Below, piece by piece: positions 1-64,000 of a DNA stretch of 64,000 nt (positions are counted from its first letter, which is position 1; each line of letters opens with the position of its first letter). The DNA is from Octopus bimaculoides (Eukaryota): NCBI RefSeq assembly GCF_001194135.2, contig NC_069003.1:33407815-33471814 (forward strand). Reading direction: 5' to 3'. The translations under genes and the position numbers were made by a program. Below the pieces are notes generated by a model. The model saw only the letters and a list, made by a program, of their open reading frames with translations. It did not search any database and had not been told where the DNA came from.

Positions 1-240
1 TGGGTTGTACGGTTTAACTGAGGTCTGGAGAGCCAGGGGGCTGCACCAGGCTCCAATCTGATCTAGCAATGTTTCTACAGCTGGATGCCCTTCCTAATGC
101 CAACCACTCCAAGAGTGTAGTGGGTGCTTTTTACGAGCCACCAGCACGGGAGCCAGTCAGGGGGTACTGGCATCAGCCACATTCGAATGGTGCTTTTTAC
201 ATGCCACCGGCACAGGAGCCAGTCAGGTGGACCTGGCATA
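1..240 (-). mobile_element. RTE-type LINE 3' UTR fragment
   Basis: Same sequence (ctgcaccaggctccaatctg...ctggatgcccttcctaatgccaacc plus about 60-bp internal repeats) is contiguous with RT-coding sequence in the copy at 20970-21930. Confidence 0.7.
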
Positions 241-464
241 TATATATATATATATATATACATATGTAGTGCCACGCACTGGGACTGAACACAGAACCAT
301 GTGGTTGGGAAGCAAGCTTCTTACCACACAGCCTTATATGTGTATATGTATATATATATGTGATAATTAAATGATATATTATGCACTTCATTGTGTTTTG
401 TTATGCACATGAAACCAGTCTGTAATGCAAAAAAAGGTTGGGTAGGAGGTGTGATGGTTTAAAA

Positions 465-772
465 CAGTGGTTCTCAACTGTGTCCATATGATCCTCTCTG
501 GGGGTTCCCCATGAACAAAATAGTAAATTGGGTACCCACAGTAATAATTTAAGGGCCCATGAAAAAAAATCTTGCTTTTAGATGTATTTGTTGCAAGAAA
601 CAGCTAAACTTTTTTTCTCTGATGTTTTCACATAGGTCAGCCTACACAAGTAGCACTTTTGAAAGAAGTTTCTATAAAACTAGTTTTTAAGCATCGAATG
701 GCTATGAGGGGGCAGCCAGAATAAAATAGTAATCAAAGGGGTCCATAGATAGAAAATGATTAAGAACCAGTG
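465..772. mobile_element. hAT-type MITE
   Basis: TIRs CAGTGGTTCTCAA / TTAAGAACCAGTG with a perfect 8-bp TSD GTTTAAAA (457-464 and 773-780). Related fragments lie near 45490-45705 and 57640-57705. Confidence 0.8.
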
Positions 773-1009
773 GTTTAAAAAAAAAAAAAGAAGATTAACC
801 CTTTAGCATTCAAACTGGCCATATCTGATCGAAATAGTTAACCCGTTTCATGTTGAAACTGGCCAGATCTGGCATCTCACCTCAACCCTACAATGTCATT
901 CTAAAAACACACAATCACATCAAAACAACATAAATAAACAAACATTACATTTGACGGAATAACTTGAATACTAAACATTTAAAACAAAACAAGAAAAAAA
1001 CAAAAGTAC

Positions 1010-1294
1010 CTCATTACTGGATATATCTTTGACTGCTTTCTCAAACACACGATTGCTCTTCGATACGGACATCATCACAGATTTTGTCTCATGCTTATTG
1101 CAATTTGCATTAATATCTCCCATCTCAACTGATCTTTTCACATCACCCCAGCAGTTTACCTGCTGTCCACGACCTGAACTGTCGACTGTCACTCGCACAT
1201 TTGGGTATCGCTTTCGGTTATCTTCGTATCTATTGTATCTGCAAGTGGAGTTCTGAAGATTTTCATTGGCAAAGAGAGGACGCCGCCGATTAGG
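1010..1294 (-). CDS. TDRD7: TDRD7-like, probable coding exon 4 (linker); gene continues beyond the left edge
   Basis: ttttctgtctattttag|CCT AAT CGG...AAT GAG|gtactt; 285 nt, open, phase 0 to 0, in frame with exon 3 (PNRRRPLFANENLQNS...KDISSNE). Confidence 0.75.
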
Positions 1295-1780
1295 CTAAAA
1301 TAGACAGAAAAGGAAAAGAAAGGGAATAATAATAATAATAATAATAATGATAACAATAATTTTTAAAATTATTTATGTCTTTATTGTCCCCAGGGGGCTA
1401 AACATAGAGGGGACAAACAAGGACAGACAAAGGCATTAAAATGATTACATCAACCCCAGTGCGTAACTGGTACTTATTTAATTGAACCCGAAAGGATGAA
1501 AGGCAAAGTTGACCTCGGCAGAATTTGAACTTAGAACATAAATAATAATGATGATTATGATGATGATGGTGGTGATAGTTTCAAATTTTGGCACAAGGCC
1601 AGCAATTTCTGGGGAAGGGATAAGTTCATTACATCGACCCCAGTACCTAACTGGTACTTATTTTTATTTTTCATTCCCTTTGAAATTACTCTCATTCGTG
1701 GTTTGGGCTTTAACTGCCCTTTCCAGCATGTAAGGTGTCCTGTTAAAGGTCACCTCTTTTGTGTATAAAAACGTACACTA

Positions 1781-1821
<41 letters not shown>

Positions 1822-1967
1822 TATATAGTGTGTGGGCTGAATGCTATCCAGGGCATTAGTTTTTCACCAATCACAAAACTATCCATTGAGATTCCATGAG
1901 GTTTATGTTTTAAATATTTTTCAAGACTAAATTCTCTTTCTACAACAATTCATTATCACTCTCTCTC

Positions 1968-2028
<61 letters not shown>

Positions 2029-2059
2029 TGTAAACAATATAGTCCATAAGAATACATAC

Positions 2060-2168
2060 AACTGGTTTTGATTTTCGAGCTGATACGGACTTCTGTCTGT
2101 TGATGAGCTTCTGTAGGTGATATGTGGAATCGGTACAGACTGCACGATAAATCTTTGTACCACGATAA
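2060..2168 (-). CDS. TDRD7: TDRD7-like, coding exon 3 (extended-LOTUS C-terminal helix)
   Basis: cttctgttttccag|T...CCA GTT|gtatgt; encodes (N)YRGTKIYRAVCTDSTYHLQKLINRQKSVSARKSKPV, resembling the TDRD5/7 segment Y.A...T..I..LV.RQ+S. 109 nt, phase 2 to phase 0. Confidence 0.88.
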
Positions 2169-2460
2169 CTGGAAAACAGAAGATCACAGATCAGTGATAG
2201 GACATACACATATATATACACATGGGGACAGGGTGTATAACAAAGAGATAGAAATGCCATAATATAGCAGACCTAGATGACAGATCTGCTGAGGAAATAT
2301 GCTGGAAAATATGGTATGTATGTAAAAAATTACAAAAAAGGACAGGTAGGTCATAGCTAGAACATCTTTTATTGTCAGAGTTCTTTGATCAGGGCTGACC
2401 AGGGGGATATGGCAAAAAACCAACAACAAACATTGAAAACAATGAGTTCATGAAACTTAC

Positions 2461-2566
2461 TTTGCTAAGTAGACAGTATCTGGAATGTTGGCCATAAGTT
2501 CGTCGAGGCTCTTATAGCCATACTGTGCATATTGTATGTTTTCTTTTGTCAAACTTCTGTAGTGGT
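2461..2566 (-). CDS. TDRD7: TDRD7-like, coding exon 2 (LOTUS core)
   Basis: ttttcactatttag|AC...GCA AA|gtaagt; encodes (D)HYRSLTKENIQYAQYGYKSLDELMANIPDTVYLA, the LOTUS pattern YRSLT..I.Y..G..SL..L...IP. 106 nt, phase 1 to phase 2. Confidence 0.9.
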
Positions 2567-2699
2567 CTAAATAGTGAAAAAACAAAGGTAAAACATTGAC
2601 AAAAATGTAATGAAAAATCATGAAGCAAAATGGAGGTTCAGTTTTGTGTGTGTGTGTGTGTGTGTGTGTGTTAGTGAATGGATGGATTCTTTCTTTTTT

Positions 2700-3043
2700 T
2701 TTGTTTCAGTCATTTGACTGCAGCCATGCTGGAGCACCGCGTCTGTGAGCTTAGTACTTATTCTATCGGTCTCTGTCTCTTTTGCCGAGCTGCTAAGTTA
2801 CAGAGATGTAAACACACCAACATCAGCTGTCTAAGCAATGGTGGGGGAACAAACACAGGCACACAAACATATACATATATACGACGGGCTTCTTTCAGTT
2901 TCTGTCTACCAAATCCACTGACAAGGCTTTGGTCGGCCCGAAGCTATAGTAGAAGACACCTGCCCAAGGTGCTACGCAGTGGAACTGAACCTAGAACCAT
3001 GTGGTTGGTAAGCAAACTACTTACCACACAGCCACTCCTACAC

Positions 3044-3048
<5 letters not shown>
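2700..3048 (-). mobile_element. tRNA-derived CORE-type SINE (family A)
   Basis: Minus strand reads gtggctgtgtggtaag...ggttctaggttcagttccactgcgtagcaccttgggcaggtgtc (A/B boxes and a CORE-like segment). Multiple copies are in the window. Confidence 0.8.
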
Positions 3049-3088
<40 letters not shown>

Positions 3089-3909
3089 GCTCTTGTGTTT
3101 GTAGCAGGTGAGGGCTTCAGTTGTGTCACCGATAACTGAAGAGACAGGGGGAGATAACAATTGTTTCCTTAGTATGTATAGTGATTGTATGTCTGTGTGG
3201 TTGAAGGAGATTAAGTTGTTATATCATCACTGAAGAAAGTTTCTGAAATCCGTTTATGAAAGCAGGACAAGGTGTCAGATGTCACACGAGGATTATATGT
3301 CTGTTTGTCTAGACGGTTAAGGAAGAGTGACAGTCTGCAATGTGTTGTTGCTAGCAGTAACAAGTTGATAGTGAAGTGAGACTCCAAACCATAAAATTGA
3401 TCACCGAAACAATTGATAAGAAAATATACAAATTTATAAAACAGGGTCAATTACTGAAACAGGGAACATTAACTGGCACTCTGTCGGTTATTCCTTTAAG
3501 AGTGCTCCAGTTGATCCAATCAACGGAACAACCTCATCATCATCATCATTTAATGTCCGTTTTCCATGCTGGCATGGGTTGGGCAGTTTGACTTAGGTTT
3601 GGAAGGCCAGCAGTTGCACCAGGCTCCAATCTGATCTGGTGCAGCCGCTGACTCTCCAGAGCTCTGACAAACCATCCAACCCATGCCAGCATGGAAAACG
3701 GACATCAAACGACGATGATAAAGTAGGTGAGCACTCCACAGACACGCATAACCTTAACATAGTTCTCGGGGAGATTCAGCATGGCACACAGGATGGACAA
3801 TAAAGCGCTAGGAATTTTGGTATGAAGCCCTCACCTTCTAACCAAAGTCTCAGCCACCACCACAGTCTTACCTCGATGATAATACCTTAAAAAAAAAAAA
3901 ACAATTTAC

Positions 3910-3985
3910 CTTCAAAATTGGAAGCCTCCACTCCATTCTTAGCACTCTGTAAGACTGCACGGATATTTATTTTTAGTTTATCCAT
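3910..3985 (-). CDS. TDRD7: TDRD7-like, coding exon 1 (start of LOTUS/OST-HTH domain)
   Basis: Minus strand reads ttgttttcag|TCCAAA ATG...GAA G|gtaaat and encodes MDKLKINIRAVLQSAKNGVEASNFE, matching the vertebrate TDRD7 N-terminal motif RAVLQSxKNGV. Phase 1 end fits the next exon. Confidence 0.9.
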
Positions 3986-5613
3986 TTTGGACTGAAAACA
4001 AGAACAGAAAAAAACAAAACCAAATTATATCAATCAAATTGGGAGGAAGCAGGTATATTAATTAAAATGCATTAATTGTAAAGTTTATGAGAGTTAGTTC
4101 CAATCTTTGGTAATGTCAGATATGTGAACTCCAGTTACATAGCTTAAAACTACAAGATCACACCATTTCCTCTGATCCAAAATGAACAGGCCTTGCCTTT
4201 ATAGCAGAAAAGATTATTAGGCCAGTGTTTGAAGCATAAACTAACATGAAATTTTGATGGAAGGTTTAAATCAAGTCACTTAGAAACAGGAAGATTGTAT
4301 CATAGAACAACAGGAAGCTTCAGTTGGGTTGGGACCAAAAGGGTTTTAAAAAAATAGACAGTGTATAAAAGGGGACAGACACTGTAATAACAAGGGACCC
4401 TCAATGAGGTCACTCAAGCTGCCAGAAATAGCACCCTAGATTTCCCTCAAATCCTCTTCCCCCTCTCCATTACAGGCATGGTTGTGTGGTACGAAGTTTG
4501 CTTCCAAACCACATGGTCCCAGGTTCAGTCCCACTTAGTGGTTTGGCAAAAAAAGATTGACAGAATAAGTACCAGGCTTCAAAAAGTAAAAATAAAAAAT
4601 AAAAAGTACTGAGGTCGATTCATTTAACTAAAAATTCTACAAGGTGGTGCTCCAGCATGACCGCAAAAGATAAGATATTCAATTCTGTAGTCTTGAGTGG
4701 GGAAAAATCTCATGGAGGTTCTTGCTAGAATGTTCATGGCTGACTAAAGCAGGATGATTCTTGCTAAATTATTTAAGGGCCACCATAGGACCAAAACAAA
4801 CAAAAACAAAAATATTCCAGGCATTTTTACTCAGAAATCAGTAATAATAGTATTTGATGGAGTCAGGTGGGAATATCAGCTTACCTGCCTACCTATAGAG
4901 TTATTCATGTCAACGAAGAGAGCTTTTTTTTTTTTTTATGAATCAAATACAAACTGAAGTACCATAGAGGAAACCAATAGGAAAAAAAAATAACAACCAT
5001 TGCCACCACCATCACTCACTCCTCCTCCTCCTCCTCCACCACCACCTTCCTTGCTGACTTCTCTTCTCTCTCCACATACAATCCTTTAGTTTTCCACCCT
5101 CACCTCCCACCACAATCTATTTTCCTTTCTCTTCCTATTCCTCATTCATTCTTTCTATATTTCTCTTCATTCCAGCCACCACCAATTCTTCCTCCTCCTC
5201 CCTCTCTTTTCTTCCCAATCAACCATTCCTTATCTTTCCTTGCTCACACTAACTTCCTTTTCTCTTTCTCTCTCTCTGTGTCTGTCTGTCTGTCTGGCTT
5301 CACCTCTCTCTTTGCTTTCTAGCTGTGTGTGTTTGTATGTGTTAATTCTCACCTACCACACAACACAGGTGAGTTAAATTGAGCATAGTGATTTTCTCCT
5401 ATATCACTCACTCTCTTTCTCTCTCTCTCGCACACACAGAGTCGAAGGGCTATTTGGCTATTTTCCTATCATTAACAGAGCCCACTCACCCTCACCCTAA
5501 CATCACCCACTTCACTAACCTCACAGTGACCTCTCTAAGGTCAGTACATATTGTTCAGCCAACAGCTACAAATAGTAGACAGTTTAAGAAGGAAGATTTT
5601 GGCTATGACACAC

Positions 5614-5932
5614 AGTAGGTCAAATGTTGTTGTTGTTGTTGAGTAACACTCCACTTGAGTGTGGCAGAGTAGGTCAAATATTGTTGTTGAGTAAAGCTAC
5701 TTGAGTGTGGCAGAGCAGATCAAATCTTGTTGAGTAACACTACTTGAGTATGATAAAAGGTCAAATATTGTTGTTATTGAGTTATATCACACCTGAGTGA
5801 GGCAGAGTAGATCAAATGTTACTGTTGAGTAACACTCTTCTTGAGTGTGGCAGGATAGGCCAAAATTGTTGTTGAGTAACACTGAGTGACAGAGTAGGCC
5901 AAATACTGTTGTATAATACTCCACTCCAGTGT
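5614..5932. repeat. Tandem repeat, about 7 units of about 45 bp
   Basis: Unit approximately agtaggtcaaatattgttgttgagtaacactacttgagtgtggcag, with variable (GTT)n. Confidence 0.85.
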
Positions 5933-5934
5933 AG

Positions 5935-6340
5935 CTGCATGCACATTTGCAATGTTTTTCCCAGTTCTGCTGGTTGTGGATCTCCCAGAATATTCATCAC
6001 TATCGACATTTTTTCAATCATCTTGGAAATGTCTGAACCACTCGTCCACCTGTGTGCGGCTCATATACTCCTTTCCATACTCTTTCTGCAACTTTGCGTC
6101 AGCCTCTGAGCAGGTATATCGCCATGACAACTTTCTCTATCATTGCCAATGCGTCGATCACACGCTACACATCTTCCGTCCAAGCACTGCTATAAACAGC
6201 GGAATTAAGCTAGAATAATTAAAACATAGCGCGCATGCACAGCAGAGTCCAAGGTCAATCTGTGCTAAACAGCTTCACTCAGCATGCTTTAGCTTCGTTA
6301 CTATGGCAACAATCCGGATACTTATTGATCAGACCTTGTA
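5935..6340 (-). mobile_element. 5' fragment of a mariner element (TIR plus transposase HTH pseudogene)
   Basis: TA + CAAGGTCTGATCAATAAGTATCCGGA terminus at 6340-6313. Minus-strand translation EADAKLQKEYGKEYMSRTQVDEWFRHFQDD*KNVDSDEYSGRSTTSRT matches the mariner HTH motif (MSRxQVxEWFxRF...DDxRSGRP) with an in-frame stop. Confidence 0.85.
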
Positions 6341-6446
6341 TACTTATTAATGATACAAACTGACGTGTTGTTGATTCAATCGACAATATGTAACCTAACA
6401 ACCCATTTGTGGTATTGTACCTGGACAGAGGAAACCATTAATAGTA

Positions 6447-6496
<50 letters not shown>

Positions 6497-7769
6497 AGGG
6501 TGATGTGTTCAGTTAGATGAAACTCGTTAATTACCTATCTCTTCTCGTAAAAGGGCTTATTTCACCAAAGTTTTTTATTTTGCCTGAAAGGAGGTGTTTC
6601 CAGAGAGGATTACCAGTCAAGTACAGAGTACAGACACTGGAGGAAACGGTGTTAATAGACAAAGCGAGAGTGGAATGAACAAAAAAAAAACAAATACATG
6701 GACGGTACAATCAATACAGAATAATATAAACATGCACAAACACATATACATATGAGAGAGAGAAATACTGTATAAAATATAGGACACACAGACACACACA
6801 TTCTTTTTTATTCTTTTCTTTTCTTTGTTTCAGTATTTAAAGATTGTAATGCCAGCCCCAAATCTGGGATAATTGGCACTCTGTTGGTTAAAACAGACAA
6901 GGGTTCCAGTTGATCCAATTAAAGGAACAGCTTGTTTGTGAAATTAACATGCAAGTGGTTGAGCACTCCACAGACATGTGTACCCTTAATGTAATTCTCA
7001 GGGAGATTCAGTGTGACAAGGCTGGTCCTTTGAATTACAGGTAGAACTCATTTTTGCCAGCCAAGTGGACTGGAGCAATGTGAAATGAAGTGTCTTGCTG
7101 AAGAGACAAAACACACTGCCAGGAATGGAACTCACAGTTTGGAAGGAGAGAGAAGAGGAGTAGCAAGATATGGATAGTGGAGGTAGGGGCAAGGAACATT
7201 TCATATGCACAGGTCAAGTGATTTCCATTCAATTGCAGGCATTGTACTTTACAGTAAGAGATGATGAGAAGGGAAGAAAAGTAAATAGCAAATGGGGATG
7301 TACATTACTCCACCATTTAATGAGAACTTCACTAAACTTACAGGTAAGGTCTCCTGCAGCACCTGTATTTTCAGTCAACACAGCCCTCTGTCGACTCCTT
7401 CATCAGATGTAACATCTCAGTCTCATCATTCACCATCTTGTCTTACATATTTCTCAGTTTCCCTCTTTTGCAGGTACCATCTATTTTGAGCACCAGGCAC
7501 TTGCTTATGTAGCAGTCATCCTCCTGCAACATATGTCCCTACCACCACAGCCTCCGCTCTTACACAACACATTCAACTCCCCAGTTTCTCTTGCAAATGC
7601 ATTCATCCAGCAAAGAATGCTTGCCTCATTTCTTTCTAGTTTCCAACAGGTTTAATGCATACAAATCTAGGAGGAGGGGGATGATGATGATGATGATGAT
7701 GAGCCACTGACAACAACTGGGAGCTTGTAAGGGACATCCTGTAGTGAGCCACAGACCAAAAATCTGTAG

Positions 7770-8170
7770 GCAGCATGGCACCAGCTAGACAGATGGTGGA
7801 AGGGTATAAGTAGAGCCATAAAAGGCAAAAGACAGGCCTGGAAAAAAGTGGATGAAAGGGAAGTGAAAGGTTTGCCAATGTTCAGTGATAAGAGAATCAG
7901 AAATGTGAGGTTGTCTGGCGATACATGAAGGCATTTCAGGATGTGGATATGGAATGATAGCAGTGCATTGCCCTGATTTCCAATGATGAGTGATGAGAAT
8001 GTATATGAGAGAGGTGGGGGGGGGGAGAGTTTAGGCAAAGTAGACTGACTAAAGAGGGGGAGTTGCCACTGAAGTTGATAGCTGTGCAGGTCAAATACTT
8101 TTTTAAGGCTATGAAAGACAAGGGAAGTGGTTGGACTCTCAGCCAAACGCTAAGCACTTGCACAGTGAAT
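7770..8170 (+). pseudogene. Heavily decayed RTE LINE ORF fragment (pre-RT region)
   Basis: RWWKGISRAIKGKRQAWKK and V...KAMK.KG...SA..L pieces resemble RTE WW...V..AI..KR.AWK.W and EV..AI..MK.GKA motifs, with frameshifts. Confidence 0.45.
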
Positions 8171-8431
8171 GGGGTTGGGTAAGGAGGTGCTCTATTCCAA
8201 TGACTGGTGTAGCAGTATCATCATCATCATCACCATCATTTAGTACAAGTGCAAAGGGGGTGTAGTAGAAGGCAGCAACTGCAGAGATATCAAACGGATG
8301 GGCCAAGTTATGTAACAGAGTTTATTGTTCAACTGATTAGGAAGAGAGTTTAGATAAGATACAGGCTCTTGTGCTAAGATGGAGCACCACTAACGCTCCC
8401 TCCCCCCACTGAAACTACAGCCACTATAGAT

Positions 8432-8952
8432 GTACCTGTAGATTATCCGGCATCGTTGGGACCTGGAGAGTGCTAGATTAGTGATTTTGCCAGATTATTG
8501 ATTATCAATTGTTTCTTTGACTTAGTAAAGAAACGGAGTAACTGGTCTTTCTGTTGCTTTTTTTTTTTGTCGTAAACCATTGAAGATCCAATATTGTATA
8601 ATTCACAAAATCTTTTCACAGACAAACCACTGTCAAGTTTTTTCAACAGTTCAACTTTTTCTTTTATAGACAATTTATGGAGTTTACACTTTACGCTATG
8701 AGAAGCACTTCCTTAATGCACTGGAAGAATGATTGGGGCTAAAAGTGGAAAAGATATAATAATAAATGAAAAAGAAAAAAAAACACTGGAAAGGCCTGCC
8801 TTTGTTTACAAATAATGCAAGCATGTTTATGCAGCAAGCAGTGTCAACAAATTGTAGCAGCTAGTTCGTACAGCAACCCGGGAAATTTGAAATTTTTCTA
8901 GCCAAAATTAGTGCGGGATCACAGGTTGCTGGATTAGTGGCAGTCTACTGTA
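8432..8952 (-). mobile_element. Tigger/pogo-type element remnant (CENP-B-like N-terminal HTH)
   Basis: ORF 8473-8673 SIKEKVELLKKLDSGLSVKRFCELYNIGSSMVYD..KQKDQLL; terminus TA-CAGTAGACTGCCACTAATCC at 8952-8931. Confidence 0.75.
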
Positions 8953-10327
8953 TCAAAAAAAAAAAAAAATCCCTAGATTGCTTCTGTTACATCTGCTGGC
9001 AATAAAGACATCCTCTCTCCAAAAAGAAGGACCAATTATATGAGGTTTATGAGGTTCATGCACAAAGTGCAATGTTACATAGTAGCAAAACATGGCACTG
9101 AATGTAGCAGTTGTGTGACAATTGGAAAGAAATGAAGCAAGACTGCTCGAGAGCAGTGGCTCTCAACCAGGGTCCGTATGCCCCACCCCCCTCACCCATC
9201 ACTGTCTTTTCTACATTTTGAACTGTGGGTGTCTGAGTTTGTCCTTCACCACTGATTGACAACCCTGGTATGTTTATATTTCTGTAACTTAGCAGTTCAG
9301 CAAGAGGCCAATAAAAAGTAATAAGTACGAGGGGGGGGAGCATTCATTCAACGAAAGGTTCTCCAAGGCAGTGCCCCAGCATGGCCAATCTAATGAATGA
9401 AACAAGGTGTGTGTTTGTGTGTGTGTACACATATTCACATACACACCTACATATATTCACATACACACACTTACACAATCACACATACACCTACACATAA
9501 TCACACACACATCTAGACAAACATATACACACACACCTATACATACACACAGATACCCATCTATACATTCATATACACACACCTTTACATACATTCACAT
9601 ACATCTATACCAACATATACACACACATCTATACCTACATATACACACACATCTATACCTACATATACACACACATCTATACATATACACACTCATCTAT
9701 ACATACATATATACACAAACATCTATACATACATACACACACACATACATTCAGGGGTTTATATTCTGAATGTGTAGAGTGAACACCGCATTCCCACCTG
9801 AGATGGTAAATTTCTCCCTATAATTATTATTCCGGATTAATTGAGGATATAGTTGTATTATGTACACAAATAGGTTAAACTTTCTATTTATGGCAAAGTG
9901 TTGTAGCTTAAGGCTGGTGTCACATTTTGCGATGGCAACCAGCAGCAGCAGCAGAAACCATAACTTGTAAATATCCCATACTTTTTTAATGTCATTTTCA
10001 CGTTTAAATGCATAGGCACATTCAGGTCCATTTTCACATGTTTAAATGCATAGACACAATGCCATAGCACCAACAACTTGTTGAACTGTTGTGCACTCTT
10101 AGCAATTAAATAAAACTGTACTGTCTAGGTTCATCTGTCAATCTACTATGTGTGTTGGTGTGCGTGTGTCAGCATTTAACGTCCATTTTCCTTGCCAGTA
10201 TGGGTTGCATGGTGACAGCTGCTAGCAAGGCCAGAAGCCACACCAGGTTTCCAGCAAGGAAAAGTGGACGTTTACAGATAATGTGTATGTGACACATATA
10301 CACACACACACACACATATATATATAA

Positions 10328-10520
10328 GGGTGTGCTGAAAAGTTCCTGGCTTTAAGGGTATTGTGAAAGTCCCAGTTGGAGGCCTTAGTTCTTTTACAGG
10401 GCTTAGAAAAACTGAAGGACTGCTGCTGCAATAAGTGTGTGAATCTGAAAGAAGGAATATGTTGAATAAAATCATAATTAACTGAACCTCCTTTATTTTC
10501 TTTCACCCAAAGACTATCAG
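10328..10520 (+). mobile_element. Internally deleted mariner (MITE)
   Basis: TIR gggtgtgctgaaaagttcctggcttt and a remnant of the mariner C-terminus (KL....NKCV.L.G.YVE*). A second partial copy at about 60040-60134 ends in aaagccaggaacttttcagcaccc. Confidence 0.7.
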
Positions 10521-10679
10521 ATGTCCCTATACACGTTTCCATTCGTATCTTCATTATATTCGTCCCTTAAATTTGGCCCTGAATTAAAAATTTTTTTTTT
10601 TTTTTATTAATTATATCGTCTTCCTTGTCTAGGAAGCCTTACAAATTGTCCCTTCCAATCTCTAAGATATCACTCAACA

Positions 10680-10940
10680 ACCGCTCGGGTCTATTTGTTG
10701 TTTATGAGCCTTGCAACATACCCGACCCAGCTATACTTTGTGCTATTATAGGTCATTCAATCAATGAACACATCGTTCACTCCACTCTGCTTTCGAATTA
10801 ACTCGTTGTTCGATCCGATCTCACACTGACGTTCCTACCATTGGTCTTTTCATGTTATAACCGGATGTTTTTCTTCCTCGCTTGTGTAAGACAACAAATA
10901 GGACGGCGCTATTTAAGAAATTAGTACAAAGGATCGTGAT
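10680..10940 (-). promoter_or_regulatory. Candidate TDRD7 promoter / non-coding first exon
   Basis: CpG-retaining patch with a minus-strand donor GGTCGG|gtatgt at 10716-10721 and a TATA-like TTAAATAG near 10910-10918. The TDRD7 ATG exon has an acceptor, so an upstream exon must exist; this location is inference. Confidence 0.3.
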
Positions 10941-13379
10941 GAGCTGGGTTTAATTGAGGCAAACTGTGCATGGCCTTTCTGGGCCAAACGCTCATGTGCT
11001 GTTGTTTAACCCGAGGCCATCCTTTGCGAAGAACAATGATCAAAAGTACTCAATATCATCATTTTGTGAATATTATCTATTGAATGTACAGCTTTTTTTT
11101 TTCTTCTTCCTTCAAGGAAGTAGAGTGACTTGGGGGAGATTTGGTTGTTATATCTAGCATTAGCTCAAGTGTTTGTCTTGTGTACAGTGTGGTGTGTAAA
11201 TACAACCAATTCATGTATGGTTCATGCTGCAGCAGTTTACAGCCACAAGGTTCTAATTTAACTATCCAAATGTTCCGACCACTTAAATTACTACATTCAA
11301 AGATGTCACACACAGAGACACGAAATTAGTAAAATAAGTAAAAAACAAAACCAAAAATACACGTTGTGACTAAATTGAGATGTGTATGTATGTATGTACA
11401 TATATATATATATACCCACACACACCTTATATGTAGTATGTAACTAACCAGTGCACGCAAAATACTTGTTTAAAAGGAAACACTATATACAAGACATCGC
11501 ATGTGTGTGACACGCACAATAATTCGACCAAAACATTATAGAAAACATGTTACAAAATGTTATCGATTTTTAAATTACGAACAAGGCCACAAATTTAGGG
11601 GAGGTGTACAGTGGAAATCGACCTCCGTACTCTATGACTGGTGTAAATGGACAGCGAATAAAAATACAACGCCATCAAGTGTGTGTGTCGCTCTTGAGTC
11701 CATCCACAGATTAGAGTCAGAGAACGGAAGACATGGTACCACACAGAGACTTGCTTCGAGGAGAAATGCGATAGACGCAAACATTTATCTCGGAGGCGAT
11801 GAACACATACACACGGTTTCGAACAGGAGACCAAATATATAAAATACTTGTTTAGAAGACCCATTCAGAGACATATTTGTTTTGTAGAGAAACTACAAAG
11901 GCATACAGTTGTTATGAAGCAAAATGACACGGACAAAATAATTCTGTAGAAGATAAACGACATATATCAAACATGCACTTGTTTAGAAGACGAAATAGAC
12001 ACGCAGATATATTTCATTAGGAGAGAGCTGGAAAGACGTACATTTGTTATGAAGCGAAACCACATAGACACACACAAACATTTCTTTAGAAGAGAAATCA
12101 CAGACATACATACACGTAGATACAAACAAAATATTTTAAGTCGCAAAGAATTCCAACATCGTATTACGTTTACAAATGACATTAAATATACGTATAGAGA
12201 CACACGTACATACACGTACGTATATATATATATATATATATATCGATACACAGACGTGTACACACATATATAGGTATGTGTATGTTGCGTGTGTGTTATT
12301 TACCGTGCAAAGCTGGTTGAATGCTGAGTTCTCTGGCGGTGGTAAATCGCTATATGCCAACCATTGATCACTTTCTGTTCAGGAAGCTTCAAAGAATTGT
12401 AAATAACACTAGAGAGCTCGTGCAAGGGAGATAACTCGAGATCCATGTCCTCTAAATATACGCATTTTACTTTAATCACGCGATTACATTCGTATCTACT
12501 TATGTGTATATATATATATATACACACATACATCCTGAGACAAACGTAGATATAAATATATATATATGTGTGTATATGTCAACTGTTGTCGCCCATCCCA
12601 TTTTGAAATGACAATAAGTCTTTCTGTCTCTTTTCCTTCCTCTTTCAATAATTATCTCTTCCCTCTAGCTGGTTAAACACTGGAATTAAAAAAATATGCT
12701 TTGTTTAAAAATATTCAAAATATGTCAGCAGTATACATAAACATTTGCGTCAGTATGGCTATTGATGCCTCTCGTTTGCAAATGTTTTCGTATTACGGCG
12801 ACGAAAAGGAAAAAGACCGTTTTCACGTTAATTGAGCTTAACTGCGCAATTAATGGAATATATATATAGAGAGAAATTTATGTATGTTTATATATATATA
12901 GAGAGAGAGAGACTGTACAGGTTTGAAAATGTGTCGTCAACTGGTATACGGCTTTTGAGAGTAACAGGTGATAGATATTAACATCCCAATTCAGTCATCC
13001 TTTCAGTTTCCCAATGACAAGAGGCAGGATTGAAACTTGGAATGCACTGAGCCAGAACAAATACCATCTCATTTAACCAGACCAAATATACTCTACAAGG
13101 CATCACTGGTTCACCAGTTCAACTAATCTACCACTTTGGAATGGTAAACTAAAACTAAACTTTATGGCTCAACCTTGAAGAAATGAAAGACAAAGTTCAT
13201 TCAGTAACAGTTGAACTCAGGGCTCAAACGGCCAGAATAGTATAATAAGGCAGCAGTTCCTAGCATTTTTTGCACCACAGATTGGTTTCATGCAAGAGAA
13301 TTATTCCACAGACTGGGGAAGCTCACACATTGCAAAACACAATGAAGTACAAAATATTTAATTTAATTTTTACATATAT

Positions 13380-13770
13380 AATTGTGGAGGGAATCTGTAG
13401 AAGGGGTAGACTGAGGAGGACGTGGGATGAAGTTGTGAAATATGACCTTCGAGTGTTGAGTCCCATGAAGGCAATGACAAGTCGCCAAGACATCTGGCGA
13501 CTTGCTGCGCTTGGGAAGACACATCAATCTAAGTGAAATCATGGTCATGGCCAGTGTCAGTGACGTGTGAAAGGCAACCATGCCAGGGACACATAAGAGA
13601 AACCCAGTGGCTGTTGCTGAGTGGTTGGCATTAGGAAGGATATCCAGCTGTAGAAGTCAAGCCCAAAAAGACTGGAGTCTGGTGCAGCTCTCCACCTTAC
13701 CAGCTCCAGTCAAACTAATTCATACCAGCATGGAGAACAAGCATTAAAGGATGATGATGATGGTGATGAA
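13380..13770 (+). mobile_element. 5'-truncated RTE LINE (RT C-terminus, 3' UTR, GAT tail)
   Basis: VEGICRRGRLRRTWDEVVKYDLRVL...IWRLA followed by the shared 3' UTR and a (GAT)n tail. Confidence 0.8.
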
Positions 13771-14948
13771 TCCTTTCTATTATAGGCACAAGGCCTGAAA
13801 CTTTTGGGGAAGGGGGTTAATCAATAACCCCCCCCCAGTCCCCAATTGGTGCTTATTTCATTGACCTTAAAAGAATGAAATGCAAAGTCAACCACAGTGG
13901 CATTTGAACTCAGAACATAAAGACAGACAAAATGCTGCAAAGCATTTTACCCAGCATGCTAACATTTCTGCCCATGCCAGTTTAATTTAATTCGTCATTA
14001 GTCGAAAGACACCTCTTGTTAATGTCTGTTATTTACATTTGTATTTGTGTACCATTTCTCTGTTTCTTTTTCCGTCCTTGTTTTTGTATACATTCGCTGT
14101 TTTCTTCCAAGGAATCTAGTGCTCTTAGCTTAGTTTTTTCCTTGGGGCTGGCCAGATTGGAGAAATCTCGAGTATAACCAGCCGAAATTGCAATGATAAT
14201 CTGGAACTCAACTGAGGAAAGAAAACTCCAAATGACTCGTCCTTGTTTTTTCTTGTCCCGTTTTTGTATCATCCGTCTGGATGTTTTGTGCCTTTCACCT
14301 GTTACTTCTGCTTCACTGCTGCTCACTTTTCAGCCTGCAAACACCCATACCACTTTATCTGCTACTACTTTCCCCTAGTGTCCATTCTCCTCTCAAAGAA
14401 ATCTTATTTTTGTTCCACTCCTTTACTTTTGTCTGCCACTTTCCTCATTTAATCTTTGTATTGGTATATACACTCCATCTATATAAGTATATACAGAAAT
14501 GAAGGGATGTGTGCGTGTGTATGTATATGTGTATATATACATATATGTATGCGTGTATATATAGATACAAATATATAAAGCACACGTGTGTGTATGTATG
14601 TGTACGTATGCATGCGCGCCTAACCCTCTTGACCGGTTGGTGTCTATCCAACCGTAGCTAAGCCTAGATAGTTTAAAACAATAGTTGTCCAATTAGATGA
14701 GAGGAATTAGCAGTATAAACAGATTAATCAACAGAATACATTGTCTGCAAGTCGATGGATACTGCATATTCTCCTCCATTTTCTCATTGCTATATAAATT
14801 TAGGGTAAAATAACCCCCCTTTTACCCGCACCCACATATTACACTTGGTATAACACTAGTGTAACAATAATTGGGTACCCTCCCAGCAGTATATTGGATA
14901 GATACTATCCCTTAGTGGGTTGAATCCTCAACCCCTAACTCTCTTGGA

Positions 14949-14993
<45 letters not shown>

Positions 14994-15879
14994 TATATAT
15001 ATTTCATACATACGTATATATATACATATATACAAATAATCAGACTGGAGCCTGGTGTTGCCATCCGGTTTCACCAGTCCTCAGTCAAATCGTCCAACCC
15101 ATGCTAGCATGGAAAGCGGACGTTAAACGATGATGATGATGATGATGATGATCTATGTGTGTGTGTGTGTGTGTATTACACAATGGGCTTCTTCCAGTTT
15201 CTGTCTACCAAATCTATTCCCAAGGCTTTGGTCAGCCCAAGGTTGTTGTAGAATACACTTGCCCCAGCTGTCACACATTGGGATGGAACCCAAGACCACA
15301 TGGTTAGTGTGTGGTGAGGATTGATAAATAAAAGTGTAGAATTTTGCAGGTGCAAGTGTGGCTGTGTGGTTAAGGAGCTTGTTTCCTAACCATATTGTCT
15401 TGAGTTTAATCCCATTGTGTGACAGCTTGGGCAAGTGTACTCTACTACAGCCTTGCACTGACCAAAGCCTCATGAGTGGATTCAGTAGACAGAAACTGAA
15501 AGAAGCCCATTGTACAAATATTATGTATGTTCTTTTCGATTTTTAATCATTTAAATTCTTCCTCTGAAGAAGGAGCTTGTTTCCAACAAAGATACAAAGC
15601 TCCATCTTTGGAATGTAAATAATGAAAACAATGTCAGATTTTAAACCTGAGAAAAGTCTTGCAGAGTCTTACTGTTCCACTTACAGATTGTATTTGCAAC
15701 ATGCGAATCAGTCAGTTGATTTTTTTTTCTGAAAATCCAAGCTTATCCAGACTGACAGGCATTTACTTACAAAATGAAGTGCGCCAATTATCATTGGTTT
15801 AAATGTAAATTAGTAATCCAGATATAGAAGCTAGAGGTTTCGAAACAGCTCTCCACAGTTATCGTCTTTCTCTTTGATT

Positions 15880-16330
15880 TAAAAAGCGATATTCACATCA
15901 GCAGGACAGCTGACCTCTGTGATGGTACTTACCTTCTCTTGTCTGTCCCCAAAAACAATATCTGACCTGTTATGCTTACACTTGACAGATGTTTTGATGG
16001 GAATGTTACACAAGCATTCCTTGTGCTGGTATTTATGTATGTATTCAATAACAAGGGGGTTCTCTATATTTATTCCAGGGCAGTTTTTTTTTTTACCAAA
16101 TGGCATTGTATATTGTTTTTGCAACTATGTCATGTCACATAGGGAAGTAGTTAGTACCTTGATGACATTTTTAGGCAGCTGCTAATCACATGTATGATGT
16201 CTTCCACAGAGATATGACATAATCTATATTTGTGGCTGCATCTTGGAATTCCAAGGGCTTCCTTGTCCTTATCTATGTGTACGACTGTGTGTGTCTGTGT
16301 GTATCCTTGTCTTGACATCATGCGATGGTT
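15880..16330 (-). pseudogene. RLE-clade (R4/NeSL-like) non-LTR retrotransposon C-terminal fragment
   Basis: CCHC-knuckle remnant RLCHISVEDIIHVISSC followed by NIPIKTSVKCKHNRSDIV..D..EK..TI.EVSCPADVNI (restriction-like endonuclease PD motif), with stops. Confidence 0.75.
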
Positions 16331-16937
16331 GTAGGCAAGCATAGCCATCATACAAGTGGTGTTGGTTATCCTTCATCTCTCACAACAAACATGTCTGGCC
16401 ATGAGGAAATATTATTATCTTGTATGGAAACAGATGAGGGTTAGCAACAGGAAGGGCATCCACCCCATAGAAAATCTATCCTCAACAAATTCTGTCTAAC
16501 CAATGTGAGCATGGAGATGTTGATGTTAAAGCAATGGTGATATATGATGAATCTTATATGGATGTACACACTTTGCATGTTCTTCACCTTATATCACAAA
16601 ATCTCTAATATTTAGATTGATTGATAAGGACTAAGATATAAGGAATCTATCTTTTAAAGCTGTATATGGCTATGGTACGTCCAAAGTTTGCATCACCAGT
16701 TTGCAACTCCTATCTTGTTCAGCTTATCAATCTTCTGGAAACTGTTAAGGAATGTGCAACTAGATGAATAGTCTCCAAGTCTAATCTTTAAAATGTCTTT
16801 GGGGATGTCTTCATAGTAAATATGACAGAGTCTGCAACATTTACTTTGAATGGAACTGAAGTTAGCAATCTTAAAAAAAGTCCATATGCTAATTTTTAAT
16901 TCCCTCAAGCACAAACAATGATTTCAACCGTTTGGCA

Positions 16938-17149
16938 ATTAAACTGTCCATATCCGGCCCAAATATTCTACCTCCTTTGTGTTCCAACTGGTCAGATCCA
17001 GCCACTCACACCTACTTAACAATATCATTCTGAAAATAAACAATCACAATGTCAAAATCTCAAAGCTGTGAGATAATGCATGACGAACTCAAAAGAATGA
17101 ATAAATATGCATTACATTCGACAGAATCATCTGAGTGCTAAAGGGTTAA
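16938..17149. mobile_element. piggyBac-type MITE (TTAA-CCC ends)
   Basis: Ends in gtgctaaagggttaa. Related copies at about 795-965 (ttaaccctttagcatt...) and 52105-52332 (ttaacactttagc...gaagggttaa). Confidence 0.6.
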
Positions 17150-17359
17150 TTACCCAACAGTTCTCTGTTATAATAAAGAACAGCAGAACAGCATGGTTAA
17201 TTTCTGGAAGTTCAATTCACATCCGAAACCAGTTAATTTTACCTCACTTTTTTTAACACTGTTGAAAATGGTTGAGATCGCTTACCTCCAATCCCAGACT
17301 GGGGAAGTAGGATTGAAACAAAATAATTTTATTTGGCACAAAGTTGCCATAATACTATA

Positions 17360-17610
17360 TGAGGTATTAACTGAAGACAGAAAAACTACATTATTTACAA
17401 CAGATGGATTGGTGTCCTCACCTTGTTTGTTGTTATCACAACATTTCGGCTGATGTACTCTCCAGCCTCCATTAGTCAAATAAAGGGTTGGGTTCGGAAT
17501 TCCACCTGATGAAGGCTGGAGAGTACATCAGCCGAAACGTTGAGATAACAAACAGGGTCAGGACACCTATCTGCCCATTGTAAATAATGTACATAATACC
17601 TCATTTTAAA
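17360..17610. repeat. Inverted pair of Penelope-like terminal repeats with hammerhead-ribozyme-like motifs
   Basis: Arms at about 17360-17475 and 17506-17610 are reverse complements. The plus arm has CTGATGA-a-GGCTG(10 nt)CAGCC-GAAACGT. Confidence 0.6.
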
Positions 17611-17899
17611 AATACAGGAAAGAAAAACTATACACGTAGTAGAAATATAAATACATTGTATATTATACAATTTTTGTTGTTTCTATTAAATGCGTTCGTT
17701 CTGGTGAAAAACTTGTTTTTACATTTAGAGATATTTACAAAGTTTGTACACACATCAAAATATATACAACTTAATTTGAACAAATCAACATATATACATC
17801 AACTTGATTTATATATATATATCAACTTAATTTGTACAACTAAGTATACGAAGAATGAACAGATGCAAACGAAAATCACACACATAGAGGAAAACGTCC

Positions 17900-19201
17900 T
17901 TAATTGTCGTTATATCTGGTGGACGGCATGACACCATAGGCAAGATCAGTCCGTACCTGCCATCGAAGAGAATGTCTCGGTTTTTGTGAGGGTATCACAT
18001 AATTATTGGGCACGAAAGTTTTCCGTGGACGGCTTCCAATGACGTCGTGTTTGGCAATTTTCTCTTTAATGCTCCACCGAAGGGCGTTGTGATTATTTTC
18101 ACCGGGAGGCTTGTGCATGTTCCAGTAGTTCTGAAATTCGTGGAACCTGCTCACGGGGTCTGTCTTTCTGTTTTTCTTCAGCCTCGGCGGTGTTGGAGTA
18201 ACTATAATTGAGGACCTGAACCGGCTATCACAAGAACTTTGGGATCTCTGACAGAATTGGCCGTCTCTGTTTGTTATCTCTCTCAGACGATTCTGGTACT
18301 CAGCAGGGTCAACGATACTGCTACAGCAACTGCCACAGATACTACTTGTGGTACTGATACTACACACAGACTCACTTTTGTCGATATAACGTTTACCATC
18401 GGGGCCTTTGCGGGAGACCTTCCTCTTGGTAACATGAGTGTTTAGCAGTGGAGGTTTTCCGGTGTCGATTTGTGATGGTTTGGGGACGGATTCTTGTGAT
18501 GAGAGGGAGGAGGAAGATGACGAAGGTGCAATATGACGAGTCCAAACGTTTTCTTTGTTCTTGGGTTTATCAAAACTATTTACCTGGTTTGGCTGCGGAA
18601 CGTTTGTTCTGGCGAAAGTTCGAAGGAGATTCTCCTGTTTTTCATGTTCCGTTTCCGATCGATTAGTCAGTGGCTGTTGAGTGTGTGTGTATTGATGGCT
18701 AAGTGTCATTTCCGAGTGACCATCCACCTTATTGGCACTGTTGAACAATTGGGAACTTTCAGCTGTGTTCTGGGGCCGATTGTGAGAAACGGTAACAGAC
18801 GACGGGTCCATGGAATTAACAGAACGACGATCGCCTGTATGAGGCAGACACGACTTATCGTCAACGTTCTTGGCAGTTCGTGATGTAAACGATGGAGAAG
18901 TTATAGAAATGGGTTCTGGAGGAGACGATGGAGACATTTTCAAACAAGTGTCAGTTATGTTGTTGAAAGAAGACGAAATCGAAGTGGATTTATCAACATT
19001 ACGAAGAGAACTTGAGGTTATTTTTTTCACCAAATTCTTAAGTTCTTTTTGAAATTGACATAAACTACTTTGGTTGATATCTTTGATGCCATACCGAAAG
19101 AGTTCCTTTCTTATTTCTTCTTCTGTAAAATCCAACCGTGACTTACTGACATCGGAAGCCATATTTGTGTTATGATTAGTGACGCCCTCTACAGGTGCCA
19201 T
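17900..19201 (-). CDS. HYLS1: Hydrolethalus syndrome 1 (centriolar/ciliogenesis protein), single coding exon, 433 aa
   Basis: N-terminal LDFTEEEIRKEL...L..FQKEL..L motif and C-terminal HYLS1_C-type motif KTDPVSRFHEFQNYW...PGENNHNALRWSIKE...PNNYVIPSQKPRHSLRWQVRTDLA. Acceptor cccctgtag| at 19224-19225 upstream of the ATG. Confidence 0.92.
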   Translation of the reverse strand: MAPVEGVTNHNTNMASDVSKSRLDFTEEEIRKELFRYGIKDINQSSLCQFQKELKNLVKKITSSSLRNVDKSTSISSSFNNITDTCLKMSPSSPPEPISITSPSFTSRTAKNVDDKSCLPHTGDRRSVNSMDPSSVTVSHNRPQNTAESSQLFNSANKVDGHSEMTLSHQYTHTQQPLTNRSETEHEKQENLLRTFARTNVPQPNQVNSFDKPKNKENVWTRHIAPSSSSSSLSSQESVPKPSQIDTGKPPLLNTHVTKRKVSRKGPDGKRYIDKSESVCSISTTSSICGSCCSSIVDPAEYQNRLREITNRDGQFCQRSQSSCDSRFRSSIIVTPTPPRLKKNRKTDPVSRFHEFQNYWNMHKPPGENNHNALRWSIKEKIAKHDVIGSRPRKTFVPNNYVIPSQKPRHSLRWQVRTDLAYGVMPSTRYNDN

Positions 19202-20349
19202 CGAGAAAATAATTCCTGAGCAACTACAGGGGAGATAACTATAACCATATTTATTTTTTTTCTTTGATGAATGAGTTGCAGGATTGTTCAGTTGGGCTGT
19301 GAGCTTGCAGAACCGTTAGTGTGTCGAACAAAATGCTTAGTAGCATGTCTTCCGACTTTACGTTCTGAGTTTTAATTCCGCAAAGGGATCTAGTCGGTTT
19401 GGCTGCCAGCATTTCAATAATAAAGGTTTACCGAAAGTTTTAAAATTTGGCACAATAATCTGGTAATTTTGTTTTATGTAAATAAATGCTTGTGTTAATT
19501 TATCCAAAAAATCTTATTTAGCTGTTATTTTTAGCACACAACATAACCACCTCAATGCCCAATGACAAAAAGAAATGAACAAACAAACATTCAGGCATTC
19601 AATATGTAATTAATGCAAATGCGATAAACAACACGTTATATGCGATAAGCACATTACAATTTTTGACAGAATGGTTTGGAAGAATTAGATGAAAGGTCTC
19701 CGGTACTAAAGTGCTTGTTTCACTTTTTCCAGAAAAATGTTTTTGAAAAGTTATAGAGGTTTAAAAGTTTCATAATTTTCACCCAATCCGGAAACAAGAT
19801 TTGGAAATTGTCCTTTTGTGCGTGGCAGCACGTCTTGTCAACAGTAAACAAAGCAAATAAATTGGGGTTGGGGTATTGAAATTAATAAAAAAATTAAAAA
19901 ATTCCTACATCGTAATCTCCGATATCGAATACAGGATTCTGAAAAAATAAATAAAAAATTACGGAGATGTACTTGCATAGCAAGTGACCTGATCTGAGAT
20001 GGTGTGCTGGAACGAAAACAATTGCAGCGTGGAAGGTGTTTATAAGTCAATTAAAATAACACACAAAAACCGTTAGATTCACTTCAACATTTAAATTTAA
20101 TTTGTCAAAATATTTTCGTCGCTTTGAGACCGCGACCTGATCACTGACAAAATTCTGTGCTTGGTTCAAAAGTTATAGGGGGTACTCTTCTTGAATAGTA
20201 CCGTTATAGGATGGGGTGTGTGGGGATTCCGAAGAAATACCGTTTTCTGTCTACAAAAAAGTGATTTAGAATGAATATATCTTAAATGTTGTGTGAGAAA
20301 AGAAATATATTCGGCAATTATAAGAGGGAGATAACTAGTCCACAACTTG

Positions 20350-20690
20350 TGGTTACCCGTTACCATCAACACCGCCGATTTCCAGTGGGTTTTGGTGGAA
20401 GTCAAACGTCACGTACTTCGCGGCACAAATTACACCAATCTACGACTGTAGTCCACTCATGCACAGTATCTTATCGCAACATATCGCGTAATCATAAACG
20501 ACCAAAACGATAGACCCACATTTCCCCATCTATAGCGTCACCACGTGTAGTGAGGCCACATGGTGAATTACAATTTTCGCAAGTGTACAACCACTGAAGA
20601 ATATTGTCTCTTGATTCGACTAATTGAGTGGTATTCTAAGATTCCTCCAAGATTGATTCCCGTTTGAGGACATATTTCAGTGTAAGTAAA
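20350..20690. promoter_or_regulatory. CpG-rich candidate bidirectional promoter (HYLS1 leftward, unknown transcript rightward)
   Basis: High CpG density. Minus-strand donor TGATG|gtaacg at about 20359-20364, plus-strand donor TTCAGT|gtaagt at 20682-20687, and an E-box CACGTG near 20543. Confidence 0.5.
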
Positions 20691-20741
20691 GAATGAGAAT
20701 CTAGTTGTCTCCCTCTTAATTTTTATTTACTTTTCTTATCC

Positions 20742-20960
20742 ATGAATTTTTTTGAGGATGACCAAAAAACTATTGGATTCTGCCAGAATCGTGGTGTTCT
20801 GCCAACTACTGTGATATATCCACAATGTCGGGGTGAATGCGTGTATAGAAAGGACCAACATTTCTGGCGATCTAGAAGGAGTTATACTGTCGCTAAATCT
20901 AAAAAAACTGCAGCAGTGTTGGTTTTTCTGTATCGGACTTTCAAGGTTCTTGTCTTCATA
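20742..20960 (+). pseudogene. Decayed N-terminal fragment of a second Merlin-like transposase
   Basis: IGFCQNRGVLPTTVIYPQC...HFWRS...KK(frameshift)CS resembles the Merlin N-terminal I.F.Q..GLLP....CP.C....WRC...K.C motif, with Cys codons apparently mutated. It is cut off by an RTE tail. Confidence 0.5.
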
Positions 20961-20969
20961 ATACACACA

Positions 20970-21930
20970 TTCATCATCATCATCATCATCATTGTCGTTT
21001 GACGTCCGTTTTCCATGCTGGCATGGGTTGGACGGTTTGACTGAGGACTGGCAAGCCAGAAGGCTGCACCAGGCTCCAATCAGATCTGGCAATGTTTCTA
21101 CAGCTAGATGCCCTTTCTAACGCCAACCGCTCCGAGAGTAGTGGGTACTTTTTGCGTGCCACCGGCACAGAAGCCAGTCATGTGGCCCTGGCATCGATCA
21201 CGTGCTTTTTACGTACTACCGGCACGGGAGCCAGTCAAGAGGCACTGGCATCGACCACGTTCGGATGGTGCATTTTACATGCCACCGGCACTGGAGCCAG
21301 TCGGGGGGGGGGGGCACTGGCCACAGCTACGATTTTGGTTTTACTTGACTTAACAGGTCTTCTCAAGCATATCATATCGCCCGACGTATCAAAGGCCGGA
21401 CATGCAACACTAGCATCGACCATGTCTGCGATCTCACTTTAGTTGCCAGGTCTCCTCAATCACAGCATATCTCCAAAGGCCTTGGTCTCCTGCCATTGCC
21501 TCAATGAAGCCCAGCGTTCGAAGGTCGTGCTTCACCACTTCATCCCATGTTTTCCTGGGTCTACCTCTTCTACAGGTTCCTTCCACAGTTAGGGTGTGGC
21601 ACTTCTTCACACAGTTCTCATCCACACGGAGCTCATGCCCATACCAGCGTAGTCGTCTCCCTTGCACACCACATCTGATGCTTCTTATGTCCAACTTTTC
21701 TCTCAGGGCACTCACACTCTGTCATGTATCCACACTGACATTACACATCCAGCAGAGGTAGGAGCNNNNNNNNNNCACTCTGTCATGTATCCACACTGAC
21801 ATTACACATCCAGCAGAGGTAGGAGCTCTCTGAACTTTGCCCAGGCTATTCTTATTCTAGCTGCTACACTTTCAGAGCATCCACCCCCACTACAGACTTG
21901 GTCATCTAGATAGCAGAAGCTATCAGCTAC
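20970..21930 (-). mobile_element. 5'-truncated RTE LINE
   Basis: RT C-terminal motifs DSFCYL.DQ..SGGGCSESV.ARIR.AWAKFRE and RRLRWYGH...VEGTCRRGRPRKTWDEVVKHDL, then a repeat-containing 3' UTR and (GAT)n tail. It contains a 10-N gap. Confidence 0.88.
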
Positions 21931-22707
21931 TTCAAGTTTTTTTCCCCTGGCATGTGATGGAATCTATTTTCTGTACACACAAAAATTACCTTCCTGATTA
22001 ACCTTCCTTTGATATTGCTGCACCTTTTATGTGTCCATAGCTTACACCGGGTGCATCATATGGAGTTTCTACCTCCGCCTTTTCTACAGATTGAATAGGG
22101 ACATCTACCTGAAAGGTTTGGTGATTGGTGAACCTTTTATAATTCATACTGAAGTTTTACCTAGAGTGTGTATGCTAAAGAAGTTATTTGCGTATACCTT
22201 TCTTAATTCCAAAGGAAGAAAATCTTGCGGTGGACTCCAGCCATGGTTGCTAAGCCCCAAACAACTCTGCGTATATCTGTTGTATTGAATGCACAAGGGA
22301 AACATTTATGAAAATGTATACATAAAGAAGTTATGTTTGCAATTAGCTATATAATTGATAGCAAAATTTATATAAATATAAAATAAAATTAGATCCAGGT
22401 TTAGTCACAGGTTGATCAAGTTTGTAAAGTTTTAAACAGTTTTGCAACAACATAGTGTCTCGATACATTTTAATGAAAATGTGATAGAAAGAAATAATAC
22501 CACTCTCTTTGGAAGAGAAATTCATTTTTGGTGGTGGTGAGGGAAGCATTTGTTTTATTATCACAATTTCCACAGCTTTCACCTGTAATCAATTCTTTTG
22601 CTAATCTTTTGACTGTTTGGACTTTTTTCCTAATTTTTAAACTTTGATTTTGTTTCTTTGACTATTAGAACTTTCTTTCCTAATTTTTTTAGAATTTGAT
22701 TTTCAAG

Positions 22708-23595
22708 ATGGATTGTCCAAGATATGAAATGGCCCAAAATTTATCAGAGAAGAATTTCATACAATATCTGAAAGACAATAGAATCATTTCGAATCAGAAG
22801 ACATGTAGTTGTGGAAAGGAAATGAGCATAAGGCCTTCTCAGCGTGCCATAGATGGGGTGGTATGGAGGTGCCACAAGTGCAAGAATGCAGTGTCAATCC
22901 GTACCAACACTTTCTTGGAGAAGAGTAAGCTTTCTGTGTACAAAATTTTCAATCTTATTTTCGATTTTATTTTTGAAATGCCGGTAACCAGTTCCATGTC
23001 AGCAACCAATGTCAGTAAAGTCACAGCAATACAGTGGTACGAGTATTGCCGTGAAATCTGTTCGCAGAAATTATTAAAAGATAAAAAAAAATTAGGTGGC
23101 CCGAATCATGTTGTAGAAATAGACGAAGGTTTAATGTTTCGGAGAAAAAACGAAGCCGGGCGTGTGGTGCATTCATACTGGGTCGTTGGTTTCTATGACA
23201 ACACCCAGAAAAAAGGATACCTGCAACATGTTGGAGATAGAAAAGCAGAGACACTGGAGGCACTCATTATAGACAACGTAGAACCAGGGTCTATAGTGTT
23301 TACAGACCAGTGGGCTAGTTACCGGAAGCTAGAAAGCCTAGGCTACATCCATGGGACTGTGGACCTCACTCAGAATTTTGGGGACCCAGAGAGTGGTGTA
23401 GGTGGAAATCAAGTGGAGGCGTACTGGAACCGAATTAAGAGAAGGCTGAAATACAAATTCACGTCAAGTGGAGACATGCGATGGTCGCACGTCAATGAGG
23501 CCATGTACAGAGAACTTTATAATATGACGTACGACCGTGCATGGGAGAATTACAAGACCTTCCTAAAACACGTGGCAGAAATTTATCCACAATGA
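22708..23595 (+). CDS. Merlin / IS1595 (ISXO2-like) DDE transposase, intact ORF of 295 aa
   Basis: Zn-ribbon C-S-C...WRCHKC, SIRTNTF, GGPNHVVEIDE, WVVG, PGSIVFTDQWASY, H.TV...NF.DP, N.VE.YW and E..YR motifs of the DDE_Tnp_IS1595 family. No stops or frameshifts. First ATG at 22708 (the ORF track starts at TTG 22696). Confidence 0.9.
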   Translation: MDCPRYEMAQNLSEKNFIQYLKDNRIISNQKTCSCGKEMSIRPSQRAIDGVVWRCHKCKNAVSIRTNTFLEKSKLSVYKIFNLIFDFIFEMPVTSSMSATNVSKVTAIQWYEYCREICSQKLLKDKKKLGGPNHVVEIDEGLMFRRKNEAGRVVHSYWVVGFYDNTQKKGYLQHVGDRKAETLEALIIDNVEPGSIVFTDQWASYRKLESLGYIHGTVDLTQNFGDPESGVGGNQVEAYWNRIKRRLKYKFTSSGDMRWSHVNEAMYRELYNMTYDRAWENYKTFLKHVAEIYPQ

Positions 23596-24234
23596 TTTTC
23601 GAAAGGTATGTAAATGATAATTCTTATAACATATTTCTGTGTACTTTTTCGGGCATACCTACACAAGTGTGACTCCTTCAATTTTCTTTCATCACAACTA
23701 TCTGAAAAATGGAAAATGATGGAATATGCATTGTACACCCCAATCACAAAAATTTCATTAAAAGACATCCATTTTTCAGCATCGACTTTGTTTCTTCATA
23801 ACTTCCAGAAAAATGGATACTTTTTAAAAAAATTTTTTCCTTTTTTTTTTCCACCCCTCCCTCACCATCCTACTCCAGACCGGTTTTGGCCTTTTTTTTT
23901 TTTTTTTTTGCACTTCAAAACCATAGCAGAAGCCTTTTTGGTAAAAAATATTTTTAAAATTGTTAATATTTTCAGAGGAAAAAGTGAGTGATTTAAGGGA
24001 GATTTGGCTGTTGTTTCTAGCACATCCTATGACAACCCTCCTCGTTTCTTTCTCACTCACGAATATGATGTTTTTCAATATTTTTCTCTCCATAAATACA
24101 TTTATATGCTATGAAAAAAAATTTGAAAAATTGTAATTCTTTTGGCAACCTCACTCCTTGCTCCTCGTTGTTTCTGATTATAATTTAAAATATTGGAGAG
24201 CCTGAGAAGGTCATTGCTAGCAGAAAAGATGAAT

Positions 24235-24460
24235 GTCGCTGGCAGAAACATTAGCACGCCGGGCGAAATGCTTAGCGATATTTCATCTGCCGCTACGTTC
24301 TGAGTTCGAATTCCGCCGAGGTCGACTTTGCCTTTCATCCTTTCGGGGTCGATTAAATAAGTACCAGTTACGCACTGGGGTCGATATAAACGACTTAATC
24401 CGTTTGTCTGTCCTTGTTTGTCCCCTCTGTATGTAGCCCCTTGTGGGCAATAAAGAAATA
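24235..24460 (+). mobile_element. tRNA-derived SINE (family B)
   Basis: ggcagaaacattagcacgccgggcgaaatgcttagcg...ctgagttcgaattccgccgaggtcgactttgcctttcatcctttcggggtcga. Copies lie near 1385-1540, 13770-13980, 30810-31025, 33010-33225, 54090-54290, 54360-54505, 56410-56860, 60770-61110 and 62350-62900. Confidence 0.85.
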
Positions 24461-25403
24461 AAAAAAAGAAATAAGAAAGGATGAATGTAAATGATAATGC
24501 ATTTTAATAGCATACTTTTCTGTTAGAAGTATTTTTTCTTACACACATACACAGCTTCTCTTGATTGAGGTGGGGGTGAAAATAAAGTCAGGTGGGGGGC
24601 TACTTGTGAAGGTATGCCATTTTTTCATGATAAATAAGTCTAATACGTTTTTTCCTTAATTTTGCAGGCTATGTCTTCCGCTCCACTTGAGTGCTTCCAG
24701 TGTTTTCTGCCTTTCTATCGACACCAAAATTAATTTCTCTTCCAAAGAGAGAGTGGCGTTATCCCTTTCTATCACATTTTCATTAGAATGTATCAAGACA
24801 CTATGTTGTCTGTCACAAAACAGTTAAAACTTTTACTATCTTGATTGATCTGTGACTAAACCTGGATTTAATATGATTTCATACAAACTTTGCTATCAGT
24901 TATATAGATAACGAGCAGTAATGCCCGTTGTTGATCGGGTAATTACTTTTACTCTTTCTCAGGAGCCATATTCAAAGTGTTATTATATATGTAGATTTAC
25001 TCCTCCTGTATGTGTATGTTTTATAAGAAAAAACATGTAATAATTGAAGTCACACGAACTTCTGTTTGTTTATTATATGATGCTAATAAATGAGTTGTAT
25101 GTGTTATTTTATATATCAATACATGTAATGGTAATTATATAATACACAAGGCTTTGATCAACATGGAGCTGTAAATAAAAGAGAATTGCCTAACGTGCCG
25201 CACAGTAGGACTGAACCCAAGGTGACATGATTGGAAAACAAGCTTCTAAACCACACAGCCACACCTATAAAGGAGAGATACATTTTGGATAATATACTCT
25301 TTGATACAATATGCTTAACAAAAAGATGAGATGTTTACGGCAAGAAGACCTTTGATTTTACTATTAACTCGACCAACGCAACAACTAACAATGTTACACC
25401 ATG

Positions 25404-26004
25404 CAGGGTGTTCTAGAATTAACTATCTGTTTCAATGAAATTGAGAAAATTTTTAAAAACTGACAGAATTCTATGTTTATCACCAAAACAAATAGATTTA
25501 TAAATCTTACGTCAAACTTTTATTGAAAATTTTCAACATGTGTGTATCCCTGCATACTTCAAATCTCTCCTTAGCATTGTGAAACACATTTTGAAGCATT
25601 TCAGGAGTTAGCTCCTGCATTGCTAACTGAATGTGTTCTTTAAACTCAGCCAAATGATTGCTCCATCTTTGGGATGGAGGTAAAAGAAAAAAATGATAGC
25701 TGCCAAATTGAAAAAAAGCTGTTGTGGACAAATAAGAGGGGTCCAACAGGAATGAAAATAAAATTATTAAAAAATTATAAAGATTATAAAATTATTAACA
25801 AAATTTAAAATTTATNNNNNNNNNNNNNNNNNNNNNNNNNNNNNNNNNNNNNNNNNNNNNNNNNNNNNNNNNNNNNNNNNNNNNNNNNNNNNNNNNNNNN
25901 NNNNNNNNNNNNNNNNCTTTTAAACATGATAAACATAAATACAAGTGAGTTTTAAAAAATGCGTCTGATTTCTCTCAAATCATGATTAATTCTGGGACAC
26001 CCTG
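25404..26004 (-). mobile_element. Tc1/mariner-superfamily element remnant with both TIRs
   Basis: TIRs CAGGGTGTTCTAGAATTAA / TTAATTCTGGGACACCCTG. ORF 25507-25746 carries LAEFKEHIQLAMQELTPEMLQNVFHNAKERFEVC, typical of the transposase C-terminus. It contains an N gap. Confidence 0.75.
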
Positions 26005-27754
26005 TGTTTATTCGTCTGACTAAACGGGGGGGGGGGGAACACAGGGAAGGGGACTAATTGCAGGTGGCGAGCATAGCTTCCAGAAGTGGCACGTGGTCAA
26101 ACTCAAATGGCTGAGTCACAACAGCAGACATGCTAACGGGCTATGCTGTGTTGCGCGGGATTGGAAATGTGAAACATCAACAAGGTACTTCTGGAGAATG
26201 GATGAATGGGTTTGTTGTGCCTTTACCCAGCTGCACACACATGTACATGGCTTGGTAGTGTGCGGGATGGCAACATGAAACATCAACAGGGTGCTGACAA
26301 AAATTTTAATGCTCTTTTCATTCCCTCTGCCACATTGGACAAAAAGGTTTTCATGAAATATTATACAGTACTTATAATGCATAAGTAGTGTCAATATTTT
26401 ATTGTCGGAAAATGGCCTAAAAAGTTATGGGCCAAAATGCTTTAAAAATGCATTTTATCTGCCCCTGGGCCTGCATTAGGCAAGAAGTTGAAAATATTTT
26501 GACCCATGACACTCCATGGGCCCTATCTAATGCATGTGTAAAATATGAATGAAATCGGTTGAGTACTTCTCAAGTTTTAGGGATTCACACAGACAGACAG
26601 ACACACATTTTCAGTTTTATATATATTGATTGCAAACATAACTTTTTTATGTATACACCATCTGAACATGATCGTTGCCAAGACACTGACTGGCCCCCGT
26701 GCACTAACACTAGTTGTCAAGCAGTGGTTGGCAACTGAGACACACACACTTAGATGGACATATATCCGTTGTCCATGCTGGCATGTGTTGAACAGTGTGA
26801 CCAGAGCTGGCCAGTGGGGAGCTGCACCGGACTCCAGTCTGATTTGGCATGGTTTCTATGGCTAGATACCCTTCCTAATGCCAACCACTTTGCAGAGTGT
26901 GGCTGGGTGCTTTTTTGTGGCACCACATAGGAGCTTTTACATGGCACTGTCACAAATATTTTATACCATTAGAGGGACTGGTTTTAACATTTCTGCTGTG
27001 GAATATGGGACTTCTTGAGTACAGCAAGGTGCCAGGCATCTGGGATGCCTATTTTCCTTTCTGTGGCACCAGCAGTAGTGAAGATCACTATCATCCAGCC
27101 ATCTTGTTCTTGGTCTTATCCTATGTCTCTTACTGATTGGCTTGGCTTGTGATTCTTTCCTCCAACTTTCTGATCTCTGAGTTACATACCATTGAGTAAA
27201 TATCACTCCAGAGACCCTTCAGATGAACTCCATTTCAGCCATCTGTATTTGCTATTGTATCCTTGTGGTTGTTACTCAACATAAATATTAGTTAATGACA
27301 TGTGGCATAACAAAATAATAATGAAAAAAAAAATTAATTAAGCAGTACATATGTCATTTTTAATGAATTGTAAGATTCTACCACAATGTATATATATATA
27401 AAAGAGGGATTAGGTTTTCTGCAGGCGAAACTCAACTTACAAGAGCAGTAAATGTGTTGTGTTGTTAGGCAAGGTACACATGTTTTAAAGCTAGATGTTT
27501 AACATAGAAAGGCCATCCTAAATACACATGGGTTACAGCTGGGATTAATAAAATAGGCTTACATATTGAAATATAACACAGAGAATGAATAAAGTTTAAT
27601 ATCATATCTCTTTATCTCTCTGTATATATATATATATATAATTTTTATGTAAATGAACGAATAACACAAAGACAAAAAGCTAATAAAACATCGCAAAAGA
27701 CACTAAATACAGTAATAGATTACAATTTAAATCAATTCAACTGCAATTTCGTCA

Positions 27755-27930
27755 TGACATCCAATGTAGACGCCATGCGACTGACTCATTGCGCATGCGT
27801 CGCCGATAGATTATGGTCGCTGGAAAAAAAACTGAAAATAGCTTCGGTTCGGTTCAGTAAGAGTATTGAATGTTTTCATACAACTCTACACTATAAAGCT
27901 TTCAGCTGAATTTCTCGTATTTGTAAGTAA
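27755..27930 (+). promoter_or_regulatory. PRDM gene promoter and non-coding first exon
   Basis: CCAAT at 27761-27765, YY1-like CGCCAT at 27771, TGACTCA at 27782-27788, NRF1-type TGCGCATGCG at 27790-27799, CpG-rich; donor TTT|gtaagt at 27923; second YY1 motif AAAATGGCG at 28043-28051. Confidence 0.65.
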
Positions 27931-28950
27931 GATTTTTCTATTTTTCATAAATGCTTTTACATCGTTACAAATTTATTCTAAAGCCTTCCACGGCGAATTC
28001 TTCCGATGAAGTTCTCCTCAAAACATTTTTGTTCACATCTAGAAAATGGCGCTGGGATGAAGATTTCCGTTCCGTCATTTTTGACTTGGATTTTTTTCCT
28101 GGATTCTTTTTCTAAACATTCTAAAACCTTTTTGTATTAAACAAATCATATACTATCTTAAATAATTCCATTTATATTTTTAAACCAAATACCGAAGTGA
28201 GAAAAATCATATGAACGATATACTCTTATCCCGCCATGTACGCCTTATTTTATAATGTACATTTCTTAAATATATTAAATTATTTTAGACTACGATCGTA
28301 TTTTGTGTTCGTCATTCCCACCGAAAGTATAATTTTTTGCCGTAGTAATAACTCGGTTTAAAATATAATAATTTATAATATATTCGGTTGTTTCTTGAAT
28401 CGCCGTTTATAAATATGCATGTGTGTATATTTCGGGTTCAATGTCGTAGCCAGTGATACTTTTTATAAAATCTTGTTAATTGTTTTTAGTTTTCCCTTTG
28501 CAAACAATCTGCGTGCACCTGTCATATGTCGTTGATCAGTGTGGGACTTAAGTCCTCCCTGTGAAAACGAATCTACCAGTTCAACAAACATATACACTAA
28601 CATATATATATTTAATGTTTGTCGGCAGGAGTTGTATAGGCTTCTCATAATATTTTCACACACACACGTGTGTATGTATATGTAAATATATATATATATA
28701 TTTATACATATATATAACCTTTATTATTGATATATATATATATATATATATATATACGAGTGTGTGTGTACCCCTATTGGCGCTGGCTGTTTTAGTTAAT
28801 TATATAGTGTGTTGAAAATTATAATATGAGTATTTTAATACACTACTTTTTATAAGCTGTAGCTTTCATAGTCATCATCCTAGCTTTATGTGTGTATGTA
28901 CGATGTGTAAATCCTGCGTCCCCACCCCACCCCGCGCGTATATATATATG

Positions 28951-28996
<46 letters not shown>

Positions 28997-29619
28997 CAGT
29001 CATTTTTGTCTACCGTCATCCTGGAGCACCGCCTTGAAGGATTTTTGTATAAACAACTTGACCTCAGCTGGTAAACTGTGTTTACGTCCCCGTAACCTAG
29101 CGGTTCCGCAAAAGGAACCGATAGAATAAATACTAGGCTTACAAAGAATAAGGCCAGGGGTCGATTTGCTCGACTAAAGGCAGTGCTCCAGCATGGCCAC
29201 AGTCAAATGACTGAAACAAGTAAAAGAATATACACACACACACACACACACACACAGGATTCCTTTGCATTACACAAGTGATGTGTTCCTGAAAATCTGT
29301 CCATAAAATTCATTTTCCCAAACTTTTTCTGGTACATTGTTTATAAAAAATAAGAAAGAAAAGCAACACAACACAACTGCTTTTATGTATGAAAATAAAT
29401 TGTTAAACATCCATAATACGATATATATACATAAAACATTTGAAGAGAAAGGTGTTAGGGGACAAAATGTCTGTTGTCCATGCTGGCATGGGTTGGACAG
29501 TTTGACTGGAACTGGTAAGCTGGAGAGCTGCACCAGGTTCCAATCTGATTTGGCATGGTTTCTATGGCTGGATGCCCTTCCTAATGCCGACCACTTTACA
29601 GAGTGTGTTGGGTGCTTTT

Positions 29620-29930
29620 ATGTGGAATTTCCTCTGTAATTCCCTTAAAGATTTAGCTACAAGAACTAGATTATCACCATGTAGGAGTTCCCATGAAAAA
29701 CCAGTCTTAAACTCATCTCTGATGAAAAAGGGAAGTGAAAATATGAATGGGTTAAGGAGTGAGGTGGGTGGGAGTACTGTATGATTACAGTTAATAGAAC
29801 GATTACCAAATTCATGGGCACTTACTCCTTGTACCTCTGACTCAAACCATAAAAACTCTGCATTCTCCTTGTGTATGCACTCACACACATCATTGTGCTG
29901 ACATACAACATATGTAGCTACAGACATTAC
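29620..29930 (-). pseudogene. RTE reverse-transcriptase core fragment
   Basis: EFKTGFSWELLHGDNLVLVAKSLRELQRKF is a degenerate form of RTE EF..G.PWELLYADDLVL.AES..ELQ.KF. Confidence 0.75.
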
Positions 29931-30297
29931 TAGTCTGTTGATACTATCATTGTTGTTGCCAGTTGGTTATTTAGAAGTTGATGTTGTTGGTGATGGTGTA
30001 GCATATTTTTGTTGGTGGCAATGATCATGCTGTTCTCTTTAATTGTATTGTCGTTGCTGTTTAGTTCCTAATCAATCTTCATTCACCTTAGACCAAGATT
30101 TCAACTTTTAAAATACACTAGAGTAGCACATTTCCTGTTGTCTTTTATTTTAGATGAAGTGCCTTATCTTCTTTTTGTTGCTGTTGTAAAACAATGATAT
30201 TTTTATATATTTCTTTCTGTTTTTATCTTTGACTTTTGTTATTCATTTTACAGCTGGTTGAGGTGGGGCACCACCTGCCACACACCATCCTATTGAG

Positions 30298-30313
30298 ATG
30301 GAAGAGAATGAAT
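30298..30313 (+). CDS. PRDM-family gene, coding exon 1 (exon 30254-30313)
   Basis: ttttacag|CTGG...ATG GAA GAG AAT GAA T|gtaagt; MEENE, phase 1 matches the next exon. Confidence 0.7.
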
Positions 30314-30444
30314 GTAAGTAGCAACCATTTTTGTTTCATTCACTCAGTTCACAACCTTTTATATTCAGTTCATTAAGTTGGACAAATATCATCACATCCA
30401 CAGCTATTGGAGAAATGTTATTATTTATATTATTTTAATTGAGT

Positions 30445-30690
30445 TAATGCCCTCACTCACACCATTAAATTGAATATCATGACTATCACCCTTAAATTGA
30501 TTTAATGCCCTCACTTACCATTAAATTGAATGAATATCATCACTCATCCCATTAAATTGAATGTCATGACTTTCACCATTAAATTGAATAGCATGACTAT
30601 CACCCTTAAATTGTGTCATCACTGTTACCATTAAAATGGATGTTATCTTCTAGATGAGACCAGTGTCACCATTAAACTGAATTCACATTT
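30445..30690. repeat. Degenerate tandem repeat of about 27 bp in a PRDM intron
   Basis: About 9 units of caccattaaattgaatatcatgactat. Confidence 0.8.
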
Positions 30691-31167
30691 CAATTGGGTG
30701 GGCATTAGTTAAGTAAATCAGCTCCAGTACTTGACTGGGGACTTTTTCGACCTTAGAAAAATAAAAGACTAAAACAAGCTTTACTGTTCTTGCCATTCTG
30801 CTACTCCAATAATGGTTTCAAATTTTGGCACAAGGCCAGCAATTTTTGGGGAGGGGCTAAGTCAGTTACATCAACACCAGTTCTCAACTGGTACTTATTT
30901 TATCAACCCCGAAAGAATGAAAGGCAAAGCTGACCCTGGTGATATTTGAATTCAGAGTCTGAAGTTGGAAGAAATATCATAAAGAGCGGTTTTTCTGGCG
31001 TGGTAATGATTCTGGTAGTCTGCCACCTTGTTCCACTACTTTAATAATAATAATAATAATAACAATAATAACAATAATAATAGTAGTGGTGGTGGTGGTG
31101 GTCTGAATGTCTTTACAACAAGCCTTGATATCAAAAGTGTTTTGTTTATCGTATTCTGTCTCAACAG

Positions 31168-31438
31168 CTCAAGAAGAGAAACCTACAATAATCTGTGCGT
31201 CCCAAGATGAAGTCACAGCCGCAGTGTCGGCCCTCGGCGGAGCCACAACTGCAACAGCTGTTGTCACAGAAGCTGCCGAAGCAGTTACAGTGGCAACAGT
31301 ATCCGATGCTGCAACAGCAACCACACTCTTCCTTGACCTCTATGCTGGATGTGATGTATGTGGCGGTGACCACCTCACTGAAGAATGTCCAGAACTTGGA
31401 CTCAACACACCAGTTGGAGAGTTCAAAGTGATGTCAAA
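31168..31438 (+). CDS. PRDM-family gene, coding exon 2 (PR zinc knuckle)
   Basis: tctgtctcaacag|CT CAA...TCA AA|gtaagg; encodes CDVCGGDHLTEECPELG, a knuckle of the type preceding the PR domain in PRDM4/10/11/15. Confidence 0.85.
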
Positions 31439-31672
31439 GTAAGGAGTATTTCCATCTATCTGTCTATCTCTCCTTCATTCTTTCCCTTTTTCTCTCCCCT
31501 TTCTCTTTCCTCACCCCTCTCTTTATTGTTTTTTTCCTTTGTCCCCCTCTCTCTGTCTCTCTAAAACAACATAAAATAGGGTTGATAATGTGTCATATCT
31601 TTGAATATTAACATTAAAATCTAATTGATTAATTAACATAATGCGTTATGTGTATTTGTATATATATATATT

Positions 31673-31927
31673 TATTGGGTTGGTGCATAATTATTGCGGC
31701 TTTTTTTCAACAAATTTTATTCAACAAAAACAATGACAACATGTAACAAAAGCATCTTTAAATGATTATTCCGGAGCATATTCACCATCTACTTCAATTA
31801 CTGCTTCCCATTTGCTTGGCAGACGGTCAGACCGTCATTTAAAGATGTTTTTGTTATATGTTGTTATTGTTTTTGTTTAACAGAATTTGTTGCAAAAAAG
31901 CTGCAATAATTATGCACCAACCCAATA
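31673..31927. mobile_element. Mariner MITE (Hsmar1/MADE-like TIR) in a PRDM intron
   Basis: TA-TTGGGTTGGTGCATAATTATTGCGGCTTTTTT / AAAAAAGCTGCAATAATTATGCACCAACCCAA-TA, with arms pairing for about 90 bp. The centre holds the mariner C-terminal remnant LPSKWEAVIEVDGEYAPE*. Confidence 0.9.
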
Positions 31928-32658
31928 TATTTTTGTGAGTAACCATTTCAAGCTGTTGAAGTTGTTTCCCTTTATAAGATTAACTTTGTAAATTATTCAA
32001 CACAGGTTCTAATTACTGGTATGGCTGTTCTGTTTATTTATTATTTTTTTTTTTGTATTCAAAACTTTATTCTGCCGTCTGCTTTGTCTCATAATGCTCA
32101 AAAAATGTTTTTATGTTCAGAAATTCTGACAATCAAAATTTATTTTTTTCTTTTTCTCATTGGTAAATCAAATCAATACATACAATATGCTTTAGTTACG
32201 AATGAGATCAAAATCTTGTTAGTTCATTCATAATGTTAGTAAAGTTCAGTAAAAAAGGAAACGACTTTGTGGTTTCTTACAATCAAAACTACAAGTAATG
32301 AACCCAGTTCACAGGAAACTTTTCCCCTGCTCCCTTTCCTATCTTTGCGATCCTATAACATGATTTCGTTCTGCTGTGTGAAGCCAGTTTTTACAGGGGA
32401 GTAGAGTTGCTTTGTTTCTCCATCTACCTTTCCATGCTGGCATGGGTTGGACAAGACTACTTGTGGCAGTAATCTTGATGCCAGCCCTGACTAGTTTATT
32501 CAAGTAAGGTGCTTTATCTCAATGGGGATAAGCACACGCGCACACACATGCATGATGTTCTACCATTTTTGCTACTCCAACAACCTTTTAAATTTCTTTT
32601 CTTTTTTTAATCTTTCTTCCAAACTTTGTCACTCTGTTCCTGTGTCGTCACCTGTCAG

Positions 32659-32821
32659 GGCACGCCTTACACTACCGTCCAACTTGATGTTGCTAGAACA
32701 TATAGATTCATCTCTGACTGTGGTGGCTCAACATGTGATACCAGCCAAGACACAGTTTGGACCATTTGAGGCCAGAAGAACAACTCAGGACCTTGATACT
32801 GACAATATCTTCATTCTAAAG
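32659..32821 (+). CDS. PRDM-family gene, coding exon 3 (PR/SET N-half)
   Basis: cacctgtcag|G GCA CGC...CTA AAG|gtaatt; (K)ARLTLPSNL...IPAKTQFGPFE, the PRDM10/15-like motifs RARxxLP and IPKRTQFGP. Confidence 0.9.
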
Positions 32822-33617
32822 GTAATTCCAATTATTGATAATTTTACCTTCAGAATTAATTAAGAGATTCCTTTCTTCCTTTTTTATTTTCATGCTTTTT
32901 TTTTTTTTTGCTTTTTTTTAATGAGTAGACTTGCGTCTGTGCATAAATGTGTTTCGTTCTTATCATTTTACATCATCTTTCATTCCATACAAACACAGGT
33001 TAGACAAGAGTCATAGTTGTTTATTTCTTTATTGCCCACAAGGGGCCAAACATAGAGGGGACAAACAAGGACAGACAAAGGGATTAAGTCGATTACATCA
33101 ACCCCAGTGCGTAACTGGTACTTATTTAATCGACCCTGAAAGGATGAAAGGCAGAACGTAACGGCAGCCGAAATACCGCTAAGCATTTCACCCGGTTTGC
33201 TAAGGATTCTGCTAGCTCACCACCCTGAGTGTCATAGTTATTTGTCGTCTTATATATGTGTGTGTGTGTGTATATNNNNNNNNNNNNNNNNNNTATATAT
33301 ATGACAGGCTTCTTTCAGTTTCCATCTACCAAATCCACTCGCAAAGCTTTGGTCGGCTTGAGGTTATAGTAGAAAACATTGGGCATGTGTCTTCTACTAT
33401 ACCCTCAGACTGACCAAAGCTTTGAGAGTGAATTTGGTAGATGGAAACTGAAAGAAGCCTACTTCCAATTCCCATTATTTCCCCCTTCCTACTGTCTCCA
33501 CCAGTCACCACCTTTCCATGCCTTCTTGACTCTGTTACTCCTCATCATTAACATATTTTTGTCCTTAATTAAATGAAGCTTGTATTTTTTCTAACTCTTG
33601 TAATCTTCCTGTAACAG

Positions 33618-33864
33618 ATCTTATCTAAAGACGGTGCTGTTGTCTCTCTTGACACTTCTAACGAAAACGATTGCAACTGGATGTGTTTGCTGCAATGTGC
33701 ACTGGACGAGGAGGAACAGAACTGCATTGCTTACCAGTTAGGAACAAACATCTTCTACAACAGCATCCGAACTATCCAAGAAGGGGAGCAACTGAAGGTC
33801 TGGTATGCCTTACATTATGCTAAAAAGTTGGGCAAACCAGTGAAGCCATGCAAAGATTATAGGG
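33618..33864 (+). CDS. PRDM-family gene, coding exon 4 (PR/SET C-half)
   Basis: cttcctgtaacag|ATC...AGG G|gtaaga; DTSNENDCNWM...A..EEEQNCIAYQ...IFY...R.I..GEQLKVWYA, a canonical PR-domain signature. Confidence 0.92.
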
Positions 33865-34227
33865 GTAAGAGTAAAGTTTTAGGTTCAAAATTGATGATGT
33901 TAAAAGTTAGGTAAATAGGTTATTTTTTATTAAACATAACTAGCCTGGGGACATTTTGATACCACCTCAAATATTAAAAGCTAGCAAAATATCATTAATT
34001 TGTGTTCCAAACATCAGTATAATAACGACAGTTATTTTCCTAAATTCTTCATTAGTTTCAAAATTTATTAAAACAAAGGCGCTGTTTGTCAGCAGATATA
34101 TGGTAACAAAACGGTTAACTTATTATGCACACATATACACAAACATTTATTACTAAGTGAATAATCTCTTTTAATCTCCAATGTTTTCCCACCATATATA
34201 ATTTCTTTTTTTTTTTTTTTTTTTCAG

Positions 34228-37200
34228 TGATGCTGTCGTTGCTAAGTGAGAAAGTTAGCAACGCTGATGAAATTACCTCGGAAGCAACTGTTACAATTTT
34301 GCAGCACCAGGCTACAGAAGTGGTGTCAGTGTCTGAGGAATCCCTGGAGAGGATGCAAACTGACTGCGATAAACTCTACAGGAACCACATCTTATCATTA
34401 ATCCAAAGTGAGGAGATTAAAGAGTACAAGTGCAGCAAGTGTGAAAACGTTTTCAACAGCCAGGTGGACCTTGCTAAGCACTTGAGGGCCCACCTTGTCC
34501 CCAACAGCAACCCTCGTGGGGGCAAAACTCGGAGTCGGAAATCTAAGTTCCATTGTTCGGTTTGTAACATTGGTTTTGTGAATCGGAGCAACTACCAACG
34601 ACACATGAAGAAGCACAAAGGCCAGATCCTGCGATGCGTGGAGTGCGGTTACCGTAGTTACCGATTGGATGTCATGTGGAACCATCTCTTCTCGAAACAC
34701 AGTAAGGTGAAATTGCAAGGCTCAAAGGGTAATCTGTTTGAGTATGAGGACCAGACCAGTGACGATTTAGCTAATTCTTTGGACAAAGGCAGTAGTGATG
34801 ACCACGAAAATGACGAAGAAGAGGAAGTTGCTGCTGCTGCTGCTGGATCTAATGATGGCAGCGAGTCGTATAGTGAATTGACAGAAGTGAAAACTCAGAG
34901 CTACAACAGTAATAATAATAATGATGATGATGATGACGATGATAACAATAATAATGATGACAGTAACATTCATGATAATGATGCTGGAAATGACAAAGAT
35001 ACCATTGTTATTTCATCTGAATCTGTTGTAGAAAGCAAAGTAACCGAGGATGCTGATTCTTCGAATAAGGTTGGCATCTGTCAGGCAAATTTCTGTAATT
35101 TTGGAAATTCTACAGAGACTACTAACTTAATTTTAGATAAGAACCTTGCTGAACTTGTCGAGAAAAGTTTGGATGTCGGTAAAGACGAGGATATTGGAAC
35201 TAAGTGTAAGAAACCAGATATCACCAAAATTGCTCTTCTAGAAGCAAAGATATCTCTTGAAGACGGTGACCTTGACTACAAAGATAAGGAAACTTATCAA
35301 CATGTTAGTGAAGTGACTGTATCTGAAGCGTTTGAACGTCTTGACGGTATGTATGTTAAAACTGTCTCTAATGCTGAGTATATCCCTGAAGGCAGTGGTG
35401 AAAATAACAGTAACAACGACAGCAATGAAGAGAATATAGCTACTGGTTCATCTACAGTTCAAGTGGTGCATGTTGAAAATGCTCATGAAAGCATCTCTGA
35501 AATGTATAAGAATATGATAGGAATGTCTCAGTCGCAGGAGGAAAAAATGGCTGATTCTATTAAGTGTGAGAACTACCTTGTAGAGACTGTGAAAGAGCTA
35601 GACATGTCTGCACATAGTGAGGATGATAACAACATTATTATACCGACCATTATAGAAGAGACTGTTGTTTGTGATAAAACTGTCATTGACGTAAATACGG
35701 AGTCAGTTGTTAGCAAAGACTCTGTTGTTGAGGAATCAAATGTTGGTGAGAAATTTGAAGAAGTAGATGTTTCTGTAGTAGAAGAGAATTCTGCAGAAAA
35801 GTGTCTGCAGGAGTCTGTGGTAAATCCAGAGTTTGTGGTAAAGGAAACAGTAAGTACCAGTGAAGAGGTTGAAGAACGTCTGCTGGTTGACAAAGCTGTG
35901 CAGCATTCACCAGTTGAAGAATCAATGCTTGATGGTACCACTGTAGTTACAGATGAGGTGAACACCAAAATAAATGAGAACAGCTTAGTTATGGACAGTC
36001 AGTCATTCGAGATTGTTCAGTTAGATGATAATGTTGTCAGCGTGCTGGCCAAAGAAGAAACAAATAATAGTGACACAAGTTGTGTAACAGCAGCTGAGAC
36101 AGAGACTCAATGCAAGGAGAACATGTCAGAGGATCCTGTTACAATAAAACTGGTTGAAGAAGATGTCAGACAAGATTCTGAGACTAAGAGCACCAGTGCC
36201 GTTGAAGATGGAGATGATGGGAAGTTAGAAAAAGCTGATAGGTCAAGTGAGACAACTGAGAACAAAGTTAACAAATTGGTAGAGTTTGTTGACTATGTTG
36301 TTGCTGATGTTGCTTGGCTGAATAAAGATGATGGTGAAGGTGAGAGTGAAGGGAGTAAAACCCCACCAGAAGAGGTCACAGCAAAGAGTTCAGAGAGTTG
36401 CCAGGCAACAGTTGTCAGTGATGTTACAGATAAGAGTAATGGTGCCGCTGAAGCTAGCACCACAAAAGAAGAGCCACTGAAAAAGACACGTGGACCAGGT
36501 CGGCCTAGGAAGCGCACACGTCAGGCCCTGCATTTGGGGCGAAAACCAAAAGCCAGTTCTGACAGTGACAAATCACAATCAGAATTGTCGACACCCAAGA
36601 AAGTAAAAACCAGTACTAGTCAATCACCTGTCCAAGCTGCCTCGCCTCCCCAAAGCCTGGCACGGGTGTTACCCACACGACGTTTGAAGGGTATTAGAAC
36701 AACTGGTAACAAAGCAATTGATGAAGAAGAGTCAAGTAAAGTAGCAAAACCTGAAAAGCCATTAGAGAAAAAGATTTTGCAAGAAACTGTGAAAGTGCCT
36801 GGTGTAACTCGTCGTCGTGGGCGACCACCGAAAGCATTGCAAACGCAGGCAACTGCCCCGGCCAACACCAGCGCAGCTGTGTCGTTGGGCAGCAGCAAGA
36901 ACACAAGCAACACCACATCAGTTGCCGTCAAAGCCAAAACTTCTCAAGAACAGTCTCCATCGAAAAGCAAAACCTCACAGAAAGCTGACTTGGCGAACAG
37001 CGACAGTGAGAAAACACCTGCAATTGATGATGAAAGCAGCAAGAATTTGGCCAATGAAGACACTGATGATATTTTAGGTGAAGATTCATGTGAAGAAGGA
37101 GAGGTACTAGAGTCTGATTTCAAGGAATCTGATACAGCCAATGAGGATAACCAAGATAGTTCCATTGATTCACTGGAATGCAAAAAGAAATGTAAAATTC

Positions 37201-39590
37201 TTGCCAAAGACAATGGCATAGATATTTTGATTGATAAGACGGATGATGTCATTCTCTATGCCTGCTGCGTCTGTGGCAAAAGATTCACCAACATAAAGTA
37301 CCTGAAACTACATGCACCAGCGCACACTGACCGCTTTCGTTGTGATCTCTGTTGCAAGAGATTTACACGAAAGGAATCTCTGATGAAGCATCGGTGTGAC
37401 AGCAATGCCAACTCGACTGTGCTGCAGACTGGTGACAATGCTGATGATAACATAAGTTTTACACAAGATGATTCTGAGCTCTCCACTTCACAGCTGGAAC
37501 CTGGAGAAAAGCCTACCACTGTACCAGCTGATCAATGGAAATGTGACCGATGCAAAAGGAAGTTTTCACAACGCCACCTACTGGCTAGCCATGTGTGTAG
37601 TAGCAGCAAAGGGGAGGAAAATGAGAATACTCTACACCAGTGTGATATCTGTGAACAAAGTTTCCGCACTGTGAAATATCTTTTCCGCCATTTAGCGATG
37701 CATACAGATATTTTCAAGTGTGAGCAATGTGGCCGCTGCTTCTCACGCAAGGATTCTATGCAGAAACACATCCTGCGTTGTGACCCAGCAAGGGCTACTG
37801 CAGAAAACATTCATTCCTGCCACAACTGTGGTCGCACTTTCTCAACAAAACTTGGCCTTGAAAATCACCTGCTTCGCTGTTTCTCGTTGCATTGCTTCAA
37901 ATGTCGACGGTCATTTGCTGTTGAGGAGGCTTTGAAAGAACACGAATGCACGCCTTTGGCCGAGGAATCCTCGAAAGAGAACGACAACAAGCTTATGTGT
38001 CGAGTGTGTAAAAAGGCATTTTCCAACTTGCAACATCTGAACAATCACGAGGCCACACACACGACAACCTATGAATGTGACATCTGTCTGAAAGGATTCA
38101 ATAGGAATGAAGAGTTAAACTGGCACAAGAGGCTGTGTATGAGCCAAGCAATCATTAAACGTGAAGGCTTTGTTGCATGTCCCCAGTGTGAAATTAAATT
38201 CACTGATGCTAAAGAGTACCGAGATCATTTCCAGAAGCATACGCATCCGTTTGATTGTTCACGTTGTGGTAAAAGGTTCGTCAAACGAGGAAGCCTGCAG
38301 ACCCATTCTTGCCACAAGTTGTTAGATGGAGATGAGGCTCGTTGTGAGATTTGTCTCAAGACATTTCGCTCAGACAAATACCTCAGTCGGCACCAAATCA
38401 TCCACGGTGAACCTCAGTTTAAGTGTGAGGTGTGCAACAAGATGTTCTATCGCAAAGACTACCTCAATGACCACAGCTGTCGTCTGCCTGACGGTACATT
38501 GGTACGTGTTGTTCGACGCCACAACCAGGTCTACATCCACGACAATCTTATCTGCCACCTGTGTGGCAAGTCTTTTGTCACCGTCAGCAACCTGAACAAA
38601 CACCTGAAGTGCCATGGGGAGAAGACGTGTGAGTGCGACATCTGTGGAAAACGTTTCCATTACATCACCTACCTGAAAGAGCACAAGGCCTCTGTGCATG
38701 AGAACAAGTACCAGCACCAGTGTGCCGAGTGTGGTAAAATAGTGAAGACCAAGACCAGCCTGGTGTCACACATGAGGCAGTTTCATTCAGATGCACCACC
38801 GAAGTACATATGCAAGACATGTGGCAAGGAATTCCGCCAGAAGGGCAACATGAAAACACACATGTTCTCACACTCACAGGAGAAACACTTTGTCTGTTCG
38901 TATTGCGACAAGAAGTTCAAGTATCCAGATCAATTGAATCGACACCGACTTGAGCACACCATGACCAACAAGCTGATGTGTGAGTACTGCGGAAAGAAGT
39001 TTGTCAAGAGCTACGAATTGCGAAAGCATACGCAGATTTTTCACAGTGGCTTGATGTACGTCTGTGATTGCTGCAATGCCAAATGCGGACACCGCCATAC
39101 GCTGATCCGGCACTACCGGAAGAAACATCCCGAACGACTGCACAAACTAAAGGAACTGAACTTTCTGGGTAACCTCCGCAAACAGGTCGATCGCTCACAG
39201 AAGAACAGCATGAAAAATGAATCGAACCTCACGGTGAAGAGCACCGACATCAGCAATGAAGAGGACAATAATGACAACAGCGACAACGGGAATAAAGAAG
39301 AGGAGACCATCATCACCCTCGGAGCTGATACAAGCATTGCTGTAGCCACCACTGATGGGGTTCTGCCAAGAATAGCTGCCGAAGCTCTTCACAGTTTGTC
39401 CAATGCTGTCTTCACTGGACAAGGAGACAGTATCCGGGTGCCTGAAATACATCCAACTGTTGTCGAAGAAGATGGCCATACAGTTGTCATACTACAGTTT
39501 GTGAACCAGACAGAAGAGGGCGAAGAGGAGACAGTGATATGTGGACAGGAAGTTGAAACTGCAGTTGCAGAGGCCAGCAAGATCATTTGA
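34228..39590 (+). CDS. PRDM-family gene, 5363-nt terminal coding exon: 3 + 20 zinc fingers, acidic spacer, two AT-hook-like motifs
   Basis: Long polyT acceptor tttcag|TG ATG, then an uninterrupted ORF to TGA at 39588-39590. The five exons sum to 6060 nt (2019 aa plus stop) with consistent phases. Confidence 0.93.
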
Positions 39591-40003
39591 GGGACTGGTT
39601 ACGTCAGTTGTATATGTGTTTCACTGGATAACCACGAGTGTATATATGCCAGTAATTGCGTATCATTGCATGAGTGTGCGTGCGTTTTTTTTTTTGTTTG
39701 TTTTGTTTTTTCTTCAGTTGTTGTGTAATTCTGTTTGTGTTTAAGCGTGTGCATAATTGTGCATACATTCATGTGAGAGAGACAAACAGACACTAAAAGA
39801 GAGCTGCTGTGTAATTGTGTATGCTAATGAATATGCAAATGATGTTTGCAGATGCATATCTGTGTGTGTGTGTGTGTGAGCTAGCACGTAAGAGTGTGTA
39901 TTGCATGATCTTGTCTTCTAGGTGTTTGTATTTTAGCGGCAGTGTGCAGCAGATGTGTTACATTACTACATGTTCATGCACTCTGGGCTGTGGCTCAGAG
40001 GCA

Positions 40004-40037
<34 letters not shown>

Positions 40038-40053
<16 letters not shown>

Positions 40054-40179
40054 TATANNNNNNNNNNNNNNNNNNNNNNNNNNNNNNNNNNNNNNNNNNN
40101 NNNNNNNNNNNNNNNNNNNNNNNNNNNNNNNNNNNNNNNNNNNNNNNNNNNNNNNNNNNNNNNNNNNNNNNNNNNNNNN
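40038..40179. other. Assembly gap (largest of six N runs: 21766-21775, 25816-25916, 33276-33293, 40038-40179, 61740-61749, 62516-62525)
   Basis: Runs of n, mostly flanked by microsatellites. Confidence 0.95.
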
Positions 40180-40218
<39 letters not shown>

Positions 40219-40256
40219 GACATATTTATGACATAAATATATATATACACATAAAG

Positions 40257-40289
<33 letters not shown>

Positions 40290-42442
40290 CGTGAACAACC
40301 TTCAATATGCCTTCAATTCTCATGCGATGATTGCTTCCTTTGACTTGAACAATGAAATGGCCATCACAGCATCCCATTCCTTGATTCTTTGAGGAAGCCA
40401 AAGCTTTAATGCCTTCGAAGGAAAAAACAAAATGCAAAACAAAAACATTTCTTTCCTCACACTCCAGATCCAGTCTCCAAACATACTATAAACCTCCCTC
40501 CTCACATCTTGATTGTGTGTGTATGTGTATGTTTGTAATTCATTACATAAGCAACTGTATTTAAATTTTTATCATTTTTATTTTAAATTTTTCATATTTT
40601 TGTTTTCTATATTGTTTTTTCTTTACAATGGAGTTTGGAACAATAAAATTTCTAAATTCATATTCGACATTTCCAGAACTTCACAATCTTGTTTCCAAGA
40701 ATTAAATGAGTTTGACAGCTCCATTGTGAAGGTCTGAGAACATTGACTATAAATCTAGGAATAGAATTGTTCCAAACTAACTGTGAAAAAAAAAAAAAAG
40801 GGTTGGGTGGGGTGGAAACTTATGAAATACCAAAAAATCTAAAAGAAAATGGATAAGACATTGTTGCGCATTTAATGAAACTTGTTTGAACAAAAAGCCG
40901 TTTCCCATATAAATATATATATATGTGCATTATGTATGTATATATACAGACACATCATGTATATTGATTATATATTATATATGTATATTATATAACATAT
41001 ATATATATATATACAATATATATAATGTATGTATTATATATACACACAATATATATAATGTATGTATTATATATATATATATTGTGCATATATATATATA
41101 ATATATATTGCGTATATATATATTTATAATACATATATATTGTATATATATATTTATAATACATATATATATTGTATATATATATATTTATAATACATAT
41201 ATATATTGTATATATTTATATATAATACATATATATGCTATATATATTCCATTCATGTATGTATGTTGTTATAAAGATTGTATTATCTATGAATCTCTCT
41301 CTCATTTTTATAATATTGCTCATAGTGTATGTAGCTGTGCATTTGAAAATATTATTTTTCATATGTTCTGTATAAACTATATACATATATATATATAGAT
41401 CATCGTTGTTGTTGTTGTTGTTTAATCTTCATTGATCATTTGGATTTTCAATTTCAGCCGAATTGTTGTCCAGCCTCAGATCGGTCTCGATCACGTAGGC
41501 TTAGGATTTAAAAACGTTCTAGTGATGGTGAAGTGTCTCTCTCTCTCTCATGTGGACATTGTCTACCGATGGCTACTGTATGCAGCATGATGGATGTGAA
41601 CTATTTCTGCTGATGAACTTATCAAGGCTGTAGTGAATATCACTCGATGCTGAGCAAGTCAACAGACGACAAGCTGTCCAACTGCCAGGGTAAACCAGTT
41701 TAGGTAGTGAACGACTGCAATCAGTTGTAATTGTAACACACCTCGTTCATTCGTGCCCTTTTTTAGCCTAGCCAGGCTCATGGGTCCGGTTTCCCGGTTT
41801 CTATGGCGTATGTGTTCCCCAACAGGACGGGACGCCAGTCCATTACAGCGTTACTCAAGAAACAGGAAGAAAGAGTAAGAGAAAGTTGGGGCGAAAGAGT
41901 ACAACAGGGGTCGCCACCACCTCCTGCCAGAGCCTCGAGGAGCTTTAGGTGTTTTCGCTCAATAAACACACACAACACCTAGTCTGGGAATCGAAACTGC
42001 GGTCCACTGACCTCGAGTCCGCTGGGCCATTGCATCTCCACTAGTTGTAACGTATGCAGATGAGATATTTCAGTTAGCAAAAGACCAATATATCTTATTG
42101 GGTCAAAGCCACCCGATTCAGAAGATAATGTGGAACGAGAATATTAAAATAAACCAGTGGAAGAGGATTTCTAATTTGAAATGGTCCTGTTCGGTGGAGG
42201 TGGAGAGGTGTAAAAAAAAATCGATAGCTCATCAATCGATGTAGTTTTGATAGTTATGTAAGAACAAAGTTATCGCCCTTAGACTTCTTTGCTTGGTACA
42301 ACTAAAAACGACCACAATTCTTTTATCTTTTATTCGTGTTAGTCATTGGACTGCAGATTGCAGGGTTACCACATTGAAAAGTCTAGTCAAACATACCAAC
42401 CCCAGTACTTATTTTTAAAAGCTTGTACTTAATATATTTCCC

Positions 42443-43008
42443 GGATCTATTTTAAAACGGGGGCCACATTTTTCATTAATGTTTTACGTAGTGTTTTTGG
42501 TACGGAAAGACTTTCAAACTTCGTATACTTATCTATTTTGTGTTATAGAACAGAAAAATATTTTTGTATTCGAATTTATTTCATGTAAAATATTGTCTTA
42601 TTTCGATAATTTCAACCAATCACTGACAAGTATTCAGTTGTTTATATTTACTCCTTTGGCTGATTAAGCGATGTAAAGCGTATTTAATCTCCATACCTTC
42701 GTTTTATTTGCTTTTTTCATTTTAAATTTGCTTTAACCTTAACCCTAACCCTACGGCTAGGGTTAGGGTTAATTGTTTCAGAATCGTTTGTTTATGTAGT
42801 CGGCACTTAATGTATATCGGCTGAATGGACGTCAGTGATTGGTTGAAATTACAGAAATACGACAACTTTAACATGGAATAAGTTATGGATTTCTTTTTTT
42901 TTTAAGAAGACTAAGAGAAAAAGATGTTTTATGACACATTCTACCAGTGTTCCAAGTTTCAAAGTGTTTCGTTAATGAAAAATGTGGCCCCCGTTTTAAA
43001 AAAGATCC
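42443..43008. mobile_element. Fold-back DNA element with GG...CC ends, 8-bp TSD and a central telomere-repeat hairpin
   Basis: TIR GGATCTATTTTAAAACGGGGGCCACATTTTTCATTAA with its reverse complement at the right end, TSD TATTTCCC at 42435-42442 and 43009-43016, and internal inverted arms. Confidence 0.9.
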
Positions 43009-43296
43009 TATTTCCCTCCTTTTGCAGCACCTTTGAGATTAAGGAACGTAGACTCACACACACAATACAGACTTGGCCAAAAGTCACCCGACAATAAATA
43101 AAAATTCCATAAATACTTAATATTCAATTCTATTTATTCATCTGGAAAAATGTGTCGCTCAGGAAGGGCTTCAGTTTGAACAATTTTCATGATGTTTCAT
43201 ATTTAGGCGCTTTTATCAAATTCATTCAGTTGTTAAAGACATAAATAAATCTTGGAATTAAATGGTCTTGATTTACTGTCAGGTGACTTTTGGCCA

Positions 43297-43331
<35 letters not shown>

Positions 43332-44689
43332 GTCCCTTGCCATATCGTGGTTTATTATTTAAGCTCATACTGATTCCTCTGTGGTGTTGTTTTGCATTTA
43401 TAATAAAATAAATATATACAAATTATAAAAATAATAAAAACAAATATACAGTATATATAGGTGCAGGAGTGGCTGTGTGGTAAGTAGCTTGCTTACCAAC
43501 CAGATGGTTCTGGGTTCAGTCTCACTGCGTGGCACCTTGGGCAAGTGTCTTCTACTATAGCCTCGGGCCGACCAAAACCTTGTGAGTGGATTTCAGTCAT
43601 TTGACTGTGGCCATGTTGGAGCACCGCCTTTAGTTGAACTAATTGACCCCAACACTTATTCTTTGTAAGCTTGGTACTTATTCTATCGGTCTTTTTTGCT
43701 GAACAGCTAAGTTAGGGGAACGTAAATACACCAACATTGGTTGTCAAGTGATGATGGTAGGACAAACATAGACACACACACATAAATATATACACGACGG
43801 GCTTCTTTCAGTTTTCATCTATTAAATCCACTCACAAGGCTTTGGTTGTGCTGAGGTTATAGTAGAAGACACTTGCCCAAGGTGCCACACGGTGGGACTG
43901 AACCCAGAACTATGTGATTGGGAAGCAAGCTTTTTACCACACAGCCACTTCATCTTCACAAACAACAACAACAACAAAATAACAATTGTAATAACGTGGA
44001 GTTTCTCATTCTAAACGTTAATTATAGGTTTAGCAGCCAACTGTGGAAGTGTCTCAATAATAATTGTAAGGGAAATGACATGGAAACACAATAGAAGATC
44101 CCTCCCACCATCGTGACCACCACTCCTAAGGCTGGGGAGGATTAATAAACAATTGAAACATATTGGAATGTAGCAAAGAAGGAAGTAGACCCTATGGCAA
44201 CTTCTTTCTTAACCTTTTTAGTTGGAAATGGATAGAAACATAAGTGATAGAGAGAGGGAGAGAGATCAACAGACAGAGTAGAGTAATTTACACACACAAA
44301 CTGTACACACAGAAGTGGCAAGATTTAGTTACCAGTTCAAGGTAAAGGAGAAGAACAGCCAACATTGGCAGCAAACAGAATGGTTTTCCATAACAACTTA
44401 AGAGTTTTGTTAATGTTTTCAACATTTCCATGGCTTTGGCAGTTGTACTGAAGGCATTGCAATCCACATTCCTCTGGAAGGTGTGGGTGGGGATGTTTGT
44501 TAAATCGTACTCATTGACTCCATTAACTTGGAGTGGCTAAAATCTAATGGTGTTCAGATTGCAGATGCAGGTAATATATATATGTGTGTGTGTTTATATA
44601 TATCTATAACCCTCTCTCTCACATATATAAATTATCATCATTTTACATGTATATATGTGTATGTATATTCGTATATGTATGAGTGTGTG

Positions 44690-44757
<68 letters not shown>

Positions 44758-47700
44758 TGCACACATAATACACTTGTGTACAGATGCACATATGTGGATT
44801 ATACAGGTGTGTGGCCACCCCTACTAGCTGCGACCCTATAGGGGCTTATACAGCAGATCCAAAAGTGCCATCGCCACAAAAGCGTTGCTGGTGATTATTG
44901 TCCCCCATTTGTTATGCTACTAGGAGAAACACCACCAGTAATATAGGTGCAGTTGAAGAGCAACTGTCACATTCCAGCTGAGTCCACCTTGCCCACCTCT
45001 GCTGTGGCTAATGCTAGAATATAATAAAATGGACAGGATAGTGTTGTCAGAGCAATATGTCTGGACTGTCGTACTGAAGCCAACATTATTCATCATTGCA
45101 TATCAGAGTGTGCAAGATGATCCTCTCTTAGACAGACATGACATGGTGTATCAAGGAAGATGAATTCAGGTGACACACTTTTTTGTTTGACCAATTACCT
45201 GGGGTCACACATCACCACCACCACGACCACCACCAACATCATCTTTACTGTGCCCTCTTCTTCTGTAGAGAATGATATCGTTATGGTTGCAATGCCTTTG
45301 ATCAGAGATCAACTTGATTGAGGTTCGTCTGGGGTGATGCAAAAACAACAACAACCCCAGGAACATACAAGTTGATTTTAACGAAGAAATACCCAGTTTT
45401 TAATTAGGAAAGTTATTCTTAGTACAAAAGGAGTGAATACTATGTTGGGTGCATCCACGACTTTGTTGAGAACATAAAATGATTTACACCGAGTGATTCT
45501 CAACCAGTTTTCACTTACAAACCCCTTTAATTCCAGTTTTATTTAGGTGACTCTTATAATTCAATGTTTTAAAAATACCTGTTATATTTTTATGATTAAA
45601 TATTATTGGGAATTGTATCGAAATACTGTTAAAAATAGTTTGTGTATCTTAATGGACCCTCCCCCGCCTAAGGGTCATGTAAACCCCAATCGGGAATCAC
45701 CGGTTTATACTGAAAGACTGGGTATAGAAATCGAGACGTCAGGGGTAGCAGATTGTAGAGAGAGGGTACTCAACCACAACTCTTTTGTTCAATTATACCA
45801 ACAAAGAAAAGGGTGGGAGATTGTTGGAGGAAGGAAGACAGGATGTGGCGGTAGAGGAAGAAAAGGAGAGAAACGGAGAAAAGAAAAAGAAAACAGGTGG
45901 AGGAAGAAAAGGGTAAAGTTTGACGAAACTTGAGGAAAACATTCTTTCTCATTCCTCCTCCTCCCCGCTACGGCTCCCCCCACTTCTTCTGCTCCTTCTA
46001 ATTCTCACAACATATGTACGCGTTTATTTATTACTCCTACCTATTGCTATCAATACCACACCTCCTCCAACTCACGGCACCCGTGGGTAATGTCTACCCA
46101 ATAGATCTAACGATGAAAGTGGTTTCCACTCGTGACCACCACTCTGTCGTAATCTTCTTATCTATAGCCACGGTATAAAATATTATTCCTTCTTAAGATA
46201 GTAAAGGTGTAATTTGAAGATTTGGCTGCTGTATGTTGCAGGTCAAAAGTGGAGGTACTCGCGGTTAGGTCAGTAGCTGCCACTTCTACTAACTGCAACA
46301 TTCCCAACACCACCTCCGTCGTCATCACTCCCTATTTCAATCTGACGAGGGACGGTTTTTCCATGTCGCTCGACCTGCTAGAAGTAATAGTCAAATTCTT
46401 ACAAAACAACAACAGACGCCTAAAATAACAAAAAAAAAACCGAAGGATTCTACAGCAGAGGATAACAAGGTCCTAAAACTTTCACAACCAAGAATGATAC
46501 AAAAAGCCAAATAACCACTACTACTAATACCATTCCCCACTACTTCTACATTAAGCACTACTCTTCCTTACACTCACAGTAGTCGGTCTCCTCCTACTAT
46601 TCCACCACCACGTTATTCTTATTATTACCCCTCCACTATCGCCCACCACAGTAAGTACTTCTCCCACTACTCTTACTTTTACTCCACCCCAAGAAGTACC
46701 GCACTCGTTACTGCTACCTTGAAAGAAATGTAACAGCACCGCTCTCCTACCGCTACTCCTGCTCTTATTACTACTCTTACCTCTACCTTCGGCATTGTAC
46801 CCCACTTCCTCAATGCTGAACAAATAACACCAGTTACATTACGTCTCCTCTTCCTCTTCCCTTACTCCGTCTATATTACCTTCTATCACACACACACACT
46901 ACCATCATCATCATCATCATCACCATCACCATCAGCAATAGTACTGCCGTTTCTTTTACAACGTACTCCTCCTCCTACAACTAACGTCGATAGTCGTACC
47001 TCAAGGTAGCGGGTTGCTAATGACAGGGTAATAGTAAGAGTAGAAGTCACAAAAGAGGTAAGGTATCAATACCGCCGCCACCCTCATCATCATCATCATC
47101 ATCACCACCATCAAAAAACAAACAAATCAATCAAAGCTGAGTCGAAATCGAGGCTGGTTCTGCTCAGTTGTTGATATAGAAGTGCGAAGGTGCATCACAT
47201 AACGACGCATTGGTGGATGGTACAGGTGCAGCTGCAATAAACAAGTGCTCCAACAGCAACAACAACTTTATGTATGTGTAGGTCTGTATGAAGTTTCTAC
47301 ATCTTTACTAATGCGTTTGTTTGTCTTTTAAATGTCTTTGTGCAACACTTTGTGTGCAGTGTGTGTCTTTTTCATTCACAAGAACGACAACAACAACAAC
47401 GGGAACTGACCCTCGTGGTCCGTCGATCTGAAATAGTAGCCAGATCTCCCTCAAATCAAACCTGATTGCTTTTTAAATGAGACAACGGCATATCTGATGT
47501 TGTAGTCTTTAAAAAGACGCGATGGACACGGCTGGACTGTCTTTAATTCCAAGCTACGAAGCTAAACAACCACGATATCTGTCATTTCGATAGTCCTCTT
47601 TCACATCATGTTTGTTATTTTTATCATTGTCCTCCAACTTCGTCGCATTTCCGTTTTTTGGTTGAAGATTCGACACACTTCACTGGAAAAGAAAAACATT

Positions 47701-49054
47701 GAACCGGGAAATTCTCGAAACAAACCTCACTTGTTGCCCCTTTTAATGAATAAAACACAAAAAAAAGGAGATTTCCGTATGCATATACACAATACAATAG
47801 TATAACATATATTATCTATCTATCTATCTATCTATCTATACATATGCACATGTACACAACTGCAGACCGTTGTATGGGCTCAATAGTTAAGAAGTTCGCT
47901 TCGCAACCATGATGTCTTTTGTTCGATACCACTGCCTCGGGTCCACTCATTCCATGTAAGTGAAATCTAGTTGACGGAAATTGCACAGAAGCCCGTCGGG
48001 TGGATTTGGTACCTGTAACTGAATATAGGTATCGATGATTCTACCCAACATTTACTTCAAGGGTACACGTTTCTATGGAATACTCAGCCAGGTATTTCGG
48101 TTGATCGAACACCTGAATCCTCGTCGTGGAACAGCTAAAATCCACCATCACCACGCACAAACTCTCCCCCCTCACACACACATCCCTGCTGTTAAAGGAA
48201 TTTAAGATGAATCTATTTTCATTCCACTCTGAATATTTGTTCTTCCAGAAGACCTCCACTACTAGTTTCCTCCCGTTCTATTGTTTAACTCGAAACTTTT
48301 CAGTGAAAAGCATTTAAAAAATATATATATATATACTGGTTGTTAAATAGATTAACTGGCGATCCTTCGATATTGGTCTACAGAGTGTTGGTATGAAGAG
48401 ACGACGTCATTCACACTCATTCAACCTAGCCTCTTTATGTCATGAGGGAAGGTTGTGTGGGTGAATGACGTTGTGTACCAATACCGAAGGAATGCCAACT
48501 TAGTTATATATACTGGCTATGGTGTATAAAGATTGCGACTAGAAGATTAAGAGTGGAAGACGAGCAAAACGACGAAAGACTTGTGTGACTAATGCTTAAA
48601 AGACAATCTTGTTCTTTTTGTCTAACGTTTTAAAAACCATCTCTGTCTAATCTTTAAAATATTCTCATGGTTGTAAGAAGTAACAACGAAAACATATTCT
48701 TGCAGAAATCAATGAAGCTACAAATTTCAGTAGAATGTGTCCAGTTGTTTGGTGCAAGCCTTGAGTGTGACTTGGGAAGTGAGACTTGAGTGCTGCTCAT
48801 GTCTTGCATACTTTTGTCTGGTACTAAACGCTATGAGTTTATCACATATATATAGAAACCATACTGGAGTCTGGTGCAGCCTTCCAGCTTGCCAGACTTG
48901 ATCAAACCTTCCAACCCATGCCAGCATGGACAATGCACGTTAAATGATGATGATGATATATGTATATATATATAAACAATATGGCCAGAAGTAACCCATT
49001 CTACAAAAGTATAGAGTAACCCATTATTATAACTAAACATATAAACAAACATTA

Positions 49055-49218
49055 GAGTGGCTGTGTGGTAAGTAGCTTGGTTACCAACCACATGGTTCTG
49101 GGTTCAGTCCCACTGCATGACACCTTGGACAAGTGTCTTCTGCTATAGCCTCGGACTGACCAAAGCCTTGTGAGTGGATTTGGTAGATGGAAACTGAAAG
49201 AAGGCTGTCGTATATATG

Positions 49219-49249
<31 letters not shown>

Positions 49250-49453
49250 ATATGTTTGTGTGTCTGTGTTTGTCCCCCCAACATCGCTTGACAACCGATG
49301 CTGGTGTGTTTACGTCCCCGTAACTTAGTGGTTCGGCAAAAGAGACCGATAGAATAAGTACTAGGCTTACAAAGAATAAGTCCTGGGGTCGATTTGCTCG
49401 ACTAAAGGCGGTGCTCCAGCATGGCCGCAGTCAAATGACTGAAACAAGTAAAA
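49055..49453 (+). mobile_element. Full-length SINE family A copy
   Basis: tRNA-like head, ccttggacaagtgtcttc CORE-like segment, internal (TA/TG)n and tail ccagcatggccgcagtcaaatgactgaaacaagtaaaa. Other copies lie near 15177-15510 (inverted pair), 29010-29225, 33300-33455, 43460-43950, 57290-57560 and 63350-63500. Confidence 0.85.
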
Positions 49454-50850
49454 CAGTGTGAGTGTGTGAACCGTTGTGGCCCAATGGTTAGGGTGTTGCA
49501 CTCATGATCATTAGGTCGTAGTGTTGATTCCTGGAGCAGGTGGTGTGTTGTGTTTTTGAGCAAACCCCTACATTTCTCATTGCTGCAGTCTACTTATTTG
49601 TAAATATTTAACCCTGCAACGGACTGGTTCCCATTTAGGGGTTGATGACAATGATGATGATAATGGCAGGCTTTTATTGCTTTCTATGAACCAAATCCGC
49701 CCACAAAGCTTTGGTCAAGCTTACAATGACAACCAGCTTAGAACCACATGATTGGGAAACCAACTTCTTCATCATATAGCCATACCTGCACTTATCATAT
49801 ATCCACACACACACACACACACATACATCACCTGTTAGTCCATGCTGATGTGGGTCGTACAGGTATTTGGTATGGTATATCACTCTTCTTTCAGTTGCGA
49901 AACCTCACATCTCACCTTACCCTTCATCGCAGTTATCATTCATTAATCTTCCATTGACACCGATATCACTCATTAACAGGTTTCATTCATTAGTCTTCCT
50001 TTGACTCCTGTATCATTCATTAGTCTTCCTTCATCACAGATATTATTCTCTGTGAGATCTTAGTACCAAGTGTTATCTATTGGCATTCCACAGTCAATAG
50101 CACAGTCACCTCTTCTCTTCCAAGCCAACTGATTCTCCAAGCCGTTGCCAACAGATGAATTGTGTTCTGTTTTTTTGCCCGAATTTTACTTAATTAGCAA
50201 AAAAAAAAAAAAAAATCAGACTGGATCCTGGCACAGCCTTCCAGTGTGCCAGCCCAGTCAAACTGTGCAACCGATGCCAAGATGGACAATGGACATTAAA
50301 TGATGATGATGAATATAACTAAGTAACGTGACATCTCTTTGGACCTGAAGTATTTTGGGGGTTCATTTGGCACATGAGCACAGCTAGAAAGCCAAATGAA
50401 ATACATATATACCAATCTGGTTTGGCATGGCTTCTATGGATGGATGTCCTTCCTAACGCCAATCACTCCAAGAGTGTAGTGGGTGCTTTTTTACGTGACA
50501 CCAGCATGGCTGCCATTGACGTGACACCGGCATCGGCCACATGCTTGCATGATGCTTTTTATGTGCCACTAGCACGGGTGCCAGTCAACTGGCACTGGTA
50601 TTTGCCACAGCTATGATTCGAATATTATTTTAGCAAGTTTAAAGTGATTTCTTTTGTGCTGTAAACCATTTACCATTTCTGTGATGCCCCTCCCTTCCCT
50701 TGATGCCTTAAGCACATGCCTATTTGCCTAATGGTTAATCCATAATTGGTAGTACACATATCAATGAATAATGGTATGATGCCAACATGTGTTGTTCGTA
50801 GAAAAGTTGGGGTAAGCCTCAGCACTACATTATCCTGTTATTGGTCTGGA

Positions 50851-50881
<31 letters not shown>

Positions 50882-51149
50882 AAGTCTGTGACCCAAACAA
50901 AGCATGTGTTTGTCGGAATCTTGATTAAGTATGAGAAGAGTAAAGAATAGAAATAAACAAACGTTTTTAAGAATGTTGTAAGAGATAAGAGCAAGGAAGT
51001 ACATGTTTTCTATGTTCACTCGGAGCATTGTCAAATTATATACACGTGTTGAGTATTACATTAATGAATATATAGAGATAGACAGATTTAATATCAAAAA
51101 TACCAGAGAAACGTAATCCTGAAAGGATAAGTCTGTATGTGTGGAAGGC

Positions 51150-51770
51150 AGTGATTTTACTTAGCTTGGCACATCTCAAGTACAGCAAATCCCCACATCT
51201 CCCGGTCCCTTTTCATTTCTTCAGTGAGGCCCATTGTCCGAAGATCCTTTCTCACCACTTCGTCCCACGTCTTTCTGGGTCTACCCCTTCCACAATTAGA
51301 ACACAGCACTTCTTTATGCAGCTGTTCTCATCTATATACATCGCATGACAAAACCAGTGCAGTCTCCTCTCTTGCATACAACATCTGATGCCTCTTGTAC
51401 CCAGTTTTCCTTTTAAATCATTTACATTCTCTCATACATGCACACTGACTTTACCCATCCAGCAGAGCATGCTAGCTTCATTTATTTCAAGCCTTCGTAA
51501 GTTCTCTCTAATCAAAGCCCATGTTTCACTAACCATGTAACATAGCTGTATGTACACAGGCATCATACAATCTGCCTCTCACTCTGAGGGAAGGGCCCTT
51601 AGTTACCAACAAAGGTAGAAGCTCTCTGAACTTTGCCCAGCTTGTTCTTATTCTAGCAACCACACTTTCAGAACTCCCTCCACCACTGCTAACTTGATTT
51701 CCTAGGTAACAGAAGCTATCTACTATTTTTACTGATCCCCCTGAGCATTTGAAGGAGTCTATTGTCTGCA
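51150..51770 (-). mobile_element. RTE LINE RT fragment
   Basis: ORF 51529-51771 IVDSFCYLGNQVSSGGGSSESVVARIRTSWAKFRELLPLLVTKGPSLRVRGRLYDACV, plus a downstream GRPRKTW-type segment. Confidence 0.88.
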
Positions 51771-52574
51771 TTTTTAGTGTTTATTGTACTCTTTTTATCT
51801 ATTTTGCTACATAATATAAATCTTGCCAATGAGGCCAACACGAGCTTTGGAGTCTGTTTGATCATTTATGTATGTATGTATGTGTGTGTTTCTGTCCCTT
51901 TGTCTCGACATCACAGAGTAGTTGTAAAAGCGTGTACAAGTGGAGTGCCTTTTTCTAGTTTTCTGTGGAAACATATCTGGCCATGGGGGAAGTATTACCT
52001 TACCTGGAGACAGGTGAAGATTTGCAACAGGTAGGGCGTCCAGCCATAAAAAAGTCTGTCTCGGGAATTCTGCCTGACACATGCAAGCATTGGAAAAATA
52101 GATGTTAACACTTTAGCCTTTAATTTGGCCATATCCGGCCCAACTATTCTATCTGTTTTATGTTAAAAGTGACCGGATCCAACTTTTCACACCTACCCTA
52201 CAATATCATTCTAAAAATATACAAACACACCATTAAAATCTTGAAGCTACAAAATGAGGTGTGATTAATTCCAAGCAATGTGAATAAATAAGCAATACAT
52301 TTGACCAAAAAATCTGAATCCCGAAGGGTTAAAACTGGCTCACGTGCCAGTGGCATTTAAAAAGCACCATTCAAGTCTCAGTAAATGGCAAATTACATGA
52401 AGTCGAGGTAGTAAATGACAAAGGAAAAGTTGAGAATCATTAATAAGGAATTCTCTCTTTGTTGGAAACAGTGATTGGACAGACCTGTGATGGAAGCCCT
52501 CTGTCTGTCTTTTTGTAGATGATGTACTAAATTCTTTCGTGTATTCTACCTGTTTGCAGACGTGTGTGTATGTA

Positions 52575-52970
52575 TCATCATCATCATCGTTTAACGTCCG
52601 CTTTCCATGCTAGCATGGGTTGGACGATTTGACTGAGGACTGGTGAAACCGGATGGCAACACCAGGCTCCAGTCTAATTTGGCAGAGTTTCTACAGCTGG
52701 ATGCCCTTCCTAACGGCAACCACTCAGAGTGTAGTGGGTGCTTTTACGTGTCACCCGCACGAAAACGGCCACGCTCGAAATGGTGTCTTTTATGTGCCAC
52801 CCGCACAAGCCAGTCCAGGGGCACTGGCAACGATCTCACTCGAAAATCCTACGGGAGCCAGTCAGGCGGTACTGGCAACGACCACGCTCAAAATGGTGCA
52901 TCTCATGTGCCACCCGCACAAGAGCCAGTCCAGGGGCACTGGCAACGATCTTACTTGGCTTGCCGGGTCT
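52575..52970 (-). mobile_element. RTE LINE 3' UTR with internal tandem repeats of about 60 bp
   Basis: (CAT)n then gtttaacgtccgctttccatgctagcatggg..., with repeats of atgtgccacccgcacaagccagtccaggggcactggcaacgatc. Confidence 0.75.
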
Positions 52971-53595
52971 TGTATGTATGTATTTATTTATTTATGCATG
53001 TATGTATGTATGTATGTGTGTATGTCTGGTTGTTTGTATATATATATATATATATTTTTAATATATATATGTATATGTGTGTGTGTGTGAGTGCGTGTAC
53101 ATACGTATGTAAAAATGGATGTATGTGTGTGTATGTGTATCTGTTTATTTATGAATAAATGAATGAATACTTTTATCACACAACATAATCTGCCACTGGA
53201 AAGTTACTGTATCTGCAGTACATACATACATACATACATACATATATGCGCATGCAGTGAGTGTATGTGTGTGTGTAAACATACATATATATATATGCAT
53301 GCATATATATATATATATGTATGTATGTATGTACTTACAAATACAAAATACCTTCTGTGATATGAACCAGAACGTTGTCAAACAGAGCATATCCTTAATC
53401 ACATGATAAAAGTAACAACGGAAAAGAAATTACAGAATACAATTTAACAATTTCAGACATAGGAAAAATTAGGACCAAGATAAATAAAATTCTGTATCCA
53501 ACAAGATTAATTATTAAACTCGTCAAGTTTTCTAAAATCTCTAATGTTTGTTCGTTAATGCAGGTGTCTTCCATAAACGAGATTTAAAAGGAGAG

Positions 53596-54010
53596 ATGGC
53601 AGGTGCATGGACCAGCTATTTGTTATGTCTGGTATTGCTAGCGTGTTTGTTGTGTCGGCCTCCTTGTGTGTGGACCACTCAGATGGAAGGTACTGGCTTC
53701 TACACCGACAATGGCCTGGAACAGTCCGTGATGGTCAGCCGGATCCCACATCGTGTGAAGAAGGAATTTCAACAAGAAATACTCACCTTGATGGGGTTAC
53801 ACCACAAACCGAAACCGCGAGCTCCTGGTAAGGAGACTTCTGCTCCCCGCTTCATGATCGATCTGTACAATAAGCTGCATGGTTCAGGGGCCAGTGGGTC
53901 CATTGAAGATGATGATGAGGATGAACATCCCCACTTCTTCAGCAGAACTTTAGAAAATGAAATGCCTAAACTCAACAGTTCTGATGTTATCATGAGTTTT
54001 GTCAACCATG
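53596..54010 (+). CDS. BMP5-8: BMP5/6/7/8 (gbb/60A) subfamily ligand, first coding exon (signal peptide and prodomain start)
   Basis: Hydrophobic signal peptide, FYTDNGLEQSV, KEFQQEILTLMGLHHKPKP, SAPRFMIDLYN and SDVIMSFVNH; donor CAT G|gtgagt at the phase-1 position conserved in BMP5/6/7; acceptor aatgcag| at 53563. No further exons found in the window. Confidence 0.9.
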
Positions 54011-54023
54011 GTGAGTAATTTAC

Positions 54024-54072
<49 letters not shown>

Positions 54073-54300
54073 CATTTAAGGTATCAATCTGGCAGAATTG
54101 TTAGCACGCCAGGCAAAATGCTTAGTGGCATTTTGCCCTCCTTTGATTCTGAGTTCGAATTCTGCTGAGGTTGACTTTGCCTTTCATCCTTTTGGGGTCG
54201 ATAAAATAAGTACTAGTTGAACACAGGGGTTGACGTAATCGACTTATCCCCTCCCACAAAATTGCTACCCTTGTGGCAAAATTTGAAACCATTATTATTA

Positions 54301-54341
<41 letters not shown>

Positions 54342-54849
54342 GTTATTATTATTTATTAAGGTGGCGAGCTGGCAGAACCATTAGCATGCTAGGCATAATG
54401 CTTAGCAGCATTTCATCCTGCTTCACATTCTGAGTTCAAATTCTGCCGAGGTCGACTTTGCCTTTCGTCCTTTCAGGGTCAATAAACTAAGCACCAGTTG
54501 AACCCTGATACAGAGATAGTATGGGTCAGGCATTGAAGTTGATGTAGTTTTCCCCTATTCACATTCTGTTAATTTACTTTATTGTTTTACCTGTAAAGGC
54601 AATTGTATAAGAAAACAGTCGAAAGGAAGTATTGAACTAAAAAACATGTTAGTTTTAGAACTGTTAAATCACTGAAAACTGGGTCATTGGATTTGCTTGT
54701 ATTACACTGCTGGCAAAACACTTCTGTTATGATAGGAGAGTTGGACAAGAGTTCAGGCCTCAGTAAGAGAAAAAAAAAATGTTGTTTGATCCGGAGGTTG
54801 TAAAATCAATAGTGATCTTTATATGCTAGATTATAAAGAAACTGCTGAA

Positions 54850-55490
54850 ATTTGGGGAAAAAATAGGGCAGTCATGGTTGGAATGTCTTTGATCACAGGT
54901 TTAATGAGGTCCCTTGACCCTTCAGCTGTAAATTGTTCCAGTAATGATGTTATATATCTACCCAAAAAATAGAATTGATATTTTCTGCAATTCATGTTGC
55001 CCCAATAAACTTGACATATCTCAACAGAAAATAGTTCCAAGCATGACATTCCCCAGCAAAAGATAGATTGGTGAATAAAACTGCTTTCTGCAGTTAAGGG
55101 TGATGAAATTTTGATAGGATATATTTCTGATTTCTGCAGCAAAAGGGTTAAAATAAAAATAGGAGACATTGGATAATGTGGTCCTGAATTCAGCTTGTCT
55201 GGAAAAAAGGTAGGACAGTCATGGGTGGAATGACTTTGATCTAACTGTAAATTCATGATTATTCCAATAATAATGTTAAAAAGCTACCAAGAAATAGAAT
55301 TGATTTTTTTTCTGCAAGTCACGTTGCCACAATAAACTTGACATGTCTCAACAAAAAAATAGTTCCAACCATGACATTCCCCAGCAAAAGATAGATTGGT
55401 GAATAAAACTGCTTTCTGCGGTTAAGAGTGATGAAATTTTGAGTGGATATATTTCTGATTTCTGAAGCAGAAGGTTTAAAAACCAAAGGA
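54850..55490. repeat. Direct tandem duplication of about 330 bp in the BMP intron
   Basis: aaatagaattga...catgacattccccagcaaaagatagattggtgaataaaactgctttctgc... occurs at about 54966-55152 and 55292-55480, and the upstream cagtcatgg..ggaatg.ctttgatc is also duplicated. Confidence 0.85.
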
Positions 55491-57889
55491 AAGACACGTT
55501 AGGTAATGTAGTCCTAGATGAGATTAGCCAGTTGGAACAGTCAACTGGGGGCTGACCTGGGACAAAAGCAACAGCAACTATTTATTCATATCAATTAAGG
55601 TCATTCAGTTTTGCTGTTAGTATTGTCAAATAGTTTCCCCCCCCCCCCCCTCGCTGTGGGGAGAGCAGCTGACCTGTTAGTGGTTACTGGTCAGTTCAGA
55701 TCATCAAGGTCACTACTTCCTCTAAATACATATCTGTTTCTTTACTATGTCTGTGTGTCTGATGGGTGAATGAATGAGTAGTGTGTCTGATTGTGAATGA
55801 ACTAAATCTACAGGATATAAATGATCTACTTAGAGGTAATCTGAGAGAGAGGACATCCTCTCCTGGTTTGGTTTATATACAAACATCTGTGTGCATTTGT
55901 GTGTGTGTATATGTGTGTGTTATACTGTGTTTGTACTATTGTGTATGTTTGTGTTGTACCGTGTATGGACTATATTGTGTGTGTGTATGTGTGTTTGTTC
56001 ATTTGTCCTTTCTGATATGTTGTTTTTGTTGACACACTCCACCTGAGCCTTACAGAATGTTATAGACTGCCTTTGTTCCGTGTTTCTCAATTCTCCTGGG
56101 GTTCTGTAATGGAGGAGATTAACTCCATCCAAATTTCATTCCAGGCGTTTCTATTTTATAAATTTTCTGTCACATTTTGTGAACAAAAGGGTTGTTAGTT
56201 ACTGGTCAGCAGCAGGCCAGTGACTGGTTTGCAGTATTCTGAATGCCGAGAGCAATGAGGGAGTGCCTGTAGTTCAGTGTTGAACAAATATCTCCTGTGT
56301 CTTCATTTCAAAAGAGATAAATACCACAAGGCATTTTGTCCCTGCTCTACCAAATCACAGTAATTACATCTACAGGATCAGCCATGCGCGACAAGCTCAC
56401 TTCCTCATATTCTTTTCTACTCTCAGCACAAGGCCTGAAATTTTTGGAGAGAGGGCCAGTCCATTAGATTGATTCCAGTACGTAACTGGTACTTAATTTA
56501 TCAACCCCGAAAGGATGAAAGGCAAAGTCTACCTTGGCGGAATTTGAACTCAGAATGTAAAGACAGCTGAAATACCGCGAAGCATTTCGCCCAGCCTGCT
56601 AACGTCTCTGCCAGCTCACCACCTTATCTTGGTACCATATATTCTTTTCTACTCTAAGCACAAGGCCCGAAATTTTTGGGGAGGGAGCCAGTCGATTCGA
56701 TCGACCCCAGTATGCAACTGGTACTTAATTTATCGATTCTGAAAGAATGAAAGGCAAAGTCGACCTTGACGGAATTTGAACTCAGAACATAAAGACAAAT
56801 GAAATACCCCTAAGCATTTTGCCCAGCATTGCTAACATTTCCGCCAGCTCACCACCTTCTCACTTCCTCATATTGTGACGGGTGTGGTCCTTCAATGACA
56901 CATGACATGGATGCAGTGTGTTTTTTTCTTTCTTTGCTTCTAAAGCATGCAACAAACTGACTCATCTAGCCATTATTATTATTAGATTAGTAATAATGGG
57001 TTACAGAGCTATTTTCTGTGTATTCTTTCTTCATAGATTTTGAAGAAATATTTGACCCAATATTTTTAAGGCAAGATGTTAACAAATGGAAAGAGGAAAT
57101 GTTTCTCATGGTACATTTTTAGTATTTTGAATATATTTTATAACTATTAACTATTGTAGCCTTCAATATCTGAATTGTGTTGTGATGTGTGTGAACATAT
57201 TTGTCCGCATACGTGGTCAATATTTGAATACATTTTGTATTACTATTAAAATCACTGACATTTAAAAGAATTTGTGTTGTTATATATAGGTGCAGGCATG
57301 GCTGTGTGGTATGAAGTTTGCTTCCCAACCACATGGTTCTGGGTTCAGTCCCACTCCACTGCACCTTTGGGCAAGTGTCTTCCACTATAGCCGCTCAAGC
57401 CAGCCAAAGCCTTGTGAGTGAGTGGACTGGTACATGGAATCTGAAAGTAGCCTGCCATGTGTATATATACGACTTGTGTTTGTGTGTTTACGTCTCTGTA
57501 ACTTAGCAGTGCTCCAGCATGGCCACAGTCAAATGACTCAAACAAGACAAAGAATAAAAGAACAAATATTATTAGGAATTGAACAATAAAAAAAAAAGAA
57601 ATTAAAATATTTTGTGTGTAACCAATTTATTGCAGATGAATTTTAACAAACAAATCCTTATATGGACCCCCTAAGGGCCATATAGACCCCAGTTGAGAAA
57701 CTCTTGTTTTAGACAATTCCTCAAAATGAAAAAAAATTTTATGAATTTGAACTTGGGGGCTAAAAGAATCGGAACCATTACACATGCTGTCAACCAAATA
57801 AACTCCCTTCAGACAAACAGAAGGACCTGATTCCTTTGTTTTGTCAGTTGGATAGAGTTCAGGTGGTAGTATTAGTGGTGACTCTAGAA

Positions 57890-58449
57890 TCAATTGTGTA
57901 TGGGTAATAGTACAGTTATCTGTGATAGTGGAGGTGGTACAGCTAGTTTTTGTGATGGTGGTACTACAATTAGCTGTGGTGGTTGTAGTGGTGGCACATC
58001 TTGCAGTGGTGGTGGTGGTGGTGGTATTAGTGGTGGTAATAGTACAACAGCCCTTGGTGGCGGTACAACATGGTGTGATGGTGGTGGCATTTGTGGTAAA
58101 ACTTGCTGTGGCAGTGGTGGTGGTGGTGGTACCACATGCTGTAGTATTAATATTAGTAGTAGTAGTGGTGATGGTGGTGGTATAACTTGGTGTGGTGGTG
58201 GCAGTATTAAAACTTGTTGAGGTAGTTGTGGTGGTGGTGGTAGTAGCAGTAGTAGTATAACTAGCTGTGGTAGTGGTGGTGGTATTAGTTGGTATTCGGC
58301 CAACAAAATCATTACAGCAGTAAATAGTGAGATGCCTTGTTTAATTAAAATAACATTTGCCTGTTCCTCTTGTTTCTCTTTACTGTTTGGTGGTAATGGT
58401 GGTAGTGGTGGTGGTGGTGGTGGTGGTGGTGGTGGTAATGGTGGTGGTG

Positions 58450-58450
<1 letters not shown>
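57890..58450. repeat. Degenerate (GGT/AGT/TGT) triplet tract with a higher-order period of about 24-30 bp
   Basis: Direct reading of the sequence; it ends in a (GT)n microsatellite. Confidence 0.8.
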
Positions 58451-58523
<73 letters not shown>

Positions 58524-59039
58524 TAGCTCCAGGTCAGCCCTCATCAAGCAGATATATGATTAAAAGCATTCCAAACATGACCTACCACATCATCCTTTTT
58601 GAATGGTGGAATGAGACTTGAAAGAGATTTGGCTGCTATTTCTAGCAACTCACAAGACCACGTAGTGGCGCCTTTGACTGTGGTGGTTGTGGTGACGGTG
58701 TATATGATAAGAATGGTTGTGTGTTGATTACTATGGTTGTTCTGTATAGGAAATGCTAAATAGTGTGTATGGGTACGTGATGGGGTGTGTAATTACCAGT
58801 TGCAGTTATAGGTGACAGAGGTACAATTAATGGGGTATATGTTGTGGTATGGGCTTCTGGTGATGGTCGTATGTAGAGGTAACATATGAGTGTTCTGTAG
58901 GTATGAGAGAAGGGGTTTGTGGTGTGTGTTTGCTGATTGTCACTGCGATTGGCAATGTTACCAAAATTACAGACGGAAACAAGTGTTTTACTAAGAGCTG
59001 TGTTTAGCTCCACTACACTGGGACTCTACCTGTTAGCTG

Positions 59040-59342
59040 ATCCAATGGACCACCTGACAGGTAGCATCCCCGAAGAATATGCTGTAGATTTGAAACTAAT
59101 TTATGTCTAGATGACACCTGTGTGTCTTTGTGCCATCTTTCTAATTTCTTGAGATGCTCACAGTCCACTTGCAATGGACCCACTGACAGGTAGAATCTCT
59201 GCTCACAGCCCCCTTCCAATGGACCACCTGACAGGTAGAATCCCTGAAGACTGTGATGTAGATCTGAAACTAATTTACGCCTCGGTGACTCCGTGTGTCT
59301 TTGTGCCATCTTTCTAATTTCTTGAGATGCTCACAGCCCCCT
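59040..59342. repeat. Tandem duplication of about 120-175 bp
   Basis: ccaatggaccacctgacaggtag...gtgtctttgtgccatctttctaatttcttgagatgctcacag occurs twice, with a partial third copy between. Confidence 0.85.
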
Positions 59343-59649
59343 TGCACAGATTTGTGTATTATAAGTAAAGGCAAAGTTACCTTCTTGATCAGTGCCAACT
59401 CCTAAGGGCTGGTTTCCCAGTTTCATGGTGAAAATATTCCCCACCTGGACAGGATGCCAGTCTGTCACAGGATTACTGTTTTTTTGGCCAGCTGAGTGGA
59501 CTGAAGCAATGTGAGATGAAGTGTTTTGCTCAAGAACACAACAGGTTTCCTGGTCCAGGTATTGAAACCACAATCTTATGATCACGAGTCCAACACCCTA
59601 ACCACTAAACCATGTGCCTCCCCATTTGTAATTTATGCTCTGTATGAAA

Positions 59650-59863
59650 TACCGTATTTTCCAGCATACAAGTCAACATAGTGTATAGTGTACACATGTA
59701 GTGTAAGCATTCAAACATCAACACAATCTTTCCAAATCCTGTTGCATTTCACATGGAGTTTTTGGTTCTCCAAATTAGTTTTAGTGTATAAGTCAAACTA
59801 CCTTTTTTGTTTGGCTGTAAATTTGATCTGAAAAATTTGACTTGTATGCTGGAAAATACAGTA
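59650..59863. mobile_element. pogo/Tc1-type MITE
   Basis: Near-perfect 25-bp TIRs TACCGTATTTTCCAGCATACAAGTC / GACTTGTATGCTGGAAAATACAGTA with TA ends. Confidence 0.85.
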
Positions 59864-60684
59864 TGTACATATATAAGACAGAAAGATGCAATCTGAAAGA
59901 GATTTAGCTGCTATTTCCAACAGGTCTAAAGATCATGTAGTGATTTCCTTTGTTGACTCATACATACAATATTTTCCAATATACAGCTTGACATAGTATA
60001 TAGCATGAATATGTAGCATAAACACCACTGCAATGAATATATGAATCTGAGGGGGGAATATGTTGAATAAAATCATAAGTAACTGATCCTTCTGTATTTT
60101 CCTTTTATCCAAAGCCAGGAACTTTTCAGCACCCATTTTGCATCTTGCAAACCATGTGGAGTCATACAAAGAACTTATACCTACATAAGTACACCTATTG
60201 CTAGCTCCTCGTGTCCATGTGTAATGTTTGAACTCTTGGATTCCCTCTCAACCTGCAAGACACACCGTTTGCACCCATTGCTGGCATCAGTACACACTCC
60301 TTTCCTGTGTATCCAGCAGAGTCACTTCCGAGATGATACAGTTTACCAGCGCTTTTCTTTCACACACACACACACACACACATTATGCCCATGCCCACAC
60401 CCATGCCCACTTCCTTCATTTCTTCAACCCTACCCAAAGTATTCCATGTTTTTCTGGCTGAATAATTTAACCATCTTAAGATTTCTTTTCATTTTTCTTT
60501 CCCCCTCATTTTTTAAAATATATTTCCACCTTCTCATGAAATAACTGTACTTGGTTCACATTTCACTATTTGGGACACCACTCTCCCTCTCTCCCTCTCC
60601 AACATCATACTTCTGTTACATACCCCTTTCTCTTCTCTTCCTCCACTCCCTCATCTTTCTTGTGTGGCCTTGTGCCACTTAGAA

Positions 60685-60767
<83 letters not shown>

Positions 60768-61139
60768 GATGGTGAGTTGGCTGCTGGGCAAAATTCTTAG
60801 CAGTATTTCGTCTGTCTTTATATTCAGAGTTCAAATTCCGCTGAGGTCGACTTTGCCGTTCATCCTTTCAGGGTCGATAAATTAAGTACCAGTTGTGTAC
60901 TGGAGTTGATGTGATTGACTTACCGCTCCCCACAAATTTTAGGCCTTGTGCCTATAGTAGAAGAGATTATTATTATATTTCAAATTCCACCATGGTCAAC
61001 TTTGTCTTTCATCCTTTTGAGGTCGATAAAATAAGTACCAGCTATGCACTGGGGTCAATGTAATCAACTTAATCCCCTATCCCAAGCTGCTCTTGTGGCA
61101 AAAGTTTGAAATCATCATCATTATTTTGTTTTTGTCTTT

Positions 61140-61605
61140 GAATAGCTTCTAACGCTGGAGATGTACTACGGTGTCAGCTGTTCACTCCCAGTGAACTAAG
61201 GTAACACCTCTTATTTTTCGAGCACCATCCAGAGTATTCAAGCGGTTCTAAGCCGTGCTGTTTTCTGCAAGTGCTCCACCCTTATTGCAGCCCCTATTTG
61301 TTCCATGTACTTCTCAAGATTTTTGCTCACTGTTCCCAGGGCTCCGACAATTATTGGTACTACTACCACCTTTTTCAGTGATCACAACTGCTTAACCTCC
61401 CAAGCTAACCTGTCATATTTACCGACTTTTCTTTCTTCCTTATCACATACCTTGTTATCTGCGGGCATGCTATATCTATGATCCAGCATAGTTTGCTTTC
61501 TTTCTCAATTAAGACTGTCTGGCTTCCTATTCTCTAACTCATGGTCGCACTGAATCATAAAATCCCATAGGATCTTTGCATTATAATTTTTGATGATGCC
61601 TTCAG
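61140..61605 (-). pseudogene. RLE-clade (R4/Dong-like) LINE C-terminal fragment
   Basis: PEGIIKNYNAKILWDFMIQCDHELENRKPD...KVVVVPIIVGALGTVSKNLEKYMEQIG...LQK, with stops and frameshifts. Confidence 0.8.
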
Positions 61606-61606
61606 G

Positions 61607-61665
<59 letters not shown>

Positions 61666-62715
61666 TATTACTATTTGCAGTGCACAAAATCCATTTCCTT
61701 CGCCATGAAAGGGATCGAACTTTCTTCTTTGACTTTGGANNNNNNNNNNAACAGGGAGTTGATGAACAGTAAGTATTGACATCGGTTCTACACCCATCAT
61801 CACTTGAACTGGATTTGTGTCACAACTTTTATATACACTCACTCGTGTGGAGGCAATCCTCTAACTTACATCAGGAGGGAAGGTCATTAAAATTTTGATG
61901 ATATAGATAGTAGCAGAGAGCAGTGCTTTTGCAACATGGAGTAAAGGGCAAGGGAAACTCTGTGTGTGTGTGTGTGTGTGTGTGTGCATGTATGTATGTT
62001 TGCATGTGTGTGTTGTATGTAATTGTGTGTGTGTTGGATGTAGTTGTAAGTGTGTGCGTGTTGTATGTAGTTGTGTGTGTGTTTGTTCTATTCCTGAAAC
62101 TATATCAGTTTCCTTCTGATTTTGTTTTCCATATTTGTTTTTTTTTAAAATTAATTGGTTCCTAATCCCCATATAATCTCAGATTAAAGGAATTTCTAAA
62201 ATAACTTAATCTAATATCCCATCTTGTAAATTCTGATATCTTCAGTGATTACGTAAAGACTTTACAGAAAACATGTGTTGGACAGGAGAGTGATATTTCA
62301 CATGTTTTTGTGGTTTATTTCAGTCTATATATATATATATATATATATATCCTGAGTTCAAATTCCACCGAGGTCGACTTTGCCTTTCACCCTTTTGGGC
62401 TCAATTAAATAAGTACCAATTACACGCTCGGGTTGATGTAATCAACTTAAACCCTTTGTCTGTCCTTGTTTTCCCCCTCTATGTTTAGCCCCCCATGGCA
62501 ATAAAGAAATAAATTNNNNNNNNNNTATATATATCCTGAGTTCAAATTCCACCGAGGTCGACTTTGCCTTTCACCCTTTTGGGCTCAATTAAATAAGTAC
62601 CAATTACACGCTCGGGTTGATGTAATCAACTTAAACCCTTTGTCTGTCCTTGTTTTCCCCCTCTATGTTTAGCCCCCCATGGCAATAAAGAAATAAATTA
62701 TTATTATCATTATTA

Positions 62716-62746
<31 letters not shown>

Positions 62747-64000
62747 CATCATCATTATTATTATTAAAGGCGGCAAGCTGGTAAAATCATTAGCGTGCTG
62801 GACGAAATGCTTAGCAGTATTTCGTCCATTACTACATTCTGAGTTCAAATTCCATCAAGGTCGACTTTGCCTTTCATCCTTTCAGGGTCAATGAATTAAG
62901 TACCATTTTTTTTTTTTTTTTATTGTAAATTTTGGGCTGAAAAATTCAACATGTACATCAAACTTTCAACATGTAGGTGCTTGTTAGTCTCAAGAGAATA
63001 AGTTGATGATATCGGGGTAATTTTGCAGAGTTAAAACAAGCTTCGAAGTTATAAGCATTAGTTGGAAACAGAGACTATAAACACATATTTTAAAATGTTA
63101 CTAATTTTTTTTTAATTAATCTCAAGGGGAAAGGGTTGTGCCTCTAATTTTCTCAGGCTCCCACATAAGCTCTGGCATTTGGTAAACTAGTTTGAGAATT
63201 AGTACAACTGATGTTTTAGTTTAGTTGGTGGCTACATGTGTGCATATGTGTGTGTATGCAGAAACACACACACACATACATGTACACATGCATGACTATA
63301 GAGATTAAATAATCATTAGTCCTGCAGTTAAAGTTTCCTTTTAGTAAGTGCAAGCATGGCTGTGGGTAAGAAGTCTGCTTCTCAACCACATTGTCCAGAG
63401 ATCAGTCCCACTGTGTGGCACCTTGAGCAAGAATCTTCTACTATAGCCCCAGGCTGACCAAAGCCTCTAAGTGGATTTGGTTGATGGAAACTGAAAGAAG
63501 CACTTCATACACGTGTTAGCTCTCGGTCTCCTTCTGATTCCATACACTAACATTGCTGCACTTGTTTCCCCATATTTTACACATAACATACATACGCATG
63601 CAACTGTCTGTGAAGGAACACCACGCACACACACATTGATATATACTAATACATATGTATATACATGCAAATATACTCACAAATACACATATCTACAACA
63701 CACATTCATATAAGCTTGTATACACACACACACACACACACACACACATCTATTATTTAAGCATGGTATACACACACACATACTACTCTGTAAAGACTTA
63801 ACCTCAAACACAAGCTGTATACACACACACACACACACACACACACAAGCATATTACAAACACACACACACACAAGCACATATTACAAACACACAGACGG
63901 ACAGGTGTGCGCAGGCGTGTTTATCCCCCTTCTTTCCTCCTCCTCCTCCTCCTCTTTTTTGCGGCACCCTGCTTTACCCTTTGATCTGTCACATTTGATT

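What the first reader, a model, noticed from the sequence alone, without database searches (positions are those of the whole stretch)
22620..23595. Intact Merlin/IS1595 transposase that looks like a domesticated, spliced host gene
Seen: this is the only uninterrupted transposase ORF in a window where every other TE-coding relic has stops or frameshifts. A branch-point-like CTAAT, a long T tract and ttttcaAG sit directly before the ATG at 22708. The D-D-E residues (VEIDE, FTDQ, NQVE) are kept, but two normally conserved His-containing motifs are replaced: VNHS becomes VDLT, and HTN/HTQ becomes GGN. VEIDES is VEIDEG. I found no short GG-ended TIRs with a TSD around the ORF. Established: Merlin elements are the eukaryotic relatives of IS1016/IS1595, with TIRs and 8-9 bp TSDs. 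Inference: this could be an immobilised transposase co-opted as a host DNA-binding or nuclease gene; I know of no described cephalopod example.
Basis: partly seen in the sequence, partly recalled or inferred. Interest (0 to 1): 0.75.

Follow-up and report, generated by a model that had tools for sequence, protein, structure and literature searches.

The report
Domesticated Merlin transposase gene in octopus
An old "jumping gene" enzyme that landed between the HYLS1 and PRDM15 genes of Octopus has stopped jumping. It has been kept intact, spliced and expressed as an ordinary single-copy host gene in at least two, probably three, octopus species, so the animal seems to have put it to use.

Summary
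The window is Octopus bimaculoides chromosome CM046623.1. The ORF at 22708-23595 encodes a 295-aa Merlin/IS1595 DDE transposase.

- **Copy number:** it is single-copy and present in all four DNA samples checked.
- **Transcript:** it sits wholly inside the middle exon of a three-exon GT..AG-spliced transcript, with exons at about 20364-20681, 22693-23605 and 24668 to at least 25123. Four RNA runs from four studies show it.
- **Orthologue:** O. sinensis has one (LOC118767687) at the same site, with HYLS1 on one side and PRDM15-upstream DNA on the other. All four splice sites are conserved.
- **Selection:** dN/dS is 0.18. None of 20,000 neutral simulations gave as few amino-acid changes. The CDS has one in-frame indel, against 14 indels in 1.5 kb of flanks.
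- **Active site:** the D-D-E triad is kept, but the normally near-invariant VNHS..FV / HTN motif is decayed. O. sinensis has deleted seven of its residues in frame.
- **Age:** Argonauta lacks the gene at the syntenic site, so the co-option is specific to the octopus lineage.

The acceptor in use is the AG at 22691-92, not the one at 22706-07. Degenerate 190-bp inverted arms do flank the ORF. A GG..CC-ended Merlin-type MITE lies inside intron 2.

Function is unknown. A DNA-binding role is more likely than transposition.

The parts
20364..20681 (+). Exon 1. Non-coding 5' UTR with two short uORFs and an in-frame stop before the main ATG. The donor GTAAGT starts at 20682.
   Evidence: RNA contigs begin at 20364-20373 and join 20681 to 22693 (GT..AG) in X17, X19 and X20, plus 2 raw reads in X24. 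The block and its donor are conserved in O. sinensis.
20682..22692 (+). Intron 1 (2011 nt). It is filled with very high-copy SINE/LINE-like repeats (20910-22129) and holds the left inverted arm.
   Evidence: Joint. DNA depth is about 1,000 to nearly 60,000.
22343..22533 (.). Left arm of a degenerate long inverted repeat. It is probably the eroded (sub)terminal repeat of the ancestral Merlin element.
   Evidence: Its inner part is also found upstream of the paralogue's ORF. It is present in O. sinensis.
22693..23605 (+). Exon 2. It carries the whole coding sequence. The acceptor AG is at 22691-92 and the donor GTATGT starts at 23606.
   Evidence: The three letters AGG fit either side of the junction, which puts the donor GT at 23606. 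Both sites are conserved in O. sinensis and in L001.
22708..23595 (+). CDS of the 295-aa Merlin/IS1595-type transposase-derived protein. It has an N-terminal CxC...CxxC zinc ribbon, a helical region and an RNase H-like DDE core.
23122..23124 (+). Codon for D139, the first catalytic Asp (VEIDEG).
23305..23307 (+). Codon for D200, the second catalytic Asp (FTDQ).
23416..23418 (+). Codon for E237, the catalytic Glu (NQVE).
23359..23406 (+). Decayed motif III, V218 to G233 (VDLTQNFGDPESGVGG, where the family consensus is VNHSxNFVDPxTGxHT). It contains the T221A polymorphism at 23368. Seven of these codons are deleted in frame in O. sinensis.
23606..24667 (+). Intron 2 (1062 nt, GT..AG). It starts 10 nt after the stop codon.
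   Evidence: RNA contigs run from exon 2 straight into 24668 in X17, X19 and X20. The acceptor TTTTGCAG is conserved in O. sinensis.
23651..24618 (.). Nested Merlin-type non-autonomous element inside intron 2. Its TIRs are GGCATACCTACACAAGTG (23652-23669) and TACTTGTGAAGGTATGCC (24601-24618). They are flanked by ACTTTTTC (23643-23650) and ATTTTTTC (24619-24626). The element itself carries later SINE-like insertions.
   Evidence: (0.04 matches expected by chance). The same TIR occurs elsewhere in O. vulgaris (L010 8120).
24668..25123 (+). Exon 3 (3' UTR). The contigs of X19 and X20 end at 25094-25123, just after AATAAA at 25088. Thinner RNA coverage continues to about 25450-25610, so the 3' end is not fixed.
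24722..24911 (.). Right arm of the degenerate long inverted repeat. It lies inside exon 3.

Best explanation
This is a domesticated (exapted) Merlin-superfamily transposase gene of Octopus.

**How it arose.** A Merlin element inserted between HYLS1 and PRDM15. This happened after the octopus lineage split from Argonauta and before O. bimaculoides and O. sinensis diverged. Its inverted ends decayed and it is now single-copy and immobile. The 295-codon ORF has since been held open by purifying selection acting on the host.

**How it is expressed.** It is transcribed from a start about 2.3 kb upstream, outside the element. The mRNA has three exons. The whole CDS lies in exon 2, and an intron begins 10 nt after the stop codon.

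**Likely mechanism (inferred, not shown).** The protein keeps its zinc ribbon and helical DNA-binding half, which is the most constrained part, and its RNase H-like fold. It most likely works as a sequence-specific DNA-binding protein, for example a regulator or repressor that recognises Merlin-end-like sites. It is unlikely to work as a transposase. The near-invariant His/Thr motif next to the catalytic Glu has decayed in every orthologue and is partly deleted in O. sinensis.

**My estimates.** Host-selected domesticated gene: about 0.85. DNA-binding role without transposition: about 0.5. Residual nuclease activity cannot be excluded, because the D-D-E triad is intact.
For: **Identity and locus**
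- The window is O. bimaculoides GCA_001194135.2, CM046623.1, with HYLS1 and a PRDM gene as neighbours.

**Immobile and single-copy**
- DNA read depth over the ORF is 0-5, against up to nearly 60,000 for nearby repeats.
- The same 1668-nt contig appears at single-copy depth in four samples from three studies, with one SNP.
- The inverted arms are only about 81% identical. No 7-9-bp TSD or GG termini were found at their outer ends.

**Orthology**
- The O. sinensis LOC118767687 locus is colinear with the window. The alignment runs from HYLS1 (17469-19499) through exon 1, the same intronic repeats, the arms and the ORF, to PRDM15-upstream unique DNA (27089-27232).
- The third species' contig L001 is colinear over 1.8 kb.

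**Selection**
- NG86 dN/dS is 0.176 (bimaculoides vs sinensis, p = 5e-9), 0.183 (bimaculoides vs L001) and 0.151 (sinensis vs L001).
- The nonsynonymous rate is 0.41 times the flanking non-coding rate (p = 5e-5). The CDS has one in-frame indel, against 14 indel events in 1485 nt of flanks.
- Simulation with the flank mutation spectrum expects 34.1 +/- 3.1 changed codons against 21 observed, and 53.5 against 34 for L001. In both cases 0 of 20,000 simulations reached the observed value. P(no stop) is 0.078 and 0.019.

**Expression**
- The GT..AG joints 20681>22693 and 23605>24668 appear in contigs of three RNA runs, and raw reads of a fourth show the first.
- All four splice sites are conserved in O. 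sinensis.

**Fold and constraint**
- The AlphaFold model has pLDDT 89.4. Foldseek matches it to integrase and ISCth4 RNase H cores.
- Pooled omega is 0.08 for residues 71-130 and 0.11 for 241-295, against 0.23-0.24 elsewhere.
Against: - No protein-level or functional evidence exists. Transcript depth is low, at k-mer depth 9-13 against 25-110 for HYLS1.
- NG86 dS (0.18) exceeds flank divergence (0.075), so 0.18 probably understates omega. Measured against the flanks, the constraint is about 0.4.
- Exon 1 partly overlaps a low-copy repeat, so the promoter may itself derive from a TE. Chimeric TE transcripts are common.
- Only two, or three, closely related species carry the gene. It was not found within 10 kb of HYLS1 or PRDM15 in the O. 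vulgaris assembly, where the region is rearranged.
- The intact D-D-E triad means that loss of catalysis is only inferred.
- O. bimaculoides has many other Merlin ORFs (191 hits, PMC8101967), including an intact 295-aa paralogue.
Confidence: 0.8

Rival explanations
1. It is still an autonomous, low-copy Merlin transposon. The ORF is intact because selection acts on transposition competence, and the spliced transcript is the element's own or an incidental one.
For: The D-D-E triad is intact. Inverted arms flank the ORF. Merlin is abundant in this genome (PMC8101967). An intact 295-aa paralogue exists on another chromosome.
Against: - The same insertion sits at the same site in O. sinensis, with dS 0.18 and omega 0.18. 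Selection has therefore acted on a fixed, orthologous copy.
- The arms are only about 81% identical and have no TSD.
- No other copy at 80% identity or better covers the full ORF.
- The family's near-invariant motif is decayed, and partly deleted in O. sinensis.
- Transcription starts outside the element.
Confidence: 0.04
2. It is a neutral relic that remains open by chance. Transcription is noise from a nearby, TE-derived promoter with cryptic splice sites.
For: Expression is low. Exon 1 overlaps a low-copy repeat. The window is full of transcribed repeats.
Against: - 0 of 20,000 neutral simulations give as few amino-acid changes, in two independent comparisons. P(no stop) is 0.078 and 0.019.
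- The CDS has one in-frame indel, against 14 indel events in the flanks.
- All four splice sites are conserved across species.
Confidence: 0.04
3. It is a domesticated gene that is still an active nuclease or recombinase. It would use the intact D-D-E triad to cut or rearrange DNA at Merlin-derived sites, for example the dispersed GGCATACC-ended MITEs.
For: D139, D200 and E237 are kept in all three orthologues. The RNase H core is modelled confidently. A MITE family with Merlin-type ends exists in the genome, including one inside this gene's own intron.
Against: - The His (129 of 143 family members) and Thr (131 of 143) next to the catalytic Glu are replaced. Seven residues of that loop are deleted in O. 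sinensis, and the site is polymorphic.
- With 88-93% overall identity, keeping three residues is not in itself significant.
- The paralogue has lost D139 yet stays open.
Confidence: 0.12

Closest known systems
Merlin superfamily DNA transposons / bacterial IS1595 (IS1016) family transposases
   Same: The protein is homologous over its full length (PF12762; NCBIfam IS1595). It has the typical length of about 295-320 aa, the D-D-E triad, an RNase H-like core and an N-terminal Cys-rich region.
   Different: It is not mobile. It is single-copy and fixed at an orthologous site in two species. Its inverted arms are degenerate, with no GG ends or 8-9-bp TSD. The VNHS/HTN motif is decayed. It is expressed from an external exon by splicing.
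Merlin-derived (DDE_Tnp_IS1595) host genes proposed in ciliates, dinoflagellates and Perkinsela (PMC8101967; Oxytricha PMC3558436; Blepharisma PMC9942806)
   Same: These are preserved Merlin transposase ORFs without usable TIRs or TSDs, sometimes syntenic between species and sometimes with altered DDE residues. They are interpreted as domestication events.
   Different: Those cases are in protists. This one is in an animal, and it has direct evidence from synteny, dN/dS and spliced RNA. There is no link to programmed genome editing here.
SETMAR (Hsmar1 mariner-derived) and HARBI1 (PIF/Harbinger-derived) in vertebrates
   Same: Each is a single-copy transposase-derived gene under purifying selection, with the DNA-binding domain conserved and catalytic residues partly or wholly kept. 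Each has a possible pool of genomic binding sites in related MITE ends.
   Different: They come from different superfamilies. There is no fusion to a host domain here (SETMAR has a SET domain), because exon 1 is non-coding. This gene is much younger and restricted to Octopus. Its function is untested.
O. bimaculoides paralogue LOC106875185 (P0002, chromosome CM046604.1, next to COMMD1)
   Same: It is 295 aa with the same termini and 65% identity. It shares part of the upstream arm and about 110 nt after the stop codon.
   Different: It is at a different locus. Its first catalytic Asp is lost (VEVKKC), but it keeps the His of VDHS. dS against the window gene is saturated at about 2.

Membership tests
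Merlin / IS1595 transposase (protein family) | Significant match to the DDE_Tnp_IS1595 catalytic domain above curated cut-offs | tested here: met
   Pfam PF12762 scores 51.5 bits against a cutoff of 27. NCBIfam NF033547 scores 78.2 bits against 75. The protein library holds 7675 relatives at E up to 0.001.
Merlin / IS1595 transposase (protein family) | D-D-E catalytic triad in an RNase H-like fold | tested here: met
   D139, D200 and E237 align to the family's triad. The model has pLDDT 89.4 and matches integrase and ISCth4 cores.
Merlin / IS1595 transposase (protein family) | Conserved block III (VNHS..FVDP..G.HTN.IE) around the catalytic Glu | tested here: not met
   The window has VDLT..FGDP..GVGGNQVE. 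L220 replaces His (129 of 143), G233 replaces Thr (131 of 143) and D219 replaces Asn (117 of 143). O. sinensis has deleted seven residues here.
Merlin transposon (mobile element) | TIRs of 24-462 bp with terminal 5'-GG and 8-9-bp TSDs enclosing the ORF (PMC8101967) | tested here: not met
   The enclosing arms, 22343-22533 and 24722-24911, are about 81% identical and have no GG ends. No 7-9-bp direct repeat lies at their outer ends. The GG..CC pair with a TSD, at 23651-24618, does not contain the ORF.
Merlin transposon (mobile element) | Multiple dispersed, similar copies (evidence of transposition) | tested here: not met
   ORF depth is 0-5 at 80% likeness or better, against about 1,000 to nearly 60,000 for neighbouring repeats. 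A single-copy contig is present in four samples. Only short 85% fragments occur elsewhere.
Domesticated (exapted) transposase gene | Orthologues at the same genomic position in different species | tested here: met
   O. sinensis L014 is colinear from HYLS1 to PRDM15-upstream DNA. The gene is absent from the syntenic 16-kb interval of Argonauta hians. O. vulgaris is undetermined.
Domesticated (exapted) transposase gene | Purifying selection on the coding sequence after immobilisation | tested here: met
   Omega is 0.15-0.18. 0 of 20,000 neutral simulations reached the observed value.
Domesticated (exapted) transposase gene | Expression as a host-type mRNA | tested here: met
   A three-exon GT..AG transcript is seen in four RNA runs from four studies. 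The splice sites are conserved.
Domesticated (exapted) transposase gene | Protein made and a host function or phenotype | not testable with these tools
   No proteomic, ribosome-profiling or genetic data were available.

The most novel reading that the evidence does not exclude
The octopus host uses a catalytically competent Merlin-derived nuclease or recombinase, with its D-D-E triad intact. It acts on the hundreds of Merlin-type MITE ends (GGCATACC...) scattered through the genome. That would be a programmed or somatic DNA-cutting or rearrangement system in a cephalopod, analogous to RAG or PiggyMac but built from a superfamily never before seen domesticated in animals.
Probability: 0.06. 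Interest if true: 0.9.

Novelty: new member of a known kind. Interest (0 to 1): 0.58.

Why it matters
Transposase domestication is a recognised route to new genes. The known animal cases come from other superfamilies, such as mariner, piggyBac, hAT, P, Harbinger and Transib. In the literature I could search, Merlin-derived host genes are proposed only for protists. This locus is a clean, young animal example, with synteny, selection and splicing evidence.

It lies in a lineage known for TE-rich genomes and unusual genome reorganisation. Because it is young, the intermediate stages of domestication are still visible:

- decaying terminal repeats;
- a promoter and first exon captured from outside the element;
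- introns around the CDS;
- a catalytic-site motif that is relaxing and partly deleted while the DNA-binding half is tightly held.

It also supplies a concrete candidate protein for testing whether dispersed Merlin MITEs act as a binding-site network in octopus.

Tried and rejected
1. **L001-L004 as proof of orthology.** These are 1.5-1.75-kb Logan contigs, 85-91% identical to the window. They are colinear but too short to reach unique flanks, so alone they could not separate host-level from TE-level selection. The O. sinensis locus settled this. The species of L001 is unknown.
2. **O. vulgaris synteny.** The 10-kb flanks of HYLS1 (L010) and PRDM15 (L012) hold no Merlin ORF. In that assembly the two genes are about 95 kb apart in the same orientation. 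By analogy with O. sinensis, the gene would lie beyond the fetched flank. The result is inconclusive and does not show absence.
4. **TSD search.** No 7-9-bp direct repeat was found at the outer ends of the long arms.
5. **N-terminal fusion to a host exon.** Rejected, because an in-frame stop lies upstream of the ATG in the spliced mRNA.
6. **The arms as halves of an unrelated high-copy MITE.** Rejected. Their depth is low-copy, and the left arm's inner part also lies upstream of the paralogue's ORF.
7. **A mistake of my own.** My first O. sinensis dN/dS used a mis-registered CDS and is void. One search is the corrected codon alignment.
8. **A failed call.** One read-laying run failed on a filter at 23937-23972.
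Full report
**1. What is there**

The window is Octopus bimaculoides GCA_001194135.2, chromosome CM046623.1, near 33.42 Mb. A gene is called there for exactly this product. The ORF at 22708-23595 (+) is uninterrupted and encodes 295 aa.

- It matches Pfam DDE_Tnp_IS1595 (51.5 bits, cutoff 27) and NCBIfam IS1595 transposase (78.2 bits, cutoff 75).
- An exhaustive HMMER scan finds 7675 cluster representatives at E up to 0.001. Most are 290-320 aa, so the ORF is a full-length Merlin-type transposase.
- An AlphaFold model from a 23-sequence alignment is confident (pLDDT 89.4, pTM 0.85). It shows an N-terminal beta zinc ribbon, a helical region and an alpha/beta core.
- Foldseek matches that core to retroviral integrase catalytic cores and the ISCth4 transposase.

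**2.

I aligned the protein with 143 family representatives. D139 (VEIDEG), D200 (FTDQ) and E237 (NQVE) occupy the triad columns. Residues that are usually conserved are replaced, as follows:

| Window residue | Usual residue | Family members with the usual residue |
|---|---|---|
| L220 | His | 129 of 143 |
| D219 | Asn | 117 of 143 |
| T221 | Ser | 107 of 143 |
| G225 | Val | 105 of 143 |
| G232 | His | 80 of 143 |
| G233 | Thr | 131 of 143 |
| G141 | Ser | 93 of 143 |

None of the window's other ORFs of at least 140 aa has a transposase domain.

**3.

Contigs from three RNA runs (X17, X19, X20; three studies) join 20681 to 22693 across a GT..AG intron of 2011 nt. Raw reads of a fourth run (X24) show the same joint.

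- The acceptor in use is tttttttAG at 22691-92. The ttttcaAG directly before the ATG is exonic.
- Exon 1 starts at about 20364-20373. It is non-coding: the spliced mRNA has an in-frame stop upstream of the ATG and two short uORFs.
- The same contigs leave exon 2 at 23605 (AAAG|GTATGT), 10 nt after the stop codon, and resume at 24668 after TTTTGCAG.
- Exon 3 runs to at least 25094-25123, just past an AATAAA at 25088. Thinner coverage continues to about 25450-25610.
- Transcript depth is modest, at k-mer depth 9-13 against 25-110 for HYLS1.

**4. It is immobile and single-copy**

I laid raw genomic reads (three runs, about 0.7x each) at 80% likeness or better. Depth over the ORF is 0-5. Depth over the SINE/LINE-like repeats at 20910-22129 is about 1,000 to nearly 60,000. 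Four further DNA samples from three studies all contain the same 1668-nt contig (22142-23809) at single-copy depth. Its only variant is 23368 A>G, which gives T221A inside the decayed motif.

**5. Remains of the element**

The ORF is enclosed by degenerate inverted arms at 22343-22533 and 24722-24911. They are about 81% identical and most similar at their inner ends. Their outer ends show no 5'-GG termini and no 7-9-bp target-site duplication. Those are the defining ends of Merlin elements (PMC8101967).

Part of the left arm also lies upstream of the 65%-identical paralogue LOC106875185 on another chromosome. The arms therefore belonged to the ancestral element.

Separately, an 18-nt GG..CC inverted pair lies inside intron 2, at 23652-23669 and 24601-24618. 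Two matches were found where 0.04 are expected by chance. The pair is flanked by ACTTTTTC and ATTTTTTC. This has the signature of a nested Merlin-type MITE. The same end occurs at an unrelated place in O. vulgaris.

**6. Orthology**

The 90%-identity cluster of this protein contains O. sinensis LOC118767687 (XP_036368558/9). Its locus (L014) is colinear with the window across the following blocks:

- HYLS1 (window 17469-19499, 87% identity);
- the exon-1 block (20203-20957);
- the same intronic repeats (21008-22136);
- the left arm;
- the ORF with its flanks (22596-23970, 92.5% identity);
- 24474-25287;
- PRDM15-upstream unique DNA at the end of the locus (27089-27232).

All four splice sites are conserved.

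A third, unidentified species is represented by contigs L001-L004. They carry a colinear 295-codon copy with the exon-2 splice sites conserved.

In Argonauta hians, HYLS1 and PRDM15 are also divergent neighbours, 16 kb apart. That interval is fully covered by L011 and L013 and has no Merlin homologue.

In the O. vulgaris assembly the two genes are about 95 kb apart in the same orientation. The 10-kb flanks I could fetch do not contain the gene. By analogy with O. sinensis they would not reach it, so O. vulgaris is undetermined.

**7. Selection**

Pairwise NG86 estimates on a codon alignment are below.

| Pair | dN | dS | omega | p |
|---|---|---|---|---|
| bimaculoides vs sinensis | 0.032 | 0.181 | 0.176 | 5e-9 |
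| bimaculoides vs L001 | 0.054 | 0.296 | 0.183 | 1e-12 |
| sinensis vs L001 | 0.057 | 0.376 | 0.151 | 1.4e-16 |

dS exceeds the flank divergence of 7.5%. I therefore also compared nonsynonymous sites directly with 1485 nt of aligned flanks. They evolve at 0.41 times the flank rate (p = 5e-5). The CDS has one indel, and it is in frame; the flanks have 14.

I then placed the observed number of substitutions at random, using the flank mutation spectrum. This gives 34.1 +/- 3.1 changed codons against 21 observed, and 53.5 +/- 3.8 against 34 for L001. In both cases 0 of 20,000 simulations reached the observed value. The chance of acquiring no stop codon is 0.078 and 0.019.

This selection acts on a fixed orthologous copy, so it is host-level selection.

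**8. What the pattern of constraint suggests**

Pooled over the three pairs, omega is lowest in residues 71-130 (0.08) and 241-295 (0.11). It is 0.23-0.24 in the zinc ribbon, the beta-sheet core and motif III.

Positions 218-225 differ in every orthologue. O. sinensis has removed seven codons there in frame (LTQNFGD), and the site is polymorphic in O. bimaculoides. The paralogue has instead lost D139 (VEVKKC) and still stays open.

My inference is that the retained function does not need the ancestral active-site architecture. A DNA-binding or regulatory role is more likely than transposition. This is not shown. The intact D-D-E triad leaves residual nuclease activity possible.

**9. Comparison with what is known**

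Merlin is known to be abundant in O. bimaculoides, with 191 protein hits (PMC8101967). Domestication of Merlin transposases has been proposed only for ciliates, dinoflagellates and Perkinsela (PMC8101967, PMC3558436, PMC9942806). A survey of TE-derived transcription factors that included O. bimaculoides does not mention Merlin (PMC10027918).

The locus is therefore a new member of a known kind, the domesticated DDE transposase gene. Within the literature I could search, it is the first from this superfamily in an animal.

**10. Caveats**

- There is no evidence at the protein level.
- Expression is low.
- The promoter and exon 1 partly overlap a low-copy repeat.
- The taxonomic sampling is narrow.
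- The mechanism is inferred.
- One search contained a mis-registered alignment and should be ignored in favour.

Noticed in passing
window 23651-24618: A Merlin-type MITE-like element lies inside intron 2. It has GG..CC 18-nt TIRs and a 7/8-matching 8-bp TSD. Its left junction with the ORF's 3' flank is shared with the 65% paralogue and with other genomic copies (X1 contigs at 23587-23770). It may therefore have been nested in the ancestral element before that element spread. Why this flank is far better conserved between paralogues (about 75-80%) than synonymous sites (pS 0.70) is unexplained.
   Followed up: partly
L005 10001-10888 (O. bimaculoides CM046604.1, next to COMMD1): The paralogue LOC106875185 is also an intact 295-aa ORF. 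Its first catalytic Asp and the adjacent Glu are replaced (VEVKKC), but it keeps the His of VDHS. It may be a second, independent domestication. Its expression could not be checked.
   Followed up: partly
L010 / L012 (O. vulgaris OX597836.1, about 28.29 and 28.40 Mb) against window 17900-54000: Gene order differs between assemblies. In O. vulgaris, HYLS1 is flanked by an amine-oxidase gene and a TGF-beta-propeptide gene, and lies about 95 kb from PRDM15 in the same orientation. In O. bimaculoides the order is HYLS1(-), Merlin gene(+), PRDM15(+), TGF-beta-like ORF (53548-54015, +). Argonauta, and O. sinensis as far as its locus reaches, share the divergent HYLS1/PRDM15 arrangement. This suggests an inversion or a misassembly in O. 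vulgaris.
   Followed up: partly
window 20910-22129, 24205-24549, 26735-26964: These are extremely high-copy SINE/LINE-like repeats. DNA depth is about 1,000 to nearly 60,000 at about 0.7x sampling, and they are heavily represented in RNA. An ORF at 21434-21715 (-) lies within the first block, but it had no Pfam match.
   Followed up: no
window 20520-20700 (3' part of exon 1): DNA reads at 80% likeness or better come mostly from other copies. At 20531 T>A and 20552 G>A, nearly all reads carry the other letter, and word depth is 2-17 times single copy. Part of exon 1 and its donor therefore lie in a low-copy repeat, so the captured 5' exon may itself derive from a TE.
   Followed up: no
window 17900-19201 (-): HYLS1 is a single-exon 433-aa ORF. 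It evolves fast, at 76% amino-acid identity to O. vulgaris and 47% to Argonauta. The neighbouring PRDM15-like gene is 92% identical to its O. vulgaris counterpart.
   Followed up: no
window 25816-25916: This is a run of N (an assembly gap of 101 bases). RNA contigs bridge it with only 3 letters (GCA), so the gap is an artefact of scaffolding.
   Followed up: no
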